Notes under the pieces: model-generated
Told to the model about the DNA's origin: nothing
The model's database searches: none
What the model saw: the letters and a program-made list of their open reading frames with translations, nothing else
Translations under genes and position numbers: made by a program
Part shown: one piece after another, positions 1 to 36,583 of the stretch
Layout: every line of letters begins with the position of its first letter
Position numbering within the stretch: the first letter of the stretch is position 1
Source: a virus
Lineage: Duplodnaviria; Heunggongvirae; Uroviricota; Caudoviricetes
Virus record (IMG/VR): IMGVR_UViG_2585427727_000016
Reading direction: 5' to 3' (one strand)
Length of the DNA stretch: 36,583 nucleotides

Positions 1-996
1 TTAACGAACCAGCCAGACCAGCATCAGGATAATCGCGACTAACAGTATCCACAGTGCGGGACGCGTTGCCATATTTTGCAACGTGTCCATCATCGGTGGA
101 AAAGGATTAAGCAGCGGTTGCATATCACGCGGATCAATCCCTTTAACCCGCCGTTGATAAAGCTGATTAAGAATATCCTCGGCCTGGGCAGAAGAAAGCG
201 ATGATTGCGCAGAAAGGCCATATTTTTGCTGGATATATGCCGATAACGCCGCCAGTTCACTGGCATCTAAAGGTTGTTTTAGCGCCATCTGTAGTGATTC
301 CAGTGTCGGCGTATTTTGCTGGCTTAGCGTCTGACGCGCCTGTAGCCAGGTCACCAGATGGTTAAACAGTTTCGCTGGAATTAACTCGCCATCTTTCACC
401 CCGGAAAGTTCCAGCATCGATTGCCAGATCTGCTTGCTGGGTTCCCCCGTTGCCGCCGCAAGTTTGATCACCAGCTGTTTAAGCGCATTGTGCTCCGCCG
501 GTAATAAAGGACGGTCGGTCGCCTCGCGCTGCTGCGGTTGCGGAATAACCATCTTCCCTTCCTGCAACAGGGTGAGAATTGTTTTTAATTGCTCCGGTGA
601 GAGCTGATTCAGCGGCGTCTGGCCAAAGTTATGACGGATATAATCCGTGACCGCCTGACGATTATTCCCCAGACGTAAATACTCCCCTAATTGCGCTAAA
701 AGCTGGCGGGCAGAATGGCTTTTTTGCGCGGCCAGCAGACGTTGCGCCAGATTGTGCTCAGCGGCAGGGAAGTGACGCGAAAGCAGCGGTGAATCTCCCG
801 ACAGACCAATATCGTGCCTGATACCCGCCCACAGTTCTGCTCTTTGCTGTTGCGTCAGTGAGGTCACTTTCGTCATTAAGCTTTCCAGCGAAGTACGTTG
901 CTGACTGGATAAAGGCTGATTGCCCGCGCCAGACGGCAGGTTATCTCCCTGACCTGGTGGTTGCCCAGGAGGAGGGCCGGAAATAGGTTGTATCAT
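1..996 (-). CDS. flk: flagellar biosynthesis regulator Flk (tail-anchored membrane protein); host gene
   Basis: 331-aa ORF with Pro/Gln-rich N-terminus and a single C-terminal hydrophobic anchor (ALWILLVAIILMLVWLV); AAGGA RBS before ATG at 996; recognised from memory as enterobacterial Flk. Confidence 0.75.
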   Translation of the reverse strand: MIQPISGPPPGQPPGQGDNLPSGAGNQPLSSQQRTSLESLMTKVTSLTQQQRAELWAGIRHDIGLSGDSPLLSRHFPAAEHNLAQRLLAAQKSHSARQLLAQLGEYLRLGNNRQAVTDYIRHNFGQTPLNQLSPEQLKTILTLLQEGKMVIPQPQQREATDRPLLPAEHNALKQLVIKLAAATGEPSKQIWQSMLELSGVKDGELIPAKLFNHLVTWLQARQTLSQQNTPTLESLQMALKQPLDASELAALSAYIQQKYGLSAQSSLSSAQAEDILNQLYQRRVKGIDPRDMQPLLNPFPPMMDTLQNMATRPALWILLVAIILMLVWLVR

Positions 997-1195
997 TACG
1001 TATCCTTATACCTGAAATCTTCGCAAGTATGCCTGGCCGCGAGATTATGGCACACTTGTCCGGTTAACTCTCGTCTCATACAGGTAACACAAACGTGAAA
1101 ATCCTTGTTGATGAAAAAGATGTTGATTTAACTTTTTGATATAAAAGGATTTGTATCGGCGCATGTCCACGCAGTGACCACATTTTCGAGTTATA

Positions 1196-1233
1196 GATAA
1201 CACAAAGCCCGTTTTCACGGGCTTTGTGTTATC
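1196..1233. terminator. perfect 16-bp-arm inverted repeat hairpin between the cargo operon and flk
   Basis: GATAACACAAAGCCCG-TTTTCA-CGGGCTTTGTGTTATC read directly; lies just downstream of the minus-strand ORF ending at 1246. Confidence 0.5.
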
Positions 1234-1245
1234 TGTGATTGTGGC

Positions 1246-2156
1246 TTAGCCGCATGATTTATACTGTTTCCAGTTACAGGCTTCTTGAAGCGGTTTTAGC
1301 GTGGTTGACAGGCCGTTTAAATTGAAAGTTGCACTTACAGGGCTTTCATTATAAGGGGTTATTTTTGCATACATTTTGTTTGAGTTGGCTAGTTTTCTGA
1401 TGAAGTTAATGTCATTGCCTTTATAAAAAACAGCCTTTGTATCTGTAGATACTAGCCAGTTTCGCTCAACTGCTTTCTGTTTATCAAGGCGATACAGCAT
1501 GCTGGTTTGTTCAAGGCCTAAATATACATCCCAATTAAGAAATACTTCGGTTTTCTTTTCTCGGCAAGCTATAAACAGAGTAGGGGTAACCGCTTCTCCA
1601 AATGGAGTTCTTATATAATCATCACTTTCTAACGATAAAATTACATTTTTCGAATCATCAATTGGCGATGTAGTAATGGATGTGTGCCATTTTCCTGTGT
1701 CTGTGGCTTTCTCTAATTTTGATTTAGATTGCGCAACTTTTTCCTGTGGAAATGGTTTATCGTAGCAGTTTACTCTAGTTTCTTTATCGTTTTCTGCTCG
1801 GCATTTAGATATCTCAGAAAGATTTGGTTGCTGAGCCTCTGTTGTTACTAGCTGTTTCGCTTTAGATTTTGAGCTTACAGGCGGAGTAAATGTTGGAGAA
1901 AAAAACGGTCATAACAAGATAAACGTCTGTCATCATCTTTCTCATCAGGGCATTGATCTCTGCTTTCGAATTTTTCAGCAACTGTCGTTCGAGTCGGTTG
2001 TATTGACTTATCATAACAAGAAAGTCTTTCTTTATTATTTTCTATTGCTCGGCACTGGAGTGATGACTTAAAGTTATTATGCTCAGTTGCTGCGTGAGCA
2101 GGTAGCACACTAATTGATATAAATGATGCACCTATAGAAATAATCATATTTTTCAT
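1246..2156 (-). pseudogene. secreted repeat protein with recurring C-x(n)-RLxCYD motifs, split by a 1-nt frameshift in a homopolymer
   Basis: ORF 1875..2156 has a signal peptide (MKNMIISIGASFISISVLPAHA) and stops just after a run of 7 T on the coding strand (1899..1905); the -1 frame is open with no start codon from 1908 down to 1246 and carries the same motif (RVNCYDK vs RLSCYDK/RLSCYDR). Confidence 0.5.
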
Positions 2157-2160
2157 TTTG

Positions 2161-2493
2161 TTATCCCTTTGGTTTAGTAAGAAATACTAAATTTCCGATA
2201 ATGATATTGCAAATAACCCATAAGCCTCCAATAGCAATTAAACCTAAGCCCGTACCAATAACTGTACCGGCTTTTTCGGCATCGGATGTGGCGTTGTTTA
2301 TTATTTCACCCACCTCTCTTAGCCCAACACAAATCGTGTAGATTATAAAAATATTAAATAATATGAAAAAATACTTAATGAGTTCTCCAAAAAATGAACG
2401 TTTAAGTTTTTTCAGTTGTTTGCCACAAGCAGGGCAAGACAATACTGAATCGATCACCTCTTTCTGGCATTCAGGACATTTGATTAATGCCAT
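2161..2493 (-). CDS. zinc-ribbon membrane protein (N-terminal CxxC...CxxC, two predicted TM helices)
   Basis: MALIKCPECQKEVIDSVLSCPACGK followed by two hydrophobic stretches; start taken at the internal Met; AT-rich; immediately upstream of the frameshifted gene on the same strand. Confidence 0.55.
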   Translation of the reverse strand: MALIKCPECQKEVIDSVLSCPACGKQLKKLKRSFFGELIKYFFILFNIFIIYTICVGLREVGEIINNATSDAEKAGTVIGTGLGLIAIGGLWVICNIIIGNLVFLTKPKG

Positions 2494-3001
2494 ATAATCT
2501 GCCTCCTTTGGCTCTCTACTAGCTGACGTTTGTAACAAAACATTTTGATTTTATCAGACTTTTTATTGATATGTGTCAATTGATTAGCTGGTATAGAGTG
2601 AGACAGGATGCCTTATCGACCTTACTCTGGCAACTGATTGACGGGGGATTGCTCCCCCGTCGCGGTTTCCTTACTGCTTACACTGTAAGAACGCCGCAAA
2701 CTCCGCTCCCCAGAAACTCATCCGTATTTCACACAGCGAACCGTGCAGCATCCAGATGATGAGGATTGCCGTCACGCAGAACGTGATGGCCGTAAGCGAT
2801 TTTTGCGACATAGCACTTGCTCCTTTTCCGGAGAGGCGCTAACCTTTCACTTGTCAAGGTAATGCGGTTAGGGCCTCGGTTAAACAGATATGTTTTCCGG
2901 GGCCTTTCCACATCCGGCCTTCGGGTATTCCCTCCGACCATCAGCCGAAAGGCACCCGCACGTAATCTATCGCTTTTTTGTTACTCCGGCAATTCTGCCT
3001 G

Positions 3002-3262
3002 TTAATTCTGAGGTAAAGGCAAACTCATCTGATTGTTTCCCCTGTGTGAAGCTGGCAGCTCATGCCACGGGATACCTTCTGATGAGTGAACGCCGGAGGC
3101 GTGTTTCGATGTGAATTTATGGAAAGCTTCCAGTGTTGAGAAGCATACGCCGCATTCCAGATTGTTACACTGGTAATACTTTTGCCGCACGGTGTTTGAA
3201 TCATTTTCCGGACGACTGGTGCGGATACGGGCAGATGCGCCACAAAGCGGACAACGGAACAT
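3002..3262 (-). CDS. ogr: late gene transcriptional activator Ogr/Delta (zinc finger)
   Basis: MFRCPLCGASARIRTSR...YYQCNNLECG: CxxC...CxxxxC pattern and N-terminal similarity to P2 Ogr; sits next to D. Confidence 0.85.
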   Translation of the reverse strand: MFRCPLCGASARIRTSRPENDSNTVRQKYYQCNNLECGVCFSTLEAFHKFTSKHASGVHSSEGIPWHELPASHRGNNQMSLPLPQN

Positions 3263-3304
3263 AGCTACCTCCCTTAACGTGGTGCTGCCGCTATTCTAAG
3301 TTGC

Positions 3305-4414
3305 TCACTCTGTTTCCGCTATCCATTCCGGGATTTTTGCCTCAAGCTCAAGCTGCGTGGTAAAGCCGCTGTTATCAATGGTGTGCCCGGCTTTTGCAAT
3401 AATCCAGTCCTGATTATCAATCTCGCTTTTAAATCCTGTTACCGTGCCATGCATTTCGGGGTAGAGTTCTGCACGTCCACGCGCCAGCGTGATGGAGAAT
3501 GATGCGGCTCCGCGTTGTAGTTGCTGCCACTTTGCCGCCGCTGCGCGTCTTGCTGCCTGCTCGTTCTGATAAGTCTTGCGTAACACAAACACATTGCCTT
3601 CCGCGCCTTCCATATAATCACCTTCACGGCTGCTGCTTTTCTCCTTTTTGGGTTTTGGCGGTTTACGGCGTTTCACGCTGACTTTTTTCTTTTTCCCGTA
3701 ATTAAGATCAAGCCAGTAGGCGCGTACCCCCGTATACGCCTCGCGGTCAGCAATGCGGAACTGATGGCGATCGCCGCTGCTGCGTGTAATGGCGAACGAG
3801 GGCAACGGCTGGCCCTGTGCGTTCACGCCACCACCTGGCATGATGAATAACAGATTGCCGCTTTTTACCGTGGTGATTGCACCCAGCATTTCCGCCATGC
3901 GCGTAAGGAAGGACATGTCGCTTTCTTCGGTCTGGTCGGCGTGGTCGATTTCGATATCCATCAGCATTTCGCTGATTTGCGGTTTCAGACCATACCGATG
4001 AGCGATGGCGGATACCACACGCTCAACGGTCACATCATGCCAGGACACCTCACGTTTAACGTTAAATTCATCCCGAAAATCTGCGCTTCTGGCTGAAACA
4101 GTCAGCCTGTCCGGCGGTCCTTCGTGAGCGATTTCATCAACAATGTAAGTGCCTTTTTCTGTCAGCGGTTCTCCCTTCCAGCCAATGAGAACCGTCAGGC
4201 GCGCGCCCCGTGGCGGTAGCTGCAACTGACCATCCGCATCATCCAGCGTGATGGTGAGCTGGTCCGCCTCAAATCCCCGGTTGTCGGTCAGTGACAGGCT
4301 CATCAGGCGCTCTGCCACGCCTGACAGCGTTTTACCCTCCGCGAGAATATCAAAATCCGGCATTTTTACGGGGTCTGTGCCCTGACTGAGCAATTGCATG
4401 GTGGTGTCGGTCAT
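3305..4414 (-). CDS. D: tail protein D (late control gene D)
   Basis: about 370 aa from the internal Met with GGAGG RBS (ORF track extends to 4546); basic KKKKVSVKRRKPPKPKK stretch; position next to ogr. Confidence 0.8.
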   Translation of the reverse strand: MTDTTMQLLSQGTDPVKMPDFDILAEGKTLSGVAERLMSLSLTDNRGFEADQLTITLDDADGQLQLPPRGARLTVLIGWKGEPLTEKGTYIVDEIAHEGPPDRLTVSARSADFRDEFNVKREVSWHDVTVERVVSAIAHRYGLKPQISEMLMDIEIDHADQTEESDMSFLTRMAEMLGAITTVKSGNLLFIMPGGGVNAQGQPLPSFAITRSSGDRHQFRIADREAYTGVRAYWLDLNYGKKKKVSVKRRKPPKPKKEKSSSREGDYMEGAEGNVFVLRKTYQNEQAARRAAAAKWQQLQRGAASFSITLARGRAELYPEMHGTVTGFKSEIDNQDWIIAKAGHTIDNSGFTTQLELEAKIPEWIAETE

Positions 4415-4571
4415 CTGCTCCCTCCCTGTGCGGCATGGTCGCATGTGCGTGCGGAGGGGGTTACTGCTTTTTGTTGTCGCCGTGGCGAGAGAACGGCGCA
4501 GGGGTGAGATTACGCGCGTGGTGGGTGATGATTGTTGCCGAATCATTTAACGGATACAAGGGGCTGAAGCT
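4415..4571. promoter_or_regulatory. divergent intergenic region between D and FI (presumed late promoters)
   Basis: 157-bp gap between divergent start codons; no promoter elements verified. Confidence 0.35.
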
Positions 4572-5756
4572 ATGAGTGAAACTCGTTTTCATGGTGCCCG
4601 TGTTACGGAAAATACCGACCTGGTAACAGCGATTAACGATGTTGATTCCAGCGTTATCGGTATCGTGGCAACGGCGGATGATGCGGACGCGAAGCTGTTC
4701 CCGCTGAACAAGCCCACACTGCTGACCCGCGTCAATGACGTGCTGGGAAAATGCGGGACAACGGGGACGCTTTATCGTGCGCTTAAGGCCATCGCAGACC
4801 AGGTGAGTACAAAGGTGATCGTCGTTCGCGTGGCTGAACACAAAGAAGAAGACGGAAAAACGCAGGATCAACTGGTTATCGGTGGTTCTGAATCTGACGG
4901 CAGCTATACGGGGATGTATGCGCTGCTTGTTGCAGAGCAGGATGAAAGCATCGGATACCGTCCGCGTATTCTGGCCGCGCCGGAGCTGGACACGGAGGCG
5001 GTAACAAAATCCCTGTGCGTGATTGCGGGTAAACTGCGCGCGTTTGTGTATGCCTCATGTCACGGCTGTAACACGATGGCTGAGGCGATTACCTACCGCC
5101 AGAAATTCAACGAACGTGAGGTGATGCTCTTATGGCCGGACTTCATCGCCTACAACCCGAAAAGTGGCAAAAACGAAACGTTCCCCGCGCCTGCCTATGC
5201 GTGCGGCCTTCGTGCGTACATTGACCATGAGCAGGGCTGGCACAAATCGCTGTCCAACGTTCCGGTTAAAAATGTGCTGGGGATGTCCAGGCATGTGTTC
5301 TGGTCGTTGCAGGCCGAAGACAGTGATGCCAACAGCCTCAACAACAAAGAAATCACGACCATTATTCGTCGCAACGGGTTCCGCTTCTGGGGCAACCGCA
5401 CACCGGAAACGAACGCCTACATCTTTGAGGTGTATACCCGAACCGCACAGGTGCTGGCTGATTCAATTGCGGAAGCGCAGTTTGAAACCATCGATAGTCC
5501 ACTGACGCCTGCGAACGTGAAGGATGTTATCAGTGCCATCAGGGCAAAACTGGATTCACTGGTTACTGCCGGGAAACTGATTGGGGCGTCGTGCTGGTAT
5601 GACGTGGTGGATAACAGCACCACGGATTTACGTCAGGGGCGTGTGCGTATTCGCTACAAATATACGCCCGTTCCTCCGCTGGAAGACATGGAGCTTTACC
5701 AGTCGTTTACTGATGAATTCTTTGGTCCCGCATTTGCGGTGCTGGGAGGTGCCTGA
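4572..5756 (+). CDS. FI: contractile tail sheath protein FI
   Basis: 394 aa; size and sequence character of P2 FI; followed by overlapping FII start. Confidence 0.9.
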   Translation: MSETRFHGARVTENTDLVTAINDVDSSVIGIVATADDADAKLFPLNKPTLLTRVNDVLGKCGTTGTLYRALKAIADQVSTKVIVVRVAEHKEEDGKTQDQLVIGGSESDGSYTGMYALLVAEQDESIGYRPRILAAPELDTEAVTKSLCVIAGKLRAFVYASCHGCNTMAEAITYRQKFNEREVMLLWPDFIAYNPKSGKNETFPAPAYACGLRAYIDHEQGWHKSLSNVPVKNVLGMSRHVFWSLQAEDSDANSLNNKEITTIIRRNGFRFWGNRTPETNAYIFEVYTRTAQVLADSIAEAQFETIDSPLTPANVKDVISAIRAKLDSLVTAGKLIGASCWYDVVDNSTTDLRQGRVRIRYKYTPVPPLEDMELYQSFTDEFFGPAFAVLGGA

Positions 5757-6268
5757 TGGCTGTACCAAAACATCTTCGCTTTTTTACGCTGTTTGTGGAT
5801 GGTGAAAACGAAGTGGGTAAGGTGACGTCCGTCACCCTGCCTAAACTGACGCGCAAAACCGACAGCTACCGGGGTGGTGGCATGATGGGTGCGGTAAGTA
5901 TTGATCTCGGTCTGGACGACTCCGCGCTTGATGCGAGCTTTGTCATGGGGGGCGCAGTTCGTGAGCTGTTCCTTAAGTATGGCGGCACGATTGACGGCAC
6001 GCTACTGCGTTTTGCGGGTGAATACTACACCGATGCAGAAAGCGACCTGTATGAAGTCGAAATGCGCGGACGCGTGACGGAAATTGATATGGGGGAAGCC
6101 AAACAGGGCGAAGCCACATCACACACTTACGCCATTAAAAACACCTACTACAAGCTGAGTGTTAACGATCGTCCGTTGTGGGAGATTGACCTGCTGAACT
6201 TCATTTACCGGAAGGACGGCAAGGACATTGTGCCCGATCGCATCCGTTCCGCGCTTGGGCTTGGCTGA
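5756..6268 (+). CDS. FII: tail tube protein FII
   Basis: 170 aa; ATG overlaps FI stop; P2 FII-like. Confidence 0.9.
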   Translation: MAVPKHLRFFTLFVDGENEVGKVTSVTLPKLTRKTDSYRGGGMMGAVSIDLGLDDSALDASFVMGGAVRELFLKYGGTIDGTLLRFAGEYYTDAESDLYEVEMRGRVTEIDMGEAKQGEATSHTYAIKNTYYKLSVNDRPLWEIDLLNFIYRKDGKDIVPDRIRSALGLG

Positions 6269-6322
6269 TAAGTAATATGCAGGCGGCGCAGTGCGTCGCC
6301 TCTGACTGAAAGGAGTTTCCTG

Positions 6323-6688
6323 ATGAAAGAGACGAAAAACATCGATACCGAAAACACGGTAGTTGCTGACACTGTGAAAGAAACCAGTGAGCGTGGCGTA
6401 AAACTTACCCAACCAATTGAGCGAGGCGGCGAAAAAATCACGTATGTGGAGATCACCGGGGCTATTGAGCAGGCTGGATCTCTGCGAGATTTGTCGCTGT
6501 CTGATGTGCTGAATCTGAAAGCGGAATCCATGTTTACGCTGCTGTCACGAGTGACATCACCGCGACTGGATGAAGTGACGATCAAAAAAATGGCATCCCG
6601 TGACTTTATTCAGTTATGTGTGGTTGCCGTAAATTTTTTGAGCGGTGCGGACTCTGGCGGGAAGAACGAACAGGCGACGGAAGCCTGA
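6323..6688 (+). CDS. E: tail assembly chaperone E
   Basis: 121-aa ORF with RBS, directly upstream of tape measure gene; contains the slippery site. Confidence 0.8.
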   Translation: MKETKNIDTENTVVADTVKETSERGVKLTQPIERGGEKITYVEITGAIEQAGSLRDLSLSDVLNLKAESMFTLLSRVTSPRLDEVTIKKMASRDFIQLCVVAVNFLSGADSGGKNEQATEA

Positions 6689-6852
6689 TCACGGTTGTGT
6701 GCTTTGAGCACATAGAAGACTTTGTGGCAGATATTGCCGTTATTTTTAACTGGTCGCCCGCCGAAATCTTCATGATGACGCCCGGCGAAGTGGTTAGCTG
6801 GCGTGAGCGGGCGGCACTTCGCAGCGGGAATGCAGACAATGAAGACTCTTGA
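6323..6852 (+). CDS. E': tail assembly chaperone E+E' made by -1 programmed frameshift at 6634..6640
   Basis: heptamer T_TTT_TTG in the E frame (AAT TTT TTG); -1 frame open from there to a stop at 6850..6852 (FFERCGLWREER...NADNEDS). Confidence 0.65.
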
Positions 6853-9646
6853 TATCCGGGTCGCTTTCAGCGCCGTTGACAGGCTGACCCAGCCTGCCGA
6901 AAACGCCCGCCGCCTGATGGGGCAGTTTGGTGACTCCATCCAGCGAACGCAGGGGGCGATCAAAAATCTCGAGCGTCAGGCGCGTTCATTTGAGCGCGCC
7001 CGCGACGCTGTCAGTAAAGCGGATGCGGGTATCGTGAAAGCACGACGCCAGCTTAACGCCCTTAATCAGTTACAACGCACGGGTACAGTGCTCAGCGAAA
7101 AACAACAAAAGCTGATGCAGCAGTTAAGCACCCGGCTTGAACGCCTGAATGAATCGCGCACGCGGGAAATTCAGAAAATGCGGGAGCTTGGCGGAGAGCT
7201 GAAACGCCACGGCATTTCCCTGACAGGCAGCGATAACACCATCCAGCAGGCCATCAGACGCACCGAACAGTACAACAATCAGCTTGAACGCGAACGGCAG
7301 GCGCTTGCGCGTGTAACGCGGGCGCGTGAGCGGTATTCGCGCGCGCAGGAAACAGCGGGAAAACTGAAAACAGGTGGTGCACTGGCAATTGGTGCGGCAG
7401 CGGCGGGCGGCTATGCTGCCGGGCGTTTTTTGCAGCCTGCGATCGGGTTCGGCAAAGAGATGTCCCGCGTTCAGGCACTGACGCGAATCGACCAGAACAG
7501 CCCGCAGTTTAAGGCGCTGCGTGAGCAGGCGTTAAAACTTGGCTCTGAAACGCAGTTCACCGCAGGCGATGCCGCCAGTGGACAGGCATTTCTTGCAATG
7601 GCTGGCTTCACTCCGCAGGCCATTCAGGCTGCGCTTCCCGGCGTGCTGAGCATGGCAACGGCTGGCGGTATGGATCTCGGCGAGACGGCAGATATTGGCT
7701 CAAATATCCTGACGCAGTTCGGCCTTTCTGCTGACCAGATGGACCGGGTCGGTGACACACTCACCGCAGCGTTTACCCGTACCAACACTGACCTTCGCGC
7801 ACTGGGCGAAACCATGAAATATGCAGGTCCGGTGGCGGGTAAGCTGGGAATATCGCTGGAGCAGACCGCAGCGATGGCGGGCGTGCTGGCGAATATGGGC
7901 ATCAGAGGGAGTGATGCCGGGACGGCAATGCGTGCCAGCCTGGCTCGTCTGGCATCACCGCCAAAGGCGGCGGCAGAAGCTCTGAAAGAGCTGGGCGTGT
8001 CCGTTTCGGATGCCGGGGGCAAAATGCGCCCGATGGAAGATCTGCTGGCTGACCTTTATAAAGCTACCCGCAAATACGGGGAAGTTGACCGGGTATCCTT
8101 CTTTAAGGATATCGCCGGGGAAGAGGCTTTCACATCGTTTATGGCACTCGTTGATGCGGCGGGGGACGGGTCCTTACCCAAACTGAGAAAAGAACTTGAG
8201 GGCGCACGCGGTGAGGCTGAACGCACGGCAAAGGTTATGGCCGACAACCTTGATGGCGACCTGAAAAATCTCGACAGCGCATGGGAAGGTCTTCGTATTC
8301 GCATCAGTGATCTGGTTGACGGTCCGCTGCGTTCTGTCACGCAGTGGCTAACACGGGTGGTCTCAAAGGTGACGGTACTGGCGCAGGCCCATCCTGTACT
8401 GACGCGCCAGCTACTGATTGCAGGCGGTGCGCTGCTGGCAGTGACTGCAACCGTAGGCTCGTTGTCGCTTGCTCTTGGTGTGCTTGCTGGCCCGCTGGCA
8501 AAACTGCGTCTTGGTTTTTCCCTCCTGACCGGATCAATGAATGCTGTCAGGCTCCTGCCAGCACTATGGGGAATGGTGACGGGTTCCGTTTCTTTGCTGG
8601 GAGGTGCTATCGGGGCGCTGTTCAGTCCGGTTGGTCTTATCGTGGCTGCGCTTGCCGGAGCTGCCGTTCTTATCTGGAAATACTGGGATCCCATCAGGGC
8701 ATTTTTTGCCGGGGTGTTCAGCGGGATTATGGAAAGGCTGACCCCGTTGCGCGAAACTTTTGAACGGTTTGGTCCTGTTTTTGACGCAATCGGAAGCGGG
8801 ATCAGCCAGGTGTTTAACTGGTTTAAATCGCTACTGTCACCGATGGAGTCCAGCAAGGAAACGCTGGATAAATGTACCAGTGCTGGCGAGATATTCGGTA
8901 ACGTTCTTGGCGGTGCGTTACAACTTGTTCTGACACCTGCAAAAATGCTACTGGATACGCTGGCGTGGATACTTGAAAAACTTGGCGTCCTTCCGGATGA
9001 AGCGGAAAGGGCGCGCAAGAAAATCGAAGACGCACAGCGTGCGGCCATTCTTCAGGACAAGGTAGCCTTACTTCAGGGGGACCTGGCGAAAATCAATCCG
9101 CCGAAGCCTGTGGAAAATGGCAATGGCACCGGAGGTGATAAACCCAAAGACAACAAACCGCTCACAGACAGCAATACCGGGACGCTACGCAGACTCAGCA
9201 AAATTGCTGATAACACAGGTAAGCTGGTTGATGAGACGAAAAAACGCATTGGCCCCGGCGATATTGTCTTTAAGAACCTGCCCCGCGCACTTGCTGTTCG
9301 TGGGGAGTGGCAGGAGCGGAAGATTACACAGGTCAGTAAGCCTGCCCCCGCAATTAATATCACCCCCGTGGTTCCGGCTCCGCTGCCTCCGGCGCTGGTC
9401 CCTGTTGTTGCGGCCAGCTCTCACCCGGTGGCGGAGGCCATACGATCGCCAGTGGCATCAGTTCCTGCAACTTCCCGTAACCGGGAGCCTGTTGCCTCCG
9501 GATTTGGTGGTGAAATTCATGTTCATCTGCATAACGTTGTTACGCAGAATCCCCGCGAACTGGCGAAACTGGTCGGTGAAATGGTCAGGGCAGAAATGGA
9601 ACGGCGTGCCCATGCCGGGCGTGGCAGTTTTTACGATAAAGATTGA
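6830..9646 (+). CDS. T: tail tape measure protein T
   Basis: about 940 aa; coiled-coil N-terminal region, Ala/Gly-rich hydrophobic central segment; start at 6830 or 6839 overlapping the E' stop. Confidence 0.9.
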   Translation: MQTMKTLDIRVAFSAVDRLTQPAENARRLMGQFGDSIQRTQGAIKNLERQARSFERARDAVSKADAGIVKARRQLNALNQLQRTGTVLSEKQQKLMQQLSTRLERLNESRTREIQKMRELGGELKRHGISLTGSDNTIQQAIRRTEQYNNQLERERQALARVTRARERYSRAQETAGKLKTGGALAIGAAAAGGYAAGRFLQPAIGFGKEMSRVQALTRIDQNSPQFKALREQALKLGSETQFTAGDAASGQAFLAMAGFTPQAIQAALPGVLSMATAGGMDLGETADIGSNILTQFGLSADQMDRVGDTLTAAFTRTNTDLRALGETMKYAGPVAGKLGISLEQTAAMAGVLANMGIRGSDAGTAMRASLARLASPPKAAAEALKELGVSVSDAGGKMRPMEDLLADLYKATRKYGEVDRVSFFKDIAGEEAFTSFMALVDAAGDGSLPKLRKELEGARGEAERTAKVMADNLDGDLKNLDSAWEGLRIRISDLVDGPLRSVTQWLTRVVSKVTVLAQAHPVLTRQLLIAGGALLAVTATVGSLSLALGVLAGPLAKLRLGFSLLTGSMNAVRLLPALWGMVTGSVSLLGGAIGALFSPVGLIVAALAGAAVLIWKYWDPIRAFFAGVFSGIMERLTPLRETFERFGPVFDAIGSGISQVFNWFKSLLSPMESSKETLDKCTSAGEIFGNVLGGALQLVLTPAKMLLDTLAWILEKLGVLPDEAERARKKIEDAQRAAILQDKVALLQGDLAKINPPKPVENGNGTGGDKPKDNKPLTDSNTGTLRRLSKIADNTGKLVDETKKRIGPGDIVFKNLPRALAVRGEWQERKITQVSKPAPAINITPVVPAPLPPALVPVVAASSHPVAEAIRSPVASVPATSRNREPVASGFGGEIHVHLHNVVTQNPRELAKLVGEMVRAEMERRAHAGRGSFYDKD

Positions 9647-9652
9647 GGAGTC

Positions 9653-10147
9653 ATGGCCATGATGATGATCTACGGCATGTTTGTTTTTGAGCTGCGCACG
9701 CTGCCGCATCAGCAGTTACAGCAAAACAAAAGCTGGCGGCATGTGAAAAATGAACGCGTTAACCGTTCAGCAAGCTGGCAGTATATCGGTGCAGGTGATG
9801 ATCGCATCGTTCTTTCTGGTGTGCTTTATCCTGAAATTACAGGTGGCGAAGTGTCGCTGTCGCTGCTGACCACGCAGGCGTATACAGGACGCCCCTGGCC
9901 TCTTATTGATGGCGTCGGGCAGATTTACGGCATGTATGTCCTGACCGAAACGAATACGACCCGTTCCGAGTTTGATCGCTACGGTAAGGCGAAAAAGATA
10001 GAATTTTCACTGACCCTTGAACGCTGTGATGAGGATTTGCGGGAGCGCCTGCAATCCTCATCGTTCAGCGATATTCTGTCCGGCTTCAAAGATAAAGTGA
10101 CATCATCCCTTAACAGCGCGGCCAGTTCAGTTAAAGGGCTGTTCTGA
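9653..10147 (+). CDS. U: tail protein U
   Basis: 164 aa immediately after T with GAGGAG RBS; P2 U-like. Confidence 0.85.
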   Translation: MAMMMIYGMFVFELRTLPHQQLQQNKSWRHVKNERVNRSASWQYIGAGDDRIVLSGVLYPEITGGEVSLSLLTTQAYTGRPWPLIDGVGQIYGMYVLTETNTTRSEFDRYGKAKKIEFSLTLERCDEDLRERLQSSSFSDILSGFKDKVTSSLNSAASSVKGLF

Positions 10148-10317
10148 TTTAATGCTGGCCACTCATACCCTCATACCTGGTAATAAGTGGCCAGTCTTAA
10201 CACTCACCATTTGATTGCACCTGTGTTAACGATTTGTTACTGGGTATCAGACACGCTGGATAGCCAGTAGAAACATACCATTAAAATTATTACAATAATT
10301 GGTCACATGATTATCTT

Positions 10318-10881
10318 ATGCTGAATAATAGAGATATGAATATTAATGAACTTAAAGACTGTATTCACTATGAAGTAATCGGTAGCGAGCGTCCTTTCTC
10401 CTGGCGAAAGGCAATTGTTCGCGCAATAAAACATAGAAGACTTCGTTATTTATTTTGGTGGCGCATAGCCAAATACCTTTTTGATAAAGGCGGATACTGT
10501 CGGAAGATTGCGGGGAAAATAGAACGTTTCATTCTTGATAAATATAATGTAACAGTCCCTTTAACTGTAAATATAGGGAAAGGTTTTGATATTTCTTATC
10601 TCAACAGTGTTGTTATCGGTCACAAAGTAACAATCGGTGAAAATTGTTCAATAAAACCGGGGGTAACTATTGGGCTACGTGGTGATTTTAATGATATGGA
10701 TATTGTTATAGGACATAATGTGACCATTGGTTGTAATGCCACCATTCTTGGTGGCAAAGTGCGTATAGGAAACAATGTCACAATAGGTGCTCATGCATTG
10801 GTATTGCATGATATTCCTGATGATTCAACATTCATCACTAAATTTCAGTCTGAAGTTATCTGCTCGTCCTCCCGCACATAA
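10318..10881 (+). CDS. hexapeptide-repeat (left-handed beta-helix) acyl/acetyltransferase; cargo at the Z/fun position
   Basis: repeated [LIV]-G-x-x-x-x hexapeptides ([21 protein letters not shown]...[34 protein letters not shown]); strongly AT-rich compared with flanking phage genes; start codon uncertain. Confidence 0.7.
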
Positions 10882-11462
10882 CCCTGATTCATCAGCTCTG
10901 GCCATACGATATCCGGAGCTGTACTGGTGTCAATTCTACTCACTAATACTCTGTATTTTCTCCAGGAATCCAGTTGTGAATTTTCCTCGTTTGTTGCTAT
11001 TTCAAGATTAACTGCATCCTGCAGGATTGCGATGTTATCTGTTGCCTCCTGGATCAACCTTGCCTTTTTCTCTTCCGCTTCCCGTATCCGAAACAGTTTT
11101 TCTGCTTCCTCATCCTTCACCCAGGATACGCCGTCCCACTTCTGATATTCCCCTGCTGGCGACAACCAGGTGACATTCTCTGGTAGCGGTCCGGGTTCAG
11201 AAATAAACAACGCGTCCCCCGATGCCACGTCATAGACCGTTTTACCACGATGGTCTTCAACAATATTCCACGATTCATTTTCACTGTTAAAAACTGCCAC
11301 AAAGCCAGCAGGAATTTCCGGTGGGGCGATATCTGTAGAATTAGCTGGCAGCCCTGTATGAGGTGGAATATATGCGTCACCTTCACCAATAAACTCATTA
11401 GTTCCGGCCAGCAGGTTATAAATTTTTACAGTGCGTGATTGTTCACTCATTCTGAATGCCAT
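10845..11462 (-). CDS. G: tail fibre assembly protein G
   Basis: 205 aa; start overlaps H stop (TAATG); P2 G-like. Confidence 0.85.
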
Positions 11463-13462
11463 TATGCAAGCCTCACAATATAATTAAATGCGATGTTTTT
11501 AACGGTGTTTTCCGCGTTACCAGCAGCGTTAACGGTGATGGTATGTCCATGTGAACCAATCGCAACAGAGTGCGTATGAGCGCCAATACCAACAGTGTGT
11601 GCATGTGCCCCAGCACTTGTAGCGGTGCCTGATACTGAGTGGGTATGTGCGCCAGAAGAAGGCACAGTTCCATTCCCTACCACCGTGCCACTTGATGCAC
11701 CATCCAGCCAGTCGAAATTCATACCGCCACTGTTTGGTCTCCTTAATGGCACGGTATGAGTATGTGCGCCAGCACTATTTGCAGTACCAGATACATTGTG
11801 GGTATGTGCACCTGTGTTATTCGTTGATTTAGTACCGTAATCAAACGAAGATGTGGTTTTCGTACCCAAATCCGTATTGGATGCGCTGGCGCTGTGGGTG
11901 TGCGATTTAATGCCATCCTGTTCCAGAGACAATACGTCCCGACCACTGGCGGGTTTGCCCTTGATTGTCCAGCCACGCATATCGGGGAGTACACCAGAGG
12001 GATAAGCTGCTGCAAGCAGGGGATAGGTTGTTTTATCAAAAGTCTGCCCCTGCATAACGGCATAGCCTGTAGGCACTGAATCAGAAGGCCACGGAATCGC
12101 CGCACCTACAGGAAATGAATCCTGCGGCGTCCATGCTGTCCAGTCACCCGTTGAGTACTGGCTGCGGGTATAGCTTCTGGATGTGTTATACACATAGTAA
12201 ATCTGTGTTATCCCGGCATTTTTAAGCACAACCAGTGTACCGGCAAGATTCTCTGGGTATTTCAGCGCTGCACTTGTATAGGCATTCAGGGGTTGATGGT
12301 ACAGCCCCGGCGTTTTGTAATTATCCAGATTCTGGTTTGCACCAATATTAATACTCTGACCGTTAAAAATATCCTGTGATGTAACATTGACATCATTGGT
12401 CAGTGGTTTGCCATTAACCTTACGTCCAGAGGGCACACGCCCGTTTGCATTGTCATTAGCAGCTTTAACCGCTTTCGGGGTCGCGGCAAGCGTTTCAGAC
12501 GTGCTGTTGGTCGCGTTGCTAAGCTGAACTATCCCTTTCTGTGCTGTCGTTGCATCCTGTGCGGTGTATTTCCCGTTAGCCAGCTCATACGCGGCCTTAA
12601 CGGCTTTTGGCGTTGCCGCCAGTGACTCGGAAGTGCTGTTAGTCGCACTGCTGAGCTGGATAAGACCTTTTCGCGCTGTGGTAGCGTCCTGTGCGGTATA
12701 TTTCCCGTTAGCAAGGTCATATGCTGCCTTTACCGCCTTTGGTGTTGCCGCCAGCGTTTCAGAATCGCTGTTGGTGGCGCTACTGAGCTGGACAAGGCCT
12801 TTTCGCGTTGTGCTGGCATCCTGCGCAGTATATTTCCCGTTAGCAAGGTCATACGCGGCCTTTACTGCTTTCGGCGTTGCAGCTTGTGTTTCAGACACGC
12901 TGTTAGTGGCGCTACTGAGTTGAACAAAGCCTTTTGCGGTCAGCGAGGCATCCGGGTGACGTCGTGACTGTTCATGCTCTTTCAGTTTGTTATCCACGTA
13001 ATCCACTGTGGCCATCACCATGGTGTTATCCACGGTAAGCGCCACAGTGGCAGTGCTGGATACGGTCAGAATGGTGCGAAATGTTTGTGCACGACCGGAC
13101 CCTTCGGCAACGGCTGGCTTGTAACTTTCGGCAGTATTGCCCACCGCGATTAAATCGCCGTGCTCATCAAACACACCAATTTCCCGGATCCAGAATCCGC
13201 CCGTTTCTGGAGGAATAACCAGCTCCGCAATAATGCGATTCTGATGTGTTGCGTCCAGGATGACGCGATTAACAGTATGTCGCCACACCTCATGCACCAG
13301 ACGGGTCTGCTTACTGTCTGGTGTGGGCAACGTGCCGCCACCGTCGCCCACGGCCATATGAGTCAGGCGGACAGGCTTACCATCTGGCGCGGCTGCCTGA
13401 GCTAATTTTTTTGCACCCGTATCGGTGATAACGGTTTTAAATTTTCGTGTTGTGGTACTCAT
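11462..13462 (-). CDS. H: tail fibre protein H
   Basis: 666 aa; conserved N-terminal region, four internal 44-aa tandem repeats, His-x-His-rich C-terminal tip. Confidence 0.9.
12430..12955. repeat. four tandem coding repeats of about 132 bp inside gene H
   Basis: DNA period visible by eye (GTATTTCCCGTTAGC...); protein repeat [38 protein letters not shown] x4. Confidence 0.8.
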
Positions 13463-13464
13463 GC

Positions 13465-13995
13465 TTAATCGCCTGGATAAATGGTGATAACTTCACCGTC
13501 ATAAGTTGCCGCCGCTGCGAAAATATCCCCCGGAATTTCCTGAATGATATTCAGCCCTGTCATGTGGCGGCTGACCGGGCGGGCATCAGCAATCAACCGC
13601 TCCATTTCCAGATACATTTCCTCCGTCACGCCACTGTCCAGCGTGCCGACTTCAACGGTAAATGTTCCCGGTTCTCCGCCGAATTCCCACCACTCAGACA
13701 CGCGAATGAGGTATCCCAGCGGCTCAATGGCCCGGCGCAGTGCGCTGATGGTCCCTTTGTGTCGGTGTATCAGCCATGCATCACGAATAACCTGTCGCTT
13801 TGTCTCTTCCGGCCAGTTGCGATCCCAGCGGTCAACGGAAAATGCCCAGGCGAGATAAGGCAGCAGGTGCACCGGGCAGGTGTCCGGGGACCACAGTGTG
13901 TTGAGGTCTACCGGGATGTCTGTAATGCGTGTTCCGACGGCTTCTGCACAACGCATGAAATTGCTGGCTGATGGGGGTAACAACGAATTACTCAT
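13465..13995 (-). CDS. I: baseplate assembly protein I
   Basis: about 176 aa from the Met with AAGGTGG RBS (ORF track extends to 14028); position between J and H. Confidence 0.8.
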
Positions 13996-14884
13996 TACGC
14001 CCACCTTCGCTGATGGTGAACGACTCACAGCGCGCCGCCTGTATGTCGCTGATGGCCATATTCTGTGTGGGTTCGATTATCTCCACGCGTTGCACACCGT
14101 GCACATGCAGTGCGGCAGCAATGGCGGACAACGCCACGTCCTGACCGATAAGCCCCTGCTCAGCCAGCCACTTCCTGAACGACGATTCCGCCGCAGCCAG
14201 AATAGGTTCGGATTCCGGGCCGGGGTAAAAGTACAGTTTTGCATTCAGCCGCCATGTCACGATTCTGGCACTCTGTACGGTCAGGCGGTCGGCCACCGGA
14301 CGGGTATCCTCTGCATTCAGAACGGCGCGAACGGTATTAAGCAACGCCTCCGTTGCTGTGCCGTCGCCTTCAGTGGACAGGATGGAAACCGTCACATTTG
14401 CCGGAGACGGGCTGATGGCCCGCGCATCACGCACCAGACCGCTGGCGCTGCGGGCAAAATACTCGTATGCACCTGACGGGCCAGCAACACTCAGGCCGTC
14501 GTACGCCCGCTGCGCCCGCAGTCTCAGTGAGGTGTCACTCTCCATCACCGCGTCGGTGGTATCCGTTGCCGGAGTGATGGTCAGGCGCTTTGTGTTCATA
14601 TTGCCCGCGAGGTTGTCCAGGTCTGTCCCGGCGCTGTGGCTTAACATGCAGGCGCGAGCCCCCTCATTGACCCGCTGGCGTAACAGCATTTCACGAAACG
14701 ACATGGTTTGAGCGATAACGTTAAGGGGTTCCGATTCCAGCTCCAGCGCGGCGGAAACGGCTTCACGCTGTTCGGCGGGATAAGCCGCAATCATCATGGC
14801 CTTTGTGTCAGCCAGAATTGCCTCAAAATCAGGCTCCGCGATGATGGCGGGTTCCGGTAACTGGGAAAGGTCAACAGCAGGCAT
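13988..14884 (-). CDS. J: baseplate assembly protein J
   Basis: 298 aa; follows W with a 3-nt gap; P2 J-like. Confidence 0.85.
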   Translation of the reverse strand: MPAVDLSQLPEPAIIAEPDFEAILADTKAMMIAAYPAEQREAVSAALELESEPLNVIAQTMSFREMLLRQRVNEGARACMLSHSAGTDLDNLAGNMNTKRLTITPATDTTDAVMESDTSLRLRAQRAYDGLSVAGPSGAYEYFARSASGLVRDARAISPSPANVTVSILSTEGDGTATEALLNTVRAVLNAEDTRPVADRLTVQSARIVTWRLNAKLYFYPGPESEPILAAAESSFRKWLAEQGLIGQDVALSAIAAALHVHGVQRVEIIEPTQNMAISDIQAARCESFTISEGGRNE

Positions 14885-14887
14885 GAT

Positions 14888-15238
14888 TTACTCCCTCAGC
14901 GTGATGGTTAACTCAACATTCTGCATGGTCTGCATGACAGTGCCCGACAGCATCACCCCTGCGCGGCCTCCCGCTTTCCAGACAACGTCGATGGCATCCA
15001 GGGCAATGCGGGGTTCCCATCGTGTCAGCGCAATCACGGCAGCACTCATGCATTGCAGACGCGTGGTGTTATTCATGGGTTCGTCAATCAAATCAGGCAC
15101 AAGGCTGCCATATTCCCGTCGCATAACCCGGCTTGCCAGCGGGGTGGTCAGGATGTCCCTGACTGACTGTTTCAGGTGCTCCATATCGTTCAGGTTTCCC
15201 GTCCCGTCCGGATTCATTCCTGTGTAGCGGGTTGTCAC
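14888..15238 (-). CDS. W: baseplate wedge protein W
   Basis: 116 aa; start overlaps V stop. Confidence 0.85.
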   Translation of the reverse strand: MTTRYTGMNPDGTGNLNDMEHLKQSVRDILTTPLASRVMRREYGSLVPDLIDEPMNNTTRLQCMSAAVIALTRWEPRIALDAIDVVWKAGGRAGVMLSGTVMQTMQNVELTITLRE

Positions 15239-15816
15239 TGCGGGCCTCCTGTCGAATCGCTGCCGCCTTTCACGCCACCGTGTTTATGCGTATGCACTGT
15301 GATGCCGTTTGAGGTGAAATCGCCGCCGCTGTGCGTGATATTGCCGCTCATCTTTCCCCCTTTTGTGACGTCAAGCGTCGCTGTTCTCAGAAGGTTTGTG
15401 CATTCCACGACGGGCGTATCCAGTTTCACGCTGACGGATGCCTGTAAAGTGGCCGTTTTCATGCCGCTGGCGCTCAGTGCGCCTGCGTCCGCGTCGTAGC
15501 GGAACACCGCGCCGTCCGGCGCGCTGATCACGATTTCTTTCAGGCTTTTGCTGGGTGCCGGATTGGCATCACTCCACAGGCTGCCAATTATCATGGCGGT
15601 TTCCGGGTTGCCGCCAATGCAGGCAATTACCACCTGTTCGCCGGGTGATGGCGGCAGCCACACGTTGAAGGCTCCTGCGCGCGTGGTGTTCCAGCGTAAC
15701 CAGCCTGTTTCCAGTTCGCCGCTGCGAACGCGCACGCACCAGGACTTCTCATCAACTTCAGAGATGATCCCGGTGCGGATGATGTTGCTCAGCAGTCGCA
15801 TGAGTTCTGCGCTCAC
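15235..15816 (-). CDS. V: baseplate spike protein V
   Basis: 193 aa; start overlaps S stop; P2 V-like. Confidence 0.85.
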   Translation of the reverse strand: MSAELMRLLSNIIRTGIISEVDEKSWCVRVRSGELETGWLRWNTTRAGAFNVWLPPSPGEQVVIACIGGNPETAMIIGSLWSDANPAPSKSLKEIVISAPDGAVFRYDADAGALSASGMKTATLQASVSVKLDTPVVECTNLLRTATLDVTKGGKMSGNITHSGGDFTSNGITVHTHKHGGVKGGSDSTGGPQ

Positions 15817-16457
15817 TGTACAGCCTCCGCAATCCGGCCCAGCACCGTGTTATAAATCAGGCGCTCATCTGCCTGGCTGATACCCAGCAGCTCACGTACC
15901 GGGTAATCGGTGAAAATGCCCGGCGCAACCTGATCGCGCTCACCGAACTGATGAACGCGTGCAATACGTGCGGCCACGCCGCTGTAACCCACCGTCACAC
16001 CGGAAGCATCTGCACGGGCTTTCAGGTAGCGGGCGGTGCGCAGTTTTACGAACATGGGGACGCGCCTGGTGCTGTCCTGGTCGATGCGCCGGGTGCGTAT
16101 TTCCAGAAAGCGGTCGATGTCATCCCGGTAAAACGTGCGGATGCTGTTTTTATCCTCATCCCACCCGGTGATGGTTCGCCCGTATTTCCCCGTGTCGTGA
16201 TGCCAGTTTTTCAGCGTGCGTGCTTCGTTATTCCAGATAAAACGAATGCGCTCCTGTATCCGGGTTACGCGGCGTCTGCGTGGTGTCCACGCGGTCCCGT
16301 CCGGCGCTTTCTGTGACCGGATACGCGCCTGCTGGGCGCGACGTAAATCCTGTGCCAGCTTTCTGGCGATGTTATTGATGGCCTGCTGATTCAGGCTGTC
16401 GCGAATGGCCTCAAAGGTTTCATCCACGCGGGTGAATGCCTTATCCATCGCTTTCAC
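15813..16457 (-). CDS. S: tail completion / virion morphogenesis protein S
   Basis: 214 aa; position between R and V; longer than the P2 S I remember. Confidence 0.75.
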   Translation of the reverse strand: MKAMDKAFTRVDETFEAIRDSLNQQAINNIARKLAQDLRRAQQARIRSQKAPDGTAWTPRRRRVTRIQERIRFIWNNEARTLKNWHHDTGKYGRTITGWDEDKNSIRTFYRDDIDRFLEIRTRRIDQDSTRRVPMFVKLRTARYLKARADASGVTVGYSGVAARIARVHQFGERDQVAPGIFTDYPVRELLGISQADERLIYNTVLGRIAEAVQ

Positions 16458-16908
16458 CCCACGTCACATCCTGGAATACATGCGACCAGTCGCCTGCGGA
16501 AGATGGCAGGCGGGGTTTTGGCTCCGGCAGGTGTTCTGCCTGCGGTGTGCCCTGACTGCTGCGCGTGATGCGAACGCGTTCCCGCAAGGGGAGCGTAAAC
16601 AGGAGATCGGCGCTGTCATCGTCATTGATAACGGCGGAAAATTTGATGTCCTGATTACGCTCCGGATTGAGCAACAACTGTGGCTGATTTTCGGATAACC
16701 ACGCCAGTAGCGGCAGCGTGAGGTCGTCCAGCTCCCCGGCGTAATCCATGACAAACATCACCATCTGATAGCGGTAAACAAACGAGGGCGTTTCTCCGGT
16801 CGTTTCAATGTTGCCGCTCTCCACGAAAATGGTGAATTTTTCCGGGTTAGCCTGACACCATCGGCATGAACGGGTCATGGCTTCACGCAGGGAATCAGTT
16901 TTCAGCAT
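16441..16908 (-). CDS. R: tail completion protein R
   Basis: 155 aa, same size as P2 R; follows the lysis cassette. Confidence 0.85.
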   Translation of the reverse strand: MLKTDSLREAMTRSCRWCQANPEKFTIFVESGNIETTGETPSFVYRYQMVMFVMDYAGELDDLTLPLLAWLSENQPQLLLNPERNQDIKFSAVINDDDSADLLFTLPLRERVRITRSSQGTPQAEHLPEPKPRLPSSAGDWSHVFQDVTWGESDG

Positions 16909-17185
16909 GGTTGTTGTCCTCGTTGTTCAGTCGTTGCAGCCTGCGCTGTTCCAGTAATTCAATGGCCCGTTTATCCGCGTTACAGGTTTCCAGTGCATCC
17001 AGAAGGCGGTCGCCCCATATACCGAGATTTCCCCATGTGGGAGTGTCAGGGAAGGGGGGAGGCGTTACCGGTATGGTCAGCGTCTGCGGTATAAGCCGGA
17101 CTGACGGCGCTGGCAGTGGCGCGTTCTGCGTGCCTGCGCAGCCTGTCAGTAAAACGAGCGTCAGGCAAAGCGTGGGCGCATTCAT
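16895..17185 (-). CDS. outer-membrane spanin lipoprotein (LysC/Rz1-like)
   Basis: MNAPTLCLTLVLLTGC lipobox, Pro-rich; embedded out of frame in the 3' part of the inner spanin gene. Confidence 0.7.
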   Translation of the reverse strand: MNAPTLCLTLVLLTGCAGTQNAPLPAPSVRLIPQTLTIPVTPPPFPDTPTWGNLGIWGDRLLDALETCNADKRAIELLEQRRLQRLNNEDNNHAEN

Positions 17186-17453
17186 CTTTTGCAATATCGT
17201 TGCGTAGCTGTTCACGTCTGGCCTCTCCGTCCTGATTGCGTTGCTGATTTTCCACGCGGAGTTGCGCCAGCACCTGCTGCATATCCTGTACCCCGGCGCT
17301 GATGATATTCAGGGTGTCGGCGGTACTTTTCAGGGCGCTGGCCTGCGCTTCGTTTCTGGCGTTCTCCCGGCCCAGCGACCACGACAGACGCATGGATGTT
17401 CCCCATGCGGCAATCAGAAGGAAAGCAACACCCAGCGTGGGCCAGAGCTTCAT
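17046..17453 (-). CDS. inner-membrane spanin (LysB/Rz-like)
   Basis: N-terminal TM helix (MKLWPTLGVAFLLIAAWG) then coiled-coil region; start taken at the Met overlapping the endolysin stop. Confidence 0.65.
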   Translation of the reverse strand: MKLWPTLGVAFLLIAAWGTSMRLSWSLGRENARNEAQASALKSTADTLNIISAGVQDMQQVLAQLRVENQQRNQDGEARREQLRNDIAKDECAHALPDARFTDRLRRHAERATASAVSPAYTADADHTGNASPLP

Positions 17454-17842
17454 GCCGGATAGACTCCGTGTGGTAACTGAAAATGCGGTCCGTCTTTCAG
17501 GGTCTTCCAGTCGCCGCCCCATTCCACCGGAATATTCAGTTCCCGGCTGGCCTGTCTGAATGCTGCTGCGATTTTTTCGTACAGCGGCCATTCCCATGAC
17601 ACCTGGCTGCCGATATAAGCCACAACATCCACAGCATGTCCCGTAAGGTGGCGGCTGTTCATGGTCTGGCTCTTATCTGTGGCCACCAGTTGCTTCTGGC
17701 GGTAACGGCTGCGCAACCCTTCGGTGATACCAAAATCCACTTCCGAAATTTCCAGTGCCCGTCGGGTCACTTTCACCAGATCAGGGTTTACGCCCTGCAA
17801 ATTCTTTTCGCTCCGGCTGCTGAATTTAAATGTGTTGCTCAT
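17450..17842 (-). CDS. endolysin, peptidase M15-type (L-alanyl-D-glutamate peptidase-like)
   Basis: 130 aa with SRHLTGHAVD and DGPHFQL (His/Asp zinc-site pattern of M15 peptidases); between holin and spanins. Confidence 0.75.
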   Translation of the reverse strand: MSNTFKFSSRSEKNLQGVNPDLVKVTRRALEISEVDFGITEGLRSRYRQKQLVATDKSQTMNSRHLTGHAVDVVAYIGSQVSWEWPLYEKIAAAFRQASRELNIPVEWGGDWKTLKDGPHFQLPHGVYPA

Positions 17843-18162
17843 TCGTCCTTCTCCTTCACCCTGCGATTAAAGGCCGCAATAACCTTGTCGCGTGCTTTCT
17901 CTGCCCCCATAAAACCGATTGATGCGCCGATAAACGTCACGGAATCTTCAGGAAACCCGAAGAAGCGCAACGACCCGGCCACGGCCATGGCAAGAACGCC
18001 GCACGCCAGCGATCCCGTTACGGTCTGAACCAGTGTTCGTCCGTCATAAAGACTCATCAGCGCGGAAATGCTGACCGCCGCGCCTACTGCATACACCGTT
18101 GGCAGGTGGTCAAAGAGCCACGCAATAACCTGCTCTGTGATCCCTGTTTGAATGGTGCTCAC
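17839..18162 (-). CDS. holin
   Basis: about 107 aa from a GTG start with GGGGGGAG RBS; three hydrophobic segments and a charged C-terminus (RRVKEKDE); the N-terminal extension in the ORF track overlaps X and is rejected. Confidence 0.6.
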   Translation of the reverse strand: MSTIQTGITEQVIAWLFDHLPTVYAVGAAVSISALMSLYDGRTLVQTVTGSLACGVLAMAVAGSLRFFGFPEDSVTFIGASIGFMGAEKARDKVIAAFNRRVKEKDE

Positions 18163-18164
18163 TG

Positions 18165-18365
18165 CTACTCCCCCCACAACTGAATCATTTCTCGTTTCTT
18201 CTTCTCCGGCTCTGGCATCTCCACGTCCTGCCCGGCGTCCAGAAATACCTGCTGGCAGAGTCCGGGGTTGGCATCCAGCACCTTTTCGGTGACGCCCTGC
18301 GTCGTGCCGTAGTACCGGAAACAGAGCGAATCCACGGTGTCGCCTTCCAGTGCCTTTACTTTCAT
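18165..18365 (-). CDS. X: tail protein X (LysM-like)
   Basis: MKVKALEGDTVDSLCFRYYG...ANPGL resembles P2 X; start overlaps L stop by 1 nt. Confidence 0.8.
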   Translation of the reverse strand: MKVKALEGDTVDSLCFRYYGTTQGVTEKVLDANPGLCQQVFLDAGQDVEMPEPEKKKREMIQLWGE

Positions 18366-18859
18366 CAGCACAACTCCGCAAAGATTCGCGGGCGGCACAG
18401 AATGTCAGAGATGGCCCAGCTCACATCACGCCACAAATCCGATGTCTGTATATCCAGTGCGTCCGCCCTGCGGTCGCCCTTGTCCGTTGTGTCCGCATCG
18501 CGGTAACGCTCCAGAATCAGGGCGCGTGTGGCGGTATAAACCGCATTGCGCCAGTGCCAGAGATTGACGCTTTCTCCGTTAATTACGGGTGCCGGAACAT
18601 CGGCCAGCGTCAGATGGCCAGCCGCCTGCTGTTCCTGCTGCCACGCTTCCAGCTCGCGGGTAACGTGTGCCACTGCCCCGGTGGCGGTATGCAGCAGGCG
18701 GGAGGTGGTCACACGGCCCGGCAGTCGTATCGCCAGACGCAGCTCACGCAGCACAATATCCGGCCAGAATGCACCCGCTGAAATACGGGTATCACCATCA
18801 TCGGTATCGGTGATGTCGTCCTCTGCGGGTCCTGGTTCAGTTCTGGCAACCATACTCAT
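18365..18859 (-). CDS. L: head completion / stabilisation protein L
   Basis: 164 aa; position between M and X. Confidence 0.85.
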   Translation of the reverse strand: MSMVARTEPGPAEDDITDTDDGDTRISAGAFWPDIVLRELRLAIRLPGRVTTSRLLHTATGAVAHVTRELEAWQQEQQAAGHLTLADVPAPVINGESVNLWHWRNAVYTATRALILERYRDADTTDKGDRRADALDIQTSDLWRDVSWAISDILCRPRIFAELC

Positions 18860-18962
18860 GGGGGTTCACTCCTGAAAAAAATCGGGCGGTGGGTGCGCGG
18901 TGTAAACGGTCACGGAGTCAAACCGGAACACCGCGCACGCCGCCCGCTGACGGGGTCAGTCG

Positions 18963-19763
18963 TTAACCGCGCTTCGCCTTCTGCGTCGCGGTGGTTTTTC
19001 GTGTTGCAGGCTTCCGCGTTGTCTTTTTACTTTTGCTGCTTTCGTCCTGCGCCTGCGGTGTGCTGGCATCTTCTGGTGCGGCTGCGGAATCGGCTTTTTT
19101 CAGGGCGCGGGAAAGGGTTGCAATCTCGCGTTTCACACCTGCGTTCGGGTTCAGGTGCATCGCTTCGCGCAGCAGCTTCAGTGATGAGGCCATGCTGTCC
19201 GCATCGGTCAGGCCACGGCGGGCAAAGGCGCACGCTTTGCATAATTTGGCGCGCACTTCGTCCGGCATGTCCTGGTCGGTGACAATCTCCCGGAGGGTGT
19301 CCAGTGGTTCGATAAAGGCGGACAAATCCGCGTCGGCATCCGTCCCGGCCTGCGTCAGTACCGGATTACAGATTTCTTCGGTCAGTACCGTGGCAGCAGT
19401 ACGGCCAAAGTTATCCGGCATGATGAGGTTGTGATGGACCACATACGCGCCGATACGCAGCGCAAGCGGAAGATCGCCACAGTCAATCGCCCACACCATC
19501 AGCGTGGCAATCACTTCATCCTGCTGCCCGCCGTCAGCCTCCAGCGTTCCCTCAATCCAGCCGGAAAAATCCGGCAACAACTCTTTTTTGATGGCGGCTT
19601 TCGCGCTTCTGGCCTGTACGCCCTTAAGCCGGGCCTGTGCCAGACGCAGACGATACAGCACCTCTTCATGCGCGGTACGCGCGGCATGGTCCACGCCTTC
19701 ATTCGCCCGGCCTGCGCGCTGTGCCATCACGTTCTGCCAGTGTTGCTGTGCAGGAGTAATCAT
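18963..19763 (-). CDS. M: terminase small (endonuclease) subunit M
   Basis: 266 aa; position between N and L. Confidence 0.85.
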   Translation of the reverse strand: MITPAQQHWQNVMAQRAGRANEGVDHAARTAHEEVLYRLRLAQARLKGVQARSAKAAIKKELLPDFSGWIEGTLEADGGQQDEVIATLMVWAIDCGDLPLALRIGAYVVHHNLIMPDNFGRTAATVLTEEICNPVLTQAGTDADADLSAFIEPLDTLREIVTDQDMPDEVRAKLCKACAFARRGLTDADSMASSLKLLREAMHLNPNAGVKREIATLSRALKKADSAAAPEDASTPQAQDESSKSKKTTRKPATRKTTATQKAKRG

Positions 19764-19808
19764 TTTTTCTCTCCGTTACAGGCGGGCATGATGCCCGCCG
19801 TGAGTTGA

Positions 19809-20861
19809 TTAGCTGTCGGCGAACTTCAGGCCAGTGACCATCGCGCACTTGCCATAGTCTTCAACGACATAAGCGTCATTGATGGACTGGTAGGTGGCGA
19901 TGCGGTTGTATTCCGGTTCGTCTTTCATCAGACGACGCATTGAACCTTTCTGCCAGTAAATCGACAGGTTGTTGAACGAGGTGATCAGCATCGTTGCATC
20001 CGGGAAGAACGGCGCAAGGAACACGCCCAGCCCGCCAATGGTGCGCGATGACAGAATGAGCTGCCCGGCGAGTAATTCCGCATTAGGATTCTGGCCGCTG
20101 ATGCTGTTCAGCACGGGCAGACGCAGCGAGTTAAACAGGTTGCGCCCCATAATCACCACGAGGTCGTCAGCTTCCTTGTGCCATTCATCCAGCAGGGATG
20201 AGCGCGCGTCCTGTACCAGTGCATCAGCGTTCGCATACTTACCCGCGTGCGCCACGGTGTTGTCCATGTTACGGGAGGTCAGCGTCACGTCATTCATAAC
20301 GCGTTCGCTGGCGTCGGTTCTGATGTGCTCCAGCCACCCCACGTTAACGTCCTGAAGCAACTTGTTGGTGCTGAAGTTGGACTCATCCGCGTGAGACGTG
20401 CCGTTGAAACCGATCATGATGCGGTCAAGTGCCACCTGTCGGGCAATCTGTGCGCTGATGCGGGACTGAAAATCAGGGTGTGCCGCCCAGGCATCAAGCT
20501 GCGGATATGAAATAAACGTGTCGTAGTTCACCTGTTCGCACTGGTATTTGCGGTTTTTCAGATCAACCACATTATTCGGGTTACGGCGTTTTGTGCCGTC
20601 ATAACTGGTATTCGTGCGCGCAATCGGCCCGGTGGTATCCAGGAGGATTTTTTCGCCTTTCTGGTCGGTCACGCCGATCACGTTAATTCTTTTTGTAAAT
20701 TCGGTGCTTTCCTTTGAGGCGTTTTCAAAACGCTGCTGTACCGAGGGTTCCACGGTAAATCGCGATACCAGTGCGGAAACCGGGATATTGTTAAGCGACG
20801 CCTGCTGCGCCATATAGCAACCCAGCTTGTTGCGGGTAATATCTGACATCACCAGATTCAT
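19809..20861 (-). CDS. N: major capsid protein N
   Basis: 350 aa; C-terminal YVVEDY motif as in P2 N. Confidence 0.9.
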   Translation of the reverse strand: MNLVMSDITRNKLGCYMAQQASLNNIPVSALVSRFTVEPSVQQRFENASKESTEFTKRINVIGVTDQKGEKILLDTTGPIARTNTSYDGTKRRNPNNVVDLKNRKYQCEQVNYDTFISYPQLDAWAAHPDFQSRISAQIARQVALDRIMIGFNGTSHADESNFSTNKLLQDVNVGWLEHIRTDASERVMNDVTLTSRNMDNTVAHAGKYANADALVQDARSSLLDEWHKEADDLVVIMGRNLFNSLRLPVLNSISGQNPNAELLAGQLILSSRTIGGLGVFLAPFFPDATMLITSFNNLSIYWQKGSMRRLMKDEPEYNRIATYQSINDAYVVEDYGKCAMVTGLKFADS

Positions 20862-20884
20862 AAAAAATTTGCTCCTTTGTCTTA

Positions 20885-21721
20885 TCAGAAGTCAGCCAGC
20901 TGGTCGGAGGCTGCGCCCGTTGCGGTGAACCGGTTCTGCGGATCGCCGTCCTGCGTGCGCAGTTTTTCCTTCAGTGCTGTCAGCTCTGTGGTCAGTGACG
21001 TGATTTTCTGGCGGTCCTGCTGATGGCGGGTTTCCAGCACATTAAAACGGTCGATAATGTCGGCCTGTGACGTTGCGACGCCTTCCACCGCTTCCTGAAT
21101 ACGGGAAAAACTGGCGTCATCCGCTTTGCGGCCACGACCAATAATCCCCATTACGCGGTTAAACCACTGGGTGCCTTCTTCCTGGCGTTGTTCTGCCATT
21201 TCGATGATTTCAGACTCGATGGCTTCGGAGATAAGCGGTGCTTCACCCTGGATACTGTTGAACGTCATCACCGCCTGACGTTGCTGTGCCGTGAATTTCA
21301 GGCGCTCAGTGCCCAGGCTTGCCGGGGTGTCGGTCATCGCCAGCCCGACCAGATAGGCGCGCCCGTTAACGGAGAACTGCGGGTGCAGTTCGATACTGGA
21401 ATAGATTTTCTTGCCGTCAGCGACAAGCTGCTTCATGCGCTCGGTCGGTTCGATTTCTGCATACAGCGCAGTACGTCCGGCCAGCGGGCCTTCCGTAATA
21501 TCTTCCGTACTCAGTGCGGTGACATCGCCCATTGCGGAAAATTCGCTTGACGGGCATGGCGAGAGATAGTGCTCAACGTTCACGCGGGCAGCGTAAACAT
21601 CCGGGTTGAAGTTCTCGGCGGCTTCACGCAGATGTACCGGGCTGATTTCGCGGCCATCAACAGTTGATCCGGAGACAGCCACGCGAAACTTTTTGCGGGA
21701 TGTCTTTTTTTCATTAGCCAT
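20885..21721 (-). CDS. O: capsid scaffolding protein O
   Basis: YLVGLAMTDTPASLGTE motif as in P2 O; start taken at the Met with GAGGGG RBS (ORF track extends to 21754). Confidence 0.85.
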   Translation of the reverse strand: MANEKKTSRKKFRVAVSGSTVDGREISPVHLREAAENFNPDVYAARVNVEHYLSPCPSSEFSAMGDVTALSTEDITEGPLAGRTALYAEIEPTERMKQLVADGKKIYSSIELHPQFSVNGRAYLVGLAMTDTPASLGTERLKFTAQQRQAVMTFNSIQGEAPLISEAIESEIIEMAEQRQEEGTQWFNRVMGIIGRGRKADDASFSRIQEAVEGVATSQADIIDRFNVLETRHQQDRQKITSLTTELTALKEKLRTQDGDPQNRFTATGAASDQLADF

Positions 21722-21875
21722 AGTTTTTGCCCCTCTGACTGGTTCTTCAGTCATGATGGCAAAGCGTAACAGGCTGATACAAAGGGCTTTTGTTGTAAGA
21801 AAACGGCCAGAACAGGGGGTTAAGGAGAACGGTTTCGCGCGCGGGTAATCTTCCTGTAATTACTCAGGGGGAGCA

Positions 21876-23627
21876 ATGATTCAGGACGCTTTTGTGCGCC
21901 AGCGTGCGCGGCAACTTTACTGGCAGGGTTATCCGCCCGCAGAAATATCACGTCTGATGGGAATAAACCCGAACACGGTTTATGCGTGGAAAAAACGCGA
22001 CCAGTGGGATGAAACGCCACCCGTGCAGCGTGTCACGCAGTCCATCGATGCGCGCCTCATCCAGCTTACTGAAAAACAGAATAAAACAGGCGGTGACTTT
22101 AAGGAAATAGACCTGCTGACCCGGCAGCTTAAAAAGCTGCATGATGGCCAGCCGGATGTGATGGCCGCAGGAAAGAAAGGCCGGGCGAAAAAACTCAAAA
22201 ATCATTTCACGCCGGAACAGATTGCCGCACTGCGGGAAAAAATCATCAGCAGGCTGGAGTGGCATCAGCGGGGCTGGTTTGACTCCCTGACACTTTGCAA
22301 GGAAGCCGGGATACGTAACAGGATGATCCTGAAATCCCGACAGATTGGGGCGACCTGGTATTTTGCACAGGAAGCTCTGCTGATGGCGCTGCGTGACGAT
22401 GTGGCGCAACCTTACCAGCGTAACCAGATTTTTTTGTCTGCGTCGCGTCGTCAGGCGTTCCAGTTCAAAAGCATTATTCAGAAGGCCGCGGCTGAAGTTG
22501 ATGTGGAGCTGAAAGGGGGCGATAAAATCATCCTCTCCAACGGTGCAGAGCTGCATTTTCTCGGCACTTCTGCTGCGTCGGCACAGTCCTATACGGGCAA
22601 TTTTTATTTTGATGAATTTTTCTGGGTCAGTCGCTTTGCTGAACTGCGCAAGGTGGCTGGCGCTATGGCAACCCTCAGCGGACTGCGGCGCACCTACTTC
22701 TCCACGCCATCCACCGAAACGCACGAGGCATACGCCTACTGGAACGGCGACCGCTGGAACGAGAAAAAGGCCACGCATAAACGCCAGCGTTTTTCTGTGG
22801 ACTGGAAAACGCTGCATAACGGGCTTATCTGCCCTGACCGGACGTGGCGGCAAATTGTCACGCTGGAAGATGTGGTTAATCACGGCTGGAAACACACCGA
22901 TATTGACGAAATTCGTGATGAAAACACCGAAGACGAGTTCCGCAATCTCTATATGTGTGAGTTTGTCCGCGAAGGGGAATCGGCATTTAACCTGAATATC
23001 CTGATTGGCTGCGGTGTTGACGGATACGACGACTGGAAAGACTGGAAACCTTTTGCTCCCCGCCCGATGGGGAATCGTCCGGTATGGATTGGGTATGACG
23101 CAAACGGCAGCAGTGGCAACGGCGACAGCGGCGCTGTGTCCGTGGTGGTTCCTCCGGCTGTTCCTGGTGGCCGTTTTCGAACGGTGGAGACGCGACGCGT
23201 TCAGGGGCTGGAGTTTGAAGAACAGGCCAGAGTCATTGAAGAGTTCACGTGTCGCTACAACGTGGAACACATCGGCATTGATGTGACGGGCGGGAACGGG
23301 GAGGCTGTTTATCAGATAGTGAAACGGTTTTTCCCTGCTGCTATTCCGTACACCTTCACGCTGTCATCAAAACGGTCGCTGGTACTGAAAATGCTGCAAA
23401 TAATGCGTGCCGGGCGGTGGGAATACGATCGCGCCGAACGCGAGCTGGTCGCGGCCTTTAACGCCGTGCGTAAGGTGAAAACACCGGGCGGTTTTATCAC
23501 TTACGAAACGGACCGTGCGAGGGGGATCAGCCACGGCGACCTTGCGTGGGCAACCATGCTTGCTGTCATTAACGAACCAATTGGCGGCGAAGGGGAAAAC
23601 GAGCGTTTTACGGTTATGGAGTTCTGA
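21876..23627 (+). CDS. P: terminase large (ATPase) subunit P
   Basis: 583 aa; divergent from O; P2 P-like. Confidence 0.9.
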   Translation: MIQDAFVRQRARQLYWQGYPPAEISRLMGINPNTVYAWKKRDQWDETPPVQRVTQSIDARLIQLTEKQNKTGGDFKEIDLLTRQLKKLHDGQPDVMAAGKKGRAKKLKNHFTPEQIAALREKIISRLEWHQRGWFDSLTLCKEAGIRNRMILKSRQIGATWYFAQEALLMALRDDVAQPYQRNQIFLSASRRQAFQFKSIIQKAAAEVDVELKGGDKIILSNGAELHFLGTSAASAQSYTGNFYFDEFFWVSRFAELRKVAGAMATLSGLRRTYFSTPSTETHEAYAYWNGDRWNEKKATHKRQRFSVDWKTLHNGLICPDRTWRQIVTLEDVVNHGWKHTDIDEIRDENTEDEFRNLYMCEFVREGESAFNLNILIGCGVDGYDDWKDWKPFAPRPMGNRPVWIGYDANGSSGNGDSGAVSVVVPPAVPGGRFRTVETRRVQGLEFEEQARVIEEFTCRYNVEHIGIDVTGGNGEAVYQIVKRFFPAAIPYTFTLSSKRSLVLKMLQIMRAGRWEYDRAERELVAAFNAVRKVKTPGGFITYETDRARGISHGDLAWATMLAVINEPIGGEGENERFTVMEF

Positions 23628-24673
23628 TGAGCAGAAAAAATAAAAAAGTGCGTATGAGTTCACGCATTGATCTCGCTGATGCGCTCAGGAAAGAATCGTC
23701 GCTCAGTGCATTCACATTTGATGGTCCTTATCGCCTGACCGGGCATGATTTGCTGGACAATATGTACTGTGCTGATAACGGGCGGTGGTATGAAACCCCG
23801 GTGGACTGGTACGGTCTGGCAAGAGCTGCCCGGCAAACGTCCTGGCATCAGTCTGCGCTTTACTTTAAGCGCAATGTATTGCTCGGTTGCTATATTCCGC
23901 ACCCGCTGCTTTCCCGGCAGGATTTCTCGGCGCTGGCGCTGGACTGGTTTGTGTTCGGTAACGCATTTCTTGAGCTTCGAAGCAATATGCTCGGCGAACC
24001 GCTTAAATTACGGCACGCCCTGGCGAAATACATGCGACGCGGAAGCGATCTTGAATCATGGTGGTATGTTCAGGATGGCAAGGATGCGTTTCAGTTTCGC
24101 CCTGGCAAAGTGTGCCACCTGATGAATCCGGACATTAACCAGGAAATTTACGGCATGCCGGAATATCTTGGCGCATTACTCTCGGCCAGCCTGTCTCATT
24201 CGGCGGACATGTTCAGAAAACTGTATTACGACAATGGATCCCACGCCGGGTGCATCATCTATATCGGTGCAGCGCAGGTAAACCGCGAAAGCATGGACTC
24301 CCTGAAAGAAACGTTACAGGGTGCGCGTGGTGGTGGTGCGTTTAAAAACGTGCTCATCCATGCGCCCAACGGGGGCAAAGAGGGGGTGCAAATTTTGCCG
24401 TTCCAGCAGATCACCGCAAAAGATGAGTTCATGAATGTTAAGGCGGCATCCCGTGATGATGTGCTGGCTGCGCACCGTGTTCCACCGCAACTGATGGGGG
24501 CGATGCCGGGCGAAAAAAGTGCGTTTGGTGATGTGGAGAAGGCCGCGCGGGTTTATGCAATTAACGAGCTGATGCCCGTTATGGAGGCCATGAAGCACAT
24601 CAATGACTGGCTTGGCGAAGAGGTGATCCGTTTTAACTCTTATGCTCTTCTTGATGAAAAAACAGCCCCGTGA
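23627..24673 (+). CDS. Q: portal protein Q
   Basis: 348 aa; start overlaps P stop; P2 Q-like. Confidence 0.9.
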   Translation: MSRKNKKVRMSSRIDLADALRKESSLSAFTFDGPYRLTGHDLLDNMYCADNGRWYETPVDWYGLARAARQTSWHQSALYFKRNVLLGCYIPHPLLSRQDFSALALDWFVFGNAFLELRSNMLGEPLKLRHALAKYMRRGSDLESWWYVQDGKDAFQFRPGKVCHLMNPDINQEIYGMPEYLGALLSASLSHSADMFRKLYYDNGSHAGCIIYIGAAQVNRESMDSLKETLQGARGGGAFKNVLIHAPNGGKEGVQILPFQQITAKDEFMNVKAASRDDVLAAHRVPPQLMGAMPGEKSAFGDVEKAARVYAINELMPVMEAMKHINDWLGEEVIRFNSYALLDEKTAP

Positions 24674-24690
24674 TTGGGGCTGTCCTTTTT
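24663..24690. terminator. bidirectional intrinsic terminator between Q and the convergent orphan gene
   Basis: CAGCCCC-GTGATT-GGGGCTG hairpin flanked by an A-run upstream and a T-run downstream. Confidence 0.7.
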
Positions 24691-25213
24691 ACCAGAGTTG
24701 AACCATTTTCTGGGTGCCGTCAGGCTTGAGATTATCAATTTCAGAGAGAACGTAATATTGAATGGCTTCACAAACGGTGGTGTATGGTGAATTACCTTCT
24801 TTAAGTGGCACGATATTATTATTAACGCGAACCTGTATTTCATCGTTATACATTGCGATCGAAAGAGGAGTATGCACGAAGGCGACTTCGCCAGGTGTGT
24901 CGTCAACCACTGTCTCAATGCTGAAAATCAGTTTTCGCTCATCATTGCCGCCCCTTGCTTTGGGGGTAGCGGCAGGAATCTGAGATAAAGGCATTCTGCG
25001 AAACCCTTCAGTTGTTTCCAGTCCGCATGAAACGTAATGCTGGCGATTACCGTCGCTATCCGTCCATGTCTGTGATGGCAGCTCCAGAGAGATTTCATAA
25101 GCATCAACAATTCCCTGGGCAATTCGTACAAGTGGGGTCAGGTCTTCATTGCGGCGAAAACTCTCCTTTACCTGATCTCGTTTTTCTCGTAACTGCTTGT
25201 AATTAATGACCAT
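24689..25213 (-). CDS. hypothetical protein, hotspot cargo (174 aa)
   Basis: clean ORF with GGAGG RBS 8 nt before ATG at 25213; own promoter region and terminator; no motif recognised. Confidence 0.6.
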   Translation of the reverse strand: MVINYKQLREKRDQVKESFRRNEDLTPLVRIAQGIVDAYEISLELPSQTWTDSDGNRQHYVSCGLETTEGFRRMPLSQIPAATPKARGGNDERKLIFSIETVVDDTPGEVAFVHTPLSIAMYNDEIQVRVNNNIVPLKEGNSPYTTVCEAIQYYVLSEIDNLKPDGTQKMVQLW

Positions 25214-25312
25214 AAAACAGCCTCCATTGATTTCTTTGCTCGTATTTTGCACTTATGAAGTGTGGTCGGCAAGGTGCCGCATCACTGACGCGCTTCGCTT
25301 GTCTGCTGCTTC

Positions 25313-25341
25313 GCCGGGGCATAAAAAATTTATGCCCCGGC
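25313..25341. promoter_or_regulatory. 29-bp near-perfect palindrome (candidate operator) about 100 bp upstream of the 174-aa gene
   Basis: GCCGGGGCATAAA-AAA-TTTATGCCCCGGC read directly. Confidence 0.4.
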
Positions 25342-25741
25342 TCTCCAGCTCCTGTATCAATCAGATAATTTCACGACGCCTTCCAGTTTATCGCCACCAT
25401 CGACGGTCAGACTCTTACGCAATCCCACTACGTTGACTGTATGTTCTCGCTGCCTCAGTGCGATTTTGACGGCCTTACCTTTCACCCCATCAAATCAAAA
25501 GCCCTCACGCCTTTTTCATGCTCAGCGTGAGAAATATGGCCATTCTGTTGTGTCTCTGCGACATCGTTCAGGGAATGCTATTTACCCCCTGAAACGCGGG
25601 CTGTTCCCCCGTCACCTGCGCGTAGAAAAAACGCGTTTTTTGTGCACGTACGGATCCTTGACGGATCCAGCCGCCACGCGGGCCGGAAGTACAAAAAGTC
25701 GTTCAAAAAAATTGTGCAAACTTGTGCACTATCGTGCAAAC

Positions 25742-25766
25742 AAAAAAAAGCGCCTTATCGGCGCTT
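25742..25766 (-). terminator. intrinsic terminator after the 89-aa gene
   Basis: minus-strand hairpin GCGCC-GATAA-GGCGC followed by a run of 8 U. Confidence 0.7.
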
Positions 25767-25774
25767 CAAAAATA

Positions 25775-26044
25775 TCAATTGTTGCTGTGTATTAATCGCC
25801 AACCACGAACATATGCTTCATAAGCATCTCTGTGCCTTACAGTTCCAGCCTGGCTAAACGGAATGTTAGCTAAAACTAAATCATTCTGAGCCATAGCGCG
25901 TCCTTCAAGCGCATCTTTTATGCCTAGCTCAAAAGCACAGGCAGCGCATTTGTGCCGACCTTCTTGTCCTTGATATTCAGGGAGAGACAGAAATGTTGGG
26001 TTATAACGATGAGGGTTCTTGCAAATACCTGTTTTAGCCCGCAC
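25775..26044 (-). CDS. hypothetical protein, hotspot cargo (89 aa, GTG start)
   Basis: ORF with GAGGT RBS before GTG at 26044 and its own terminator; single CAAC motif; function unknown. Confidence 0.45.
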   Translation of the reverse strand: MRAKTGICKNPHRYNPTFLSLPEYQGQEGRHKCAACAFELGIKDALEGRAMAQNDLVLANIPFSQAGTVRHRDAYEAYVRGWRLIHSNN

Positions 26045-26174
26045 TTTATTTACCTCATAGGAAAAATATGCGTGCCTTTACAGAGGTGCGTGTAAGCAAT
26101 AAAATATACGACGCACATTTTGATTTACTTCGGAAGGCACGCATATCAGGTTAAGTGAGTCCGACCGAGTTCTA

Positions 26175-26207
26175 CGCCCCAATAGTTGCTGCTATTGGGG
26201 CGTTTTG
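26175..26207 (+). terminator. strong plus-strand intrinsic terminator with no annotated plus-strand gene upstream
   Basis: 11-bp GC-rich stem CGCCCCAATAG-TTGCTG-CTATTGGGGCG followed by TTTT. Confidence 0.6.
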
Positions 26208-26408
26208 CATGGACAATGCCGCGCAATTATCTTGTCGCTCACAATGCGAACGATCTTACAAAAAGGCACATTACTGTCAAGATAATTGATCGTTTTAATC
26301 GATAGATAATAGACAATCTATTTGTTTAACAGATCGATTATTGAAGTAAGTGCGCCAAATGGAATGATACTGTTTCTATAAATGTGAGCATTTTTCGCGC
26401 AGATGCTT

Positions 26409-26720
26409 TTACTCAGGAAATAACGCCCGGATATTCCCAGCCATCTGGCTGGTTATCTTAGCCACTGGTGCAGACTGTGCTTCAAACTTTTTTGAGCTGA
26501 TTTGTGTCACAGGTAACATCTCATCATCAGCCCATGCGGCCAGTCGGTAAGCCTCTGCCGGATTCGTCTTCAGAAGTGCCAGCCCGGCCAGAAAAGCCAC
26601 GCGTTGGCCGCTTTTGCGGGCTTCTGGTGTAAGGCTGTCCAGCCAGGCGCATGCTTCTCCTTCGTTCTTGACGGCAGCTGGCTTCAGATAGAAACTTATT
26701 CTTCTGGTTGGTGTCGTCAT
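26409..26720 (-). CDS. parR: ParR/StbB-like centromere-binding adaptor
   Basis: 103 aa; RISFYLKP...LDSLTPEARKSGQRVAFLAGLAL resembles the ParR N-terminal ribbon-helix-helix region as I remember it; AAGGAG RBS; 4 nt after the parM stop. Confidence 0.65.
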   Translation of the reverse strand: MTTPTRRISFYLKPAAVKNEGEACAWLDSLTPEARKSGQRVAFLAGLALLKTNPAEAYRLAAWADDEMLPVTQISSKKFEAQSAPVAKITSQMAGNIRALFPE

Positions 26721-26724
26721 TGGT

Positions 26725-27684
26725 TTACTCCTTGTTCATTGCGTACAGCCCATTAACCAGAGCAAAATGTGGCACCCCGTCCGTGATGAAAGTCGCATTA
26801 ACTCCGCAGGCTTCGCGGATAGCGGGTGCCACAATCTCCGCCCCTCCACCGACAACCATCACCCGCCCGTAACCGGAAAAACCCGCCAGCGCGCGGATCA
26901 CTCGTTGTTTCAGTGTCTCCTCCTTTTCACGAATAACCGCCATCAGGCTGTTGTAATGCGCGTCATTGTGAATGTGCTGGCGCAGCCAGGCTTCATCGTG
27001 ACGGTGCTCAATAATGGTATTGGCGATGTGGTGACTGGTACGCATACCGTTAGTGGCCATCACCGACAGCACGGCATCAGCCATCAGGGAAACGCCTACG
27101 TGTGGATCGCAAAACACCTGGCTGATACCTGCCAGCTGCCCCTGAACCTTTGCCACATCCAGCGTGGTTCCGCCCAAATCCACAATCAGCAGGGATTCAA
27201 ACGGACTCATGTCAGCCAGTGCCTTAAAGCCAGCCGGAATGGATTCAGGCATAACCCGCACGTTACGGATAGTGAATGCTTCGCCGTTCTGGTACTCCAC
27301 CGGGCGCATAACGTTCGCTTTTTTGCGGTTGATGTTGGCTATGTCCGGCTGTGCGTTTGTGTCGAAATACTCGCTCAGTGGCAGGGTGACAACCACATCC
27401 ACCTCCTGTGGCGTGATGCCTGATTTGACCAGCGCGTGATGAATGGCAATGACATTCACATCACTGTACTGGTATTGCGTGTCGGTCGTCTGGACAAAGC
27501 GATCGCTGACCGGATCAAAACCATAGCGCACGCCATCAAGCATGTAGTTCGCGGGCTGCGTGCCACCGAACGGCGCAGACCATTCCGACTTGAAGCTGTT
27601 CGGGCTGATGGCGTTGCGGCGTTCGCCGTTCTCAGTCCATGCCAGCTTGATGTTGGTGGAGCCGTCGTCGATACAAATTTTCAT
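26725..27684 (-). CDS. parM: ParM/StbA-family actin-like ATPase
   Basis: 319 aa; MKICIDDGSTNIKLAW...ISPNSFKSEW and YSDVNVIAIHHALVKSGI closely match the ParM N-terminal phosphate-binding motifs I remember from plasmid R1. Confidence 0.8.
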   Translation of the reverse strand: MKICIDDGSTNIKLAWTENGERRNAISPNSFKSEWSAPFGGTQPANYMLDGVRYGFDPVSDRFVQTTDTQYQYSDVNVIAIHHALVKSGITPQEVDVVVTLPLSEYFDTNAQPDIANINRKKANVMRPVEYQNGEAFTIRNVRVMPESIPAGFKALADMSPFESLLIVDLGGTTLDVAKVQGQLAGISQVFCDPHVGVSLMADAVLSVMATNGMRTSHHIANTIIEHRHDEAWLRQHIHNDAHYNSLMAVIREKEETLKQRVIRALAGFSGYGRVMVVGGGAEIVAPAIREACGVNATFITDGVPHFALVNGLYAMNKE

Positions 27685-27713
27685 GTCGCTTTTCCTTATG
27701 TTGATTAATTAAT

Positions 27714-27827
27714 CGTTTACGGGATTCTGAAATCCCGTTTTTGCCTGTTTTTTGCGCGCTTCATATATCGCTGCGCGTTTTTTGCTCATTTACGGGATTC
27801 GTGAGTCCCGTTTCTGTCTGTTTTTTG
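27714..27827. repeat. two tandem hairpin-containing direct repeats of about 40 bp (candidate centromere or terminator-like elements)
   Basis: 27714..27754 and 27787..27827, each ACGGGA(TT)-loop-(AA)TCCCGT followed by T-rich CTGTTTTTTG; first copy intergenic, second inside the 3' end of gene A. Confidence 0.6.
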
Positions 27828-30583
27828 TTTCCACTGGTCAGGCCACCCTGCAGCAGGTCTGCTTTGCGGCTGGCGCGTTCAGTGGTTTCACTGATTCTCT
27901 GTGCGTGCTCTGCGTCGCGGATGGCGCGCAGCATGTCAGAAAGCACGGTAACGGGTGTTTTCATGGTGTTCTGATCCTGCTGAAGTGCGGATGCCAGGCG
28001 TGCGGCGGCTTCGGGGTCTGATGCCCCCAGCTGTGCCAGATAGCTGGCGACCGGGTTATGGCGGATCTCCGTGCTGCTTACGCCGTGATTACGGCTCAGG
28101 TGCTGCCAGAGCTGCGTGATTCGGCTGTCCGTGCGGGTATCCGGTTTGCGTACAATTTCATATCCCTGCGGTGCAATGATGCTGCCGTCAACGTACAGGC
28201 TGCCGCCCCGTAGCAGGTGCTGCGTCTGCTGTTCACCGATATGCAGGCCGAGAGATTCGGCAGACTCCCGCCATTCTTTAGCGAGTAATTCGTGGTTATC
28301 AGGCAAAGGCCGCTGCTGTTTGCGGCTCTGTGTCCAGCTCTGCATTTCATCACTGCTGTTTTTTGCCTGTTTGTCACGAAGCGAACGCATCAGCGCCCGG
28401 CGTTCGTGCCGTTTCAGTGAGCGCATCCATTCGTTCACTTCAACGCCGTCAGGAAGCTGCGGCCACGGTGCTGGCCGTTCTTTCGACTGTTCTGTCCCGC
28501 TGTTGCCTGTTTCCTGTACACGGGGACAGTTATTGCCACGAGTCCAAGGGGCGGCAGGGCCGCCCTGAAGGTCAAAACCATTTTCGCGGGCGCTGTCTTC
28601 CGCTTCCGGTTTACGTCTTACCAGCTTCCAGTTATCCGGATGTGTGCACACACGGGAAGACTCCCCGATGAGTGGTGACCAGATCCCGTAAATCTGTACG
28701 CTCTGTTCGCCGTAATCGTTCAGCTCATCTGCGAGGTCGTAGGCGGTGCGAATCAGGTAGTCTTTGCGTGGAACAAGTACGCCGCCCTGTTTTTCAATGT
28801 AGGAGGCAAAACACCCGGCATCAGCGGCAGCGAGCACTGCATCCATTGCGTCATCCTTCAGCTGTTGCGGGCCTTCCGGGTTGCGTGCCATCTGGCTGGC
28901 AAGGCGGCGCAGTTCACGCCACACCTGACGGGAGGGGATGCCAAAGAACTGGAACTGGCGGACCCGGTGAAGGCGCGCCCAGCCGATGGCGCGCTCCACG
29001 CTCTCGGCCATTGATTTTCCGGTTTCGTGGTCAACGCGTGGCTTGCCCGTTTTCGGGTCGATACCATCCACGGCGCGGCTGTCCAGGTTCTTTCCGATGT
29101 AGGTGGCGATGTAGCTGGTCGGTGTGCCTTTTGAGCCGTCGACGTACTCTGCCTTAAAGCGTGGGGTAATATCATCACCCAGCTCGTGACGATCTTCCTG
29201 AATGGCAATATCGCGGGTGTGGGACACAATGGTGTCGATTTCTTCCGGATGAGCAAAGACCATCATATGCCAGTGCACGGTGCCGTCATGGTGAGGCTCC
29301 ACCGTGCGGATGCCATACCAGCGCAGGCCGTCGCGGTTCAGTTTCTTGCGGACCGCCGCAAAAAACGAGTTAACCAGGTAATCGCTGGAGTCGCGCATAG
29401 TGGCCCCGTTCCATTTGGGATTCGGATGACCGTTCTCCGTTGTTGCGTGGTATTTTGACGGGCAGGTGACAGTCAGAAACACCGCTCTGTCGCCACGGGC
29501 TTCGGCCAGAAGTTCCAGCCCCTTCATGGTGGCCATCATTTCTGCCTTACGGTGAACCGGGTTACTTACTCCCGCGTAATACACTGTCTCAAGATCAATC
29601 GTGAACCCGTCTTCGTTTTCCAGCATGAAACTTTTCAGGAAATCGCGTGTTTTCTCGCGCTGTGCGCGAAACTCGCTTAACGCATCCTGGCTCAGATAGG
29701 GCGATGTTTTTCTGGAAACCAGACAGGCGGCGCGGAGTTGTTCTTCTCTCCACTCGCAACGTAACAGCCACAGTTTGCGTTTCCACCATTCCGTACAGGT
29801 CAGGCGAAGGATTGCGCCCGGCAGCAGCTCCGTGTCTGGTTCGTTCCTCCGGCCTTTGTCTGTTGTCAGTGCGTCATAATGCGGAGGCATGGCGTGCAGG
29901 TGTAACGCCATGCGGGCCAGCATCTGATACGCCTTCAGCGTTACATCCATGGTCAGCTCGCCATCAGTCGCACCAAAGCCATCGCAGAGTTTTTCGAAGG
30001 TGCTGCTGAACATCGCCGCCGTCATGGTGGCCAGCGTCTGTATCTGGTGTTTGTTGAGCTGCGGCAGGTAAAGCAAATCGTCCAGGCGTTCGCGTCCGGC
30101 AAGGGAGCGATAACCCGGTGTCAGCCAGTGTCCGTCAGTGCGATCCAGACGTTCGAATATTTTGCGCAGGGTTCCGCGTGCATAGCGTTCCGCCTGCCAG
30201 CTCTTTTTGCCTTTCCGGCGATCAGCTTCCTGTTTTTTGCGCAGGAAGGAGAGGTGGCGAATAAGCGGATCGCGCAGATAGGACGGCAGCAGGCGCAGCG
30301 AGGCCATGGCTTCATCCACCGCGCCGCGTGCCTGTTTTCTGGCGTCTCCTGCCAGTGTGATGGTTTTGTCCTGTTTTTCCTGTGCGTCCAGGCTTTTATT
30401 AATCAGGTTGCCCAGCGGCGTGGCGGAGAACGCCGCATCAGCCATTTCCTGGCGGCGCTCGTTCTCTACCCGGTAGGCACCCAGCCAGGAGGAAAGCGCG
30501 GATTCAGGAGCGGGGATCCCCGTTCCTTCACGCCCCACTGCGTGGCGCGGTTGTTGCCAGTCCCTGATGTACTCTGCCGTCAT
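27761..30583 (-). CDS. A: replication initiation protein A (rolling-circle HUH endonuclease)
   Basis: 940 aa; HUH-like motif (VHWHMMVF) and catalytic Tyr motif (YIATYIGK) typical of P2-family gpA. Confidence 0.9.
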   Translation of the reverse strand: MTAEYIRDWQQPRHAVGREGTGIPAPESALSSWLGAYRVENERRQEMADAAFSATPLGNLINKSLDAQEKQDKTITLAGDARKQARGAVDEAMASLRLLPSYLRDPLIRHLSFLRKKQEADRRKGKKSWQAERYARGTLRKIFERLDRTDGHWLTPGYRSLAGRERLDDLLYLPQLNKHQIQTLATMTAAMFSSTFEKLCDGFGATDGELTMDVTLKAYQMLARMALHLHAMPPHYDALTTDKGRRNEPDTELLPGAILRLTCTEWWKRKLWLLRCEWREEQLRAACLVSRKTSPYLSQDALSEFRAQREKTRDFLKSFMLENEDGFTIDLETVYYAGVSNPVHRKAEMMATMKGLELLAEARGDRAVFLTVTCPSKYHATTENGHPNPKWNGATMRDSSDYLVNSFFAAVRKKLNRDGLRWYGIRTVEPHHDGTVHWHMMVFAHPEEIDTIVSHTRDIAIQEDRHELGDDITPRFKAEYVDGSKGTPTSYIATYIGKNLDSRAVDGIDPKTGKPRVDHETGKSMAESVERAIGWARLHRVRQFQFFGIPSRQVWRELRRLASQMARNPEGPQQLKDDAMDAVLAAADAGCFASYIEKQGGVLVPRKDYLIRTAYDLADELNDYGEQSVQIYGIWSPLIGESSRVCTHPDNWKLVRRKPEAEDSARENGFDLQGGPAAPWTRGNNCPRVQETGNSGTEQSKERPAPWPQLPDGVEVNEWMRSLKRHERRALMRSLRDKQAKNSSDEMQSWTQSRKQQRPLPDNHELLAKEWRESAESLGLHIGEQQTQHLLRGGSLYVDGSIIAPQGYEIVRKPDTRTDSRITQLWQHLSRNHGVSSTEIRHNPVASYLAQLGASDPEAAARLASALQQDQNTMKTPVTVLSDMLRAIRDAEHAQRISETTERASRKADLLQGGLTSGNKKQTETGLTNPVNEQKTRSDI

Positions 30584-30589
30584 AGTGAT

Positions 30590-30955
30590 TTACTTCGTCA
30601 TGCCATTCAGGGTGTCGCGGCAGACTGTAGCCAGCCGCTGAATTTCCAGCACGGTGTCTTCTGTGTCGGCATGGCGATGTGTGATGCGGATGCTGTCGGC
30701 AATCACATCGACGATTGCGGAGGATGGGCGCTGGTAAATGCCAATAACGTACGGGGTGCCACCTTCAATGCGGTAAAGCCTGTAATTTCCCTCGTGGCTG
30801 TCAATCATGTAGCGACCATCAATAACAATCTTTCCGTCAGCGAGCTGCGGTACAGGCAGGGATTTCAGGTACATGTCATAACGTTCACGCACGCGAACGG
30901 CAAGATCACGCTCTGTGTTGAGCAGGTATTCAAGAAAGTCGTTGGCGAGAATCAT
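30590..30955 (-). CDS. hypothetical early protein
   Basis: 121-aa ORF immediately upstream of A on the same strand. Confidence 0.55.
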   Translation of the reverse strand: MILANDFLEYLLNTERDLAVRVRERYDMYLKSLPVPQLADGKIVIDGRYMIDSHEGNYRLYRIEGGTPYVIGIYQRPSSAIVDVIADSIRITHRHADTEDTVLEIQRLATVCRDTLNGMTK

Positions 30956-31027
30956 TGCGGCAATCCTCTGGTTACAGATGTGCGAAGGCCTCCCGCCGCA
31001 AGGTGCAGGAAGGGCCCGGAACAGGAA

Positions 31028-31258
31028 TTAATGGAGTTTGTTTTGCTGCTGGATGAGATCCTGAAGAGACAGGAGGTCTTCCGCCAGATAGCTGAATACA
31101 GCGGCGCAGTAGTCGGCTGAAATAGTGCTGTTGAGTCTGTGCAATGTGTTGGATTGCATGATAAAGGCGATGTGTGCAGCGCGGGTGAGTCTGCGATCGA
31201 TTTCAGTCTGGATGTGACGACGTTCCGCGATAGCGCGGTGTTGTTTGCGGTTTGCCAT
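31028..31258 (-). CDS. hypothetical early protein
   Basis: 76-aa ORF in the early operon; no motif recognised. Confidence 0.45.
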   Translation of the reverse strand: MANRKQHRAIAERRHIQTEIDRRLTRAAHIAFIMQSNTLHRLNSTISADYCAAVFSYLAEDLLSLQDLIQQQNKLH

Positions 31259-31261
31259 GAT

Positions 31262-31578
31262 GTGGCCCCTTGTGTAGTAAGTTGCGAAAACTCACCATCC
31301 AGAGCTGCGAAACTGTGGGTGGCGAGACGTACGAGGTTCGCAGTACCGGCTACACAAGAACCCGGCCCGACCGAAGTCGGCCCCGTACGCCCCGCCATAA
31401 TTCTGACGCGAAAAAAACGTGGCAATACAGTACGCACAAAAAAACCGCTGGCGCGGTTGTGCGCTTGTGTAGTCAGCAGGCTGCGAAACCCGGCACCCGT
31501 TTTATGAGGTGCAGCGGAAATGTAACCTGACTGATTGCGGCATGGCAAGCGGTTTTTTTGTGTGTGCATAGTGGTTAC
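31262..31578. repeat. non-coding region with iteron-like direct and inverted repeats (CTTGTGTAG / CTGCGAAAC units)
   Basis: CTTGTGTAGTAAGTTGCGAAAAC, GCTGCGAAACTG, GTTCGCAGTACCGGCTACACAAG (inverted), GCTTGTGTAGTCAGCAGGCTGCGAAACC; ends with a hairpin plus T7 on the plus strand. Confidence 0.5.
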
Positions 31579-32130
31579 TCAGTCCGGTAGCAGTTCGCAA
31601 AGCACGGTGTCAGCGGCGGTATATCGTGCGTAAAGCCGGGCGGGAACCCATCTTTTAAGGGATATCCCGGCTGTGTCCCGGATGTGCTTCCTGATTTCGC
31701 TGAATGTCATCCCCTTCTCATCACGCAGTTCAGTTACCAACTCCACCAGGTGATCGCTGTATCTGGTTCTGTGGTGGAGTTCCCCGTATTTCCTGAACCG
31801 ATACCCTCTTTTTCTCAGGTTCAGTTCCACCGTGGATGGCGAGCGCCCCAGCTCATTCGCTAGTTCCCGGATAGTTTTTGTGTGGCGATTCCTGATGAGC
31901 ATGCTGAGTTCTTTTGTGCTCAGGTGGGGGCGTTTGGCGTGAATAACCCCCTGAGAGAGCAAAAGACGGATGCGACTTCGTATTGCTGACTCGGTTCTCT
32001 GAAGGTGCTTTGTCAGCTCCGGCGCTGTGTGGGAGTGGTATAACGTGGCTAAAAGTTCATCCTCCTGCTGTGTCCATGGTTTTACATGTGCCGGAGCCAC
32101 ACCAGGTGTACCCATTGGTTTGAGTTTCAT
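31579..32130 (-). CDS. DNA-binding protein with three helix-turn-helix-like repeats
   Basis: 183 aa; three similar segments (TAPELTKHLQRTESAIRSRI / TIRELANELGRSPSTVELNL / TFSEIRKHIRDTAGISLKRW). Confidence 0.55.
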   Translation of the reverse strand: MKLKPMGTPGVAPAHVKPWTQQEDELLATLYHSHTAPELTKHLQRTESAIRSRIRLLLSQGVIHAKRPHLSTKELSMLIRNRHTKTIRELANELGRSPSTVELNLRKRGYRFRKYGELHHRTRYSDHLVELVTELRDEKGMTFSEIRKHIRDTAGISLKRWVPARLYARYTAADTVLCELLPD

Positions 32131-32144
32131 TGTGATTTACTCCC

Positions 32145-32444
32145 TTACTGGTTAAGGAAAAAATCGAAAACGTTGTCGATGCGTTGCAGCAGCTCCTGCT
32201 GCATTGCTTCCGGCGTTTCTGATTCACCTGGTGACTCCAGCGTCGCGCAGAAATCCTTGATTTCATGATGGAGCGTCAGACGAATGGCAGGAGCCATGGT
32301 TCTGGCGTGCTCCAGCTCATCCAGCAGTGCCAGCACGGCAGATGGCGAGAGCATTGCGCGAAACGCCAGTAATTTTTGATGCGTTGCCATTCGTTGCAGG
32401 TCAGTCGCCAGTTCGCGTAGTTCCTGGTGGTTGATGGTGCTCAT
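32145..32444 (-). CDS. hypothetical early protein
   Basis: 99-aa acidic ORF; start overlaps the upstream gene stop. Confidence 0.5.
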   Translation of the reverse strand: MSTINHQELRELATDLQRMATHQKLLAFRAMLSPSAVLALLDELEHARTMAPAIRLTLHHEIKDFCATLESPGESETPEAMQQELLQRIDNVFDFFLNQ

Positions 32445-32686
32445 GCTCTGGCTTCCTTCAGTAGCTGGTTAAACATGTTGGTAAGTGGATTGCCGCACCC
32501 GAACGGCATCGGGTTTATCTGGTAAGAAAAGCGACCACCTGTTTTGCGCTCTTTTCTTATGACTGAACCGCTGCGCCAGAGTCGGCGTAATTCCGCATTA
32601 ATGGCTGTGGTTGGGGTATTCAGTGCTGCGGCGATTTCTCCACCGCTACAACCCGGATTGGCGGCGATGTAGTCCAGAATGGTCAT
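32441..32686 (-). CDS. small winged-helix-like DNA-binding protein
   Basis: 81-aa ORF; ILDYIAANPGCSGGEIAAALNTPTTAINAELRRLWRSG resembles a wHTH. Confidence 0.5.
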   Translation of the reverse strand: MTILDYIAANPGCSGGEIAAALNTPTTAINAELRRLWRSGSVIRKERKTGGRFSYQINPMPFGCGNPLTNMFNQLLKEARA

Positions 32687-32904
32687 CTGCGTGACTCCTG
32701 TACCAGTCTGATAAGATTCACCTGCACCACGTTGGTGGCGCAGAAGTAAGTGTCGTCAGTGAGATAAATGTGATGCGCGTCAGGTTGCGAACGGTGACGG
32801 TCGATCGTTTTAATCAGCCGTTCGTCAACTTCGTATTCACGCCCTCTGGAGGTGAAACGAATGACGGAAAAACGCTTAATTGCCACTGCGCCCCCTTTGT
32901 CCAA
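32683..32904 (-). CDS. hypothetical early protein
   Basis: 73-aa ORF with overlapping start/stop in the operon. Confidence 0.45.
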   Translation of the reverse strand: MDKGGAVAIKRFSVIRFTSRGREYEVDERLIKTIDRHRSQPDAHHIYLTDDTYFCATNVVQVNLIRLVQESRR

Positions 32905-32909
32905 TAACC

Positions 32910-33320
32910 CTATGCGTTAAATACGGTGCGCTGTGCGTCATCAATGAATGCGACTTGAGAGCGCTCTATCAGGCGGAGATTTGTCAGAATTTCTGATTCC
33001 CTTATGGGGTGAGGAGTGATCAGGTATTTATCCTGTAATCCGGCGATAATGGTGTATCGCTGTAGCTCCGAGCCAATTGTGTAAATAAGGCGTCCGGTGT
33101 TAGACAAATCCAGTCCGGTGACTGGTTGTGTTCTGAGAACCGCCAGTTCAGCATCCTGTTTTGCGATAATTTCGGCTGCTTCTGCCGTGACTCTTGCGAC
33201 TATCAGTGTGTGGGTTGCGACGTCCATATGTGCATTTGCCACGGCTTTTTTCGCTACTTCGTTTTCTGTCTTTGAAATTTCTTTCAGTGCTCTGATGATA
33301 CCTTCTTCTTTTGCGTGCAT
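32910..33320 (-). CDS. hypothetical early protein
   Basis: 136-aa ORF preceded by a 200-bp AT-rich promoter-like gap. Confidence 0.5.
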   Translation of the reverse strand: MHAKEEGIIRALKEISKTENEVAKKAVANAHMDVATHTLIVARVTAEAAEIIAKQDAELAVLRTQPVTGLDLSNTGRLIYTIGSELQRYTIIAGLQDKYLITPHPIRESEILTNLRLIERSQVAFIDDAQRTVFNA

Positions 33321-33523
33321 TTTTGTATCTCCGTTATTTGCGTGTGCGAATACCTCCGTTAATACGGAAGGTTTTCACGTTTTCTTATTTAATTTGATGC
33401 TTTATTTGTATCGTTATTCACCAGTGAAAAAGCGTTCAATCTTTTTTACTGAATGAATAATTCGCATAATCCCAATGGCGCAGGCCACCGAAATAATCAG
33501 AACAAGCCATGAGATAAATATAC

Positions 33524-33766
33524 TCATGCAATATTCCCCAGCTTATACGGTTCAATATGTTCCCCGCATTCTGCGGCACAGATCAGCTCGGAAAGTTCGT
33601 TAAGTGCATCCAGATCATCAGCGTAAAAAGCCACGTCATACAGACTCCGGATTGCCCTGGTCAATGAGTCACGGGCTGCACGTTCAGCATGAGCGCCTGA
33701 TGCACTTAAGCGAAAATAAAAACGCTCAAGTGCTTTGTTAATGAGAGTTTTATATTCTTTGCCCAT
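33524..33766 (-). CDS. hypothetical early protein
   Basis: 80-aa ORF. Confidence 0.45.
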   Translation of the reverse strand: MGKEYKTLINKALERFYFRLSASGAHAERAARDSLTRAIRSLYDVAFYADDLDALNELSELICAAECGEHIEPYKLGNIA

Positions 33767-33777
33767 CGCAACGCCCT

Positions 33778-34065
33778 TTAATCTGCTTTCTGAATTTCAG
33801 TTTCTGAATCCATACAAATAATTTCGATATAGGGTTCATCGCCATTAGCCAGGCGTGCCTTTTCAGCTTCACTAATGATTTCTCGTACGGTCTGGTACGG
33901 AAGTTCCACAAGCAGTCGCGTGCCGTTCAGATAAACGTAAGTGGCTTCGTCGGCTCCGTTTTTACCCGCCGGAGCCACTCCATCAATAGCGGATGCGCGT
34001 AATAACAGTTCACCGCGAAAATCAATAAAACGGATAAATACACCTTGTGCATGCTCTTTGGTCAT
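33778..34065 (-). CDS. hypothetical early protein
   Basis: about 95 aa from the internal Met (ORF track extends to 34125). Confidence 0.45.
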   Translation of the reverse strand: MTKEHAQGVFIRFIDFRGELLLRASAIDGVAPAGKNGADEATYVYLNGTRLLVELPYQTVREIISEAEKARLANGDEPYIEIICMDSETEIQKAD

Positions 34066-34075
34066 AAAGCACCTG

Positions 34076-34534
34076 TTATAAATCAGCCTGTTTAATAAAA
34101 CTTTGCCCGCGAAGCAGACGATCAACCGTGCGAAGTGCTTCGTATAATGTGAAATCCTGTCCGAAGTGATTGTCGCCGTTGCTCAGAGCAAAAATGCGGT
34201 TTCCGGTAAACGGATTGCGTGGGCATCTGTGAACCACGATTCCTGCTTTCTCAATCAGCCAGGTGTGCTCGCCGATTTGTTTTACAGCGTGTCCGTCTGG
34301 TGTTGCATGCGTTTCGCTCAGGCTGTAGCGAGAGCTGCTGCGTGATGCACTGGTAGCGAAACGGTTAGCATGGCGTTCCGCACCGTTGCGGAAGCGCTGC
34401 TGTGAAGAATTGCACTGTTGCTTCATGTCAAAAACTCCGTACCTATTTACTTCCCCGGCATAACGCCCATTTTCAAAGTAATTGCGACGAAGTCCCGTGT
34501 TATGGGGCTTGCCATTTCGCTGTTGCTTATTCAT
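34076..34534 (-). CDS. hypothetical early protein (basic N-terminus)
   Basis: about 152 aa from the Met with GAGG RBS; avoids overlap with the upstream membrane gene. Confidence 0.45.
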   Translation of the reverse strand: MNKQQRNGKPHNTGLRRNYFENGRYAGEVNRYGVFDMKQQCNSSQQRFRNGAERHANRFATSASRSSSRYSLSETHATPDGHAVKQIGEHTWLIEKAGIVVHRCPRNPFTGNRIFALSNGDNHFGQDFTLYEALRTVDRLLRGQSFIKQADL

Positions 34535-34545
34535 TTTTCGTGCCT

Positions 34546-34752
34546 CTACCCGATGAGCCAAATAACAAACGCCATGAGCACCGCACCAATGGTGATCGGA
34601 AAAAGACCTCTGGCATAAGCGGCGAGGTAATGAACGTTGAGAACAATAAAGCGTTCTTTTTGTCCTGTTAGCTTGCTAAGCAGATAAATCGCTATTACAC
34701 CCACTTCTAGGAATACAAGGTCCAAAATGGCGCTGGTGATATTGCTGGTCAT
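34546..34752 (-). CDS. small membrane protein (two TM helices)
   Basis: 68 aa, two hydrophobic segments; first gene after cox. Confidence 0.5.
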   Translation of the reverse strand: MTSNITSAILDLVFLEVGVIAIYLLSKLTGQKERFIVLNVHYLAAYARGLFPITIGAVLMAFVIWLIG

Positions 34753-34758
34753 TTATGA

Positions 34759-35046
34759 TTAAAGCCCCAGCCACAACAACCATGCATCGCGGCGTTCTTT
34801 CGGCTGATCAAAAAACGCTTTGCGCATACCTGCGTTAAATGCTGGCAGATATACCCAGTTTTCTGATGCTCGCGTCTTCACTGAACCTGGTTTTACAAAG
34901 TCAATCGTTGGTAACTTTGCAGCGTCAATCATGGTTCTGACGGTTGATTCTTTGCGACCAATCATCTTGGCAAATAGTTGATATGGCACCGCTTCAAGTG
35001 GATATGGTGCTACCTGAATGAACCCCTCAAGCTCTGATTCGCTCAT
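34759..35046 (-). CDS. cox: Cox (excisionase / early regulator)
   Basis: 95 aa; VPYQLFAKMIG...WVYLPAFNAG...WLLWLGL resembles P2 Cox; divergent from C. Confidence 0.8.
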   Translation of the reverse strand: MSESELEGFIQVAPYPLEAVPYQLFAKMIGRKESTVRTMIDAAKLPTIDFVKPGSVKTRASENWVYLPAFNAGMRKAFFDQPKERRDAWLLWLGL

Positions 35047-35143
35047 TGTGGTAATCTCCTTAATTCGTCCAAATGGCCCAAAATGGCTTATATAGGCTTA
35101 TTTTGGCTATTTGAATGTTTTGTATCACATGTAACCCAATAGC
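35047..35143. promoter_or_regulatory. immunity switch region between cox and C (Pe/Pc promoters and operator repeats)
   Basis: 97-bp divergent intergenic region with direct repeats CCAAATGGC / CCAAAATGGC / TTATTTTGGCT. Confidence 0.55.
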
Positions 35144-35161
35144 ATGGAGTTTAGATCACAT

Positions 35162-35482
35162 ATGATCCATAAATCAAGCCTTGGAGAAAAACTTCGCCTG
35201 ATTCGAGAGGCAGAGGGATTGTCACGTAGAGAGATGGAGGAGGTGACAGGGGTATCTCAATACAATCTCAAAAATTATGAAATATTGGGAAGAATGATAC
35301 CTGGAGAAACGTTACTCCTGATTTTGAATCATCCTCGTTTTCGGAAGTATTCGGATTGGGTGATGTTTAATCAAACTAATGCTGCGACGGGGCAGATTGC
35401 TCCGCCTCTCTCTCTTGATGGCTTCTTCGATTCGGAGGGCGATCAGGTTTCAACCGAAACAAACCAAAAATCACCCCGCTAA
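35162..35482 (+). CDS. C: immunity repressor C
   Basis: EKLRLIREAEGLSRREMEEVTGV...GQIAPPLS resembles P2 C; start at 35144 or 35162. Confidence 0.8.
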   Translation: MIHKSSLGEKLRLIREAEGLSRREMEEVTGVSQYNLKNYEILGRMIPGETLLLILNHPRFRKYSDWVMFNQTNAATGQIAPPLSLDGFFDSEGDQVSTETNQKSPR

Positions 35483-35578
35483 GGCCAGAAAACTGGTTAG
35501 ACCTGCTCTTTGTCTGGTCTGATTATTGCTGGAAAGAGGCTGGAGAAATTGTAGGGCGGTTCATTGGAGGGCTTCGCA

Positions 35579-36583
35579 ATGTCAATTAAGAAGCTCGAAG
35601 ATGGTCGTTATTTGCTGGACATCAGGCCGAACGGACGCAAGGGAAAGCGCGTGCGTAAGGTATTTGACAAAAAATCGGTAGCGGTGGCCACTGAACGCTA
35701 CATCATGGCGAACGCTGAAAAGCGGGAATATATACAGGGCTACCGTGATCGCCGAACGCTAAATGATTTGCTTGAGTTGTGGTGGATGTATCACGGTCAA
35801 CACAGGCGTAAGGCGGAAGAAGACCGAAAACAACTGTGCAACATAATCAATGAGCTTGGCGCTGATATGCAGGCTGTGGATCTTGATAAGCTGAAAATTA
35901 TCGCGTGGCGTTCTCAAAAGATAGCTGCTGGATTGAAACCGTCATCTGCTAACAGGTACATGAATCGGTTATCCGGAATGTTTACCGTGCTGAAAAAAAT
36001 AGGTCTTTGGGATGCAGAACATCCAGTAAGGGGAATTTCTATTCTTTATGTATCTCCACGAGAAATGGCGTTCCTGTCACAGAAGGAAGTGGCGCTATTG
36101 CTCGATACACTGGAGGGTGACTACTGGCGTGTTGCGCTTTTGTGTTTAAGCACAGGGGCGCGCTGGAGTGAAGCTTGTAAGCTTCGTGGTGAACAGATAG
36201 TTCATAACCGTGTAACGTTTCTTGAAACCAAAAATGGCCGGAAGAGAACGGTGCCAATTTCACAGGCGGTTTGTGAGGCGATCAGAACCAGAGAAACAGG
36301 CAACTTGTTTGAGGTGAAGTACCGGGAATTCTGCCTGGCGCTGAAAAGGGTTAAGCCCGATTTGCCAAAAGGCCAGGCTGCGCATGTGCTGCGGCATACG
36401 TTCGCCAGCCATTTTGTGATGAACGGAGGAAACATTATTGCGCTTCAGAAGATTCTTGGCCACGCAACCATTCAGCAAACAATGGCATATGCACATTTTG
36501 CACCGGATTACCTGCAGGATGCGGTGGCCCTTAATCCGCTGAAAGGTGGCGTGAGTGTCCACGCAGTGTCCACGGGGGATTAA
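35579..36583 (+). CDS. int: tyrosine integrase
   Basis: about 334 aa from ATG with GGAGGG RBS (ORF track starts at a TTG at 35564); C-terminal R...HxxR...Y catalytic pattern (AHVLRHTFASHF...MAYAHFAPDY); ends at window edge. Confidence 0.9.
   Translation: MSIKKLEDGRYLLDIRPNGRKGKRVRKVFDKKSVAVATERYIMANAEKREYIQGYRDRRTLNDLLELWWMYHGQHRRKAEEDRKQLCNIINELGADMQAVDLDKLKIIAWRSQKIAAGLKPSSANRYMNRLSGMFTVLKKIGLWDAEHPVRGISILYVSPREMAFLSQKEVALLLDTLEGDYWRVALLCLSTGARWSEACKLRGEQIVHNRVTFLETKNGRKRTVPISQAVCEAIRTRETGNLFEVKYREFCLALKRVKPDLPKGQAAHVLRHTFASHFVMNGGNIIALQKILGHATIQQTMAYAHFAPDYLQDAVALNPLKGGVSVHAVSTGD

Follow-up and report, generated by a model that had tools for sequence, protein, structure and literature searches.

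What function is served by a cluster of short direct and inverted repeats in a gap of the early region of a P2-type prophage that appears to encode no protein? The window, meaning the whole stretch of 36,583 nucleotides that was analyzed, is a P88-like P2-type prophage (Xuanwuvirus, Peduoviridae). In relatives, the minus strand carries, in this order, int, C and cox, some ten small early genes, a variable slot and the non-coding gap, followed by a 76-aa gene, a 121-aa gene, the gpA replication endonuclease and parM/parR. An earlier note, based on the letters of the DNA, had proposed either an origin-like or regulatory locus bound by the product of the adjacent gene or a structured non-coding RNA. 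Our analysis indicates that the gap is very probably a P4/P1-type antisense-RNA control cassette, transcribed leftward (minus strand) toward the early operon.

The gap belongs to a very common E. coli prophage group. The 1.3 kb around the cassette shared 96.5% identity with Citrobacter phage Shae_phiSM and 88% with phage P88, and this region was matched in 1400 of 5426 complete E. coli genomes, some matches being 100% identical. For comparison, 80 IMG/VR loci were retrieved with the orf76 protein and combined with three annotated records. The cassette was present in all 83 loci at 85 to 100% identity and was retained also where flanking genes differed; the 57 distinct cassette sequences among them constitute alignment A1. 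Its taxonomic breadth was taken from IMG/VR together with phage and E. coli collections, while a scan of genome contigs returned one locus only, in E. albertii. The cassette is unannotated in the GenBank records of the relatives, and a literature search found no paper describing it in P88-like phages.

The repeats themselves are real and lie where they were first reported. CTTGTGTAG occurs on the plus strand at 31269-31277 and 31464-31472, with an inverted copy at 31350-31358; these are its three matches in the window, all in the gap, against 0.23 expected, and none of 100 shuffles reached three. Two copies of GCTGCGAAAC were located, at 31304-31313 and 31480-31489, and a near-copy in inverted orientation at 31334-31343. 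Three direct (G/T)CTGCGAAAC-like copies had been counted, of which the third (GTTGCGAAAA, 31281-31289) is degenerate and not conserved in relatives, most of which have ...TTTTCAAAAC... at this position; it is probably a chance match or a vestige. With one mismatch allowed, CTGCGAAAC was seen 8 times across the window against 12 expected, which is no enrichment, and the significance of the repeats therefore rests on their clustering and covariation and not on counts.

Table 1. Coordinates of the cassette, its pairing elements and neighboring genes in the window
Feature	Coordinates	Strand	Description
Multi-HTH protein, 183 aa	31579..32130	minus	upstream neighbor in variable cargo slot
Non-coding gap with repeats	31259-31578		~320 bp; cassette read on minus strand
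ORF of 205 aa, judged spurious	31569..30952	minus	spans gap; overlaps orf76 in other frame
Predicted promoter PisrK	31519..31559	minus	consensus scan; A7 31559..31553; -35 TTGCCA 31548..31543; 18-nt spacer; -10 TACATT 31524..31519
IsrK-like leader RNA	31512..31438	minus	Rfam RF01394 isrK, 65.2 bits (gathering 50), model 1-77/77
a1 target	31481..31487	minus	UUCGCAG core of GUUUCGCAGC; in/around loop of leader hairpin 2; complementary to a'
b1 target	31464..31472	minus	CUACACAAG; single-stranded leader linker; complementary to b'
Predicted leader terminator	31458..31443	minus	stem, then U7; consensus
C4 antisense RNA	31402..31315	minus	Rfam RF01695, 83.2 bits (gathering 45), model 1-87/87, E = 4e-15
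b' element	31350..31358	minus	CUUGUGUAG; loop of C4 hairpin 2; Rfam structure line
a' element	31337..31343	minus	CUGCGAA; single-stranded junction 3' of C4 hairpin 2; Rfam structure line
a2 target	31305..31311	minus	UUCGCAG; few nt downstream of C4
Degenerate third a-like copy	31281..31289	minus	GTTGCGAAAA on plus; not conserved in relatives
b2 target	31277..31269	minus	CUACACAAG; overlaps SD
SD of orf76	31271..31266	minus	AAGGGG, 7 nt before orf76 AUG (31258); sequence reading
orf76, 76 aa	31028..31258	minus	proposed first gene under cassette control; P4 epsilon-related
orf121, 121 aa	30590..30955	minus	second gene of operon; phrog_3237 match only
gpA-type replication endonuclease (P2), 940 aa	27761..30583	minus	Pfam Phage_GPA, 433 bits

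Two minus-strand RNAs in the gap

A scan of the whole 36.6-kb window with Rfam at gathering thresholds returned exactly two matches, both on the minus strand and both in the gap, namely an isrK-family leader followed by a C4 antisense RNA (Table 1). The leader consists of three hairpins, the last of which is the predicted intrinsic terminator; its fold energy alone is unexceptional (z = -1.03), and the leaders of relatives score 57 to 64 bits on the isrK model. For C4, the minimum free energy (MFE) fold is the family structure (-47.7 kcal/mol, z = -4.46), with a long closing stem around two hairpins, a 12-nt loop and a single-stranded 3' junction. Its internal stems comprise 27 pairs that were 100% paired in the 57 sequences, with changes on both sides in 4 pairs. 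Alignment to the annotated c4 RNA of P1, whose mature ends were taken from the P1 record, predicts a mature C4 of ~31396..31318. The 3' arm of C4 could also pair with downstream sequence into a hairpin (31326..31291) that has a2 in its loop and UUUU after it; this fold was not significant (z = -1.16).

The earlier note was thus right in the kind of locus, a regulatory one with structured RNA, and wrong in the strand, having expected a plus-strand transcript ending near 31560. The "hairpin plus T7" on which that transcript was to end (~31533-31560, plus strand) is weak, at -9.9 kcal/mol and z = +0.68, with 151 of 200 shuffles folding equally well, and a plus-strand terminator or plus-strand non-coding RNA was rejected on this ground. 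Seen from the minus strand, the "T7" becomes an A7 tract that immediately precedes a conserved -35 hexamer. Folded as plus strand, the gap as a whole does give a stable structure (z = -4.87), which is no more than a mirror image of the minus-strand structures.

The hexamer belongs to a predicted promoter, PisrK, which probably functions as such, judging from its consensus match and conservation. The stretch is nearly invariant among the 57 distinct relatives, its predicted start is G 31512, and the isrK model begins 7 nt past the -10 element. Promoters occupy the same relative position in P4 (TTGCCT-17-TATAGT) and in P1, where promoter P1c4 is annotated. A second candidate directly upstream of C4 (TTGCCA-17-AATTAT, 31425..31397) was rejected: its start would lie inside the closing stem of C4, its -35 element reads TCGCCA in many relatives, and its AAUUAU is the conserved 5' flank of C4, found in P1 too. 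Given that the sole C4-proximal promoter-like site starts in the closing stem and has an unconserved -35 element, processing of C4 from a longer read-through precursor is favored.

Promoter and terminator also share a 21-nt inverted repeat (19/21 bp), one arm of which (31565..31545) covers the A7/-35 region and the other (31452..31432) the 3' half of the terminator and its U-tract. In a transcript that comes from upstream, the MFE fold exchanges the terminator for the long helix of this repeat (z = -4.26). According to this folding model, the upstream arm could act as an antiterminator solely in transcripts that come in from the early operon upstream, with those started at PisrK terminating; if so, lytic-phase transcription would read through and promoter-proximal transcripts would stop. 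The region is invariant, and covariation therefore cannot test antitermination. Apart from a weak 10-nt analogue in ASU11, the inverted repeat was absent from the cassettes of P4 and two lambdoid phages in which it was sought.

Selection for four RNA pairings

The placement of the repeats within these two RNAs accounts for both of their orientations. The "inverted copies" are the two exposed elements of C4, b' in a loop and a' in a junction, and the "direct copies" are their complementary targets in the leader and past C4 (names a and b follow P1 nomenclature, from the annotated P1 record). Four complementarities, a1/a', b1/b', a'/a2 and b'/b2, are all present in the window, and the overlap of b2 with the Shine-Dalgarno sequence (SD) is found also at b2/icd of P1 and at seqC of P4.

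Among the 57 sequences, hardly any change was seen in the promoter, the two arms of the terminator or the stems of C4, and variation gathered in the six short elements, where it was compensatory and coordinated three ways. Changes on both sides were recorded at 7 of 9 pairs of b1/b' (99.6% of cells in A1 paired), 6 of 9 pairs of b'/b2 (97.5%), 4 of 7 pairs of a1/a' (99.7%) and 4 of 7 pairs of a'/a2 (100%). When the partner was slid by 1 to 3 columns, pairing fell to ~35 to 46%, and none of 500 shuffles reached the observed covariation score. The 57 distinct relatives contained 13 loop (b') types and 5 junction (a') types in 17 combinations, each b' type occurring with its own matching b1 and b2 and each a' type with its own a1 and a2. 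The single exception was one relative (L015) whose b' mismatches its own b1 and b2 and which may be a recombinant. Each C4 paired at 14 to 16 of 16 positions with its own targets, against a mean of 11.2 with foreign targets. The repeats are therefore RNA-RNA pairing elements, and all four pairings are under evolutionary selection. As a natural dataset of compensatory evolution in three coordinated partners, the relatives are unusually clean. With its 17 specificity combinations, this dataset predicts between which prophages cross-immunity at the RNA level is to be expected.

In principle, covariation of this kind could also arise by co-evolution with a DNA-binding protein. This is unlikely because G.U pairs are present among the element copies (for example in the type of relative L054), which fit RNA pairing and not a DNA site, because the elements lie in the loop and junction of well-supported RNA folds, and because there is no protein that varies with them.

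A proposed switch and its alternatives

The cassette lies ahead of three genes, orf76, orf121 and gpA, which presumably form one operon with gpA distal. The first, orf76, is a candidate distant homologue of P4 epsilon on weak sequence similarity (BLASTP, 29% identity over 66 aa, E = 2e-8). Its score against Pfam Derepression (PF25738) is 22.1 bits, below the 27-bit cut-off; it matches phrog_3688 and is named "derepression protein" in P88 and by PGAP. A role for orf76 as cognate antirepressor of the phage's own C repressor was considered and found no support, there being no strict association between orf76 clade and C type in 82 loci. The second gene, orf121, was found at 80 to 100% conservation in 68 of 83 loci and showed no similarity to P4 ORF151. 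gpA starts 6 nt past the orf121 stop and is a "replication endonuclease" in the annotation of relatives. NCBIfam gave no match for orf76, orf121 or gpA.

From homology, we infer how C4 is processed, in which direction the cassette regulates, how transcription terminates and which immunity phenotype results. The conserved promoter would start the IsrK-like leader at ~31512, displaying a1 and b1, and the leader would in most cases stop at its intrinsic terminator. Transcripts that read through, and possibly also those of the upstream early operon, would run on through C4, which presumably is excised as a stable ~79-nt RNA in RNase P fashion, as are P1 c4 and P4 CI. Its b' and a' would then pair with b2 and a2 on the mRNA just downstream. 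Since b2 overlaps the SD of orf76, this pairing should block orf76 translation, and polarity or premature termination of the P1/P4 kind would shut off orf76, orf121 and gpA. Because a1 and b1 pair with the same C4 elements, the short leader could be a decoy that relieves repression, comparable to IsrK in Gifsy-1. The relative amounts of leader and C4 would set the switch, keeping replication and derepression genes off in the lysogen, and the same switch would give the lysogen type-specific immunity to incoming phages with the same a/b sequences.

Two small observations are consistent with an immunity role. The RNA type is independent of both the C-repressor type and the orf76 clade, just as immI and immC assort independently in P1. 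In addition, two IMG genomes carry two such elements each, and in both the RNA types differ (n = 2). In P88-like P2-type phages, the P4-type RNA cassette may serve as a second determinant of immunity that works independently of the C/Cox switch. A broader reading joins three proposals, namely this second immunity determinant, antitermination that depends on where a transcript originates, and an RNA language shared by helpers and satellites; taken together we offer them tentatively, as a possibility that falls short of being probable. If true, the cassette would gate both an epsilon-like derepression protein and the gpA initiator, the 13 x 5 combinatorial types would define RNA-based heteroimmunity classes, and helper-type phages and P4-like satellites would share an RNA "immunity language" and could cross-regulate. 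P2-like phages are the group that includes the helpers of P4.

The alternative that fares best keeps the same cassette and wires it as in Gifsy-1. Here the long transcript would be a self-locked, silent mRNA in which a1/b1 of the leader pair with a'/b' in cis, the short IsrK-like RNA would open it in trans as an activator, and the C4 segment would mainly be an mRNA leader or small-ORF region and not a processed trans repressor. This is the experimental model of the homologous Gifsy-1 locus (PMC4825925). In the window, it agrees with the MFE fold of the whole 273-nt leader, which pairs a1/b1 with a'/b' in cis (z = -3.34), and with an AUG at the 5' edge of C4 (AAUUAUGG) that opens the frame matched by Phage_ASH. 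The covariation of a2 and b2 with a' and b', however, is unneeded by such a model, and the position of b2 on the SD is shared with P1 and P4, two phages in which the processed RNA is known to repress in trans; we consider this wiring unlikely as the full account. The two wirings are also compatible, with the leader as decoy and C4 as repressor. In Gifsy-1 the leader activates, and over-expression of the C4 equivalent occurred without repression, so the sign of net regulation is uncertain here.

Returning to the antisense-RNA cassette, the same covariation bears on whether the gap instead encodes an "Ash" family protein, with the repeats incidental to coding. The earlier statement that the gap holds no convincing ORF stands, since the 205-aa minus-strand ORF that spans it was judged spurious. 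This ORF has a marginal match to Pfam Phage_ASH (PF10554; 27.0 bits against a cut-off of 26) over aa 16-108, equivalent to nt 31524..31245; it also matches PHROG "transcriptional regulator" families (E = 1e-15), and PGAP calls an "ash family protein" pseudogene here. The matched residues, however, coincide exactly with isrK, C4 and the targets, and we attribute the match to the conserved RNA beneath it. The start of the ORF would fall in the promoter region, its overlap with orf76 is out of frame, and the substitutions are compensatory at the RNA level and gathered in the pairing elements. In P4, the frame through seqA-CI-seqC scores 82 bits on Phage_ASH, whereas the true epsilon matches PF25738 Derepression; in lambdoid "Ant/Rha" coding sequences, an N-terminal "Ash domain" lies exactly over isrK and C4. 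In the summary given in PMC12197685, Hershko-Shalev et al. found the nucleotide sequence to be conserved and the amino-acid sequence not. A protein-coding reading is accordingly very improbable. A survey of P4-like satellites (PMC8628076) took PF10554 as its marker for epsilon; the family matches a frame through the RNA cassette and not epsilon. For annotation, the gain is that a "hypothetical / ash-family pseudogene" gap becomes two defined regulatory RNAs with mapped targets.

Equally improbable is the proposal that the repeats are iterons or operators of the adjacent 183-aa protein, in an origin-like or transcriptional control region. Short direct and inverted repeats do adjoin a gene for a DNA-binding-type protein, and the locus is near a replication gene. 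Of the three HTH-like repeats described in that protein, Pfam matched two (HTH_11, aa 31-66; HTH_24, aa 77-104), and the third was unmatched alone. The protein resembles a multi-HTH DNA binder, yet it is slot cargo outside the RNA system: 19 of 83 loci have a homologue ahead of the cassette, the other 64 lack it there and keep the repeats, and P88 has unrelated genes in the slot. HTH proteins at least 90% identical adjoin six different repeat types, and the exact repeat type of the window also occurs in four loci without the gene. Iteron origins consist of tandem or phased direct repeats of ~17 to 22 bp, usually beside an A+T-rich region, and P2-type phages have their origin within gene A. The units in the gap are 7 to 9 nt long, 176 to 199 bp apart, not tandem and mixed with inverted copies, in sequence of 57 to 65% G+C; neither the tandem or phased arrangement nor joint variation of sites and binding protein was found, and the G.U-type asymmetries between copies again suit RNA pairing.

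Comparison with known systems

The earlier note had pointed to the B-gene region of P2 and 186 as a counterpart, which proved irrelevant, the homologous loci being seqA-CI-seqC of P4 and immI of P1. P4 carries both families in the same order and orientation as the window (isrK, 60.8 bits, 8692..8615; C4, 74.9 bits, 8507..8420), and these matches correspond to seqA and the CI RNA in the P4 series PLE, seqA, CI RNA/seqB, seqC, epsilon and alpha. In each of the two, a promoter immediately precedes the leader, the leader terminator runs into U7-GUGU, the downstream target overlaps an SD that is followed by ...CAUCAUGGC, and farther on come a gene of the epsilon family and a replication gene, in that order. 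The two differ in that the window element is a complete P2-like phage and P4 is a satellite, and in the replication gene, which is the rolling-circle endonuclease gpA in the window and the alpha primase-helicase in P4. In P4, seqC and epsilon are separated by an additional ORF of ~65 aa, its leader lies ~110 nt from C4 compared with ~35 nt in the window, and its recognition sequences are different (CCUGUGAAG and UUCUCAC).

At immI of P1/P7, P51 promoters precede a1 and b1. The annotated order of P1 immI, promoter, a1, b1, c4, a2, b2/SD, icd and ant, parallels that of the window. In both, the loop of leader hairpin 2 holds a1, the linker b1, a C4 hairpin loop b' and the junction a', with a2 directly past C4 and b2 on the SD of the first ORF. 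The leader of P1 matches Rfam c4-a1b1 at 51 bits and isrK at 35 bits, below gathering, whereas that of the window is a clear isrK member. The genes downstream are icd/ant in P1 and epsilon-like, orf121 and gpA in the window, and in P1 the operator Op51 places the promoter under the control of C1. The downstream block also differs between the two models, being termination in P4 and a translational block with polarity in P1, either of which may dominate in the window. P1-versus-P7 heteroimmunity reportedly operates through changes in a and b, as Citron and Schuster are said to have described in 1990.

The isrK family was defined in the Salmonella prophage Gifsy-1, at isrK - orf45/STnc1160 - anrP. 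That locus and the window share a short terminated leader and a read-through transcript governing a downstream gene, which in Gifsy-1 is of antirepressor type. There the short IsrK, working in trans on the transcript that reads through, switches on the antirepressor downstream, and the authors equate IsrK with P4 seqA and STnc1160 with CI (PMC4825925). Unlike the window, Gifsy-1 is a lambdoid prophage with AnrP downstream, and the output shown is activation by the short RNA; the window in turn has a replication initiator among its downstream genes.

An "IsrK-C4 immunity system" has been recognized by Barquist et al. in P4, P1, P7, N15 and some lambdoid prophages (PMC3632133). In many lambdoid Stx-converting phages, for example Stx1_14040 and ASU11, ~69% DNA identity was found over the cassette and both Rfam families matched. 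These cassettes lie between early regulators and the O/P replication genes, ahead of a Rha/Ant-type gene whose annotated coding sequence is extended over the RNA cassette. Their a' type is the same as that of the window (CUGCGAA / UUCGCAG), and their loop (b') sequences differ. The locus is thus an unannotated copy of the known P1/P4 RNA immunity switch, a class of mechanism already known, with P4 as its closest counterpart, and it places a P4-like RNA immunity module, together with a putative epsilon homologue, within P2-like phages.

Repressor types and RNA types in related prophages

The C repressor and Cox genes, which form the separate protein immunity switch of P2-type phages, were compared across the regions about 4 kb upstream of orf76, the first gene after the RNA cassette, in related prophages (L086-L163). 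Both fell into many divergent types, ranging from 30 to 100% identity, and these types assorted independently of C4 RNA type among the same loci. Hence, two independent determinants of immunity appear to be present in these phages. orf76 itself formed two clades, about 70% identical, with no strict tie to C type. In one relative (L015; IMG/VR UViG_2565956729_000013, cassette 2694-3023), the C4 loop element CUGUAGUUG mismatches its own b1/b2 targets, CAACCAAAG, while its a elements are matched to each other. This locus may be a recombinant in which self-repression is altered or lost.

Alternative folds and neighboring genes

A 21-nt inverted repeat (19/21 complementary) joins the cassette promoter, at its A7/-35 region (window 31545-31565), to the 3' half and U-tract of the IsrK-like terminator (31432-31452). 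In the predicted fold of an RNA started upstream, the long helix formed by the repeat supplants the terminator hairpin (-55.8 kcal/mol, z = -4.3), an arrangement that could make antitermination dependent on the promoter from which the transcript originates. The repeat showed no variation across 57 relatives and was absent from both P4 and a Stx1 phage, where it was also sought. Separately, an alternative hairpin is possible at 31291-31326 (minus strand), in which the 3' strand of the C4 closing stem pairs with downstream sequence, a2 lies in the loop and UUUU follows; this hairpin was no more stable than shuffled sequence (z = -1.16) and may be without meaning.

Upstream of the cassette, the best PHROG match of the 183-aa multi-HTH protein was 'transcriptional regulator, D5-like', whereas in P88 this variable slot is occupied by a gene for a lipoprotein/serine protease and another for a membrane protein. 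In the gpA-type replication endonuclease, the Pfam Phage_GPA match is confined to aa 179-503, and the C-terminal extension of about 440 aa had no family match.

Phage_ASH annotations and lambdoid cassettes

The reading frame matched by Pfam PF10554 (Phage_ASH) runs through the isrK-C4 RNA cassette and is not that of the P4 epsilon protein, which instead matches PF25738. The PGAP 'ash family protein' pseudogene in the window and the N-terminal 'Ash domain' of lambdoid Ant/Rha CDSs likewise lie exactly over the RNA genes. PF10554 served as the epsilon marker in a published survey of P4-like satellites (PMC8628076).

Coordinates of genes, Pfam-matched frames and RNA sites
Feature	Locus	Position	Strand	Remark
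C repressor gene	window	35144-35482	+	
Cox gene	window	34759-35046	-	
183-aa multi-HTH protein	window	31579-32130	-	variable cargo slot just upstream of cassette
gpA-type replication endonuclease, 940 aa	window	27761-30583	-	
PF10554-matched frame over cassette	window	31245-31524	-	Pfam
PF10554-matched frame over cassette	L084 (P4)	8329-8704	-	Pfam
PF10554-matched frame over cassette	L164 (lambdoid Stx1 phage)	2489-2777		Pfam
PF10554-matched frame over cassette	L165 (phage ASU11)	about 2500-2780		Pfam
Junction-type element/target sites	L164	2655-2667 and 2694-2706		
Junction-type element/target sites	L165	2669-2681 and 2708-2720		

The junction element and its target (CUGCGAA / UUCGCAG) are common to the window and the cassettes of the lambdoid Stx1 phage and phage ASU11, whose loop elements, however, are unlike those of the window. 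It is conceivable that P2-like and lambdoid prophages residing in one cell engage in partial RNA cross-talk.
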